From positions 237,101-301,100 of the forward strand of contig OZ287701.1 of assembly GCA_965649825.1 (NCBI GenBank): 64,000 bases of DNA. The letters run 5' to 3'. The DNA comes from Penicillus capitatus. Its lineage: Eukaryota > Plantae > Chlorophyta. Position numbers and translations under genes: made by a program. Under the pieces are notes generated by a model. The model was not told where the DNA came from and did not search any database. It was given only the letters and a program-made list of their open reading frames with translations. Shown here piece after piece: positions 1 through 64,000 of this stretch. Numbering within the stretch: the first letter of the stretch is position 1; each line of letters starts with the position of its first letter.

Positions 1-1
1 A

Positions 2-962
2 TTGACTTGTCGATTGTCGAGAATACCATGACACGGCTCGCGTTTGGCACCGTCGCTTTCATCTTTGCATTCGCGCACGTCGTCTTCGGACAACCCAACT
101 GCTATTATAAGAAGATTAAAATCGCTATCGCGCGAGACGAGGAGCGTTGCGCCGCAGCATGCAAAAACTGTAAGGCTGTCTCTATGACGTGTCTATCACC
201 GTATTCACCGGGTTCCTTTTTGGTCAGACGCCAGTAATCTTGTCGGACCGTGTGTTGCCTATCTCTATGAAGGTTTTCAAGAGATCTGCACTGGATATGT
301 TATCGACCGTCAAATCAATTATGCCTTTAACTTCTCCGAATGTGGCATCAACTATGAAGCCGATCTCACTTTACCGATAAACGAAGAATCGGCGCAGGAA
401 TCGACGCGTAGCCCACCTGGATGCATGATAGACGGGGAAAACATCGGTGCCAGTGTCACAGCGCAAGACTGCGAAAACCATTGTCGCGCACGTAAGCCGC
501 AGCAAGATGTGTTGTCTCTTGTGACGTTCGTCTGGCCATAGTGGACAGCGTCAGATTTGGAGGATGTGCTGCGTGGTTCCATAATCCGGAGATAGAACAC
601 TGCGTTGGCTTGCTCTCTTACGGTGACAATGGAGAAGGCATTTGTGGACTCCCTCTCCCATAGATAGACCACTCTCTGTGCTACTCTCATTTTCAAGCCA
701 CTCTGCATTTCTCCAGTAGTTTTTATTGAGTGAACGTCATCGCGCTCACCATCACCTGAAAGGAGTTCGTTAAAGCTGTTTAGGGAGACGAAGACATGAC
801 AATGACGTTAAAAACGATGATGACGTTTACCATATCGTTGTAGCCCATCGTATCATTCATCGGCACGCGCATTAACGCTGGACGACAGTCTTTTGCAAAC
901 TGCAATCTATAACAGATTTGAATCGTTCCCATTTTCAACCCTGTCTCTTTCTGTCATGCGAT
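2..962 (+). repeat. Segmental duplication unit, about 0.96 kb (second copy at about 8590-9553)
   Basis: 5' flank, gene, both introns and about 300 bp of 3' flank align with 8590-9553. The distal 3' flank is near-identical. Confidence 0.9.
28..663 (+). CDS. Small secreted protein with two PAN/Apple-like Cys-rich modules (PAN-A), 3 exons
   Basis: Signal peptide MTRLAFGTVAFIFAFAHVVFG. GT-AG introns at 170-227 and 492-541 join the frames into ...CAAACKNYASNLVGPCVAYLYEGFQEIC...DCENHCRALDSVRFGGCAAWFHNPEIEHC...GLPLP*. The C-x3-C...C-x2-aromatic-x-aromatic...C spacing is PAN/Apple-like (domain call is inference). The paralogue at 8616 has the same structure. Confidence 0.85.
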
Positions 963-1289
963 AGAATATAAGTCAGGCTTGGACAGTGATCTTGGCGGTG
1001 TTAGAAATGTGAGAAAAGTCTGTCATGATCGAATGAGGCGATGAGACTTCGCCACTCCTGAGATAAATAAGCTAAGTTACAATGCTTGCAAAGTTTGGTA
1101 TTTGGGTATTCGTCGGTTTTGTGGGTGTGGATATCACCTCAGCCGGAGCAGTGATATTCTGGTGCTTCATACCAACGCGTATATGTATTTGCCCGTGCAG
1201 TTCAAAAAAATATCACCTCTGTCTACAAGCTCTTTCAACAGTTCTTTGTTTGCTAATAACCTAAAACAGTTAAAGTCAATAAGAGAACC

Positions 1290-1444
1290 TGTCGTAGGGG
1301 TCAGCTGTTAACTTCACTGTCGTACCATCTGGACAACTGTCCCCCCTTCTGAGTCACATCAACGCCTAGATACTTATACGCGCCCTTGTATTGAACTCTG
1401 CGTCGTTTGTAACCATTCAGTGTTTGTAGCATCCTACCTCGACG
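1290..1444. mobile_element. Solo LTR-like insertion, family 2 (155 bp, TG...CG termini)
   Basis: Runs TGTCGTAGGGG...CTACCTCGACG and is flanked by 5-bp direct repeat GAACC (1285-1289, 1445-1449). Homologous copies at 38690-38842 and 39388-39538 each have their own 5-bp TSD. Confidence 0.85.
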
Positions 1445-1474
1445 GAACCATCAATCAATCTTTTCTCTGAACGG

Positions 1475-1606
1475 TGTCGCGTTGTCGATGAACGACACGA
1501 ATACGACGAAGGCGTATCGTTTAACAAAGACTATTCAAACAATAATTTTCTGAATCTATACAACTCTTTGGTCAGCTGCACGAAGGTGAACAGCTGTCCA
1601 CTGACA
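1475..1606 (-). mobile_element. Solo LTR, family 1 (same family as the TRIM LTRs at 19712-20499)
   Basis: Runs TGTCGCG...CACTGACA with 4-bp TSD ACGG (1471-1474, 1607-1610). Shares ACGACGAAGGCGTA, AAAGACT and CAGCTGCACGAAGGTG(G/A)ACAGCTGTCCACTGACA with the TRIM LTR. Confidence 0.85.
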
Positions 1607-2489
1607 ACGGCTAGCACTGTAGTACTCACGGCCGAAAGCGTTTACGAGACACCAACGAATCCATTATGTCCGAATGTGTCGTTCGCATAATTCGGTGACA
1701 ACGACAGCGCATCCGTCGGGATTCGATGAATTCTGTTTGTTCGTTTGACGGATAACGGTTCGCGGTTTAGTAATCCTCAACAGGGACATTTGACTGTCTT
1801 TACCCTCAACCTTCGAAGAGTGGTGCAATGGTTTCAAGGCTTAGTCTACGGACGTGGGAGTTGCGGCGAATAAGATTTTCGAATAACTCTTCACCGGAGC
1901 GATCGAGAACATTCTTCCACTGCTACAAAAGCCAGGAAGGCCCGAAAGGAGGATAGAAACGCTGCCATGTGCTTAGGGTTGTTAGTGAAACAGAGACAAG
2001 ATTTTTGACATCTAAGAAGCCTCAGGTTTCCGTAATAAGCCACAGCAGGAATCCTCCTCTTGGAAGCCTGGAGCTACACATTCGGACAACTCACTAAGGG
2101 AGTTATCCAGTTCGCTTTTTAATCGATTCCGTTCTACTGAGACATGGATAACTCTTGAGGCCTGACCGCTAAGAATTTGATGCGTTATTCTACCATGGCG
2201 TTGCCAAGTTTTGTGAGGTCTTTGAAAGCTTGGGGCTTTTGCAATACCTTGACCTGGGTTGTGCTCGAGAATGATCTCAAGTATACACTTGATAACATTA
2301 CTTGTATTGTCGGCGTTGACGAGGATCGCACAGATGAATTCTCTGAACCGAATGCGGTTTTTGAGAAGCGTGTAAGCGCGGAATTCGTTAAGGTCTTCAC
2401 GACTGCTTCGAAATCTAGGAGGTTAGTTTCCCAGTGTCGTCATTCTGTTCGAGATGTTCTAGACTCACAACAGACAATACTACGGCCTT

Positions 2490-5400
2490 GATGAATAAGC
2501 ACCGTTCCCCGGAGTTCTGTTTATTGCTCTGTGAGAAACGGAGTCTAAGACACCCCCGGACATAGCTCAACTGCTCTGCACGCGAGCCACCCGTGACGTA
2601 GCCGCTAGGAGACTGTTCCGCGACTACTCGGCGGAGCTCCCGAATCTGCAAGAACACGAACTCCGTGTCGCTTACATTGGTCTCGCTGGGCACCAACCGA
2701 AGGTAGACCAACACGAAGCGGGAACGCTCAACAAGCAGCAGCTGCTGGAAAGGATCACCATATATTTTCTTGAAACGAAGAAGGGGGATGACTCGTGGGA
2801 CGAAGTATCGCAGAAGAGCGACCTTGGAGTCGGAGTCTTCGCAACCGAAGGAACAAGCAGTGGAATCGCAAGATCACTTACGCCCGCCGCCGCACTTCAC
2901 ATTCGGGGGGTGGACGGCATCCCTTGCCAACGGCCTCCAGATGGCACACTTTGCCCTAAAGAAAGCCAAGAGGAAAGGAGAAAGGCATGGGCGACAATAC
3001 GGTTCCATCCCGGCTTGCCTGCTCGAAGAGGTCGCCTCGGCAAGGACACACCTCCAATCCGTCATCCGAGCGCGTAAGAGAGAAGCATGGAGGGAGTTCT
3101 TGATTGACAACAGCATCACCACCAGGGATCTCTGGTCTACATAAAAAAGGCTGACAAAGCCTTCCGGGGTAACGAAGATCGCTTTCCTAACCACTGGGAC
3201 GGGAGAACTTGTGGAAGAACCACCCAAGATAAGCGAAATGCTATTCCAGAAGTTCTTCCCGACCAACCCCAATGCAGAACCGCAGAGAACTTACGCTGAG
3301 ACGTGTCCTCCGCCACCGGTGTCGGTAGCCGAAGCAAGAAGAGCATTTACCGGCGGTAGACTGTCTGCATCCCCTGGTCCTGACGGCCTCCCAAAGACCT
3401 TGATATCGCGCGCTTTCCGGATCTGACCGGAGGTTTTTGCGGCTATCGCCACAAGGTCGTTCCAGTTGGGCTTCCCGCCGCCGTCCTGGCAGCAATCTGA
3501 GGTAATTTGCATACCGAAGAAGCCGAACCCACACAATGAACTGTCTCTACTACGCCCAATAAGTCTCATTGGCTCAGTGACTAAGTGTGTTCACCAGATC
3601 GTGGCACAACGACTGGCCCAGTTCATCGAGTCCAAGAACGGCTTCTCCCCGCATCCCGTACTCAGAACAGCTGAACAATCTCAGACCAGGCAGCAAGCTT
3701 CATGAAGCTCATCGGCAGGCTTGCGTTACTCTTTCCAACAATGCGGCAACTCTCAGCGAGAAGGAACAAGAAAGAGTGAGACGCCAGAGACAGTTTGGAT
3801 TCAAATTCGGGAGAGGCACAGCGGATGCACTGGTGGAATCCACAGATTTCATCGAGCGGAACCTAGGGGCAGGCCGCGAGGTATATGGGGCAGCGTTGGA
3901 CATTAAAGGTGCCTTCGACAGTATCAGACCGACCGCGGTACTGGATGCATTAGAGCGTCTGGACACCCCTCCCTATCTCATGCGCTGGATACAATCCTTT
4001 TTCGGGAATAGAGAAGCCATGCTGGACATAGAAGGAGGATGCTTCACACACTCCCCGTCCATCGGGACCCCGCAGGGAAGCCCCCTATCCCCGTTGCTCT
4101 TTATAATAGGCATGAATCCGATCCTGGAGCTGATAGACGGTTTGGATGGACTTCATGCCCAAGCTTATGCTGATGACATTTTGGTCCTCAGTGCAGCCCC
4201 CTTCCGAAAGGGTAGCCCAGATAAGCTACAAGAGACTCTCGACCGAATGAATACTTGGGCACAAGATATGGGACTGGTCTTCGCACCGGAGAAAATTTTT
4301 CAGATCAGATTTGCGAAACGAAAAAGAAGACGCGACCCCCTCCCAATATTCCTGCGTAGCCAGCAACTCGTGAGGAAAGCTGCTGTGCTTTACTTAGGGG
4401 TATGGCTCGATGAGACGCTGTCCTAGAGTCCGCAAGTGGCCAGTGCAGCTGGGAAAGCCCGTGCGCGCTTGAACTGGATCCGACGAATGACCGAACCGAC
4501 TTGGGGTATGTTAACAGAAGCTGTCGAGAAACTGGTCAGTCGAGTCATGGAACCTGTGGCCTACTATGGAGCAGAAGTATGGCAAGTTGCGGCGTACAAC
4601 GAACGGAAGCTGCCCCCCCCCTGGTGAAAGCAATGCGACAAACCTGTCTACTTCTGTCTGGAGCATTCAGGACTACCTCCTACCCCTCGGCTTACACGCT
4701 CGCGGGCGCCCGCCCGCCCGCTTAACAAATCATACTGATGGGGGTACACCAACGGTTCTGGCCCCGCGGACCGGACACGCTGTCCGCTTCCTGATGGGAC
4801 GGCGGTCCGCGGGGGCCGACGGGTATAAAGCTGACGTCATGCCCTGCCTGTAGCATTTGCATTTGCTCAGGTTCGTCTCTCCGCTTCGCTGTGGCGCGAG
4901 CGCGCCGCGGTGCGTCTTTCGTTTGGCATCCCCGTCACATACAACAAGCGTTGTATTTCGACTCCAGGCGAAGACACAGAGTGCTGGCAAATCCGCTGTT
5001 CTACCAAGCAAGATCAGAACGTTCAGCGGGTCAGTGCTACCCCAGAATCGCATGGTCCCGCTGGCAAAGAGCGAACCCTCGAAAACCACTGGAAATCCTA
5101 CCTCGACAGATCCACCCCTGATCACCGCTCTCTCCTCACCATCTGGGCCTTCTAACAGGCTCCGCCCGACCCCGGACTCCGAACGCCCGGACTGGATACT
5201 GACTGTCTCGACGCAAAAAGACCGAATCCGCCACCGCCTCGGCACTAGCTGGGGACTATCGAAGGGCGACACCCGACATGGTGAAAGCCGGTGGCATCGT
5301 GATTGGACGTCGGCGGAGATCTCCACTCTCGTGGGACTGCGAAACAGTCTGCGCACACTCAGGAAGCTTTCGGCTCAGAAGGCTCAGAATCGAAGACAAA

Positions 5401-6210
5401 GCCTTGGCCTGATCCTGGACCGGGCCGGATCCAAACAGCAGCTCTCAGCTGGACCAACGTTTCAGAGGTCAGCATCCAGGTTCAACAAGAGCTTCTCGAC
5501 TGGTCTCTGGAAGGTCACTCGATCTTTTGGACGACCCAGAAATGGCAACCCGGCTCTCTCTCGCAATGGCAGAATGGCGCCGCGCGACTTCAATCACAGA
5601 GGAAAGTATTCGCGGGCCGAAGGGGATCCCCCGGACAGATCGTGTATCAGACAACGAATCTCGCACTACCTGAATGGCGAGGCGGAAAAAGACATCAGAC
5701 AGAGACTGACCAGCCATCACCTGACCGGCTATCTGACAAATTTCCGGCGTGGGCACTTCCCAGGGAAGTATCTGGAAAGACTTCAGACTTCAAGACTCTC
5801 GCAATTCGCAGCCAACCATTTCCCCTCGAACCAGTACCTCTTCAGATTCGGAGCTCTGGCAGAATCACCGGCCTGTGCATGTGGCGCTGCACTGGAAGAT
5901 AGAGACCACCTACTTATGGAATGTCCACTGCTCCAAGCGGGCCGGAGGAAGCTACAAAGACAGATAGCGGAAACGCTTTCCATCGCATGCATCTTGCAGC
6001 ACCCGAAGGAACTGTCGGAATTCGTAGAATGCATTGGTGACTAACGGCGCCGGGCAGGAAGAAGATGGGGTAGCACCCAGACCAGTCTGTGACTCAGTTC
6101 TCTGACCCAAATGTGACACTCTCTTTTCGATCCATCAATACATTTCCTGTTGTCTAGACGCTCTCTCGATCTTATTAATAGAAAGATGTAAAAGCTTCCA
6201 AACAAAAAAA
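2490..6210 (+). mobile_element. Decayed, 5'-truncated non-LTR retrotransposon (LINE ORF2: RT, RNase H-like region, C-terminal CCHC; I/R1/Tad1-like)
   Basis: RT motifs RPISLIGSVTK, QFGFKFGRGTADAL, LDIKGAFDSI, GTPQGSPLSPLLF, QAYADD and YLGVWLD. Degenerate RNase H-type segment at about 4900-5600. C-terminal CACGAALEDRDHLLMECP. Multiple frameshifts and in-frame stops (3142, 3424, 4424). A-rich tail CAAACAAAAAAA near 6200. Both boundaries are approximate and no TSD was found. Confidence 0.9.
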
Positions 6211-7100
6211 GTCAAGGACGGTGATCCTATCCCATTCTGATGGTATACCTGCTACTGTTTCCTTGACGCTTGTCACCTGGTCTTCCACATTCGATAGTAG
6301 GTGTTCAAAAGGCGAAAGTCGATTATCTTGCGCGCCTTTCCATTGAGTTTTCTATCCTATATCGTAGGGCTCAGGAATACCCTTTCGAGAGGTCTCGCCC
6401 TTCTGATGACGCCACGCAGCTCCATGTCGGTGACACACTGTCGGCTTCTTCACTGGAGACGTCTCCCGATTCATAACGAGCGCCGCTGTTGCAACTTAAC
6501 ATGTCCTCAACGTCCTTGAGCCACTCGATCTCTTTGTGGCAGAGTTTCAATCGAGTGATCGACTTTCCAACGCTGAACATGCCTTGCGAAATACTGCTGG
6601 GAATTTCTGCACCCAGTGATTTAGATCGGCTTTCTGTGCGTGGGCTGAGGTCGAAGCTAACACGAGACTCATTGAAGGATTTGCGTCGTTGCTTTTGACT
6701 TAGTGGACCATTTAGTTGGACCTGCGGTGTTCAAGAAACGAGCGATTCTTGCAACATCGCCCCTCTCACATCGAACTCTTCCAAAAAAACAATCACTTCG
6801 TTCTTGGTAGTTTGCCGGTGTATTGTTAGATGTTTACAAAAAACAATCAAGCATTTTCTCCACCCTTAGTTCACAGCGCATTTCATTATCGCCCGCGGAC
6901 TGTCACATCCTTTCACAACCAAAATCAAACACCAACAGTAGTGTCGGGAAGGCGAAGGAGAGGAGAACATCCAAGTCGACACGACGTCCCTTTTTGTCAG
7001 ACATGACGTGAAGCATGCGTCATGAAATTTGGTATAAAACCGAGGGTTTTGAACTAAAAAATCATCTTTAAAAGACCACTGTCTGTTTACGCACGTCCGT

Positions 7101-7232
7101 TGTCGTGTTTGTCAACGGACAACGGGTTAACGACGAAGGCGTAAGGATTACAAAGACTGTTCGAACAATAATTGTAAGAATTTATGCAATTCTTTGGACA
7201 GCTGCACGAAGGTGGACAGCTGTCCACTGACA
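7101..7232 (-). mobile_element. Solo LTR, family 1
   Basis: Runs TGTCGTG...CACTGACA with 4-bp TSD CCGT (7097-7100, 7233-7236). Both ends match the TRIM LTR (reverse complement). Confidence 0.9.
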
Positions 7233-8615
7233 CCGTTTGCATACAAACCATCCGCGTGACAGTAGTATCATCAAAGTTCGGTTTCCCATCCTTGAGGACG
7301 TGTTACTTTAGGCTCGATTTGCTGTTTACTGGGTTTCGTCGGTGCTCATGTAATTGCAGATGGATTTAACATAATCGACGCTCCGAATGTCGTTCGTCAA
7401 CGACCGTTTTGCTTATAGGTATCCTTTGAAACCAGTCTCGCACAATCGCGCCATTCTCACTCTTGCTTCGAGTTTATCAAGATCGGCATTGAGTATTTTG
7501 TTCAGCTTTTCAGTTTTCGAATCTCCTTAGATGGCTCGTGGAACGAGACGTATGTAGCCGAAATCTCAGCAACCTTCGTAATTTCACGCGGTTGTCGGTA
7601 ACTCGGCGGAAGCACAAAACAAAGTCTAGCAAGGTCTTAGTCCTTTCCTTCTTCAACCTTTGGAAGCGTTCTTCCGACGATAGTGTTGACTTTACTAAAA
7701 GCATACCTTCAGGTTTTGCTACAATGGCTGCCCAATGTATCCGATACTCGTCCTTTCGAGAAAACCGTTCTGGTTTTTCCTCGAAATAACATGTCTTTAC
7801 CTTGTTTATCGTTAATATCTGAACTAGAACGACGCTTGCGATGTATTATTAAGCTGGCAGGAGTGAGCTTATCGATGTGACTCAACAATAAACGGATACG
7901 CGCCTGCCCCGGATTTTTACACGTCGTCACAAACGGAATGAGCCACTCCGATAGCACGCTTGTTCATTTGTCGGAGGACTTTAGCATGAGCTCTCGAAGC
8001 ATACGAACTGACGATATGACTAGGTATATGCAGATAATTGTTGCACAATTAAAACAGCCACGTAGTCGTTCACGTTCAATCTACCCACGTCACAACAGCT
8101 CACACTAAGAAAAACTCTTCACGTTTGTTGATTTGACGAAACAGTGCTCTCCGTCTCGGCATTACTGAACACCGCATACATTTATGGAACCTTGTAATGA
8201 TGCGAGAATGGATAAAGAGAGAGGCAAACGAAACACGTTTGCACCGAGTTACGGCGAGGCATATTCGCGATGGCATCTGTCGAGGGAAAAAACCTACAGA
8301 GCTATGAACTGCCGATAAAGGTAGTCTATTAAAAAACGTTTGGCTTTGACGTAGGTGTTCGCATCATTCCGTTACGGCGCTTCGACGAAATATGACGTAT
8401 TCTGACGTAAACACATGTCATGCCATTGTTTTGCAATGAGATTCCGCGCGGTATGCAGTCTTTTCTCCGTGAAGATTTGCAGAAATGACTCGCTGCGCAT
8501 CACCTGCTCCGTGATTCGGCTACGATAAAAGACGCACCGTGTCGACCAGATGTCGACCGTGAACGCGTTTTCCTCCGCGACGTTGCCGTTTGACTTGTCG
8601 ATTGTCGAGAATACC

Positions 8616-9251
8616 ATGACACGGCTCGCGTTTGGCACAGTCGCTTTTATCTTTGCATTCATGAGCGTCGTCTTCGGACAACCCAACTGCTATTATAATG
8701 CCCTTAAACTCGCCATCACGCGAGACGTGGATAGCTGCGCCGCAGCATGCAAAAACTGTAAGGCTGTCTCTATGATGTGCCTGTCACTGTATCCACCGGG
8801 TTCCTTTTTGGTCAGACACGAGCAACCTCGTCGGACCGTGTTTTGCATTTGTCTATGAAGATTTTAGCGAGGGCTGCAGTGGATATTTTATCGAACGCCG
8901 AATCAGTGAACACCCTCGTTACTCTTATTGTGGCGTCAACTATGAAGCCGATCTCACTTTACCGGTAAACGAAGAATCGGCGCAGGGATCGATGCCTAGT
9001 CCATCTGGGTGCATGATAAATTTTGAAGACCTTGGCACCACTGTTACGGCGCAAGACTGCGAAAACCGTTGTCGCACACGTAAGCCGCAGCAAGACGTAT
9101 TGTCTCTTATGACGTTCATCTGGCGACAGTGGACAGCGGCGTATTTGGCGGATGCGCTGCGTGGTTCTATAATCCAGAAAAAGAAACATGCATGGGTCTG
9201 CTCTCATTCGAAGACTATAGAAAGAGTACCTGTGGACTCCCCCTCCCATAG
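8616..9251 (+). CDS. Small secreted two-PAN/Apple-like protein (PAN-B), 3 exons
   Basis: Same signal peptide, intron positions and Cys skeleton as PAN-A. Ends ...TCGLPLP* at TAG 9249-9251. Confidence 0.85.
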
Positions 9252-10185
9252 ATAGACCACTCTCTGTGTACGAGTGCCACTCCCATTTTCAAGCCACTCT
9301 TCATTTTTCTAGCAGTTCTAAATGAATCAACGTCATCGCGCTCACCATCACCTGAAAGGAGTTCGTTAAAGCTGTTTAGGGAGACGAAGGCATGAGAATG
9401 ACGTTATAACGATGATGACGTTTACCATATCGTTGTAGCCCCTCGTATCATTCATTGACACGCGCATTAACGTTGGACGACAGTCTTTTGCAAACTGCAA
9501 TCTATAACAGATTTGAATCGTTCCCATTTTCAACACTGTCCCTTTCATGCGATAAACAAACAGCCAGGTACAGACTCGGATCTCAGTGAGAACATCTGGC
9601 CATGAAGAACAGTGCATAACAAGGAACAGTCCAGAATTTACGGCACATCCATCACTGAGCACAGAAACATACCGACAAAGTCCAAAAGGATATCTTTCTT
9701 CTCGCTACTCTAACAGACTTGGAGAAAGACTTATTGAGTGACCTTATTCATGACATGCAAGAAAGCATTAGAAATCAACAAAACACGATTCTAAACGATC
9801 GATGCATTCTCCACAGTTTTTTATCCCTTGTCACGGATATGCCATTAATGGCACATGTTGAACAAGTAATTCCACGCGCTTAAGAGTTTTTACTCTATTT
9901 TACAAACCTTTCTTGCGAAATAGAAAAGAAGTTGACAGGAGAAATGTCTCCTTGGTGCATAGGTTCTAAAAATAAGACATCATGAACGACCATCTTCTGT
10001 GACTCGATGATCGTTCATCAATAAGGTTTTGTGATAGACGCCTGTCAGGCAACAGCCGCAGAGGGCGTTTTCTAAACGGTAAAGTTCGTTCCTAGACCCA
10101 TCCATTTCCATATCTTAGAATTTGTTGATGTGTCGAAAGAACCGACTGGGATGTTATTCAGGCAAAGATTGCATTTTGTTATACG

Positions 10186-12510
10186 TCAGACGCGTCGAGC
10201 TTTCTTCAGTTCATCGATATCCTTTCTCAGTCCCTGTTTCAGTCCACGTTTGCACGACGTGCGCGATAGACAACGATCTCTACCTCGACAGCTTCGATAA
10301 GACGTCGCATCTGTTCTTCCTGCTTCTGCAAAGATCTCGACGATCCTCTTTCCTCTGGCACTGTCCGCAGGCTTTGGTTTCTCCTGTTCCCATATGACGT
10401 CGATGCCTAGAGAAGACGGCTGATCGCTGACATTCACAAGGGCCCATCAAACTTGTTGCTGGTTGTGGACTTCTGAAATCTCATTGTGAGAATCAGACGG
10501 CACTCGCGAGATGGAATCATGCGGCGATGGCGAGGCGCAATCTTGCTTTTCAACGACGAGGAAATGAACGTAATGTCCCAGCGCTGGCTTCCATCTTCGA
10601 GGAATAAACACCTCCAGCTTTTCCATTGCCTTTGCACGGCTAATGTTATAAATCACTCTTGAATCATCCATGACCTGTATCAAGAAAGTATTGAAGCAGG
10701 AAGGTTGACATAGATCGTCAAACGTGCCGTGCGGTACTCTTGTGTCATGACAGCGATGAGCAGATTTAGCATCGTGATGGACATGACGGCTTGAAAGAAA
10801 ACGAAAAAGATCCCTTTGACTGTTCTGTTTGTCGTCTCGAATACATAATCTGTATTGAAATCTCCCAACAGAATGGCATAGCTCGTGACCAGGGCACGCC
10901 CCACATTGCTGAAATCCTCATCAGATTCACGGTCATCTGCTTGCACCCTACGGCTGTTCAAATCAACTTGTTCGTCTTCAGTGGGCGTATGTAAGGATTC
11001 CTGGAATGTCCGTGACTACTGTGATCACGCTGTGGAGATTACTGTTGAAGGCTTACGACGTCGTGTTTGTAGAGGACAGCGAAAGCGAACGCCATTGAGA
11101 CCATGGTCACCAGTATGAAGCTCGAGAACCATCGGACGTGGTACATTAGACGCACGAGAAGGTCCAGAAAGGAACCGCCCTCACTGAAGGTCCTGCCCCG
11201 CACGAATGGATCTGCACGTTAGAGAATTTGATTGGCACGTACCCGAAAAAGTGCTGCATCTTAAAGAAGAGCACGACACATTGGACCGCCAGAAGTGCGT
11301 TGTAACGATTGCAGTCCAGGAAAAGGTCACAGAAATGACAGTAGGAGATAAACACCTGGAAAGGGCGTGGATAGAGAGCATCGATATTGTCTGCCTTACC
11401 TGCAAGCCGAATGGAAATATATCGCAGAGATGCGCGGCGGCCGCCCAGTCGAAACCGTGAGAAAAGAGAGCACGGATCTCGATGAAGCCAAAGGGTAGAG
11501 CACAAAACAAAGCGCAACCATCTGCCAAATTTGCCACCCAGGGCAAGAAGTTTTCCTCGCGAAGGCTCTCCACATCTGTCTCCTAAACACATCATGTGTC
11601 TATTCGTTGCTGAGCTGTGATCGGTGGCCGACGATGTAGATGCCCAGAAAGACGGTATACGAGATAAGCCACACACAATACGCCCAAAACTGAAACATTA
11701 AAAACTTGAAGGCCCAATGGCGCCATTTGTATTCGACGACGGCACGGAGACATGGGTAATCCCAAATTCTTCTGTTGAGGACGCCGACTTGCGTTCGGAA
11801 CATGGCCGTCTGCAGTAGACCATTGGCATGTCCCGACGCTGCATCTTTAATGTTGACAACATAAGCAGTGACGCAAATATCCGTTTCATTCATTTGAAGG
11901 CCTATGCAAACATTCTTCCTCTCCTTTGTACGGTATCTCAATGAGAGGCGGCAGACTGTTCAGTTGGTTGTTCAACTGTTGTCGGCGATTGACATATTTT
12001 CGGATATCCTCCTTCCAGTTTGTTTCGTATTCCTTATCATTTGCCGTATCTGACCCGCGGGTCAGCATCATGACTTTGGAAAAGGCCAACAGAACGTCGG
12101 AACTCTTCACAAATATCCTCGCCGAGGCACATCCTCTAAATCAAACGTACCGGGACATTGAAAGAACCGAGCTTCTTGATGCCATGTTGTTTATGTCTTG
12201 ACATGTTCTCGAGATCCGACAGCTCAAATGCACTGCTTTGACAAAATGCACAGCGGATATCTTAGAACGCATCGAATGAGATACGCACACCGTACGGAGA
12301 TTCTACGGACTGCCGCTGATAACCCATTCTGCCGTCACTTGCTTCCGTGTCGGATGCTTCATCTGGAAAGGATTCAACGTCGCCCATGTCCACGGCATTC
12401 ACGATAGCTTTCGATATCCGCCGGTATTTCACGGCCAGTGTTCTTCTCAACGTCCGAACGTCATTGGAGTCCGAACGCTCTTCAGGTCGAAGAAAAGGCT
12501 GCTGGCTCAT
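10186..12510 (-). CDS. TRP-like 6-TM cation channel (TRP-1), multi-exon, no ankyrin repeats
   Basis: Pre-S1 YPCLRAVVEYKW, S4 YNALLAVQCVVLFFKMQHF, pore YAILLGDFN, S6 QAVMSITMLNLLIAVMT, TRP-helix-like VIYNISRAKAMEKLE and a C-terminal coiled coil. Intron positions are shared with the paralogues. Exon boundaries near both ends are less certain. Confidence 0.8.
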
Positions 12511-12844
12511 TGCGTTTACAAAACTGCCGACTGGACGCAACCGGGAAAACAACGCGCCGAGTAGTAGGTACACGTGAGGAAATCGTCAAAGAACGTTTGT
12601 TAACGATACGTGCTTTCAAAGCGCTTCAACGACGTCAGAAGACTACGACACCGTACTTACATAAAGTGTCACATCAAAACACAACTAACGTATGACCAGC
12701 AAACAGAAACACACAATTCCCAGAGAAAGAGACTTCAACTTTAACCCACCGTGTGACAATCCGCACACACATATAACTGCCCAAGTACATGGCCGGTGAT
12801 CAACACGTGCCATGGGTATGCACAGCGCATGCCGTTCTGAAGGT

Positions 12845-13648
12845 TTAGATTTTTTCCATTTTGATTTGACAGAGAGGATACAGCATCTGCGCTTCTTCGT
12901 TGTAGAAGATATTGGTCGTGTTCATTGCATTGAAGATCGTAATAGCTTCACGCGGTTCCACCGGTTCGTCGGGAGACTCGAACGACTCTCCGGCGTCCGT
13001 GCCGGCATCGTAAGCATTGAGATTGCGATAACCCGTTTCTGGATATCGCTCCGCCCAAACATACCCGCCGTTTCCATCCTCGACGCAGAGGTTAACATTT
13101 GAAACGCCAACGAACCAATCCGGCGACGGTGCCGCCATAGAAATCATCGACGTGTAAGGAAAGTAGGCGCTCACGGTAACCATGCCAGCGTGATTGCAGA
13201 CCCCTGAGCCAGCGTTTTCACTGTCCGGTTCGCACATCCATGAGAAGTAAGAGTCTTCAGCGCAGTCCCCTTCCAACGTACACTCTTCGACTTCCTCCTC
13301 GAGAAACGAGCAGTCGCCCATTTCGGCCACATACTTAACGCCGTCCGTAGACAAGCCGCCCTCCTAGATGACGAAAATAGAAGGCCCATGAATGCAGTCT
13401 TGGAGAAGGCTTACGTAAAACATTGTGTATGCGGCGTTGTGCGTGGCACCACACATGGGACTGAACGTAGCGTCCTCAGGATAGTCTCTCGGATGGCGCA
13501 CGGATGTCCATTGGCATTCGTTGGTCACAAGGTACGTCGCTGAGCCCGAGCATTTCGATGGGCTCGTCTTCAATTCGCGCGCTGTGCTCAAAAGAACGAA
13601 ACAGCAAAGGAAGGCCAACGGCAGAACAGACGAAGAATACGTCATCAT
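12845..13648 (-). CDS. Secreted Spondin_N (F-spondin/mindin-type) domain protein, 2 exons
   Basis: Signal peptide, then HPRDYP, FSPMCGATH, SMAAPSPDWFVGV and YDAGTDAG, which are Spondin_N hallmarks. 51-nt GT-AG intron at 13364-13414. Confidence 0.9.
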
Positions 13649-13769
13649 TGTGAACTCTTTGAAGAAAGATCTCGGCAACGACTGAGTTTGGCAAAGACTG
13701 AGCAGAGATCGGATAAATAGAGCAGATGCGCATCGCGTGATGATCATTCCAGTCGAGCGATGTGCATGA

Positions 13770-13837
13770 CATCATCGAAAAGCAGTCGACGTCACATCAA
13801 GCACCATCATCGAAAAGCGGTCGACGTCACATCAAGC
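13770..13837. repeat. Two-copy 35-bp tandem duplication upstream of the first spondin gene
   Basis: CATCATCGAAAAGC(A/G)GTCGACGTCACATCAAGC occurs at 13770-13802 and 13805-13837. Confidence 0.9.
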
Positions 13838-14060
13838 GAGTTTACGTGAGGCTGGTATCATGCTCGGCACACAGGTGGTCAATCATTACGATGTATTAAA
13901 ACAAGACGTAACTTGTTCATACATAGCGTCGCAGAAATCAATCAACCGAACAACGTCGATGAGTACGATGATGTTTCTTCTAGACTGAAAAATCATAGGC
14001 GATACAACAACAAAGCCTCTTTTTCTTCGATCGTTCCAAGAGACACCAAACAGAAAATAC

Positions 14061-14841
14061 TCAAGCCATTTCAAGCATGACACGACATAAGGGATACAGT
14101 CTCCCAGCTTCCTGGTTATAGAAGATGTTGCTTGCATTGGTGGCGTTGAAAATGGTGATAGGAATGAAGGGATCCAACGGAAGATCCGGCGACAAGAACG
14201 TCACACCGCCGTCCGTGCCCGCATCTTGTCCATAAAGGTTCATCTGGTTCTCCGGCGGATAGCGCTCGACCCAGGAGAAGTTGCCCGTGACTTCATCTTG
14301 CTGACAGAGATTCACCGAGGAGATTCCCACGATCCAATCGGGCGATGGGGCAACCATCGAAATGGCCGACACGTAAGGATACGCCGTCGACACATTGATC
14401 ATGCCAGAATGCGAACAGACACCGTTGGTCACTCCTTCGTCGTTTTGTGAGGTATCACACATATAGGAGAAAAATCCGCCTGTGGCACAGGATCCTGCCG
14501 TCGCACAGAATTCTATCTCTCCTTCCAGTATGCTGCAGTTTCCTGTCTCGGCAACGTCGCGGACGCCGTCCGTAGAAATGCCTCCACCCTAAGATGACAG
14601 CATGTCTTGTCGTTTGCCTTGTGAGACGGCGTCTTACGGCAAAGAGTTCATAGTTGGCGTTGTGGGCTGTGCCGCACATGGGACTGAACATAGCATTTGC
14701 CGGAAAATCGGTGGGGTGCGTTGCGTTTGTCCATTCACAGACATTCGAGAAACGATAGATGACGGATCCGGGACATTGTGCGTGTGCTGCAGAAATCGCT
14801 AAGGCGAGGGCAGCGAGAAAAATCGAAGCACGCGAAAGCAT
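14061..14841 (-). CDS. Secreted Spondin_N domain protein, tandem paralogue, 2 exons
   Basis: Signal peptide MLSRASIFLAALALAISAAHA, then HPTDFP, FSPMCGTAH, SMVAPSPDWIVGI and QDAGTDGG. Same intron position as the 12845 gene. Confidence 0.9.
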
Positions 14842-15066
14842 GTTGCAAGAACTGAACTGTGAAGTGCAGAATGAAGAATGTTAATCGACCTCAAATAAAT
14901 AGTGCCATTAGCGGTGGCGAGAAATGACACGAGCATGACGCCATTGCTTTACAGACCACTCGCAGCGAATACGGTCCGCCCGGTTCAATGATGCTCATTT
15001 AACGGATTGTTGCTGCGAGCCTGGAGAGGAGCTGCTGCGAATTGGACGACGGATAGAAGACCGTCT

Positions 15067-15722
15067 ATGCAGACTGTTAAGCTCGAAGCACTCGAAGCGA
15101 CACCGGATACGTTCGCTCCTTATGGACAGGTAAAAAAAGAGAACCGCTTACAGGGACGCTGATGGCCTTGTAGGTTATCAAAGTGGCTCCAGATATGGAT
15201 CTCTTTGGTCCACAAGATGCTCAACTCGACCTGAGTCAAGGCATCCCTCGGTTAGCAAACCGTCGACATTCAGCAATGTACAAACATCGGACATGTCTAC
15301 AGTTTCTACATTATACGGATAAAACGAAAAATAGGACTGGAGTTCGATGCCATTACCTACCATGACAAGGTGCGGAGTCCGTCACAGACGCGATGCAGAA
15401 TACAGAAGTTTGGCTGGTGATGCGGTGTTAGGTGACACAGTGTTTGGCGGCTGCATCGGAGAATATATGGTACATGTGCGTGGCTTCGCCCTCCGCGAAA
15501 CCTGCTCCCAAGATCGAAGACATCAAGGCATTTCGCATTCCGCCCAAGACGATTGTTAAACTGGAGAGAGGGACGTGGCATGCAGGGCCATTGATTACGA
15601 ACGATTCCGCTACGGAGTTCTATAATCTGGAATTGAGCGATACCAATCAAGTGGATCACCAAGATCATGACTTTAAAGCAGAAGGTGTCCGTTTTTTGGT
15701 CGAAGACAAAAACACTGCATAA
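15067..15722 (+). CDS. Ureidoglycolate lyase/hydrolase family (cupin) protein, 4 exons
   Basis: [48 protein letters not shown] and [10 protein letters not shown], joined across three GT-AG introns. Confidence 0.85.
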
Positions 15723-15735
15723 CCACTGCCGTTGG

Positions 15736-16660
15736 TCACTCTTCTGCGATCTTGGCGCATTGCAGTCTCGAAGGAGGTTCGTGTAGGCAGGCATCGATAG
15801 CATAAACCTAATCCATCACATCCTTTTGATGTGACGTTTTGAAAAGACGACGAACCGTGTTGATAATCGCCGTGCCTTCGCCCTTTTCGGACCAGTAGAA
15901 TTTGTTCCCGAACTTCCCAGTCAGTCGAGACCAAAAAGACTGTGAAGAGAAAGGGGGTCAAATAGCATCGCTCTGTATCGAACGGACAAACCCTTGGCAC
16001 TTGGAGATCGATGTTGCTGCCGACATTGAAGTTCAGAATGCCTCCAAAGGTGGGATCCGCTACGAAAACGACGGTGTCGTCATCGACGGCCCAGTAATCG
16101 CGCACTGCCAGTCCGGGAGTCTCCGGATAGTTCTGCGCCAAGAGTCTCAGTTTCACACCCGTCTCATTCTCAATGGCCTGGATCTCTCCTTTCAACCTCC
16201 TCTCCTATGCACCTCCAGTCATTAAAAAAGTGAGCGATGTGACAGACGAGTGCCTCTCCAGGTGTCAGAAAACCAGCGACGTCGATCACGGTAGTCGGAT
16301 CCTTAGGAAGGAGATCGGGGCGATTAACAGATTCGAGTCTTGCCACTGCCGGATCTACGCCGACATGTCTTTGTTAGTAGAGGGACCAACTACCGTTTGG
16401 AGTATACTGGACAGTAATAGGTGTGCACTAAGGAAGCTGCCGAGTAGCCAGACACCACCACTGCCACAGAAAGCACGATTACTGCTCTCTTGCGACCAGC
16501 CCTTCGCCCTAAATGGCAGTTACCGTTTGCAGATGAGATTCAATCCGTCATAGCAACGCTGCGTGGTAACGGTGACGGTGGATGCTTGACGAGTGACGTC
16601 GTTTTGCAGAGGAAATCGCGAGATCGTTCAAGGAGCGAAACGTAGCCGAACCCATGGTGC
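15736..16660 (-). CDS. TPM-domain thylakoid lumen protein (TL15-type); start codon uncertain
   Basis: [73 protein letters not shown] and DACLHEP. An upstream segment resembles a twin-Arg plus hydrophobic targeting peptide. The 5' exon structure is unresolved. Confidence 0.8.
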
Positions 16661-16755
16661 ATCTAATGAGCATTATCCTCGCTGTCTAAGCTGACATAAT
16701 CGCGCACTGTCGTCCATGCGTCATTCGTCTTTCCGGACCTGTAACGTCTTCGAAC

Positions 16756-18994
16756 ATGTCGAGCTTCCTTCTACGTAATGGCGCGCAAGCCTATGAGTCT
16801 ACGGAGCTATTGGAGGAGCCCTCGGCTTCTTTCGCTTCACGTTCAGTGTACCATAGCGCTATCACAGAAGCGCCGGTTTTAAATGAGATCGGATGGGCTG
16901 AGGATTGGGATGGACCACAACGTTCGAGCTCTCTCCACGAAGCCATCTCCGAGCCTATGTGGTACGCGTTGCTATCGGATGTCGCGACGCTCGTAGCTTT
17001 GCCTGTCGGAACCAGGGAGAGAATCCGACGCGGATCCACGATCGCCGAGCTTATACAAACGTCTCCCGAAGAGGTCATCAGCGCGCTCAAGACTCACGCC
17101 GTCAAGAAACTTGGAACATTCAAAATGAAGGTAACTTACCGAGCCTTCGAGACAGCGTTCACGTCGCGATATTGCGGTGAAGGACTCGGATGTCCTCCTG
17201 GCCTTCAAAAACAAGATTATGCTCACTCGTGGTTCGGCGCTTGCGCGGGAGACCATGTTTCAACGAAAGTGGGAAGATGTTATCTACAAAGAAATCTCTA
17301 GCTATCGACACCTTCATCATAAAGTCATGCAAGAGAGTGAGATTGTCTTCATGACGATCGCCAAGAGACAAGAGACATGACGGTGCGCTTTAGATGCATG
17401 GGTGCAGGACGTGACGCTTGCTGCATACGTGGTGAACATCAAAGACGCTGCAGCAGGACGCAGCAAAGGCCTCCTTTCTCCCCTGGTGCGAAAATCTCAG
17501 AGCGGTGCAACCAGCGATCAAGTCTTTGATCTCCCTGCCGTCCGCGCTGTCATCGAACACAAGTGGTGCAACTGGGCACGCCGTTATCTAGTCGCCGAGT
17601 TTGGTCTGTATCTCGGATGGCTGGTGTGCTTTGTCATATACCTGGTCTCCTACATCGTACGCGTTTCATTTGGTCATCGAAGCAGAGATGACACATCTGG
17701 TTTTTCAGGAAGGCAATATCGACAAGGACTTTGACGATCACGGTGCGGGCGGACGACTCCTCGAAGTGGAGTCTTCCTTCTTTCTGCCGCTTTCCGTTGT
17801 TTTCATTCTGCCTTTCCTCGTCATCGAATACAACACCATCCGAAGCTACGGCTTAAGATGGTTTCAGATGTGGAACATCATCGACGCCTTCTCCTACATC
17901 CTGCAGGTTTTCTCTTTCAATCTCGTGCCGATTCACGGATATGTGTTCCCAGTTCGTAATTCTGTACTTCCACTTCAGAGTGGACGACAAATCGACGAAT
18001 GATTTCTACAACACCGTCTTAGCTGTGCAATGTGTTCTCCTTTTCATCAAAGTCCAGTACTTCATCAGGTGAGTTTCCCAGTCGGCTGTCTAATGTTGAT
18101 GTTCTCCCAACAGGTCGTTTGGAGCTCAAACCTCTTTCGTCGAACTGTTGGCACGCGTCATTATCAAAGCTCGTTGGTTCCTTCTCTTCATCATTCTCAG
18201 CATGGTTTCAGTGTCTCTCGCTTTCGCCGTGCTCTACAAGGAAGATGCGGTAAGGCTTGTTTCGTCTGTTCGATTTTTGACCATGGACTGCAGAATAAAA
18301 AAGAACACGAAGAATCTGCGGACGATTTCGACAGTTTTGTGCGTTCTATGGTCACCGCTTATGCCATCCTGCTCGGAGACTTCGAGTCCGGCTACGTCTT
18401 CGATGGCACAAACAGATATGTGAAAGGCGCCTTCGTTCTCCTGTTCCAAGTCCTGATGTCCATCACTGTTCTGAACCTCCTTATCGCTGTCATGACCGAA
18501 GCTTACGCCTGGGTCTGTATTTCCTACAATGAAAATCGAAGAAATGCTTAATGTCTGGATACAGGTCACTACGCAATCGAGAATTATGTACAACATGGGA
18601 AGAGCAGAGATCATGGACGAACTGGAAATGGCGATTCCGAAAGCCTGGGGACCAAAACTGGAGCCCTTCGTTCACTTCCTCATCGTGCAGAAAGAAGCAA
18701 GAATGTTATAGCATCGATTCCTGCAGTACACTGTTAAGTGTGTCGAATGCAGGAACACGGCTCTCAGCGGGGAGCTGAGCACGACCATTTCTCTCGGAAA
18801 TAATGACCCCCTGCGCAACGAGGTCAAACATCTTGGTACTAAGATGACGGTTTGTGTCCACGTACTCTTCAGTCCTTAAGAGTTTCCTTTTGTTCCAGGC
18901 GGTCGATTCCAAGTTAGCAAAACTGGAAAAAATGATACAGCAAATTTCAACTGGCAACGCCGGGGCTCCTCAGACTTCTCACTCAGGACCCTGA
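16756..18994 (+). CDS. TRP-like 6-TM cation channel (TRP-2), about 12 exons, apparently intact
   Basis: LPAVRAVIEHKW, WNIIDAFSY, pore YAILLGDFES, S6 ITVLNLLIAVMTEAY and MYNMGRAEIMDELE. All introns can be placed as GT-AG with the frame preserved. Confidence 0.88.
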
Positions 18995-19711
18995 GCATCC
19001 AACGATCCAAACAATTTCTATTTATCATTGAGTTTCGAATGAACCAGACTCTGAACCTTGGCAGAGTCGTGCATGTTTTTCTATTGGGTAAGCATGCGTT
19101 GCAACCGCAAGTATCCTGTTCGACAAGACGATCGAAAAACGTTTCTCTTCGTTTTTCGACTCTGGTAATGAGGGAAATGTGCAAAACGATCAAGATGACG
19201 GCGACGACAACACGACTAATACCGTCTCCGTATGCGAATCTGTTGCTCGTTGGAAAGAGCGCGCATCTTACGACCTGTCTTTATTGTGTCGAAGACAAAG
19301 CTCAGTGATGCCGAAGGACAATTTTCCGCAGTGTTTCAAACGAAGCATATCGATTGTGAGATAACATGAGGACCACCGTTGTAACAGCGTGGTCGTAAAA
19401 ACGCACGTGTTACCATGACGGTGCTCGCGCACCGACGCTCGAACGCTTGCGTACACCGAATCGAATCGAACAAGCACGAACTGTCTCGTCTGATCGTTTT
19501 CTCCAGACGTGATCAGGACTCGTTCAAGAGAGCAAGTAAGCAAGGCCGCATTCATCGATGTTACAGTGGTTCGTCGAAAGCTTCTGTTGTGAAACTGCAC
19601 AGCAAACAACAAACACCGCCACAAGAATCTCCGTGCTTTCATGAGACTATAAAGCTCGAACTGAGAGATGAATAAGTTTGTGTTAATAGCATTGTGTGTG
19701 ACGCGAGGCGG

Positions 19712-20499
19712 TGTCAGTGGACAGCTGTCCACCTTCGTGCAGCTGACACGGGACGCGTCAAATGTCACATCGACGCGTATAAAGACCGAACACTGATTGC
19801 CAGAACAGTCTTTGTAATCTTTTACGCCTTCGTCGTTAACCCGTCCGTTGACGAACACGACATGGTTTCGGAGCGACAAAGATTCCGGCGATAGAATCCC
19901 GTCATCGAAGACTGAAGACTTTCCAAGACACGACCGTGGTGACAGCGTTTTACCTACCACCTGCAGTCTGTAGTTCGTTCCATCGTCCGAGCTGCTGTGT
20001 TTCAGTTCCACCGTCCGAGTTGCTGCGTTTCAGTTTCACGCTGCGATAAGCGTGCTGTTGCGCATTGTTGTGTTTACGTTCGTTGTTACTTTGTCCGTGT
20101 TTACGTTTTTTATCTGGGTCACCACGGACGTGTTGTCGCTGTGAAGTACGGTTCGAATTTCCAGAGTCGGCGCTGAAGTCTCAGAGACGTAAGAGCTACA
20201 AAGCTGCGGCGAATGGGCCGCAGAGGGAGAAGCCACGTGACGATGGCCCTGGTTCGACTCCTGGCCAGCCTGATGACATCCCGACTATCGTGAAATGTGT
20301 TCCGTTCGCATTATTCGGAGTCTGCACAACGGAAAGGGGGTGGGCACATGTCAGTGGACAGCTGTCCACCTTCGTGCAGCTGACACGGGACGCGTCAAAT
20401 GTCACATCGACGCGTATAAAGACCGAACACTGATTGCCAGAACAGTCTTTGTAATCTTTTACGCCTTCGTCGTTAACCCGTCCGTTGACGAACACGACA
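19712..20499 (+). mobile_element. Complete TRIM-type non-autonomous LTR retrotransposon (788 bp)
   Basis: Identical 151-bp direct repeats at 19712-19862 and 20349-20499, each TGTC...GACA. 4-bp TSD GCGG (19708-19711, 20500-20503). PBS-like TGGTTTCGGAGC directly after the 5' LTR. Purine tract GGAAAGGGGGTGGG at 20331-20344 before the 3' LTR. TATAAA inside the LTR. The 486-bp internal region has no gag/pol motifs. Confidence 0.93.
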
Positions 20500-21243
20500 G
20501 CGGACATAACATAATGTTAATCGCGGTGCTTGCATAAGCAAGGATTAGCTCTGTCCCCAAAGGCTTCGGCAGAGCAGTACGGAGGAAAGACAACCTCTTT
20601 TTGCTTAAATAAAGTAACGAAATTATGCAGATGAATAGAGCAAAGATATGGCCGAGACGTTGCCTTAGCAAATGCAGTTGTAGAGATTCGCCGTAAAAGT
20701 AATTAAAGAAACTGTGAACGTCGGCCAGACAGCCGAGTCCGGACCGGATGGCGAATTGCGCAGGGAAACTCCGTCCACAATGTATAATTACATACTTAGA
20801 CGGATACAACAGTACAGTCCCCGTGTAAATACTCAGAATGACGTCAGTCTTCTTTCATGCTATCGTCGTGCATGATGAGCCTCTCGCGCAACGAACGTCA
20901 CAGAGACAATTCTTGCAAGATTTCGGAAGCAATTTATTACCCCTTGCTCGCGACGTGTTTTGCGGCAGGTTCTTTGGACACTCAACTTGAGTTATATCAC
21001 AAATGGTGTTCATCTCTTTCACCAGCTTATTTAACACTACTGAGTCGTCAATACGCCGACCGTTTGCTGTTCATTGACACGTGTTCTCTAAAGATAAACC
21101 GATTAGCGTTGACTGATTGATTGAACCGTTCGACTTCTCTAGACAGCGAAATCGCCAACCGACATGAATAGAAGAGTACTCGCTGCAAAGATCTTGTTAA
21201 CAAACCCGAGATTTGCGTTTAACGTAGCCTCGACAACAAAGAC

Positions 21244-21578
21244 TGTCGGGAATCGCTGTAACGATGCGCTTCACACGAATCGACTCTCAGCGCGAACGAC
21301 GACGTGAACGCACGCTCAGACCGCGAACACAGGAATACGAGTTGATTAAATGAAACTGTCGCGTTTAAGTACTCGCGGTGGTTGGGGATTCCCTAACCTC
21401 AAGAGCAACAGCTGTGAACTCCTGCCCACGTTCAACAACCATCAGCCTACCGTTATTGCAACAGCAGGTCAGAGGCGAACACCCGTCGCGACCGATGATC
21501 AGCGCGCCAGGGTGGTTCTTCGCCGACGCAACCGTTCTGATGGTTGTGGCGGGCGACGTGACATCTGCATATCCGACA
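21244..21578. mobile_element. Solo LTR-like insertion, family 3 (335 bp)
   Basis: Perfect terminal inverted repeat TGTCGG/CCGACA with 5-bp TSD AAGAC (21239-21243, 21579-21583). Diverged copy at 22206-22541. Confidence 0.8.
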
Positions 21579-21792
21579 AAGACATTGAAGGGGATGTGGA
21601 GTGATACATCAATGGCTAAATTCATACACTTAAAATGGCAGTCAGACAGTCATGTACCATTGTCATAAAGCCGAAGGGAGGGAAAGGAGTTGAAAAAAAC
21701 GTCACGTCATAACATGAGACGTGTGTGAGAGAGAAGTTTGTTGGATTTACACGGGCTTTTGACTAACAAATCAGCCTGGAAAATGAAACTTG

Positions 21793-21945
21793 TGTCAGTG
21801 GACAACTGTCCGCCTTCGTGCATTTGACCAAAAGGATGTGTCGATGTGACGTCTGCATCTATAAAATCCGGACTAACAACGATTGAATAGTCTTTAAAGC
21901 GATCTGCCTTCGTCATTAACCGCGTCGTTCATCGACAACGTGACA
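21793..21945 (+). mobile_element. Solo LTR, family 1 (diverged; TSD not preserved)
   Basis: Runs TGTCAGTGGACAACTGTCC...GTCGTTCATCGACAACGTGACA. The 3' end matches the 1475 copy. Flanks CTTG and CCGT do not match each other. Confidence 0.75.
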
Positions 21946-22205
21946 CCGTGACGGCATCATTACGTGAAGCATGACATTGTGCAAAGAGTATAAAAAGGAG
22001 GTTTGTTCGGAAAACAGAACCTTTTAGAAACCTGTCTTGCTTTGTTATACATTTTAGCTTTTACCAAATCTGCCCGTATCAACACCCTAGTTTTTCTGTG
22101 CCTTTTTCGTCTCATATTTCTTTTCCAATCAGAGCGCATCTCCACCATGTCCACCTTGCGCGAGCGATAGATGGTAGTCGTTAGATGCGAACCTTACGTG
22201 GAGAC

Positions 22206-22541
22206 TGTTGAAGATCGATGTAAACACAAGTTCAAAGTGGAGTCGACCCTCGCGCAACGGACGGACAGAAACGCAATCGGATTGTGAGATACGAACACGA
22301 GTTGTTACAAAGAGGAATGTCAGCCTTAAATATCCAGAGTGGTTATGGACTCCCTAACCTTTGCACCTAACAGTTGGGAACTTCAGCAAATGTCTGATAA
22401 CCACATCCCTAACGTTATGGGGAAGTTAGCTCGGGAGCCGACATCCGTCGCGACCGATGGTCAGTGCGCCTGGATGGTTATGCTACGGCTCTAGCACTTC
22501 CGCTGGTTACAACACGACAGTTAGGAGCTACATCTCCTACA
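22206..22541. mobile_element. Solo LTR-like insertion, family 3 (336 bp, older copy)
   Basis: Aligns end to end with 21244-21578. TG...CA ends. Flanks GAGAC and GAAAC match at 4 of 5 positions. Confidence 0.7.
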
Positions 22542-23599
22542 GAAACCGTCACACTACCGTCTACGTTTGATGAAAAACAACCCAATGATGACAACCATCA
22601 CGGATACAGTGACAATCTAAAAACATCTTGACTTGGTAGTATTGGTTGATTTAGAAGCAGAAGACATCGGTCAACATATAATGCAATGGTAAATGATACA
22701 ATTGTTTTCGTCAAGAGACTGCTATCAAGCATCTCTGTCTTCGGACAGGTGTCCTCTTTCGGGTCGCATAATCGTCAAGCTACTTAAACGCTTCCCTATT
22801 ACCAACTCTGCCTTGTCTGGAGTTTTTCCTGTTGATGGCATCGTATCTCGGCGTCGTTTCCGAGCGTCAAGAGTGCATCGGTTTGTAGACTCCGCTTAAA
22901 TATCGCCGTATAGTAGACTTCGTTTCTCGCTTTCTGTGTAAAGCCAAGCCCAACACAACTATTGTGACTCGCGGTTTACTGAGCAAAGGGGAATCGACAA
23001 GGAGCACCGAAGATGAGCATGCAACCACGCAGCAAACGGTGACGAGGTCCCGGACGAGGGCGCAAATTTCCAGCTGCACGACCCATTAGCAGCATATATG
23101 AGCAGAAAAAAGCGGAGTCCGGAAGCCTTGATGGACGACGACGCGCGAAACTTGAATTTGACTTTCGCAGCGTATAGATGTGAAATCGCGTCTCGGGCCC
23201 AGGACGAAGGGACCGCTTTGACGCCCAGACGACGATCAATGGTGATCGCGGATTACAGGGTAGAAGTTCTCAAACAAGCAGCCAATAATGTCTCTATGCA
23301 AAAGCGGCATGCGCATAAATAATGCCGTCGACTCAGTTTTGCCGCGTCTTTCGAATCGTCACCTGATTGACTTAGGGCAGTCAATCCGTCACTTTAACAA
23401 TAGAGTGGTTGTAAAAACCTTATATGCAACATCTTGCCAAAGACTATTATTCCCTAGAAGCTAACACCATATGTGTTGCTTAACATAACACCCGCAACCG
23501 TCATTGTATTTATGTAGCTCATCAAAGCCTCCACTTGAGGAAAGAAATACGTCGGAGTCATTTAAACGCGATTTCTCTTGCAAGATTTTCTTTTCGACG

Positions 23600-25955
23600 A
23601 TGTAACGTAGAACTGTTAGGACCGAGGGGTGTCGCGAGAGGCATGGGTGCGTCAAGGGCACGAGTAGAGACGAATCGGATGGGTATTCTTTCAGGTAAGT
23701 CTGTACATCGTTATATATCTTAACGTCGCCTCAATCGACAGTGACGTTCCATGCTCTAACAGAACGATGCATTAAGATAGCAAACGCCAGTGTACATGAA
23801 CCGCATTTAAGCGGCATAATGCATCCGTCGGTCTATCGTTTCTCGATTCATAGACTTAGCGGTTCCTTCGAAATGCAGGGCCCAGCCGCTGCCGCTTTAC
23901 TTAACAACAACACCGCCCAGCCAAATGACACTCACATATCCATCGCTTCGGAGCCTGTGTGGTAAAGCTTGCACGAGAAGTACGGCAATAAAGTGCAGGT
24001 AAAATGCCTGACATAGGAACGAAATCAAAAACGGCGCTAGAATAAGCGGCCTCATCAAGACTGCGCCAGACGATGTCATCGAATTTCTGACAACCCACTC
24101 TGTGAAAAGGCTCGGTTCGTTCGTAGTTAAGGTATGATGCATTTCTACTCTCTGAGACATTCACGAGAAATGTTTGTATAAAGCACACAGACGTTTTACT
24201 AGCATTTGGTCAGCAGATCATACTTACAAGGGGATCCGACTCAGTGCACGACCCAGAGTACCAGAGAAACTGGAAAGAAGTCATCAGATCATGTGCCGAG
24301 AAGACAAGCAAACACCGTCGAAGATTCCTGGAAGACAGTGAGTCTTCTTCAACAGAGTCGTGCTCAAAGAGTTTAGCGTAGATTCGTGGGAGGAGAACGT
24401 CACCGTCACTGCCTACGTGGTGAACATTGAGGACGCCGCGGCTAGCCGCAATAATGGACTGCTGTCTCCTCTGGTGCAGAAATCCCATACTGGTGTCGCC
24501 AGCAACGACATCTTCGATCTTCCCGTTGTCCGTGCCATCATCGAGTACAAATGGTGCAGCTGGGCTCGTCCTTATCTGATCATCGAGTTCGGGCTGTACC
24601 TTGGTTGGCTGTTTTCGTTTGTGGCGTTCCTGATCATCTACATCGTACGCCTCGCTTCATCAATTGACCATCACAGGATGTGTGATCTGAAGGAAACGGA
24701 CCTCAGAAAGGACTTTGACGAACAATCAACTTACGGCAGGTTTCTTCTGGTTGTTGCATACATGATGGATGTGCTTTCCGTCGTTCTTATGTCGCCATTT
24801 CTCTTTATTGAATACAAGACGATTTGCTCCTATGGTTTGCGGTGGCTCCAGACGTGCAATCTCATCGACAGCATCGCTTACGTCCTTCAGGTTCTCCCAG
24901 TCACCGTTGTTTCTGCTTTGCTAATGCCTTGTTTGCAGATTGCTGTCTCCTTCCATCATCTCGTCGCAGATGAACATTTGGAGAACAAGCACTATAATAC
25001 GCTCTTGGCTGTGCAATGCGTTCTTCTATTTATCAAGATTCAGCATTTTGGAAGGTATTCATCCTATAAACAGCAGTTTCGGGTAATGATTACCAAAACA
25101 GGGTATTTGGGGCAAAGACCTGCTTCGTGGATCTATTATCCCGCGTCGTTTCTAAAGTTCACTGGTTTCTTGTGTTCATCATTTTGACGATGGTCTCAGT
25201 CGCCCTTTCCCTCGCCGTCCTATACAAAGATGATGCGGTTTGTCTCTTTTCGTTCTTCTTCGTGCGTCCTGATGCAGTATTTCTAGGACGATGGTTTGAG
25301 AACTGCTGGCGATTTTAGCAATGTCATTCGTTCTGTCGTGACTACCTATGCTATTCTGCTTGGACACTTCGAAACAGAATACGTCTTCGACGGCTCGAAC
25401 AAGATTGCGAAGGGTGTCTTCTTACTGTTCTTCCAAGTCATCATGTCCATCACCGTCCTCAATCTCCTCATCGCTGTCATGACGGAATCATACAGAAGAG
25501 TAGGGACGGTTCTCTTGCGTCTAACTAAATGAAGGATTAACGTTCAGGTCGCGACGGAATCAAGGATCATGTACAATGTCGGAAGAGCTCAGCTTATTGA
25601 CGAACTTGAGGTGACACTTCCGAAAAGCTGGGTGCCGAGCTTAAAACCGTTCTGCCATTTTCTCGTGGTTGAGCAAACACCCAAGCAGCAGCGATCTTCA
25701 CGTTCTCGATCACCTCTGGCACGTGTCCTGTCACGCAATAATCCATTGCTGAGCACGGAAGTGGTTGTTGCTCCTTTACTCTCGGAGATTGAGTCCCTGA
25801 AGACCGAAGTGAAAACTTTGACTCGGAACATCGATGTAAGCTTAAACGGACCGGATGATCGTGATGATCGATCACTTCTCTGTGTGTAGACTCTCACCTC
25901 AAAGTTCAACACATTGGTTGAGAGGTTGCCCCCTGCAGCCGCAAATGCTATCTGA
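23600..25955 (+). CDS. TRP-like channel (TRP-3): ancestral 5' end disrupted, remaining exons open (N-truncated gene or young pseudogene)
   Basis: Removing the 23614-23761 insertion restores alignment to the TRP-4 start (ATG at 23600), but with two TAA stops and a frameshift. From ATG 23819/23873 onward all exons are open (pore YAILLGHFE, S6 VLNLLIAVMTES) up to TGA at 23953-equivalent position 25953-25955. Confidence 0.75.
23614..23761. mobile_element. Solo LTR-like insertion, family 4 (148 bp), in exon 1 of TRP-3
   Basis: Terminal inverted repeat TGTTAG/CTAACA with 4-bp TSD GAAC (23610-23613, 23762-23765). Contains TTATATAT. Its removal restores collinearity with the TRP-4 and TRP-5 first exons. 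Confidence 0.82.
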
Positions 25956-26538
25956 ATCACTATTCTGGGCTTTTTGATTACTCTTGTTAAACGATTCTTT
26001 TCTGTGGGCATAATAAAGCTTCAAAATTTTCCAAGGGTAATCATATTATTGCGTACGCCGTTCAGACAGAATCCCTGATACAGAGAATTTCAGTGCTCAT
26101 GTTGCAGCCCATAAGCTGCATTATTAACTGTGTTCTTGTTCTTTTGTCTGTCTTAAGACTTCGACAGCTTTACTCGATATTGTGTTAGCCGCTTCGGCTT
26201 CATCTGTTGTTGTTTTGATGGATACGACTTTGCCGGTAATGCCGGCACAGGAAATCCTTCTGTCATTGTTTCCTTTTTATACATCCTCATCTGAATCCTA
26301 TCTGTCAGTGTATGTCTACCAAAGAGATTGAACATGTACCACATAACGTATTTCGCTGGGGAGTGAATATGCCACAGGCCAACAAAAACGGTTTTTCAAA
26401 GAACAGTTCCAGTAGGAACGTTAAACACGCAGTGTTGTTCTTCTTTCTCGATTTGCTTTTCGAAGCGATAGAGTGACCGAGTGAACTTGGTTGATCAAAG
26501 CAATACGGAAGTGGAAGAGGACTAAATGAACACTCTAG

Positions 26539-27150
26539 TCAAGGCTGAATGAAATTAGAAGTGTCGCGTCCGTGACATCTTTCTAAGAGTATTCCGTGCA
26601 AGCTTTTGTGCGAGAACTGTAAAACCATTCAGCGCATTCGCCTTAGACTTTGATCTCAATTACAAAAGAATGCAGCAATACATATCGAAAATACACAGTT
26701 GCATGGATTAGTTATGGGTCATGCATCTGGATGGCTCCACGAGTTTCTTCTAATTTTCCGACACCGAGTCAAATTTACGAAAGGTAACGGTCAATCGCTT
26801 TAGTTTTAGTTCTCTGGTCCGAATTGTGTTGAATCGCCCGTGCAATGTTGATCCCATAGTTAGCTAGCTCCAGACGACGAATTGGACTTGCAAAGTCAAC
26901 GTTACAATTGAGGTAACCCTCGGGTAACATAACAATATAACGACGTTCTCAGTCGAGAAGAAACAAACGACAAGGGACGCAAAAAAAAGAAATTACACCG
27001 TGTCTGTTTGATTTCCATTCAACACAGGAAGAGGATTCGTTCACTTAAACAACTTCGCATTAGATCCCTTCACAACAGTCTTTGTCTTCGTCAGCGGATT
27101 CACAAACGTTCAAAACAAGTTTGGCACTCTATTTACGATTTGGGTCGTTA
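26539..27150 (-). pseudogene. Decayed paralogue of PAN-C (two-PAN protein)
   Basis: The minus strand reads ANYGINIARAIQHNSDQRTKTKAIDRYLS*I*LGV, versus PAN-C ANYGVGLRVPVRSNSTRGTETEAHGCRLSPIVVGV. It also reads V*GECAEWFYSSRTKACT/ILLERCHGRDTSNFIQP*, versus VYGGCAAWFYNPNNETCTGILSEGVEGRDICGSIRP*. It occupies the same position after TRP-3 as PAN-C does after TRP-4. The 5' limit is approximate. Confidence 0.75.
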
Positions 27151-27696
27151 ACGAAGAAACGCGATATCTAACAGAAGGCTATAGTTTCAGTTTGAGGTCT
27201 TCCGCGATGCAAGACTCTGAACATTAGATACAGTCGACACGAAAAATAGTGCGGGCCACAATAAACGCGAATCTCGAAAAACAGGATTCCGTTAACTAAC
27301 AAGACCGTCGTAGAGTCAATGTAATACGGAAAAGATGATAAAGGGACAAGACACAGAATGGCCCCGACAGATGCTCGTATACGTGTGCTTCAATTGTAAC
27401 ACAAACGAGGCACTTCGGACGTGCTGTTCATCCGCTTGAAATGCTCGATGCAATCAGTTTTGGGAGTAAGCATCTTGGCGTTTTCTTGTTCAGCAGCACC
27501 ATCCTATGTTTGGTTATCCCACCACGACAAGTCCATTGTATGAACTTTCAGGTTCTTGAATAAAAGGAACGTCGACTTAAGGTCGTTGTTTTGTCTTAGA
27601 GTTGTCTGTGGTTGGTGTTCCTTCACGACGTCCTTCCTCTTGGCCATTTAGTTTTTACTCGGCAAAAGTCTTTTTGCACAAGAACTAGGTGAGAAC

Positions 27697-27892
27697 TGAC
27701 GGGTGGACACGAACGGTTTCCAGCCCGCGGACCAGACATATCGCAGCTTCGCGACGTGACGTCCGACCGCGGGCGACCAAGGGTATAAATGATGGTGCGT
27801 GCGCCGACCTGTAGTCTCTGCTTTGACTCAGGTGTCTTCCCTCCGTTCTCGCGACGCGACCGTGGCGCACGTCTCTCTGAAGATTCCCGTCA
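27697..27892 (+). mobile_element. Solo LTR-like insertion, family 5 (196 bp)
   Basis: 7-bp terminal inverted repeat TGACGGG/CCCGTCA with 5-bp TSD AGAAC (27692-27696, 27893-27897). Internal GGGTATAAAT. Single copy in the window. Confidence 0.72.
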
Positions 27893-29324
27893 AGAACCAC
27901 GTAGAATACTCTTCGAAACGAGTGCATGAAAAGTTCGCCGAAATCGAGTTACATCTAAAATTGGAAAGGAGCGCAAGAAAGTCAACAACAGCACTCAGAG
28001 CGCCAACTGAGTTCGATAAGCAAACAAACAACTCAGAGAACAGTTAAATACCTGGCGCTGCTCGGGAACCGGAAATTCCTCCAGAACTTCAAGCAGGTAG
28101 AACTTATCCGCGAGTTTGAGCTAACCAGTGGAGCTCTAGTGGCTCTGCCACAGGTTTCCCTGTGATTAATTGATCCTCTGCTCCACGAGGCTTTAGCTAA
28201 TTGATCCTCTGACACAAATGACTCTGTATCATCCGTTTCGCCAGTGCAAGTTACTATAAAACTCAATGCGCCCCTTTGTCACGTCTTGGCCCTTTTCCTT
28301 AGCACATTGCCCATCCGACGTCCTATTCTTTTCATATAGCTCGAGAATTCTCCTTCATCTGTTGATCTATTTGCGCCCAGTATTGCAACATCACGTTTTC
28401 AGCCTAGGAAGATTTTGTCAAAACTCTTCCTCTTGGAATCGTTCGTGCTCTTGTGTGGCAATCATGTGTCACGCCACTGAAGAAAGTCGACATGCGATGC
28501 GTACTCATTGCGTTGTTGAAGAACATTGGTGACCTGAATCCGCGGATATATAAAGAGGCCAGATCTCTCCACACGACGACTTTGTGTACTGTTGCAAGTG
28601 GACACGACCGCCAGTTTCGTCTTCTTTCCTAGTTCAAGTTGTTTTCCGAATGGGTCTTCATATCTTCGTTATCTGGACAAGGCATGTAAGAACAAAAGAT
28701 ATCGGTCGGTGTCTCTCGGATTTCATTGGAAGAGATCGAACCGAGCTTTTCCCAACCGATATTCAAACATTGATTCAAATCCAATCACGTGCGCAATTTT
28801 ATCCCTCGGCTATGATTGTAAAGTTGTGCTTTTCTCCTTGTTCCCGATAACAAACAGAGATCATTGGCCACGTGGAATCTAAACCCACCAACGTGCAACA
28901 CTCGGGGGTTTTCGAGTCTCTTTTACTTGGACGTTATGGACAAAGGTTCAGAGTAGAGAATTATTGCGCAATCGAGGGGATACAGAATTTCTAAGGCTTC
29001 CTGCTTTTGGCAAGAGCACTCAGGGAACCAGTTCTGTCAGCATCCAAACGTAACTCGCAAGAGCAAAGACTGATCAACGATGACGATGGTCCATTACGTC
29101 GGCATAAAGCGATGCGAAGAAATGCGACGTGTCGTAAGGCATGTAACTTATTACAGTTGATAGGCAAACGGGTCCGCCAAGAATGCGACGATTGGCACTT
29201 ATGAAGCCGTTGTGTCGATAGATAGGTGTTTTAGTTAAGGTTTAGTAAGTAGTTGTGGTAGAAGCTCCGTCCTAGGTCTGGGTTACTCCAACGCAACTCT
29301 CCCTTGTAAGGTTTCCTTCTAAGC

Positions 29325-31524
29325 ATGGCACGCTTCACGATGCGTTACGGCAGCAAACGCTACGAATCTCTACATCGCGCGTTTGAGCACCAAAGCGTGT
29401 CCATTATTCCTCGGTCGGTATTCTCAAATTCTATGGAAATGCCGGATATGACCATTGTGGAATCAATCGAGGACTTCGACTCCCAGTCCGACTACACTAG
29501 CTCATCCACCGTTTCGGAGTCCATGTGGTAATACCTATACTAAACGTTGTCCATGAGGTGTCAATGAAACGTCTGACTTCAGGAAGGCCGTACGACAGGG
29601 AGCCAGAATAGGTGACCTAATCAAGACTGCTCCAAAGGAAGTCATCAGCGTGCTAAAAAGCCACGCAGTAAAAAGATTGGGTTCTTTCGATGTGAAAGTA
29701 TGGTGCACTTTTTACTCTCTGAGGCACTAATGCGATGATTCTGCGAAGGACACGGACGTCTTACTGGCCTTTGGCCAGCAGATCATGCTCACGCGGGGAT
29801 TCGACACAGCGCGGGACCCAGAGTTCCAAAGAAACTGGGAAGAAGTCATCAGATCGTGTGTCGAGAAGACAAGCAAACGCCGTCGAAGATTTCTGGAAGA
29901 CAGTGAGTGTTCTTCACCAAGAGCTTTGCTCAAAGTCTTCTGAAGATCCGTGGGAGGAGTGCGTCACCGTCACTGCCTACGTGGTGAACATTGAGGAAGC
30001 CGCGGCTGGCCTCAAGAATGGACTGCTGTCTCCTCTGGTGCAGAAATCCCAGATTGGCGTCACCAGCAACGATATCTTCGATCTTCCCGCTATCCGTGCC
30101 GTCGTCGAGTACAAGTGGCGCAACTGGGCTCGCCGGTACCTGATCATCGAGTTCGTGCTGTACCTTGGCTGGTTGATTTCGTTCTGTGCATTCTTGATCA
30201 CCTACATCGTACGTCGCCTCTCGCTTAATCGATTAACGATCAAGAAAGCGTGATCTGTAGGAAGGGGACTTGAAAGAGAGTTTTTCCGAACAATCACCGA
30301 AGGGCAGGTTCCTGAAAGCCGAAGCATACCTGATGGATGTGCTATCCATCATTTTTATGTCGCCCTTTCTTTTCATTGAATACAACACAATTTGCTTCTA
30401 TGGAATGAGGTGGTTCCAGACGTGGAACCTGATGGACAGTATCGCTTACGTCCTTCAGGTTCTCCCAATCGCCTCCGATTCTTCTTGATAATAACTGGTT
30501 TGCAGTTTGCCATCTCCTTCTATCACCTCCTTGCAGACGAGCACATGGAAAGCAAGCACTACGATACGCTATTGGCTGTCCAATGTGTTCTTCTCTTCAT
30601 TAAAGTACAGTATTTTGGAAGGTAACTCTTACCCCACAAACAGCAGTTTCGGACAATGCCTGTGCTCAACAGGGTTTTCGGAGCGCGGACCTCCTTCATG
30701 GAAGTGATAGCTCGCGTCCTGTGTAAAGCTTACTGGTTCTTCGTGTTCATCATTTTGACAATGGTCTCAGTCTCTCTTTCCTTCGCCGTCCTGTACAAAG
30801 ATGACGCAGTATGTCTCTTTTCCCTCTTTTCTGTGCACCCTGATGCAAGTATTTTAGGATGATGCTGTGGATACTGCCGACGATTTTCGGAATGTCATTC
30901 GTTCTGTTGTGACCACATACGCCATTCTGCTTGGAAACTTCGAAACCGATTACGTCTTCGATGGCTCAAACAGGATTGTGAAGGGTGTTTTCTTTCTCTT
31001 CTTCCAAGTCATCATGTCCATTACTGTCCTCAATCTCCTTATCGCTGTCATGACAGAAGCCTACGGAACAGTACTGTCGGTTCTCCAGATGATCACTTGG
31101 ATAACAGTCTGCATGCAGGTCACGACGGAATCCAGAATCATGTACAACATTGGAAGAGCACAGATAATGGACGAACTCGAGGTGGCACTTCCCAAGAGCT
31201 GGGGACCGCGCTTGAAACCGTTTTGCCATTTCCTCATGGTTGAGCCAACACCCAAGCAGTAGAGTTTCTCGAGTTGTCAATCACGATAGCAGAGTGTCCT
31301 ACTCCACAGGGATTCATCTTTCAAAGAACAGGGGGGCGCTGTTTCTTTTACTTCCGAAGAAGGAGACTGGCGGGATGAAGTACAGTCTCTGAGGAAGAAA
31401 GTTGACGTAAGCTTGATTATACATGGTACCAGTAAAAAGATTGCTTGTCTGTTTGTAGACTCTTACTTCACAGCTCAACATATTGGTTGAGAGGCTCTCT
31501 CCTGCAGTCAATAACGCTCTCTGA
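29325..31524 (+). CDS. TRP-like 6-TM cation channel (TRP-4), apparently intact
   Basis: Starts MARFTMRYGSK; LPAIRAVVEYKW, pore YAILLGNFETDY, VLNLLIAVMTEAY and MYNIGRAQIMDELE. GT-AG introns at conserved positions. TGA at 31522-31524. Confidence 0.9.
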
Positions 31525-32109
31525 TGCATTATTCTGTGGATTTTTGATATCTTTTGTCCGATTATTTATCTCTGTGGCAATTATGGAGTTCAAGACTTTT
31601 AAACAGACTTACCATTTTGGTGTGCAGTCGACTTGGACAGAAAATCCCACACATAGAATTTTCCGACGTTCGTGTTGAAATCTATCTATTTACTCACTTC
31701 CTACTGTTATTTTTCCATTACCATCTCTGTGGTTTCGACAGCTCTCTCGACACTAAGCGTAAGCACGCTAGTTCATCTGTGTCTGCACCGACGGAGTTGG
31801 CCTCGTAGACAATTCTCATTCCAAGTGGGACTGTTATGTCAATATCTGATCTGCATCCACCGTCTCGCCGGACGTTTGCCAAAGAGATTGGACACGTATT
31901 GCACACAACATAACGTTCTCATTACTGCGCGAATGTGCCACAGATCAGTAAACACGAGAATGATACTCAAAGAGCAATTCCAGTAGGAACGCCAAACACT
32001 CGGTGATCTTGCTCGATTGGACATCTGAGCCGATATAAGCCGAGTGGGACTTGGTCGGTCAAAGCAATGTGAAAGAAGAGGACTGGATAATCAAACAACA
32101 AGTCTCCAT

Positions 32110-32859
32110 TCAAGGTCGGATGGAACCGCAAATGTCCCTTCCTTCGACGCCTTCTGAGAGTATCCCGGTGCAGGTTTCATTGTTCGGATTGTAGAACCAC
32201 GCAGCACATCCGCCGTAGACGTTGCTCTGCACTAAGCGGACACGCAAACACATTTGCATGGACAGCGTCAAGAAATTGACGTACAGTTCAGGCAGGCGGC
32301 TCGACAGGCTTCCTGCGAGGTTCTGACACCAACGACAATGGGGGACAGTCGACACCCGTGCGCTTCCGTTTCGGTTCCCCGAGTGGAGTTGCTCCTCACC
32401 GGCACTCTGAGGCCGACGCCGTAGTTGGCGTCGCATGCCGTGCCGAGCTCCTCGGGCACGTCGTGTTCATTGTAGAAGTCTGCGTAGTACGAACCAACTT
32501 CGTCCGTCTCTTCATCGAAATGAAAGACATATCCGTCGCAGTACTCACGGTCGGGGCTGTACACGTAGCCAAAGCACGGACCGTTGCGTTTGCTCGAATC
32601 TACGAAAAAGACAGCTCCTTCTTTCTCGCGGTGAAGGAAGCGGTGCTGTCTCACAATTCTTGCAGGCTTCGACACACGTTTGCTCGTCGAGAGCGAGCGT
32701 CAAGCGCACGTATGAATATGTACAGGCACGCTGCTCCTCTAGGGGGTCATAAAAGAGAGCGTAGTCGTCCGCCTGTCCGCCACCGTAAGACGCCTGTCCG
32801 GCGACAGTACTGACAAAGACAACAGCGAGAAGCGTTAGAGAAACGCGCGAGAGCGCCAT
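32110..32859 (-). CDS. Small secreted two-PAN/Apple-like protein (PAN-C), 3 exons
   Basis: Signal peptide MALSRVSLTLLAVVFVSTVAG, then CVEACKN|SSKRNGPCFGYVYSPDREYCDGY...ACRAACLN|...GGCAAWFYNPNNETC. Same intron positions and phases as PAN-A and PAN-B. Confidence 0.85.
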
Positions 32860-35167
32860 AGTAATAGTATTCAGACAAATCAGTATGTATATCGTTGAAA
32901 CGCTTGTATGAATTGTTTTGAGAAATAAAGGCAAAGAGACAATGGCGCTCTGAACTTCGACTGAAATCGCACGAGTCCCTTCCCAGCCATCGACGGAAGT
33001 GAAGCCCGAAGGAAGTGGCTTCTTCTCGAAACAGTGCAGTAATAAATGGTATCCGTGACAAATACAACAGTTTGTAATGCATGACTCATGTGGGTATGAC
33101 GTTTTTCGTCTTGCTGTCGTGAACTTGGATATGCGGCCGGAATGGCGTTGCGCTGCACGCCGCGCTGATCGACGGCAATCTCCCAAAACGTGTGTTCTGG
33201 CTTCGGCCTTGGAGGTCTATCTGGCCATGCGTCTCGACTGACCTGTGCACCAGCCCCTCGACCCAAAAGGAAATGGAGAACTGCGCGCCTTCTTGCGAGC
33301 GCGGGCGCATTCGAGCAGCCATCACTGGCAAAGAATGAACCCTTAGTTCTCTGCCCGTTACTTGAGTTGTTTGTCCATTGTGCTTTTCTAGCTAATGAGC
33401 CATTATCTAAGTGAAGGAGGGAAGGCTGTTTTGGCAATCATTGCTTCAACACGTCGCGGATGGTGATCAGTTTTCGGTATCTTTGACTGTCTGCTATCTG
33501 TCACAGTGAGAACAGTCGCACGTAACATCGTTGAACTGCGACGGTCCTTCAAAACCTTGACAGGTGCCTTCGGGGTTATCCCTATTGTGCATCGCTCGCT
33601 TTCTGCATCCGTGTCGAGGCTTCGTTGCCGTGCGTACTTTGACATGTCGCCTTAGAGACCTGGTGCTGACGTAGATGGTCGAAGGAGCTGTATACTGGTT
33701 CTGCCTGCAGGCAGAACATTCCACATGTGCAAAGAACACCGTTGTGTGTTCAGCGCAGTAGCGTTTGGGAGTGTGTCGCGATCGATGCGCCGTCTACGGG
33801 TTTTTCTTATACGATCCACAATTCTCCCTAGATATGCCTCTACAGGAAGGGTTGTTTGTGCTTGTAGCTATTACCTGATGATAATAGATTCATTAAGAGA
33901 TGGTTAGAAATGTAGCGTTCTGCATCTGGATCATTCTATTTCCTGCTCATTTCTCTGCAACTCTTGATGCAAATCTCAACAAAAACCGATCTCTTTAACG
34001 ACTCCTAGAATTTACGATGAACTCGCTATCAGCCTTACTCTTGTATCACTGTGCTACAACTCAAGGCGAATAGTTTTTTTTTGATTTGAAGTGCGACGCC
34101 ATCAGTGGCGAAGCTCGTTCTAGGCCTTCATTGTTCGCATAACAGAGAAGAGGTGTTCAATATAACTCAAGGATTTGAATGAACGTTTGACATGTCGACG
34201 TGCTCTATTTGGAAATAATGTACACTCGGGGTGATACAGCGAAGCTCTTTCAATCTCTCCAGGAAATATTAAACTGCTAACCGACTTAGTCATCTGATAA
34301 ACGTAGACGAACCAAAGAATCTTTGTGATGCATATAAATAAGATCCGCCTTACCTTGTCAGAGATGAAGGTAGCCATCCTCGACACTTGGTTGACTCATC
34401 ACCCGCGTTTTGCTTCCACTGACTCTGTTGGCTCGTGCTCGGCGTAATGTCCTGACATCTGTTCAGTCCAATAGGATTAATGGAGAGTAAGGCCTACGAA
34501 ACTGTTAGGATAGAAGGGCAGCGCTCACGGTTAGTGTGCACAAAATCTCACACTTCACCTTTTCTCGCTTGATCGCCAAGGCGAATTTGAAGAGAGGACC
34601 AGCAAGTTCTTGATCCCGCCGGCTTCTTGTTCCACTGAGAATGTAGCTGAACCGGTCTTCCTCGCAGGACATGTTTTTTCCCGAGTTCGACCGCGGCGAC
34701 CTCTTCTCACAGAGACACCATCGAAGTATCGCTCCCACAGCGGAGTTTTCGCGAACCTCTGAGTAATGTTGCTCCAATTATCTGCTCGCACATTGGGATG
34801 TCCACATCTCTCACTTTTGGAAGGAGAGAATTCGACTGCGATGATCGATTCAGTGAAACCGTTAGGACTCGCCGAGCATCGAGAGCATTGACCAGAGGTT
34901 AATGCAAAAGACTGCTCGTCACCTGGTACATCCAAACACTCTCACTCTTCGTGGTTAACGCGGCTGCAGGACCACGCATCATATGTTATTGGAACACGTG
35001 GCATTCGTAAAACGTGGACCGCGCGCGACTGCCCCGCGGTGGATAGGTGACGAACGCAATATAATGAGATTCTTGGCATTTACATGGATAGTTGTGGCAA
35101 TAGCACCGTGTTTCAGTCTACGTCATTTTTACCGCGACCTCTCTACGAAAAAGTTACCTTCTAGAAA

Positions 35168-37370
35168 ATGGCACGCCTCACGGCGCGTTACGGCACTAAA
35201 GGATACGAGTCCATGAACCGCGCGTTCAGCAGCAATAGGACGGTGTCCATCGCTCCGCGGTCACTATTCAGCAATTCCGCCGAAATGCCGGACATGTCCG
35301 CCGTCGGGTCATTCGAGGAAATCGACGCTAATTCAAACTACACTCGCCACCAATCTACCGTTTCGGAGCATTTGTGGTAATTCCCGCCCGAAAACTGCCG
35401 CAGTAAAGGATTAACGGAATGCCTGACTTAGGAACGCCATCAGAAATGGCGCTAGAATAGGCGACCTCATCAAGAATGCTCCTGAGGATGTCATCTTGTT
35501 TTTGCGAACCCATGCAGTAAAGAAACTTGGTTCATTCAAAATGAAAGTACGATACGGTTTCATGTTCTGAGAGCCTCATGCGATGATTGTGTGCAGGACA
35601 CGGACGTCTTACTGGCATTCGATGATCAGATCATGCTTACATGGGGATTGGACACGGCACGAAACCCAGAGTACCAAAGAAACTGGCACGAAGTCGTCAG
35701 ATTGAGTGTTGAGAAGTCAAGCAAACGTCGTCGGAAGTTCCTGGAAGACAGTGAGTCTTTTTTTACAAGAGCTTTGCTCAAACATCTGCTGAAGATCCGT
35801 GGGAGGAGAGTGTCACCGTCACTGCTTACGTGGTGAACATCGAGGACGCTGCAGCTGGCTTCGAGAACGGACTGCTGTCTCCTCTGGTGAAGAAGTCACA
35901 GATTGGGGTCGCCAGCAACGATATCTTCGATCTTCCTGTCGTCCGTGCTGTCATCGAGTACAAATGGCGCAATTGGGCTCGTCGGTATCTGATCATCGAG
36001 TTCGGACTCTACCTTGGTTGGCTGTTTTCGTTTGTGGTCTTCCTGATAATCTACATTGTGTGTCTGGCTTAATCAATTGGCCATCACGGGATGTGTGATT
36101 TGCAGGAAACGGATCTGAGAGAGGGCTTTGATGAACAATCATCTAAAGACAAGTTCCTGGAGGTTGTTGCGTACATGATGGACGTGTTGTCTATCGTCTT
36201 TATGTTGCCGTTCCTCGTCATTGAATACAACACGATTTGCTCTTATGGCGTGAGATGGTTACAATTGTGGAATGTTATCGACAGCATTGCTTACGTTCTT
36301 CAGGTTCCATCAATCAATCCCCCTTCTACTTTGATAACATCTTGTCTGCAGTTTGCTATATCATACTGTCATTTCATCGCAGAAGACCATATGGAGAAGA
36401 CGTCCTATGATACGCTTTTGGCAGCCCAATGCGTTCTTCTCTTCATCAAAGTACAGTACTTTGGAAGGTATCTCTTACCACATAAACAGCAGTTTCGGAG
36501 AATGCCTGTGCTCGACAGGGTATTCGGAGCAAGGACATCTTTCATGGAATTGTTAGCACGAGTCATCTCTAAAGCCCGCTGGTTCTTCGTGTTTATCATC
36601 TTGACAATGGTCTCGGTCGCTCTTTCCTTCGCCGTCCTGTACAAAGATGATGCGGTATGTCTCTTTTCCCTCTTTTCTATGCGCTTTTATGCAAGTATTT
36701 TTAGGATGATGGCGAGGAAACTGCTGACGATTTCAGCAATGTCATTCGTTCTGTTGTGACTACCTATGCCATTCTGCTTGGAAACTTTGAAACCGATTAC
36801 GTCTTCGATGGCACAAACAGACCTGTGAAGGGTGTCTTCTTTCTCTTCTTCCAAGTTATCATGTCGATCACCGTCCTCAATCTCCTCATTGCCGTCATGA
36901 CAGAATCATATGGAACAGTACAGTCGGCTCTCTTGATGATCACTGTAATGACACTCCGCATGCAGGTCACGACGGAATCCAGGATCATGTACAACATTGG
37001 AAGAGCACAGATCATGGACGAACTCGAGGTGGCGCTTCCCAAGAGATGGGGACCTCGCTTGAAACCCTTTTGTCATTTCCTCATGGTTGAGCCGGCATGT
37101 AAGCAGTAAGTAGAGTCCCTCGAGTTATCAATCACGATAGCAACGTGTCCTGCTCTATAGGGATTCATCTAAAGAACAGGTAAACTCTGTTCCTTCAGTC
37201 TCCGAGGAAGGAGGCTTGCGGGATGAAGTAAAGTCTCTGAAGGAGAAGATTGACGTAAGCTTCACTATAAATGGTACAAGTGTAGATAACCTATCTGTGT
37301 GTAGACTCTCACCTCGAAGTTTGACTCGATGGCCGAAAGGTTGCCCCCTGCAGCCAGCAACGCTTTCTGA
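35168..37370 (+). CDS. TRP-like 6-TM cation channel (TRP-5), apparently intact
   Basis: Starts MARLTARYGTK. Exon-for-exon match to TRP-4. Pore YAILLGNFETDY. TGA at 37368-37370. Confidence 0.9.
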
Positions 37371-38689
37371 AGCATTATCGTGTGGATTCTTGACTACTCC
37401 TGCCGATCGATTCGTCTTTGCAGGCATTGAGAATTTCAAATTGGATAAGGACAACACTATCTCTCGTGGCACTGTTACTTCGAACAGAGAATCTCGGATT
37501 GAAGGTTCTGTATTGGTGTTAAACCTAACGATTTCATGTGCATATATTCATTTGCCATTTCTCGTTGGTTTCAATCGCTTGACTCGAGATTTTTGGAGTC
37601 GAATGCGACTTCATCTCTTACTGCCACTCATGTGTTCGCCTAGCAGGTGATAGTGCATGAAGCAGAAGATGCTCGTAGGATTTGTGATCTTGGGATCGGT
37701 CACAACTACATCATTTCCTATTCTCTTCATTTGCACAACTGCAAAAGCATCGAGCGCTCGATAAAGAGTGTTACGACAACATTGAGAGAATGATACAGAT
37801 TACAGATCACGAGATCTTTTAAAGATGGTCATGAAGCGACAGCGTCTACTAAGTCTTCTCCGTCCTCGATTGGTTTTTGGAGGAGATAGAAAGATGATGC
37901 ATGCAACATGTCGAGTCAGGGTAAGAAGAAATTGAGAGGCACTGAAGAACTGTCAAAGATCCGAGATGAATTCGGTCGCCTACGGTTGAAAGGAAGAACC
38001 ACAGATTCGGTCGTCGTACCCACTATCTGAGAGAACACCGTTGCAGGAATCATGCGGCACATCCGTCGTGAAGATTGATCTGGACTTTGGCAAATTCTGC
38101 ACTATAAAGACGATGGCCCTAAATGGACTGTCTTACAGTTAATGCGGTTGTCGATGCTGTCTGTTTGGTTTACTCTGAATCCGAGTCCAACCATTTAAAG
38201 ATCGCGTCCATCTTGTTCAGTTTCATACCTCTTAGCATCTCTTAGCTTCACGGCCGTTCGTTGGTAGTTCGAGGTTGACTTTATAGTTAGCCCCCAACGA
38301 TGTGCGGAGATCGTTCGAACGCATCGACTATATTGTAAACGATTCTTATAATATCACCGTCTTCTATTGACTCTTCCGTTGTACTCCAAAGAATTCCAAA
38401 GACATGTTGGTGGCAACATTCACTAACAGGGTAATAATTGTAAAAACGCAAAAAGCACAGATGAAGACTTTGGATCTTTGTCTTTAACCTAACTACAAAA
38501 AGGGCGAAAAAGAATCCAAAACGTCGAATATAACTAACATATTCACGCGATATTTATTAGAGGGCACGAATTTTTTATAAGGAGCTTTGCTTCAACGTTA
38601 CGACTACGATCATGAATGCATAAAAATAGCCCCAAAGAAATACTGTAAGCTCATCTACGGATCTTTATCCTTAAAAAAGTTGATCGCAA

Positions 38690-38842
38690 TGTCGTAGGGA
38701 TCAGCTGTTAGCTTCGCTGTCGTACCATCTGGACAGCTGTCGCCTTCTGAGTCACATCAACACCTAGATACTTATACGCGCCCCTATATTGAACTCTGCC
38801 TCGTTTGTAACCATTCGGTGTTTGTGGCTTCCTACCTCGACG
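38690..38842. mobile_element. Solo LTR-like insertion, family 2 (153 bp)
   Basis: Runs TGTCGTAGGG...CTACCTCGACG with 5-bp TSD CGCAA (38685-38689, 38843-38847). About 90% identical to 1290-1444 by eye. Confidence 0.88.
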
Positions 38843-39387
38843 CGCAAACCTTTGCGTTGTTGGTCGGTCGACAAACCGTCACACGTTATTAGCCGAAAAA
38901 GAGATGTTCCAACGTACAAACGCGTGAATCACTGTTAGACGCTGTGAGTATGCGAAACCTGGATCCGAAACCACTTTATCAAAATCGATGATAAATCGCG
39001 CAGAAAACGCTCGAGAAACTTAAACGCTTAAAAAGGGACAGCTCAGATCGATCGAAACAATTATACTTGTTTCCTTCGGTGTGACTCACATGATCTCGAC
39101 AACTAGCTGACGACACACTTCGATCGAGGCACGTATCCATCGCCTCGGTGTGTCGGGACACTCTTCGCAATTCTTTGTTGTTCTTTGTAAGCTCATTACT
39201 CGAGCTCTGAGAACAAGATTGGCGAGATTTAATCGTCCGATGGCGGTATAACCCAAAGCATGACGACGTTTTTAAATCGGAAAGTATGGAAGTCACTCTA
39301 ACCAAGGACAAATACGCTCGCGCTCTAGCAAGGCCACTAAACCTGCAGCGATCGTTTTACGTCCGATGAAGATTGATCTATTGGCTT

Positions 39388-39538
39388 CGTCGAGGTAAGG
39401 CGACAAACACTGATGGATTACAAACGAGGCAGAGTTTCTACAGTGGACGCGTTTAAGTATCCAGTTGTCGATGTGACCCGGAAGGGGAGAGCTGTCCAAG
39501 GAGTACGACAGCAAAGCTAACAGCTGCCCCCTACGACA
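39388..39538. mobile_element. Solo LTR-like insertion, family 2, inverted orientation (151 bp)
   Basis: Runs CGTCGAGGTAAGG...CCCCTACGACA with 5-bp TSD GGCTT (39383-39387, 39539-39543). Confidence 0.85.
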
Positions 39539-40746
39539 GGCTTCGCCATTGCTAATGTGCTATCGAATATTCTGCTACCCGTGAAGCTTGGTTTTCTATT
39601 CTATGAATATTTTTGTACCCCGAGTATTGATCTTTTAAGGGTGCTTCTTTTCTTACCTTCAAGCTTTAATTCCTCCCGTTCACTGTAACTCTGTCTTGAA
39701 TTCTGTCGGAAAGAAGGATAATCTTTGAGACGCCATGACGTGAATCATCTGTCGATATCCCGACTTTGCCTTGTTTTAATGCAATCTTTGACAGTGGTCA
39801 ACAACGATCGTTTCTAGACAACTTTGTCCTTTTAGATGAATGCCTTCCAGACAAACCACTCCTGCCCATCAGCAATCGACAAGCATCGCTATAATGAGCA
39901 AAGAAAACGAACAGTTGCTCAGTACTTTACCGAGATTAAGACGCTACAGCCACTAAAAACAAGAATACAAAGGGCAACATGTTAAAGTTGTCTTTTTGGT
40001 GGAGACTGAATCCATGACTTGACATTATAAAAGAAGGACAAACGAAAACAAAGAAGCAAACATAGACAGATATAAGACAGACTGATAAGTAAGATCTCAT
40101 GAAAAAACAACTCTGTGCGACAATGCACATACTCAAAACTTGCAAAAGCCTCGAGAGATGTCCATTGTTGAAGAGCCTCTCCGACAAGAGGCCACATATG
40201 CCTCTGTGTCCGCATGGTAGTCTCATGAGGCATAGCCTCCATTAACGTCGTCGCTCCTTACTAAACGAAATGTAAGTTCCTTGCAGCCAAGTTCTCCAGC
40301 AGCGTCGATGCTATGGTTGAAGCATGTGTTCTTGCCTTTGTCTATCTTCACCGCAATAACAATTCGATCAAGACACAAGCAACAGAAAGAGATTTCTGAA
40401 CGAGGTGTCGCAGCTAGATCCAGAGAAGCGAAATCAGTAGGATTGCATTGACCTGGACCGCCGAGGCGTGGATTCACGAACTCAAGAGACGGTCCGTTCT
40501 CAGCGGAGCGATATCGAGGGAGACCTCATCTCCTCGCTCGCCTCTGTCGACGATTGCCGCGAATCAAGATAAATAACGCCGATGAATAGCTGCAGCGACA
40601 GCGACACATTCTTTGACGCGACGTTTGCCGTATGCCATAACATCGACGACACCGATCCGTTATTTATCGCAATCGCGAAGCTGCGACTCGCCGCCGGAAC
40701 AACCGAAAACGAAGATGAAAAGGGAGGATTCTTCAGCCAATGTGCA

Positions 40747-42961
40747 TCAAGTGCCAGGCGATTGTGATGAAGAGGCCAAATGGGGCGAATCGAAACCAGC
40801 TGACTTGGCCATCGCTAACAGATCTTCGGCTTCGTGCACATCTTTGATCAGCTTTCCTTGCTTTGGAAGCTTCAAGCCATCCAAATCATCCACTACAGTC
40901 ACATCAAATCCCTCACAGCTCCTCCTGGACGAGCATCTCACCTTCGGCACGGTAGGCACGATTTCTGTAGAGGTATTGGATTTTCAGCGTCTTCTTTTGA
41001 TTGGGCGCCACATCACAGAATCCCATGAGCCCTGCCTTCGATACCCCTGAAAAGAGCTCCAGCTGACTGTCGGACACTAAGTACTGTAACGCATAGGTGA
41101 CGTCGATCACAGAGGGCGGCATTCCGTCAACTTCATCTGTAACAGCAGCACAGAGCTGAAATTCTCGTTTCATCGATGCCAATTGGCACTTTCGGATGCT
41201 ACTGTCGTCGTCTGGGTTCTGGGCATAAGACGCTTCGGGAAAACGCCGAACTCGGCCTTGATGATGAGTAATCCGGATTTGAGCGCTTCCTGTTCCATCA
41301 TCCTCTGTGCCACCACCTTCTGTAGATTCTGTGCAGATGTCGCCATCGTGATCTGCTTCCTGATCTCTTCCGCATGTTTCTTCCTCTCGTGCAGCGCCTT
41401 AACGATGCATCCTCTCACGATAGCGCCTGTGCTGGATATTCGTACCTTTCGAGATTCATAGGCTTCGAGAAGCGGCTTGATCACAAAGTGGCGGACAACG
41501 GTGATCATCAACGGTGTCAGTGTCACGGTCGCCAGTGCCACTTTCCAGTCCTCTGGATCTCGCGAGAAGACAATGGGAACATCGATCGCGTAGGTTCCAA
41601 CATGACAACGCGTTTTCAAGTACGTCCCCTGAAAAGCTCTCCATCAAGCCCACGGACCCAGACGCAGAGATACCAAACCTGGACGCCATATGTCACCGAG
41701 AGGGAGACCTGTGCGTTGTCCGAGAGTTTCTTCACCACGCCGACGTCGGCATCGATTGCACTGAATCCAAATCTCCCGACCATTTTCAACGACAGCGTTG
41801 GACTGATGACTTTTGTCATACGTCCTGTGATCGAGTAGAGAGCGCCGACCTAGAGACAACAACAGACGCCGCATTTCAGTTTTCCAGAGGCTGACCATGG
41901 CGTGTCACCTCTAGAGATTGTTCACCTGGACTTTCGTGGAAAGGACCACATCTTCTGTTCGTTGACTGAGCGACAGTTGCGCCCCAGCTTCTTGAGGAGG
42001 TCCGACCACCAACGAAGCTGTCCCTCGAATCGTATCGGTCAGCGTCTGAGTGGAAGCAAAACTGAGGCCAGGCCCCGACGTCGGAGAATAGCTCGTTGAA
42101 ATGGCCCCTTGCATACTATCATTCAATTGCCGTGTGGTCTGAAATGCAACTTCAGATTTGGAGCCTGTCATAGACATCACACATACAGTAAGTGTGAAAG
42201 CACTGCCTGATGTCGTACCCCATTGCAGCTCTGCTGTATATCCACTCAGGGCATCCAGCATTCCACGGCATCCCAAAAGCAAATTGCCTCCTCCCTCATC
42301 ATCTCGACGCATCACATTGCCTGCGGAGCTTGAATAAGACAACAGTGCTGCATTCATCAAAGACATACCTCCGATCCAACCAACGTGATGTGATAGGAGT
42401 CGCTTTTCTAACGTGCTCTGCACCATAATCGCCTCGATCTCGCCCTTTTGCATGGCGGCTGGAGCGTAGGCATCCAGTAACGATGTGCAGTCAATGATGC
42501 ACTGCAGGTGTGAACTGTGTGTGACATCACTCATTCCTTCATGATCCTACATCGCCTCCGAGTTTCCTTTCCACCGCTTTTCTCTTCATGTCTCACCTTC
42601 TCAGTTTTGAATTTCTCCCATTCGGCGCGGAGCTCCTCCACCGACTTCAGCTTGCTTCCAACATCCAGTCCAGCAACGAGTCCTTGTTTACCGTAGATGT
42701 CGTAAATGCGTCGTTTCTGTGGATGACTTAAGACCTACACGTCGCGTTCTCACCCTTTAGCACCGTCCTCTTGTGCCACACTTCATACGCTTCGCTGATC
42801 TGCGCAAAACCATCGGTCGCTTTGTCGCGCAGAACGGCGGTCGTGTGTTTGTCCGGGTGGAACGTCTGAGCCAGATTTCGATAGGCGCGTCGAATTTCGC
42901 CCTCCGTAGCTTCGCGCGGGACGTTGAGAATGGCATAGTATGAATCCGCGTCGTCGTCCAT
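40747..42961 (-). CDS. DNAJC11: DnaJ subfamily C11-like co-chaperone (J domain plus DUF3395)
   Basis: N-terminal J domain YYAILNV...YRNLAQTFHPDK. C-terminal IDVTYALQYLVSDSQL...GFCDVAPNQKKTLKIQYLYR...DGLKLPK. Multiple introns; the last exon is inferred. Confidence 0.88.
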
Positions 42962-43006
42962 CGTGCCTTGACCGAGAATTGAATTTCGTCAGATGATGAT
43001 GCATGC

Positions 43007-44467
43007 ATGAGTGCGGGAAACGTCGCGATGGACCGAAAAAGCGTCGGACAGATACGCGAGAGCTCAAAGAGGACGAAAGGCGTAAGCATCTCCAAAATTA
43101 AAGGCAAGAGAAAAATTGTGTGGTAAAGGGAGTGCTCGCCAGTGCGATTCAACTACAAGACCTCCGGCCATTCTTCAGTCGCAGCGCAGAAGAGGCATCT
43201 AAGAAGCTTGGAGTGGGTCTGACCGTTCTAAAACGTCGCTGTCGTGAATTGGGTAAGGTGTTTGTGCGTTTGGGGCGACGCTTTTGGACGAAAGACGCAT
43301 CGCGCGCCAGGTGTTACGCGGTGGCCCTATCGCCAAATCAAATGCGTCGAGAAACTCATTGAGTACATTAGCGTTGGTAAGCGGGAGGCGCTAACCGTCA
43401 CGATTCGAGACGTGCGCGGTGTGACATAAGGGAAAGAAGACGACGATAAAGATCTCCAAGAAAAGCTCGCGCAGCTGCGCCGTTACAAGGAATCGATTTT
43501 GAATGGTCGACCGTCTCAATTGCCCCTCTGGGCCAAACGTTCCCAACAACACCTGTCCAAACTCAACTACAGAGTCCGTGTAGTTTGTTCGTTCGTTCAG
43601 CTCGTCCGGCAAGTGAATGACAGGCGAAAGTCAAGAAAAGCTCATTCGATGGAGATTCGGAGGAGCTTGAACTATCAGAAAATAGAAAATCGAAGGGGGC
43701 CTCTCAGAATCGAGCGACGAAGAAGGCAACGTCGGGCAAGAAAATGAAAGCCGAAATTGTGGAAGACGTAACGATACCTGTGCCGATGAACGGTGTTCGA
43801 GAATCGCGTTCGTTCGTAGGGCTACTCATCAGAATCAAACGTTCTAGCCGAAGCTGGGCATAGTGAGACGCCGGGGTTTTCGCCATCGTTCGAAAGCTGC
43901 CCCATGTGTTTAGTGGATGCGTTCGAATCGTGTCTCCCGATGGAGCTTTCGACTGAGGACTATGGCAGTTGGATGTCTCTAGAGCTTCCCATGGCGGAAG
44001 AGCCCTACGAAATGCAGGGGGCCATCGACTGCCATTGTCCCTATCGTGACACCAGATGGGCGTCTAGGTGTTCCGTGGCAGAAGATGAAGTGCTGCCGGA
44101 AAGTTCATTTTTGCAAGGCGTTTACTTGGAAGGCATCCAAGCACAGGATCAGAGATACAATTCGTGGGGAAACAACAATAGTCACATGCATCAGACGTCC
44201 CTTTTCCTTAACCGTAAACGATGCCGACAGCAATATCACGAAACATTCACGCTCTCACACTCCCTACATCCCTCCTTTGCACCCTGTCCCTGTCAGACTG
44301 CTGTCTCGACTGGCCGTGGACCATTATGCAAGTGCCCGGCCGATCGTGATGGAGGCGGCAAAAGACAAGCAGTCATGCCAGTTATCGATGGCTTTCCCTA
44401 TACGTCATCGACGTATGATGACCCCTGGTGTCTGGATATCTCTACGGCGAATCCCGGCCACGCGTGA
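43007..44467 (+). CDS. RWP-RK domain transcription factor (RKD-like)
   Basis: [34 protein letters not shown]|[10 protein letters not shown] across an intron, followed by a low-complexity C-terminus. Start is 43007 or 43028. Confidence 0.88.
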
Positions 44468-44621
44468 TGAAGGCTTTTATTAAGATGTTAACTTTTTGGG
44501 ATATATTGATGGCTTATTTCTCGAACGAGTGAATCCTGTTAGAATCAATGGTGGGCGAGCGAGGGTGATGATGGGTAGCGAACGGTGCGCGCACCGATGC
44601 TTGACACGTCGATCGTCGCGC

Positions 44622-45425
44622 ATGGACACGTCCGAATCCACCACCATCCTTGACACCCTCGCGAGCAGTCAAGGATTCGAAATCCGACGCAGAATCTTCG
44701 AACGCGCCACGGACCTCGAAAATGAAAAGATATCGCTGCCACCTGGCGTCGAGGTCTTGGGTCAGCATCCTGTCAAAGTGCACGCCACTCTACCATCGAG
44801 AACGATTCTCCATTAGCTGTTTTCTCAACAGAAAGCGCAGCACAAGCAACGAAAGAACATAAAATCGAAGGGCAAGATATGCAAAAGAGTGAAAAATAGG
44901 GGAATGAAGAGCCCTGCTCGTACACAAGTGAAGGCAGTGGCTGACAGTCAAGAGATCGACGCCATTTTTGACGAGACGCTTAAGACTGCGAAACCCGATA
45001 AGTTTGTTCGGCGGCAGCAGAAGAAGAGCGCATGCATCAAGCCGCTGCGACCGGCACGATCGACTCCATCTGAGAAGCGACCACATAAAATGCAATCGAA
45101 TGGACGCTCATTAGGCACCGACGAAAGCGACGGGCAGAAATGGCTTCTGGAACGCGCTCGTCCCGCCGTCGCTTCATGGACCGGCACAGGCACAACGATC
45201 ATCTCCACAAAGTTCGTACCTTTCGACGCGAATCGCCAAAATCTCGATCGGCACGTCAACAGGACGAAGCGTCGCGGTGGGAAGCCCGATCCGTACGATG
45301 AGGAATACGATCGTGGACGGTTGAAGAAGATCAAGAAAAAAGAGCAGCGATGTCGTCGCGGAAATCCGTTTCAGGCAGCATTTGAGCAATCGCTTCAATC
45401 GACAAATGCCGCGCATCGATGTTAA
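44622..45425 (+). CDS. Lys/Arg-rich protein ending in a [13 protein letters not shown]...NPFQ motif (probably nucleolar), 2 exons
   Basis: The intron ending at 44816 joins ...LPPGVE to LFSQQKAQ... in frame with the 44889-45425 ORF. The C-terminal motif recalls USP36/UBP23-type tails (from memory). Start could instead be 44565. Confidence 0.6.
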
Positions 45426-45505
45426 TCTGTCGTCGTCCCTATCCACTCTTCGCTAACGCCATCGGCGCATTCGTACGCCGTCGATTGCGTTCTTCCATCG
45501 CTGCG

Positions 45506-46182
45506 ATGAGCACCGCGAAGCCTATCGTGTCTTTCGTAACGGGTAACCAAAAGAAGCTCGAGGAAGTCGTGCAGATCCTGGCGGAAGGCGTCGAATTGCC
45601 CATAACGCTCGATAACGTTGCGCTCGATTTGCCAGAACACCAAGTGCGATGCCTTGATGCGCACGTACGGCGAAAGGCGTTGTAGGGGGAACCAGAAGAG
45701 ATAGGAAAGAAGAAAGCTTTGGCGGCTGTTGAAGCTGTCGGCCATGCAGTGATCGTGGAAGATACCTGTCTCTGTTTCAATGCCTACAAAGGCCTACCTG
45801 GTCCCTACATCAAATGGTTTCTCGATCGATTGGGCGTCGAAAATCTGCCGAAGATGTTGGACGGATTCGATGACAAGACGGCTTACGCCCAATGTACCTT
45901 CGTCTTTGCAGAGAGTGAGACGCGTCACGTCTTTTCGCTGATCCTGATGGTGATGTGACTTGAGGCGTGGATGCGGAGCCTCACGTGTTTGTTGGACGAA
46001 CGGAAGGGGAGATTGTATATCCGAGAGGATCGCGAGATTTTGGCTGGGATCCGGTCTTCCAACCCATCGGCAGGACACAAACGTATGCCGAAATGCCGAA
46101 ATCTGAGAAAAACAAAATCAGTCATCGCTATCGGGCCCTCGACAAGCTTCGAGCGTTTCTTCTAAACCATACCTTTAAGTGA
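45506..46182 (+). CDS. ITPA: Inosine triphosphate pyrophosphatase (HAM1 family), 3 exons
   Basis: [49 protein letters not shown] and [10 protein letters not shown]. Confidence 0.96.
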
Positions 46183-46319
46183 CGCATCATGGAGTGATCG
46201 ATCGGCGATGAGTGACGCAGCGACGCGATGGCAAATCGGACGATCGCGATATTGTCGCGCCTCGATTTTGGCGTCGATGCGAAACGACGTTTACCGCGAG
46301 GCATCGTACGCGGTTTCTG

Positions 46320-47258
46320 ATGAGAACGATCGCGATCGCCACCGCGAGCTTCTCCGTATGTACAGGTCTCTTCGGTGTACTACGACGGCGAGTTTTCGAT
46401 TCGATTGCGTCCACCAATGCGGCCGTTTCTGGATTACATGCGATCGCGATGATCATCGTGAGCTATGTCGTCTTATCGAGCAGCCGTGACACTCCAGAGA
46501 ACTCAAAAGACGTCACACCGTCGCCGATCGTTAAGTACTGTGCACGACGCCACACTTGAATGACGGTTCTTGTGTTTTCTTCAGATCGATGCACTTTCTG
46601 TATCGCTGGGCTACTTTGTGTATGATTTCTTCTCGTCTTTGGCAATGGATACAGAAAAGAAGAAGTTCAGTGCCACGACACATCTACATCACCTTCTGGC
46701 CATTGCTGGCACAACGAGCGCTCTCTATGCGAAACGCGTTCGTCCACTGTAATGTTGCACGTCACTCTAGAGAATGATGCACTAGGGTGGAAGAGAAGTG
46801 CTGACGAGCATTTTCCTTGCCGAAATCTCGACACCGTTTCTTCATCTACGAACGCTTCTAAAGGTCAAGCCCGTTTGTAGAGTGCTGTGTGCCGATATGT
46901 TGAGGTACAGGAGCAAACCCTTGTTGGAAAACGGCTGCTACGGATTATTGAAGTGAAGATCGATTCGGTAAATGATGGATCATCAACATGTCGTGTCTTA
47001 GGTTCTCTTTGCGCTATCCTTTACGATCTTTCGCATCGTGATCTGTCCGTTCTTAACGTATCATACGCTGGTAACAAAGGAGATCGCATTACCCGTAAAG
47101 GTAGGAGTCGATTGGCAAAAGAGCAGACGAGCCGTCGGAATCGTGGGTGTCTATAGGTGACAGGCGTGGCGCTGCAGCTCTTAAGTGTTTACTGGTTTGT
47201 GATGATCATTCAAATCGGCCGTGTAAGATCTGATCACAAGAATGCCAAAGAGAGATAG
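46320..47258 (+). CDS. TLC (TRAM/LAG1/CLN8) domain membrane protein
   Basis: VSGLHA, SLGYFVYDFF, HLHHLLAI, LAEISTPFLHLR, FTIFRIV and LSVYWFVMII across several GT-AG introns. Confidence 0.85.
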
Positions 47259-47768
47259 TGGTTCGTTTGATCGATGTTTCTTCCAGAAGGGACAGTATGA
47301 GAACGGACGCATCGGATGACCGTGCAAATCGACGAGTTGGAGTTCTACCTTAGCAGCGAAAAGCTGATCTAGTTATGATCGCGTTCTGTCTGTGGACGAC
47401 GGACGATACTTCTTCAGTCTATGTCGTGAAAAGTAACTACTCCATGTAAAGCAACGTGATCCCAGATGCACATGTAACGGATGAATTGCAGATTTTCGTT
47501 TAACTTGCTGTTCAGCGTCTTTCCTGTCAATCATACCACGATTTGATGCAACGGCAGATAAAACACCAATCTAACAGGCAGTTTGGACAGACAGCTATGA
47601 TACCGCAGACATTTGCTCAAATGGCATAGATAGAGACACTAAGGCTTCACAATTGTTGATGGTTTGGCTTGAAATCCTTCGGGTATTCAGAGAAACACAT
47701 CGCTAAGGGGTACGCACGCACGCACGCGACTCGTCTTTTCAATTTGATCTTAGGCATGCCTTACCAGA

Positions 47769-49004
47769 TTAACATTTGTGGGATTTTGAACACGAGGTGG
47801 CGACTCCTGTTTCCATTTCATCATCTTTTCCGAACTGCTCTCGAAACGCTTCTTCATTCAGAATGGCATCCGGAAAGCGCCACTTCTCCGAACCTGATCA
47901 CATCGAATGTCCGATCGATCACAGAACCGTCAATAAAATGTATGACCGGGGACAGAGGACGCCTCACTCTGCCTCTTGCGAATCGCATCTCGAGTGGCCT
48001 CGTCTAAACGTCCAAGCAATGTTTCGCGTTCTGCCTCAAGATCCGAAATGCGCGCCGCCTTTATACAACACAGTCGACAGGCCATCGCCTTTGAGAGCAT
48101 ACCAGCTGCAGTTCAGCATCTCGTCCATACAGGCGAATATAACAACGGTATATATTGTATGCATTCTCCGTGACGTCATCCTACACGAAGCCCATAGAAA
48201 ACCCGCCGTTCACCGGAGAGACGACTTCATAGTCCACCAGATCGTCACCGAGATCCAGCAACTCCTCATCAATCGCGAGGTATGCCAGCAACGATGCGTT
48301 TCTGCCTTTGTCGTAGAGTTGGAGCAAGATCTCGTGCAAAACCTGGAAGAGCGACGGAATGCCGTTTCCTTATGGTGTTCGATGACACACGCGATAGTCA
48401 AAGCTCTTGCAGCGACTGCACTCGTGTACACATTCGACGGTCAGCGGTTCGTTCCGGTCGGCATCTTTATGCGCAACGACCAGCGATCTGTTGATCTTCT
48501 GCTCGAGCGTCCAATACCGTTCTCCCTATCCAATCACGCCGAGGACGTCGAATGGACGATCGGCGCTTTCGCAGATCACTTGTTTCAGCATCGACTCCAC
48601 AGAGTCGTTCATCAGTCCTTGTTGACGCAGGAACTCTCGAACAGGATCGAGATCTGCACGAACGCGACGCCAGTGCGCACTCTGGCGGCTAGGTGCAGAT
48701 GGACTTGTGCTCTCCTGACGTCCTTCGCGACACGCGACTTCGTTTTGCCGATCCAGTTGGTACAGCATTCCTTCGACGTATGTAAACACATGACAGTATC
48801 GCAAGAATGCCTGCAGCGTCGCTCTGGCGCCTTGGGGATAGCTCTAACGGTTACCTGCGGCAGCTGAAGGCCATAGAGAGGAAAATACGACAGAACAAAG
48901 TCTTCGAGCGTCTGCCGAGCGTTCTTTCTAACACAGCATCGAAACGGAGATAGAGACGTAAGGGGCATTCCATACAGGTCAGCAAAGGAGAGCCGTGCGG
49001 TCAT
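47769..49004 (-). CDS. Conserved plant/algal uncharacterised protein with DDxxD motif (isoprenoid-synthase-like fold suspected)
   Basis: Spliced product contains TLEDFVLSYFPLYGL, YVEGMLYQLD, KSFDYRVLH, LLDLGDDLVDYEDDVTENAYNIYR and WRFPDAIL. The fold assignment is inference. Confidence 0.75.
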
Positions 49005-49020
49005 CGATCGAGGAACTCTT

Positions 49021-52000
49021 TTACACAGCGTCGCCTAAGCAGTCGATGACGTCTTTACACAATTCCGCGGCGTTCCATCCATAACGCTCCTCCAATGCCG
49101 ACAGCGCCGCCACTGCACGACCATCCTCTTCCTGCTCGTTTTCGCAGATCCGACGCAGAACCTGTCGCAGCAGAAAGAGACGTCGATATCGGCATTCTGC
49201 CACAGACGTCCTGGCGAGCTCCAATGCCTCCTCGTCCGAAGCGGACACAGACTCAGGGAGATCCTGAAGCTGCTGTTCCAGTGCCTCTGCTTCTTGACAG
49301 GACGTCAGGCGACGCGATTCGAGCTCCGATAGATCAAGCGTGACGGTCTTGATGCGCTCTGCCAGTTGAGCCGCTTCGCTGTACTCCTGAACAGCAAAGC
49401 GCGTCGAGGAGATGCGATGCCTTCCGATGGCAATACCTTCGCGCCCAGAGCGACGCGTTTGGCTCCCATGATCTGCTGCAGCTCGTCTTCCTTCTCCTGC
49501 ACCTGAGCATTCATCGAAGCGAGATCCTCATCCAGCGCCGCTTTGGACGCAACTAGCGTCTCTCTTTGCCGTTTCTTATCGTCCTGTTCCTCCTTGAGCG
49601 ATGAAAATCTGTCCAGCGACGCATCGAATGTCTTCTCCATTGCAGAGAACTGACGTTCCAGGACTGAAACACATTCAGATAGAGGCCCTCATCGAAGAAC
49701 GGCGATGGCGAGATCTCACCGTCGAGAAAACGTGTTGTCTCTTGTGTCTTTGTCAGCGTGTCCACCATCGTTGTCAAAGACGCCTCCAACGATGCATTCT
49801 ACACACATCTGTTCTCGCAGAGATTTTTATCAGGACGTCCGAGCAGACACCTCCGATTGCGTTTTGTCCTCGAAAGCTTTCTTAGCCGATCGGTGCTTCT
49901 CCATTTCGGCCGTTCTCTCGTCCACGTCCCCTTCTGCTGTCTCGAGTTTCTCGACCTCTTTCTGCAAGTCGCTGTCCTCTGGCATCGCATCCTTTATCTT
50001 TTCCAATGCCTCGGCGGCGTTCCCAATCTCCCCTTCCACGATCTCCAATGCAGCCTCTTTCTCCCTGATGGTTGCTTTTAGCGCTTCGATCTCTTGCCGC
50101 AGCGTCTCGCTCTGTCGCGTGCCGTTCTCGAACTGCGTCTTCATTTCATCACGGACGTGTCGGTTATGCTCTTCAACCCTTTTCTTTTCCGCCTCGTGTG
50201 CTGCCCTCTTCGAATCGACGGTCTCCTTAAGCTCCTCCAACGCGCTCTGTTTCTGCCGTACTGTCTCTTCCAGTTGCTCCTCGGTCTGTCACACAACGCA
50301 CACTCACAAGCATACCACAACCTTCGGCCATCACTCGTCGAAGCTTCTCCTGAACCGACTGCGTCTCTTCCTGATGCCGCACTTTGACATCCGACAATTC
50401 TTCAGACGCTTTCGAGAGATGCTCTTCCTGAAAACCACACCGCATTTATCGAACGATGATCTGTCGTCTGTGCACACCATTCTTTTCAAAGAAGCCTGTT
50501 CCTGATGCACCACTGCGATGAGATCGCCGTCGCCATCTGAAGAGATGTGATCCCCTTCGCCGGCCTCATCATCTACGCTCTCCACTTGAATCTGTCTTAG
50601 AAGACGGTCATCGGAATCGTACTGGATGTCCATCGCGACTGCAGTTGTTGTAGGAGTGTCACGAGAACGTGCTTGGAATGCTGCTCGTTGCTCTGCAGCT
50701 CCTGCAGTTTCTCCTTCGCCTCTCGTTGCAGCCGCGCAGCTTTGTCCTCGAGGCTCTCACTCTTCTGTACTTCGGCTTCCTTCTTCACACCATTCGCTGT
50801 CAATGTCTGTGTCACAGATGGTGTCGGGTCCTCTGTCAAGACATCCATATCTCGAGCCTTCTGCGCTGTCGGCTTCGAAGGAACAGAACGCTGCGATGTT
50901 CCCACGTCAAGCTGCAGGACATCTGCTTGAGCCGTCGACGGATTCTTCGGCCCTCTACCCAGTCCAACCTGCATCTTGATCTTCTTCGTCGATCGACCGT
51001 GGGCCACAGGCAATGACGGGGCATCCTTCGATCGCGGCGATGTTTCCGAAACGATCGATTCTGCGTCACATCCATAACACAACTGACATTCTCGCATCGC
51101 AGGAGAGATGCCACACCATTCGATTTTTCTGTTGATGGAGGCACTGCGGTATCCAGAGGAAGGAGTTCGCTGAACATGTCCTCGTCCAAAGGCAATCGCG
51201 TCGATGCTAACACATCAGCCACCGTCAAAGACCCATCTCGTTATCGTTCGAATCCATCACCTGTCGTTTCCTGATCCGATGTCGGAGGCTCAGATGTCAT
51301 CGGCGTCTCCTCTTGGGCCTCGCGTGAACTTAGCAACGTCATTCCGCTAACCGTCCATCGCATCTCACACAGAATCGAGTTGCGGAGGGATTAGACCTGA
51401 AGAGATCGAATTCCATGGGGGCCGGCTCTGGCGGCTGAGGCGTTTCGTTTGGCGTGGGTGTGCACAGGCGCTCCGTCAGAATCTGCAACTGTCGTTGCAC
51501 TTCGTTCGATTGCCTGGAGAACAGCAATGCGATTCACAGCCGCAAGGATGCACAGTCTGTGGTCACTCTTTCCAGACGACCTTTGTCTCGTCCTTCTCTT
51601 CCATACGGTCGACGAATGCTTTGAGTTTGTCCCCTGAGTCACACCTTTAATCTATCATGTCCTCCTCACTGTGTCATGGACCTAATCGGGCGGCTGTGTT
51701 AAGAGCAGACATTCGTTCGGCCATGTCTTGTTGTGCGTTTGCCGCGGTGGCGAAGAGCTTTTCCATCTGAGAAGGACAACGGAGACGTCTGATGCCGGGT
51801 GCAGCAGGGCCGAGACGGACAGCACCTCCGTGATGCATTTTTCGGCGTCCTGTCGCGAAGTGCTGTTTTCGTGATCCCCGCTGGAGCCTTTGGAGAAAAT
51901 CCGACGCAACATGTCCGTTGTACAAAGCGACGAGGCGTCCTGGAGTGCCGGCCAACGCTTGGCAAGCGTGATGTGACAGCTGTCGCGTGACAAGCCAGTC

Positions 52001-52848
52001 CGTGCATGCATCGTATCACCGATCAGCCTCTTCGGCTAAGAACGTGACGTCTTTGACGCATGATCCCACGAAGATGGTATGATTTTGGAGCCATCGATGA
52101 AGGGGAGCAGACACTGTCATCCAAATCGCTCTAGGCTTGACGTGATGTGTTTGTGGAGATAGAGGACGAACATTGCGCGGCCATAGGACATCCAAGATAG
52201 CCATATATCTCAGCTGCCACTTAAAGGCCTTGTCTCGAAGCTGTTTGTCGCTGTTTGTGTGTCTCACTTGTGTGCATTCGAGGTATCAGTTTTGCAGACA
52301 GGTGCTGTGCACACGACATAAGACCTCATCAACCGCGACGCCTTCGTCGACGATGTTGTCGTCGCCAAGCTGACGCCAAATTTCTACGGCGACCGAGGGA
52401 TGGTGCACGCACGCACCAACACAAACCCTTCCGCACTTTAGCCACAACATTTTCTGCGGGAGACAATGGATTGTTGCACGCGGCTTGTGTGGGATAACAA
52501 CGAAGACTGTGGAATATGCAACCAAGGGATGCATCGATGGCCGTGGCTATCGCAGTCAGTGAATGGCGTTTCACAATGTGGCCGTGCCTCGATGATGCCC
52601 CGTAGATTACCTTAAGGACAGGCGTCTCGGCAACGATAGCGCATTCACCGAGAGTGAGCCGATTCTCAGATAGCCAAATTCGCGAGGGCATTGTCAATGC
52701 CAGGAGCAAAATCGCACGACGCTGCACGGCCGAATCGCGAACGGTTAGTCGACGGTCTCGTCGTGCTCCTCGATCGAACCGTCGTCGACTTCGTTGATGG
52801 AGCGGCGGTTTCGGGCGATGGTGATGGCGCCTCGACGTTCCAGGGCAT
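49021..52848 (-). CDS. Long coiled-coil protein with a UVR-like motif near the C-terminus; the N-terminal exons (about 51450-52848) may be a separate gene
   Basis: Extended Glu/Lys heptad-rich exons at 49300-50900 and KRVALGAK|YSEAAQLAERIK. Last exon ends at TAA 49021. Upstream exons can be joined in frame but are unverified. Confidence 0.6.
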
Positions 52849-53089
52849 TTCTCGCGCTGAATCGTCGATGTTGCCTCCTTCGGTCCAGGAGAACACGCGT
52901 CACATCAAGGCATCAGTCACCAGAGGGCACCCATCGATCGAGGCAGACCTTCACGAATATCGAACCGCAGGCACCACGAGACCGTCGACCTTCGTGCTCG
53001 AGTCGATCTCTCAGAATTTAGCCTAGCCGAAATAAAACCCTCGGTTGATCAGGCAGACCACCATCATCATGTCCACAGAGAGCGATTCC

Positions 53090-55065
53090 TCATCGACTTT
53101 GCAAAGGCGCTGTCTTCCCGTCCAATTTGCGTCGCACCTCGTGGAGCTTCTCCACCACCGTCGTTCGAAATTCCTCCACGCGTCCTACAGCAATCCCCGC
53201 AGACTTGTCTCTGTTCCCACGCGTCGTGGATACCCACCCATGAGTTCTGTCGTTGTTCTGATGCTTTGCTCGCCAGCCATGTCTAATCTTGTCCACAAGG
53301 CATTGAGACTGACGTCCTTGCGTGGGGAAGGCTTCAGCACATGAATATAGGGTGCATCCCATCGTGATGTGACAAATCGCGGCAACGTGGTCTCGAGTTC
53401 ATCGATGATCTGTGCTTTGCTGCAGAGATTCCACAGCCTCTCATCTGCCATGACCTACACCCCATCGCCCCTTTCCAGGCCATCCACCAGATCTCACTCT
53501 TTCACACTTTTCCATAAGCATCTGTCATGATGGCGATCAAGAGATTGAGCAACATGATGGCCATGATGGACTGATAGATGAGAAAGAAGACAATGGCCGC
53601 CTCTTTGTTCTGGCTCTCGTAGAAGACTTCGAAATGGAAGCCGCCCAACATGAAGGCAAACATCGACACGACAGATCTGTAGACATTCTTGAACGTCTGT
53701 CACATCACAGAGATCCGTACAGATGCGCCACGAAAGGACTGGTATGGGGACCTTGTCTTCATCCTCGCCCTCATCGATCTCGATCACTTCATCTCTGTAC
53801 AGGATGCTGAAGGCGATGCCAAAAGAGAGCATGGTCAAGAAAATGAAGAGCAGAAACCATTTGACATCACCAAGGACGACCTTCAAGGTGTCCACCAACG
53901 ATCCACGCGATGTATCGAACACGCTGCAGATATGGAAGGTCGGTCACACAAGGTGCGTAGCTACCGAGAAGCTACCGTGAGAAGTACTGGATCTTGGCAA
54001 AGAGCAGAATACACTGCGAGGCAAGAATGACGGAGAAGGCGCCACTGTCCACGTACGTTCGGTCGAGATAGAGACTCAGAATGGCCACCTAGTCACATCA
54101 TGTCTCCATGACCGACGACGGCGTGGACAGACCTGGAGCGAATACATCGAAACGTCGATGACATTCCAGAACTGCCGGAACCAGCTTTTGCCGTAAGACC
54201 ACATGGTATTGAGCTCGATGATAAGGAAAGGAGACATGAACGCAACGGAACACGCACAGGAGAGAATCGTCAACTGTCCTCTCCGACCCGAATCCCACAC
54301 CTCTTCCAGATTCAACGTCAAATCTTCATCCTGCACACGGTCCCCGGTATGGCAGGGCGACATGGAGGGCGGAAGGCCTACGACGAAAGCGAAGGCAAAG
54401 ACGATGGTGCTTATGAGCCACAGGAGATAGAGAACAAACTCCGCCACCAGTACTTTCCTGGCCCACTTCGCCCATTTGTAGTAGAGAATGGTTTGCACAG
54501 CTGGGAGAGCGAAAACGGAGAGAGGTGCCGCTTTGGACTGCCATCGAACGAGAATGGGCTGCAAGAGACCGACACCTGGAGGCCCAGCGGCGTGAGACAG
54601 ATTCACAACATGTGCCTCCAATTTCACGCGCTGATTGAATCCTGCTCCACGAGGCCATTCGGTGGTGGCATGAGGTAGAGGAGAATGCACCTGCTGCTCG
54701 TATTTGTTCTCCCTTTGAGCTCCGCGTCCAGGTGTCTTGCAAAACACGTGTCCATTTTCCCTCCCAGTCCACTGGTCGATTCTCCTCCATTCCCATCGTC
54801 AACATCGGTGCCCCTTTGAAGGCACAGACGAGATACTTTTCCTAAAACGGCGGCGCTTCTCAGTGAGCGTCGTTTTTCAAAGCGTATGGGGCTCCACTTC
54901 GATTTCGAATTCGCCGAGCTTCTCGGTGCCAAATCGTTCAATACTGTCCAGGACCTGTTCCGGATCCTGCAGGAGGGACTTGACATCGAGGTCTGCCGAG
55001 CCGAACTGCTCGGCGAGGGAGAGCAGCTCGCGGAACGCTGTCGAACTTCCGCCTTCTTGAGACAT
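53090..55065 (-). CDS. Divergent TRP-like 6-TM channel (TRP-6)
   Basis: EKLGEFEIE, LPAVQTILYYKW, WNVIDVSMY, pore FAFMLGGFHF, MLLNLLIAIMTDAY and LCSKAQIIDELE. Intron positions are shared with TRP-1 to TRP-5. Confidence 0.85.
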
Positions 55066-55220
55066 GATACGCGTCGTTCAGCAGTCGCCCCGAACAAACG
55101 CACGCAGTCGTGTGTCCGTCACATCAAACCCCAAATATGACGCGGTGTCCGATGTGTCGAATTCTCCTCTCCACAACCTCGCGTTTGCCGTTACGGTCTC
55201 GACCCCCTTTGCAAAGACGT

Positions 55221-56666
55221 ATGGCACAGGAGTCCACTTCAGTTTTTCTGCCGTCCGTCGAGACGACGATCGAATTGAGTCCTTTAGACAACTACGTCAC
55301 GACCTTCGCCAGCATTCCATGGACCGTATTTTTTCGCTATGATTTGTCCGGGGAGAAGCTCAAAAGCGCTCTCGAAAAAATCGCCGTCGCGTATCCCGTC
55401 GTCTGCGGACGACTGAAGTCACATGCGGAGAAGAGGTTGGAGATTGTGGTCTCGCCAGATGCCGGATTTAGTTACACGGAGACGCAGAGCGACAAGACGC
55501 TCAAAGAGGCCATCGCCGAAGCACGTGTCACGGAGCAGTCGGCTGCCTTCCCGAGTTTTGCTCAGTTGCCGTTCTTCGCGGCGCAGATGGTGACGCCCAT
55601 GACCATCGATCAAGACGCTCCGCTTCTCATGGTAAAGCTCATCCACTACACCGATGGCGGCTGCAGTTTCGCTACGACCGTGCATCACACCATCGCCGAT
55701 GCTCAACGCCTGTGCGAACTCATGGTCGACATCGCTATCGCCTATCAAGGCAAAGATTTACGCATCGTCGATCACGATCGATCGAGGACGTGGCCAGATC
55801 AGCTCGTCGACAAAGCGCCCGTCGAACTTGATCCCAACGATTTCCCGCGTGTCATCACGACGCCGTACGATGCGGTGAATTTGCCGAGTCATCCCGACGA
55901 GACCTATGCCGTGGAGTCCGTCTATTTCCCTCTGGACGAAGTGATCGCGATGAAGAAGAAGGTCACGGCCGAGGTGACGGAAGTGGAGTTCGTTTCGCAG
56001 ATCGACGTGGTGGCGTCACTGCTCTGGATGGTCCGTTGTGAACTGGCAGCCATGCGTGAGGGCCGCACCGAACCCGTCAAGACCGCCGGCGATCTGAACA
56101 TTTACAACTCGTTCTGCCTCTACTTTGTCGATCTCGTCTCCAAAGAGTCGCCGCTCATTCCGGACAACTTTTTCGGCAATGCTTACTTCGGCACATTGGC
56201 CAATGTCCCAGAGGCGACGTCCGAAGAGGCCAAGGAGAAGGATCTGTTCCAGACACTCGTCGTCGCGGCGACCGCGATGCGGAAGCACGTTTTGATGATG
56301 CAGCAGCCGGCGGCTCAGGTCATGGCATGCATCGAGGTTTACAAGGCACTGTCCCAACCTCCGGCCTATCCTCCCATCATCGCCGGAATCAGCAGCTTCT
56401 ACAAAATGCCGTTTGATCAGATTGATTTCGGCGAGGGTCCGCCGATTCTCAACTACGGTTTGCCTTCCTGTCCCTTTGGAGAAGTCTGGGGAGGCATCTG
56501 TCCCACGAGCAATGGCAAAGGGATCATCGTCAATTACGTTGTCCGCAGCAGAGATAGACAAGCGACCCTGGAATCGGCCGTGCTGAAGGAATTGCTGCCT
56601 GGTTTCATCATGTTCTCTGAACAGAAGCCAGATGACATCGCCAAGCTCATTGGCCTCAGTGATTGA
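55221..56666 (+). CDS. BAHD-family acyl-CoA-dependent acyltransferase, intronless
   Basis: Single 481-codon ORF with catalytic HXXXD (HHTIAD), DFGWG-like DFGEG, and N-terminal LSPLD and YPVVCGRL. Confidence 0.92.
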   Translation: MAQESTSVFLPSVETTIELSPLDNYVTTFASIPWTVFFRYDLSGEKLKSALEKIAVAYPVVCGRLKSHAEKRLEIVVSPDAGFSYTETQSDKTLKEAIAEARVTEQSAAFPSFAQLPFFAAQMVTPMTIDQDAPLLMVKLIHYTDGGCSFATTVHHTIADAQRLCELMVDIAIAYQGKDLRIVDHDRSRTWPDQLVDKAPVELDPNDFPRVITTPYDAVNLPSHPDETYAVESVYFPLDEVIAMKKKVTAEVTEVEFVSQIDVVASLLWMVRCELAAMREGRTEPVKTAGDLNIYNSFCLYFVDLVSKESPLIPDNFFGNAYFGTLANVPEATSEEAKEKDLFQTLVVAATAMRKHVLMMQQPAAQVMACIEVYKALSQPPAYPPIIAGISSFYKMPFDQIDFGEGPPILNYGLPSCPFGEVWGGICPTSNGKGIIVNYVVRSRDRQATLESAVLKELLPGFIMFSEQKPDDIAKLIGLSD

Positions 56667-57144
56667 TTCTTTAGACCCTATACTTAAATTCTTCTGCTAT
56701 TTTTACCTTTGATTTATTGGTGCATTTTTTTGGTCTGTCTTGTACTGCGGCCATTTGTTCCAACCATACAGCCTGACGGTTTGTCAAATTTCCAATTTGT
56801 TCACGACAGACGAAAACGCGAGGCAAAGCGAAGGACTTTGGCAAAGGGCACATGCATCCGTGCTGCTACGACGATGCGAAGTGCGTCGGAAAAATCAAGG
56901 CGGAGTTGACGGATTAGCTGCCTTTTCTCCGACGGATCACAATGAACGGTTGATTCAATGCATCAAGAAAACGACGCGGCCTCCACCACGAACGACGGCC
57001 GTTCAAACGGATCGGCTCCGAGGTATAAGGACCGTCAGAACGCTGAAACTTAAGTCTATTGTTTTCTTGCAGCATTCTTATCGCAGTTACCCCTCTGTCA
57101 CTGAGTTAAAGACTTGAGCTAATATCTCTTCTGAGAGTTAGACG

Positions 57145-58257
57145 ATGCATTCTGGGACGCTATCCGTTCTTTGTCTGCTTGCCCTGGCGGTCGCCGTGGC
57201 GCCCGTCGTCGCGAATTACCTCCCCGAGAAGTGCTACTTCATTCAAGTTCACGATTACTACTCTCCCTACTACACCTACCATGCCTACAAGGACGTTCCG
57301 ACGGGCTACGACTGCGCGAAGTACTGCGCCAATGGTAAGGCCGGATTCGCCTCCTAAGCTCCGTCTAAGCGCGACGATGTTGTAGACTACGAATGTCTGG
57401 CGTACACTTTTGAAAAGGACACGCACAGATGCGCCTTGAAGAACGACTCTAAGGGATGCATGGAGCTGCTTCATGCGGAGACGGGAATTAAGTACATCGG
57501 CAAATACAAGCCAGTGCTCAAGGACAACGACTTGAAGGCCGTCGTGATTTATGTCAAGGACCTTCCATACGAAGACATTTACGGATACCAGCACGGAGAC
57601 AAGTACGGAGACGCATACGGACATGGATATGGAGGCGATTACGTCGCCCATAAACCCCATGGCGGCAGCGTCGTCTCGACGTCGGCAGTTGCTGTTTCAA
57701 ACGGAGGCCTCTCCGTCGCAGAGTCGTACGCCGATAACTATGGCATCAAAACAAAGAACTACGTCTTTGGCAATGGCTACTCCTACAGCAATGCTAAGAA
57801 CCCCTACATCTCCCTCACCGTGGGATTGAAGAAGACAGGAGTGTACTACCCTGGGTATGCGATTGAGTACTACAAGGAGACAAAGCCCATCGCTGTCTGC
57901 AAGACCATCTACGGCAAAGAGGTCTACTTCTACGCTCCTAAGAAAGAGGAACCGAAGTATAACTACGGTTATGATACGCCTTGCCATCTGCAGACGGACA
58001 CAGGCTACTACGGTGCGTCTTCCTTACTGCCCTTTGTCTCGATTTCCTAAGCGATATGTTCTGTAGGCTACACAGGCACCGATCTCATCTCTACCTACAA
58101 GACCATTGAGAAGCCTGTGGCGTGCTGCGACATCTGCAGAAAAACCGCTTCGTGCCTGGCTTGGAATTACGAAAAGTACTCCAAGGATTGCTACTTGATG
58201 AAGCACGTCGTGAAGGCAAAGGCGCACGCCGGTTTCTATAGCGGTACATGCTTGTGA
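57145..58257 (+). CDS. Secreted Tyr/Lys/Gly-rich protein with N- and C-terminal PAN/Apple domains, 3 exons
   Basis: Signal peptide; DCAKYCAN|DYECLAYTFEKDTHRCALK; Tyr-rich middle; CCDICRKTASCLAWNYEKYSKDCYLM...FYSG. Confidence 0.85.
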
Positions 58258-59239
58258 GCGAAGAGCGTCTAATAATAAAGTGATGCGTTTTCTGTGCCGA
58301 CTTCGATTCGACAGAGATACGCACTTCATTCACTCGTGTTTCATTCGTTTTCTTGCGTTGATCGATCGTTGATTCTGTTGTCTCGAGATCTGATCTAATA
58401 GACACTGGCGATGTTAGCCGTACTGGCATCCATGACTGCGACGCTTCAGCTCATGCGTGAATTTGGACGTAGTCTTGTCATAGTTCCGAGGAAGAAGAAT
58501 AATGCTGCAGACTGATTTACGTAGACCTCGTTGTAAGGATGCATTCATTGCGTTCATCTGGTTGTGTCTCAAGAGAGATCACATACGCACGGTTTATGGT
58601 GTTCTGGACACTGGTCGCTAAAGACTCATAAAGCTGTGGATGAAAGTGTTGATGTCAGTGTTTGTGCTACATCGCCGCCGAAAAAAAGACGAACACGTTC
58701 GAATCGAATCTGCGTAGACACGATTGAAAACCACGAGTGAATGCATGGATGTTGGCCTGTGGGATTTGGCACGACCTCGTGCGTCAGGATTAGATAAAGG
58801 CATCTCAGCTAGGAGCATCGAGGTAGCAGTACTCTTGGATGTGTGACATGGAATTGTTGAAAAGACTTCACTTCGCTAAAGATTTCCCCCTGCCTGTGTC
58901 CCTCCCTATTCAAATATCGACCCAGGTCGCAAAGGCGAACGCCTTGGCAGAAAGTGAAAGGGAATGATCGATGGTGTCACTTGCGGATATCGCTAAAGAC
59001 CAAATTGGCTTTGCCGATTTGGACTCAGGACGCCGTTCCAAATCTTCGATGGCACGCGTACGACGCAGCGGTGCATCATACGCGATCATCTCCTGCTCAT
59101 CATGTACCTCTCACTCATCCATCTCTATGACGGTGCGAACTCTGTGAGATGTCGGCAGTGCGTCCGAAGGTATTTAGTGCGACTGGATATCGCCGTTTTG
59201 TTTATCTTCACTCACAACAGACCCATACTCAGCAAAACG

Positions 59240-61511
59240 ATGCAGTACACCATTCAGACGCTTATCTGTTTGACCGCCGCCTTTTTCTCGCTCCCTTCGA
59301 ATGGACAGCGAGAGGAGTTGCCGTTTGGATTTGTCCGGTTTGTCGAGTCTCGTGAGGCGTCAATAAAACGTGTGGCCGCTCATGCCACGGAACTCCACAG
59401 CCGGCGCGTTCAGCTCGTGCGAGACTGCACCTGTTCAAAGCATACATGCTCGAATGACTTCGCTTCCGACCCGTGCGTGCATTTCTTGGGCACACCAGAT
59501 TTCTGTGAGGTGCCAGGACGTCGACTCGACTACAACACCTCCATTATCCGAACACCTCCCGACACCGACCCGCGTCGTTTGAGTGCGGAACTCAAGGAGA
59601 GTATCTGCGTGTACAAAGGCATGCAGGACGTGGCAGAGGACTATCGAGCAGAGGAGTATGCTTGGATGTATCTAGGCAAGAATACCGGCCGCCATGAGCG
59701 CCGCCGTTCAGCGGTTGTGTTTAGGCACTCGAGACGGACATCTCCGTCGCTATCCCGCCACGGCACTCGAACGCGGTGAAGAGACGGGCGATCCGCTTCT
59801 CGGCGGCTGCCGGCGTTACGACCCGAGAGAACGCCCTTGGTATGTCTCGGCGAGCACGGGGCCCAAAGATATCGTCTTAGTCGTCGACACGTCTGAGTCG
59901 ATGAATACGTTGGGTGCGAACGGACAGACGAGATGGGATGTGACCAAGCACGCGGTTCTGGACATCCTCTCCACCATGACCCACACCGACTACGTTAACA
60001 TCATACCCTTCTCGGACACCGCTGAGCCGCTTTGGCGAGAAAAGGAGTTGGCACAGGGCACAAGGCGAAATATCAATGTGCTGAGATCGCGTGTGGAGGA
60101 GACGTTTCCGAGAGGCGGGACCAATTTCGAAAACGCCATTCGCGCGGCGTTTCGTTTGCTGACGGATGGATGCACAGACCAGAGCCAGTGCTCCAATTGC
60201 CGTAAGGTGATCCTCTTCTTGACCGATGGGAAGGACACGTCTGGCGTGGACGCCGAGAGCATCAAGCCTTCGCAGATGATCTCCGTCATCGCAGAATTGC
60301 AGGACGTACTGGAAAGGGCATCTGGCGCCAGAGCCTCGATCTTCACCTACTCGATGACGCAAGACGCAGACGACGCCATTCCGCGACAGATCGCCTGCGC
60401 CAACGACGGCGCGTGGTCCTTCGTCGGAACCGAATCCAATACGTTTGACGTATTGAGCTCGTACTATCTGTACTTTGCTGCTGGACGGCCGCAGGAGCCA
60501 GTCTGGGTGGAGCCCTATGAAGATGCTGGTGGATTGGGACAGGTGACGACGGTGGCCGTGCCATTTCATTCGAAAGGGACGCCGAATGTACGTGAGGTCT
60601 TTCTCGGTGTGGCCGGCCTTACGGTCCGATTGGAGGAGCTCGAAATCGACGGTGTGACGTCTGAGGTGGCGTTGGATGCGCTCGTCTCGCGTTCCGCCAA
60701 CTGCACCGGCGGCAGAGCGACGCCTTGTGAAATGCAAGTCTACCGAACCACAAGCGACACACGCGCCCAATGTCCAGACATATTACCAGACGGGGATCAG
60801 GAATCGTGTTTTGCACTAAACGGCAGTTTTTATAAGAGATTCGAAACCAAGGGGTCGTGGACGGATGCGAGACAGATCTGCCGAGGCGATGACGGAGAGA
60901 TCTTGAGCATTAGAGATGCTTATGAGCTGGCGGTCGTTTCCAGTTTGGCTTCTCGGGATGGTTCGTGGATCGGAGGGCGAAAGAATTCGGAGTCGAGATT
61001 CACATGGCGTCATGGCTCAGCTGATACCCTCTCCAAGACGTCGAGCTTCTGGGGCGTTCAGGAACCGGCCAGCGAAGAAGGGAGAGACGAATGTGTGGCG
61101 ATGGACAATCGAGGCGTCATTGCAAACCTCATGGTGAAGGAATGCAGCGAAGAGCTAACCGTCATCTGTCAGTATACCACTCGAAGCGCCTGTTCAGATG
61201 GAAGAGTGAGACAAGTGCCATCGGAAGGGTATTTTGAAGTGCCGCCTGTTGGGCTCTGTCATCCAGAGGAGGTTCTCCAAGAAACGGAACCGGTTGATGA
61301 TGTGAGGCATCTGGGGTCGAATGACGTTCTCTGTGAATTGGGAGAGACGAAACCGCATGAGCAGCTGATGTGCTGTGCCTCGGATGATGGCGACTCGAAA
61401 TCTGTTTCGAAGAAGGTGTGGTTTTGGGTGGTACTGAGTGTTGCTGTCATTCTCCTGATGGGCATCTCGTTGTACATCGTATGGTATCGACGTTATTATG
61501 ACAAAACCTGA
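59240..61511 (+). CDS. alpha2delta-like VWA/Cache protein with a C-type lectin domain and C-terminal TM anchor (VWA-CTL 1), 2 exons
   Basis: Signal peptide; YDPRERPWY plus GPKDIVLVVDTSESM (MIDAS DxSxS), GGTNFENAI, ILFLTDG, WVEPYEDAGGLG; CTL motifs SWTDARQIC, WIG, CVAM and CSEELTVIC; TM segment at the C-terminus. Intron 59676-59724 has a GC donor. Confidence 0.9.
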
Positions 61512-62089
61512 ACTTAAGCATAAAAGCCCTTCAGCCACTGTTGTAAGCTAGGCTATGTTAAAGGGTGTCAACTATCCTTTTATGTAAGGCATATTGATAA
61601 TTCTAAGCAACATACTGTTTTGTTGATTGTGTACTCGATGTGTGACGCGTGAAAGGGTCACAGTAAACGACGACCTCCCTGATTTTCATCCGCATCGAAA
61701 CCAATGCGACTGGCGGTACGGTTCTCAGAAAGGGAATATTTCAAGTCTCAACGTTTTGGTATGCGAACGGTGAGATGTTCGTGTACTCGCTCAGGCAGAA
61801 GAAGACTGTTTGCGTAGGTTACACTTTTGGTAGCTGAATGTGAGTACGACATGCGTCTGTTAGTTTGATGTGCCTGATGGTTTGTAAAGCTCTGGTCATA
61901 CGCCATGCCACGAGTGCCTACGAATAACCGACGGTGATGCTACTTCCTACTAGCGCCGTCAATCACCCTGGACCATCGGTTTTGGTTATCTTCTAACCAA
62001 TCTGTAACTGTACGGATATATAAGGTTAGCGAGTTCCCAAACCGACAGCGGATTTTTCTTTTGTCTCCGAGTCGGAGAGTCGTTCCACG

Positions 62090-64000
62090 ATGTTTGCAAA
62101 ACACAGAACCATCTTTTTGGCGACACTCGTTTTCGGATTCTTGCTCTGGACTCATGCACAGCCGATACCGGAAGCTCTCATGCGGTTCATAGAAGACGAG
62201 GCAGACTATGTTCTTGGGCTGGCAGAGAACGCCACGGCCTTGTTCAACAACAGAACTCGCCTCATTGAGGAATGCGAGTGTTCGAAGTATGCTTGTTCCA
62301 ATGACTTCGATGACGCCGCGTGCGTTGATTACGTCGAGCGGTATCCACTCTGCGACCTCGACGGCCGTCGATTCGATTTTCTCAAATCCGTTTTTCGCTT
62401 CCCGCCTGGAACAAACATGGCCAACCTTACCAACGAACTGAAGCAAAGCCTCTGCGTGTATCGACACATGGAAGATTACGTTATAGAGCACGGAGGCCCG
62501 AGATACCTCACGACATACATCGGTACAAACCGTCGCCCTTTTTGACTAACTGAGTGGATTGCTGAGTCAGGAACCGTTGATGGACACATGCGCCTGTTTC
62601 CCGGCATTCCTCGAGAGCGTTACTTGGTGAATGGAACGGAGGATGAATACGAGTGTCAACCGTACGACCCTCGGTTACGACCATGGTTCATCAGGGCCAG
62701 TACAGGACCGAAAGATATTGTCTTCGTTATCGACAAATCTGCATCTATGAACCGTACTGTGGACCCCTGGGGAACAACGACCAAATGGGATCTCGTTCGC
62801 AATGCTGTGGCTAAGATGTTGAGGACGTTGACATTTACAGATTTTGTCAACATTGTCCTTTTCTCAGATGATGCCACAACTGTATGGAACAGCTCGAGCC
62901 TCGCCAGAGCGACGAACGCCAGTATCTGGAATATGACGGAGACACTGATGCAGGAGACCCCACACGGCAACACACATTTCAAAAATGCTTTTGAGAAAGC
63001 ATTCGATTTGCTATGGAAGGATTGTGATGGAATTGAAGACCCCCCGTGCTCGAACTGTGAGAAGGTCATCCTGTTTCTAACGGATGGAAGAGACACGTCA
63101 GTAGACGGAAAGAGTATCAAGCCTTCCGAAATGGCCGATGTCATCGAAAGGCAACAGAGCATTCTAAAGAGAAAGACTACCAAGAAAGCAACCATCTTTA
63201 CATTCTCTATGTCCGATCAAGCCGACGATGCCATACCGAGACAGATAGCTTGTGCCAATGGCGGAGCTTGGACATACATTGGCTTAGACACGGATCCCCT
63301 TGATGCTCTGAACTCGTATTACCTGTACATGGCAGCAGGGATGGCGAGCAGCAAGCCCATCTGGATCGAACCTTATGAAGATGCGAGTGGTCTGGGTACA
63401 GTGACGACGGTGGCTGTGCCATTTCATGCAAAATACGGAGACAGTAACGTGGACATCTTTCTGGGCGTCGTTGGGCATCAGGTTCTCTTCGATGAACTGC
63501 GCCACGGGGAGTTCACAGAGACGCAAGTCCTCGATGCCCTCATTGAACTTTCGGAGGACTGTGCATTCTTCTCTGAGGAGGAGGCGCCATGTAAGCTTCA
63601 GATCTACAGACACGCCGAGAGTGATCTATCCGTCTGCACCGATCCTTTTCCAACAGTCAGTAAAGAGGAAGACGGGGACGAAAAAGCCGAAGGGGGCGAT
63701 CAAAAGAAAACACAACGGTCTTCTGTCCTTTGCTATGAATACAACAACGATTTCTACAGAAGATCGCTGGTAAAAGTTGATTGGCAGAGAGCCGTCGAAA
63801 GATGTGAAGAGGAAGGCGGGGAGCTGGTGAGCATCAAGGATGAAGAAGAGCTTGCCTTTCTGTCAAGTCTCGCCTCCATCGATGCATCGTGGATCGGTTT
63901 GGAAAAGATATCGAGGGAAGATTTCAGGTGGCTGGACGATCGCTTGTCCAACATCCAAAGAGATTCCGACTTCTGGGGACTTCAGGAGCCGGTATTCACT
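62090..64000 (+). CDS. Tandem paralogue VWA-CTL 2 (truncated by the window end)
   Basis: Signal peptide; YDPRLRPWF, GPKDIVFVIDKSASM, LFLTDG, WIEPYEDASGLG; the CTL begins near 63740. GT-AG intron at the same position as in VWA-CTL 1. Confidence 0.88.

Follow-up and report, generated by a model that had tools for sequence, protein, structure and literature searches.

The window analysed here, a stretch of DNA of 64,000 nucleotides, contains at positions 19712-20499 of its forward strand a compact unit of 788 bp in total, and the questions raised by this locus are what kind of mobile element it is, whether it has moved in its present form and which machinery would have moved it. We assign the unit with high confidence to the TRIMs, which are protein-less miniature LTR retrotransposons. 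According to Gao et al. 2016 (PMC4717578), a TRIM is shorter than 1,500 bp, is represented by at least two complete copies with different TSDs and encodes no retrotransposon proteins; here three copies of 788, 900 and 781 bp were found, with three different TSDs and with no retrotransposon protein. The hallmarks of LTR retrotransposons are present as well, namely repeats with TG...CA ends, a TSD of fixed length, a PBS that begins with TGG after the 5' LTR and a polypurine tract (PPT) before the 3' LTR. What is new is this particular TRIM family; its class and architecture were already known.

Anatomy and coding content of the element

A preliminary description of the locus had reported two 100% identical LTRs of 151 bp, a TSD GCGG, a PBS-like site, a polypurine tract and a non-coding interior of 486 bp, and all of these are present. 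The 5' LTR (19712..19862, + strand) and the 3' LTR (20349..20499, + strand) form a direct repeat of 151 bp that starts with TGTCAGTGGACA and has TG...CA ends (TGTCAG...CACGACA); by repeat finder and by script, the two are identical at 151/151 positions and the identity extends for 0 bases beyond either boundary. An exact repeat of 151 bp is beyond chance, and its length, which had been called unusually short, is in fact typical of TRIMs. The two copies of the TSD, both GCGG on the + strand, lie directly outside the 5' LTR (19708..19711) and the 3' LTR (20500..20503).

The PBS-like sequence TGGTTTCGGAGC (19863..19874, + strand) abuts the 5' LTR, starting at the first base after it. This site and the next 13 bases are identical in 3/3 full copies, and outside these copies no further exact TGGTTTCGGAGC occurs in the sequence of the window and loci that was examined. 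At the other end of the interior, the polypurine-tract-like GGAAAGGGGGTGGG (20331..20344, + strand), also identical in 3/3 full copies, is followed by CACA up to position 20348 and then by the 3' LTR.

Near the 5' end of the LTR there is a perfect palindrome of 16 nt, GTGGACAGCTGTCCAC (19717..19732), which is found again in the 3' LTR at 20354-20369. Every LTR of the family has it, either intact or with 1-2 substitutions, and it might have a role, for example, in the binding of integrase or of a transcription factor. A TATAAA motif (19778..19783, + strand; LTR positions 67-72) is a candidate promoter element at the end of U3; it is invariant in the three full copies and lies inside a segment of 22 bp that is absent from the 132-bp solo LTRs of the family. 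The interior includes a segment (19928..20133, + strand) delimited by an inverted repeat of 16 nt (19928-19943 and 20118-20133, 15/16 complementary), which encloses a tandem repeat of two 28-bp units (19977..20032, + strand) whose number varies among copies. Folding of the interior RNA is no better than that of shuffled sequence (z = +0.79), and a structural role or a packaging signal in the interior thus receives no support.

The ORFs of the 486-bp interior are short and unconserved. Among the ORFs overlapping the element, the Pfam scan covered the one at 19271-20011 (- strand), which encodes 247 aa and runs across the 5' LTR and about 150 bp of the interior; it has no Pfam match. The neighbouring ORFs tested contain neither a retrotransposon protein nor any other Pfam domain.

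Copies, solo LTRs and their genomic surroundings

The comparison of the family covered the window and nine loci, which together amount to about 190 kb from this genome and related ones. Additional full copies were reached with a protein probe taken from one reverse-strand frame that is open through the LTR, whose matches are other TRIM copies only, followed by DNA comparison. One of these copies (L003, 10009-10908) is 900 bp long and lies on a contig of 954 kb with 41x coverage; its two LTRs, of 151 bp, differ at no position from each other or from those of the window copy, and its TSD is CTGC. The other (L004, 2896-3676) is 781 bp long and lies on a contig of 12.9 kb with 18x coverage; its LTRs are mutually identical at 148/149 positions and its TSD is CCGT. 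Coverage elsewhere is about 40x, and the lower value of this contig (18x) may reflect a region specific to one haplotype. L003 and L004 are other contigs of the metagenome sample containing ctg340429, the independently assembled counterpart of the window, and their flanks are unrelated to the flanks of the window copy.

The interiors of these two copies are 95-98% identical to that of the window and differ from it mainly in the number of 28-bp units. In particular, the L003 interior carries 9 substitutions and four extra units (+112 bp; 6 vs 2 units), and the L004 copy is about 95% identical overall to the window copy. Since the three loci share interior, PBS and PPT, and have unrelated flanks and different TSDs, the non-coding form has integrated at least three times. 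The possibility that all copies lie within one segmental duplication was also considered and is contradicted by the unrelated flanks. The reading of the element as a TRIM, put forward in the preliminary description together with a search for further interior copies as its check, has passed the structural tests and this copy test as well, the interior being present at two other loci with their own 4-bp TSDs, in addition to solo LTRs that also have their own.

Three further LTRs of the family are found in the window: a solo LTR at 7101..7232 (- strand, 132 bp, about 73% identical to the TRIM LTR, TSD ACGG/ACGG), a solo LTR at 1475..1606 (- strand, 132 bp, TSD CCGT/CCGT) and an isolated LTR at 21793..21945 (+ strand, 153 bp, about 69% identical, with no intact TSD, CTTG / CCGT). 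By BLAST and alignment, these are 69-87% identical to the TRIM LTR or among themselves, and they share the first 34 bases or so (at most 2 substitutions, including GTGGACAGCTGTCCAC) and the terminal ...GACA; TG...CA ends are present in every LTR of the family. The two solo LTRs at 1475-1606 and 7101-7232 are 5.6 kb apart and 87% alike over an 86-nt repeat. They were considered as the ends of one autonomous element and rejected as such, because each has its own TSD (CCGT and ACGG); the DNA between them contains no gag, protease or integrase.

A scan of a prokaryote genome collection with a 30-mer of the LTR gave matches at three places (L005-L007), all in one record, OZ245997.1. The family LTRs at these loci are solo or disrupted, with ACGG/ACGG as TSD in L006, CCGT/TCGT (3/4) in L005 and ATATA in L007, together with one interrupted family LTR without duplication. 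The 30-mer and a 23-mer spanning the LTR end and the PBS were also searched for in JGI metagenome contigs, with 0 matches, and 0 matches to the family were found in the viral contigs scanned. Perfect 4-bp TSDs flank 3/3 full copies and 6/10 LTR units of the family, the chance of at least 6/10 being 7e-13; these duplications indicate that the responsible integrase makes 4-bp staggered cuts.

The record OZ245997.1 deserves attention in its own right. It is described as 'MAG: Putridiphycobacter sp.' chromosome 1, of 6.93 Mb, and its three loci have a GC content of 47-50%. Their genes are of eukaryote type: a Thi4 gene beside a family LTR (closest PDB entry 1RP0, which we take to be the Arabidopsis enzyme), ubiquitin and NB-ARC-TPR. 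The window and its relatives are of eukaryotic origin, and this is the one public genome record found to share the LTR family. Although assigned to the Bacteroidota as a MAG, it seems to contain eukaryotic DNA and was probably binned or labelled wrongly; the window itself may derive from this record. This labelling problem may matter more than the TRIM itself.

The context of the element is eukaryotic: the RUVBL1 gene of L003 is split by a 46-nt GT-AG intron, and DNAJC11, RWP-RK, a LINE RT and a low ORF density were also observed. RWP-RK is not known from animals or fungi, and its presence together with that of a THI4 of plant type speaks against an animal as host. However, the same context includes Spond_N, C-type lectin, trypsin, Kunitz and polycystin-type channel domains, and we regard the host simply as a protist or an alga.

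Several other features of the window and its relatives were recorded. Polycystin-channel-like genes are present as tandem copies at about 17.4-18.7, 24-26, 29.7-31.5 and 35.4-37.4 kb of the window, and exact look-ups of two genes of this array returned no record. The contig ctg340429 is about 15.4 kb longer than the window somewhere within 22551-31892, which probably reflects a difference in copy number in the tandem array between haplotypes or assemblies; the identity between the two is 99.97% near the TRIM and 99.1% across 31.9-52.5 kb. A search with an exon of DNAJC11 gave three matches, one of which led to L008 (ENA ERZ26696514, ctg303721, 162x), a locus of a related species in a second metagenome sample. 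L008 is syntenic with 34.5-52.3 kb of the window (nucleotide identity 74-87%) and carries a single polycystin-like gene, adjoining DNAJC11; no LTR of the TRIM family was found in its 20 kb. Possible poly(A) signals (TGTAA, AATAAA) were also looked for downstream of genes and showed no pattern.

Other repeats surround the solo LTRs. Between the two at 1475-1606 and 7101-7232 there is a LINE-type remnant (3581-6041, + strand), with an RVT_1 domain at 3581-4423 (E = 2e-27), a weak zf-RVT at 4854-6041 and a reading frame that is split into several parts. The LINE remnant and both solo LTRs are enclosed by two direct copies of a sequence of about 950 bp (2-951 and 8590-9546), which are 87-96% identical and lie 8.59 kb apart; they could represent a segmental duplication or the LTRs of a larger, older element. 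At 38690-39538 lies a unit of about 850 bp with inverted repeats of 154 bp (81-83% identical), which start with TGTCGTAGGG and contain GGACAGCTGTC, a motif common to the palindrome of the TRIM LTR. A third copy of the 154-bp repeat (1288-1462, 91% identical) adjoins the solo LTR 1475-1606; the 850-bp unit could represent a TIR element, or else a pair of LTRs from a related family in inverted orientation.

Proposed transposition cycle, age and alternative explanations

The steps by which the element would transpose follow the standard cycle of LTR retroelements, of which the anatomy, the three integrations, the solo LTRs and the non-coding interior are the observed part. Transcription by pol II would start in the 5' LTR downstream of TATAAA, acting as the putative promoter, and end in the 3' LTR, and the RNA would be packaged in particles supplied by an autonomous LTR retrotransposon that resides in the same genome, that is, mobilised in trans. 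A host tRNA annealed at TGGTTTCGGAGC would prime the minus-strand DNA and the purine run GGAAAGGGGGTGGG the plus strand; two strand transfers would regenerate identical LTRs, and the integrase of the partner would insert the TG...CA ends at a 4-bp staggered cut. A TSD of 4 bp points to an integrase of Ty3/gypsy type or similar.

The identity of the primer can be approached through pairing. The preliminary description had counted one mismatch and one G:U pair against the PBS consensus of plant iMet, TGGTATCAGAGC, and its arithmetic is correct: of the 12 positions of TGGTTTCGGAGC, 10 would form Watson-Crick pairs with plant iMet, 1 would form a G:U pair and 1 would be mismatched, in a comparison that uses a consensus from other organisms. 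The mismatch falls at tRNA position 72, near the priming end, where the PBS implies A72 plus A73. Eukaryotic initiator tRNA has U72. A tRNA 3' end fully complementary to TGGTTTCGGAGC would be ...GCUCCGAAACCA, with A at position 72, unlike the canonical initiator tRNA, and a tRNA of U1:A72 type (Glu- or Asp-like) would be an equally good candidate primer. The window and the nine loci contain no tRNA gene, and a literature search for the PBS string returned unrelated primer matches only.

As for the partner, no autonomous element sharing LTR ends, PBS or PPT is present in the window and the nine loci, about 190 kb. An isolated ORF of 379 aa with Integrase_H2C2 and rve domains lies in L003 (4108-5244, - strand), with no LTRs around it and directly downstream, on the same strand, of an ankyrin-repeat region (5384-7691). 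It may be a decayed element of gypsy type or a captured integrase; a gypsy/retrovirus-type integrase thus exists in the genome, as this fragment. The partner might also be absent from the genome, with its machinery coming from a very different element.

The age of the insertion was examined by comparing assemblies and copies. The window and ctg340429 (ENA ERZ25074695; 724 kb, 39x) are 99.8-99.97% identical; in the latter, which was assembled independently, the insertion is present, its LTRs are identical and the interior differs by one SNP (window 20110, T vs C). The T is private to the window, C being found in the ENA copy of the insertion and in both other full copies. The insertion is thus in both assemblies compared, and a search of the window and loci with its flanks joined gave no match that could represent an empty site. 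The preliminary description had called the element very recent, which is plausible, although the age is loosely bounded, since 0/151 differences between the LTRs gives only K < about 2%. Comparison of the window copy with that of L003 gives 0/302 differences in the LTRs and 9/486 in the interiors, all of these being transitions (Fisher p = 0.015). Identical LTRs with interiors that differ at 9/486 positions imply that these two copies do not derive from one very recent source transcript, and we read this pattern, seen in the alignment of two copies, as evidence suggesting more than one source lineage. Its best explanation would be a tighter constraint on the LTRs than on the interior among successfully transposing copies. 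Altogether, the family has probably been mobile recently.

Four other explanations have to be weighed against that of a recently mobile TRIM family. An artefact of assembly, or a local tandem duplication of 637 bp, is the least credible of them, and its probability is close to nil: mis-assembly can yield exact repeats, and the tandem gene array nearby differs by 15 kb between assemblies, but the presence of the insertion in an independent assembly shows that it is not an assembly artefact, the same structure recurs at two other loci, and TG...CA ends with PBS, PPT and a TSD of 4 bp at every locus are not what a tandem duplication would leave. The check for such an artefact, which had been indicated in the preliminary description, has thus come out in favour of a true insertion. 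It is also very improbable that the unit is the dead remnant of a one-off internal deletion in an autonomous LTR retrotransposon. Internal deletions of LTR elements are common, and there is no partner with which the unit could be compared; however, two other loci, whose flanks and TSDs are different, carry the interior at 95-98% identity and with unchanged PBS and PPT, and this recurrence implies that the deleted form itself transposed repeatedly. We give just as little credit to a special element with LTRs that contain a ribozyme or originated from the gene of a small RNA, as in Cassandra, Helenus/Ajax and retrozymes, which make up the remaining known classes of LTR elements below 1 kb (PMC10886601, PMC5680766). 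Against it, Rfam returned no family for the element on either strand even at E<=1, ARAGORN found no tRNA-like sequence in it, and the TATAAA of the LTR fits a pol II promoter.

A fossil TRIM family, in which the partner has decayed or been lost and nothing is moving now, is possible but on balance doubtful. In its favour, no intact autonomous element was found and the sole integrase is an isolated fragment; the insertion is common to two assemblies whose nearby sequence differs by 0.03-0.9%; the LTRs of the family are for the most part old solo copies, with identities of 69-87%; and there is a precedent in Echinococcus multilocularis, in which ta-TRIMs persist with no intact lennie, their gypsy-like candidate partner (PMC4558846). 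On the other hand, all 151 bp are the same in the four LTRs of two loci and the LTRs of the third copy differ at 1/149 positions, which argues for insertion within K < about 2%, and the absence of a partner means little when about 190 kb were searched. That the host belongs to a protist or algal lineage beyond land plants, animals and the few algae catalogued for TRIMs, and that at the same time the family is transposing now, is a combination that we regard as rather unlikely; if true, the family would provide a minimal LTR element that can be tracked, with LTRs more constrained than the interior and a fast-evolving 28-bp repeat inside. The recently mobile TRIM family that we prefer is, in any case, a clean one, with repeated and probably recent transposition, and the element could serve as an insertion-polymorphism marker in the host organism.

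Comparison with known miniature LTR elements

TRIMs of plants were reportedly first described by Witte et al. in 2001, and they have been surveyed since (PMC4717578). The element described here resembles them in being shorter than 1 kb, in its TG...CA repeats in the range of about 100-250 bp, in the placement of PBS and PPT, in the lack of ORFs, in the occurrence of solo LTRs and in its varied TSDs. It differs from them in the length of the TSD (4 bp here, 5 bp in plant TRIMs) and in the PBS, which departs at two positions from the mostly iMet-type TGGTATCAGAGC of plant TRIMs. There is no sequence similarity between them, the interior found here (486-598 bp) is at the long end, and it contains a 28-bp repeat of variable number. 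The preliminary description had stated that TRIMs are known mostly from land plants and animals, and these groups do account for part of the record, the animal hosts including ants, bivalves and mosquitoes; TRIMs of green and red algae (Chlamydomonas, Volvox, Chondrus) are also on record (PMC4717578).

Other non-autonomous elements are comparable in part. LARDs are likewise LTR elements mobilised in trans, but they exceed 4 kb and have a long, conserved non-coding interior, whereas the element found here is 0.8-0.9 kb long. Cassandra, Helenus/Ajax and retrozymes are, like it, sub-kilobase non-autonomous LTR elements; however, neither the 5S sequences of Cassandra, nor the tRNA and snRNA sequences of Helenus/Ajax, nor the hammerhead in the LTRs of retrozymes were detected here.

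The closest functional analogue, on the likenesses that follow, is the Echinococcus ta-TRIM. This element, which belongs to the ta-TRIMs of taeniid cestodes, has 4-bp TSDs in 52/57 cases and abundant solo LTRs with TSDs, and lennie shares with it LTR ends, PBS and TSD length (PMC4558846). The two families have in common predominantly 4-bp TSDs, solo LTRs with their own TSDs, a PBS abutting the LTR and a presumed mobilisation of Ty3/gypsy-like type. The ta-TRIM differs in that its PBS, of 8 bases, corresponds to tRNA-Leu, its host is a flatworm and a candidate partner has been identified; the two families show no sequence similarity.

The ant PbTRIM (PMC3532108) and the TRIMs of bivalves (PMC6934838) are similar to the present element in architecture and size class, and differ from it in sequence, which is unrelated, and in host group. 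These ant and bivalve elements indicate that TRIMs arise repeatedly by reduction of LTR elements (PMC3532108, PMC6934838), and the family described here adds one independent origin of miniature LTR elements.
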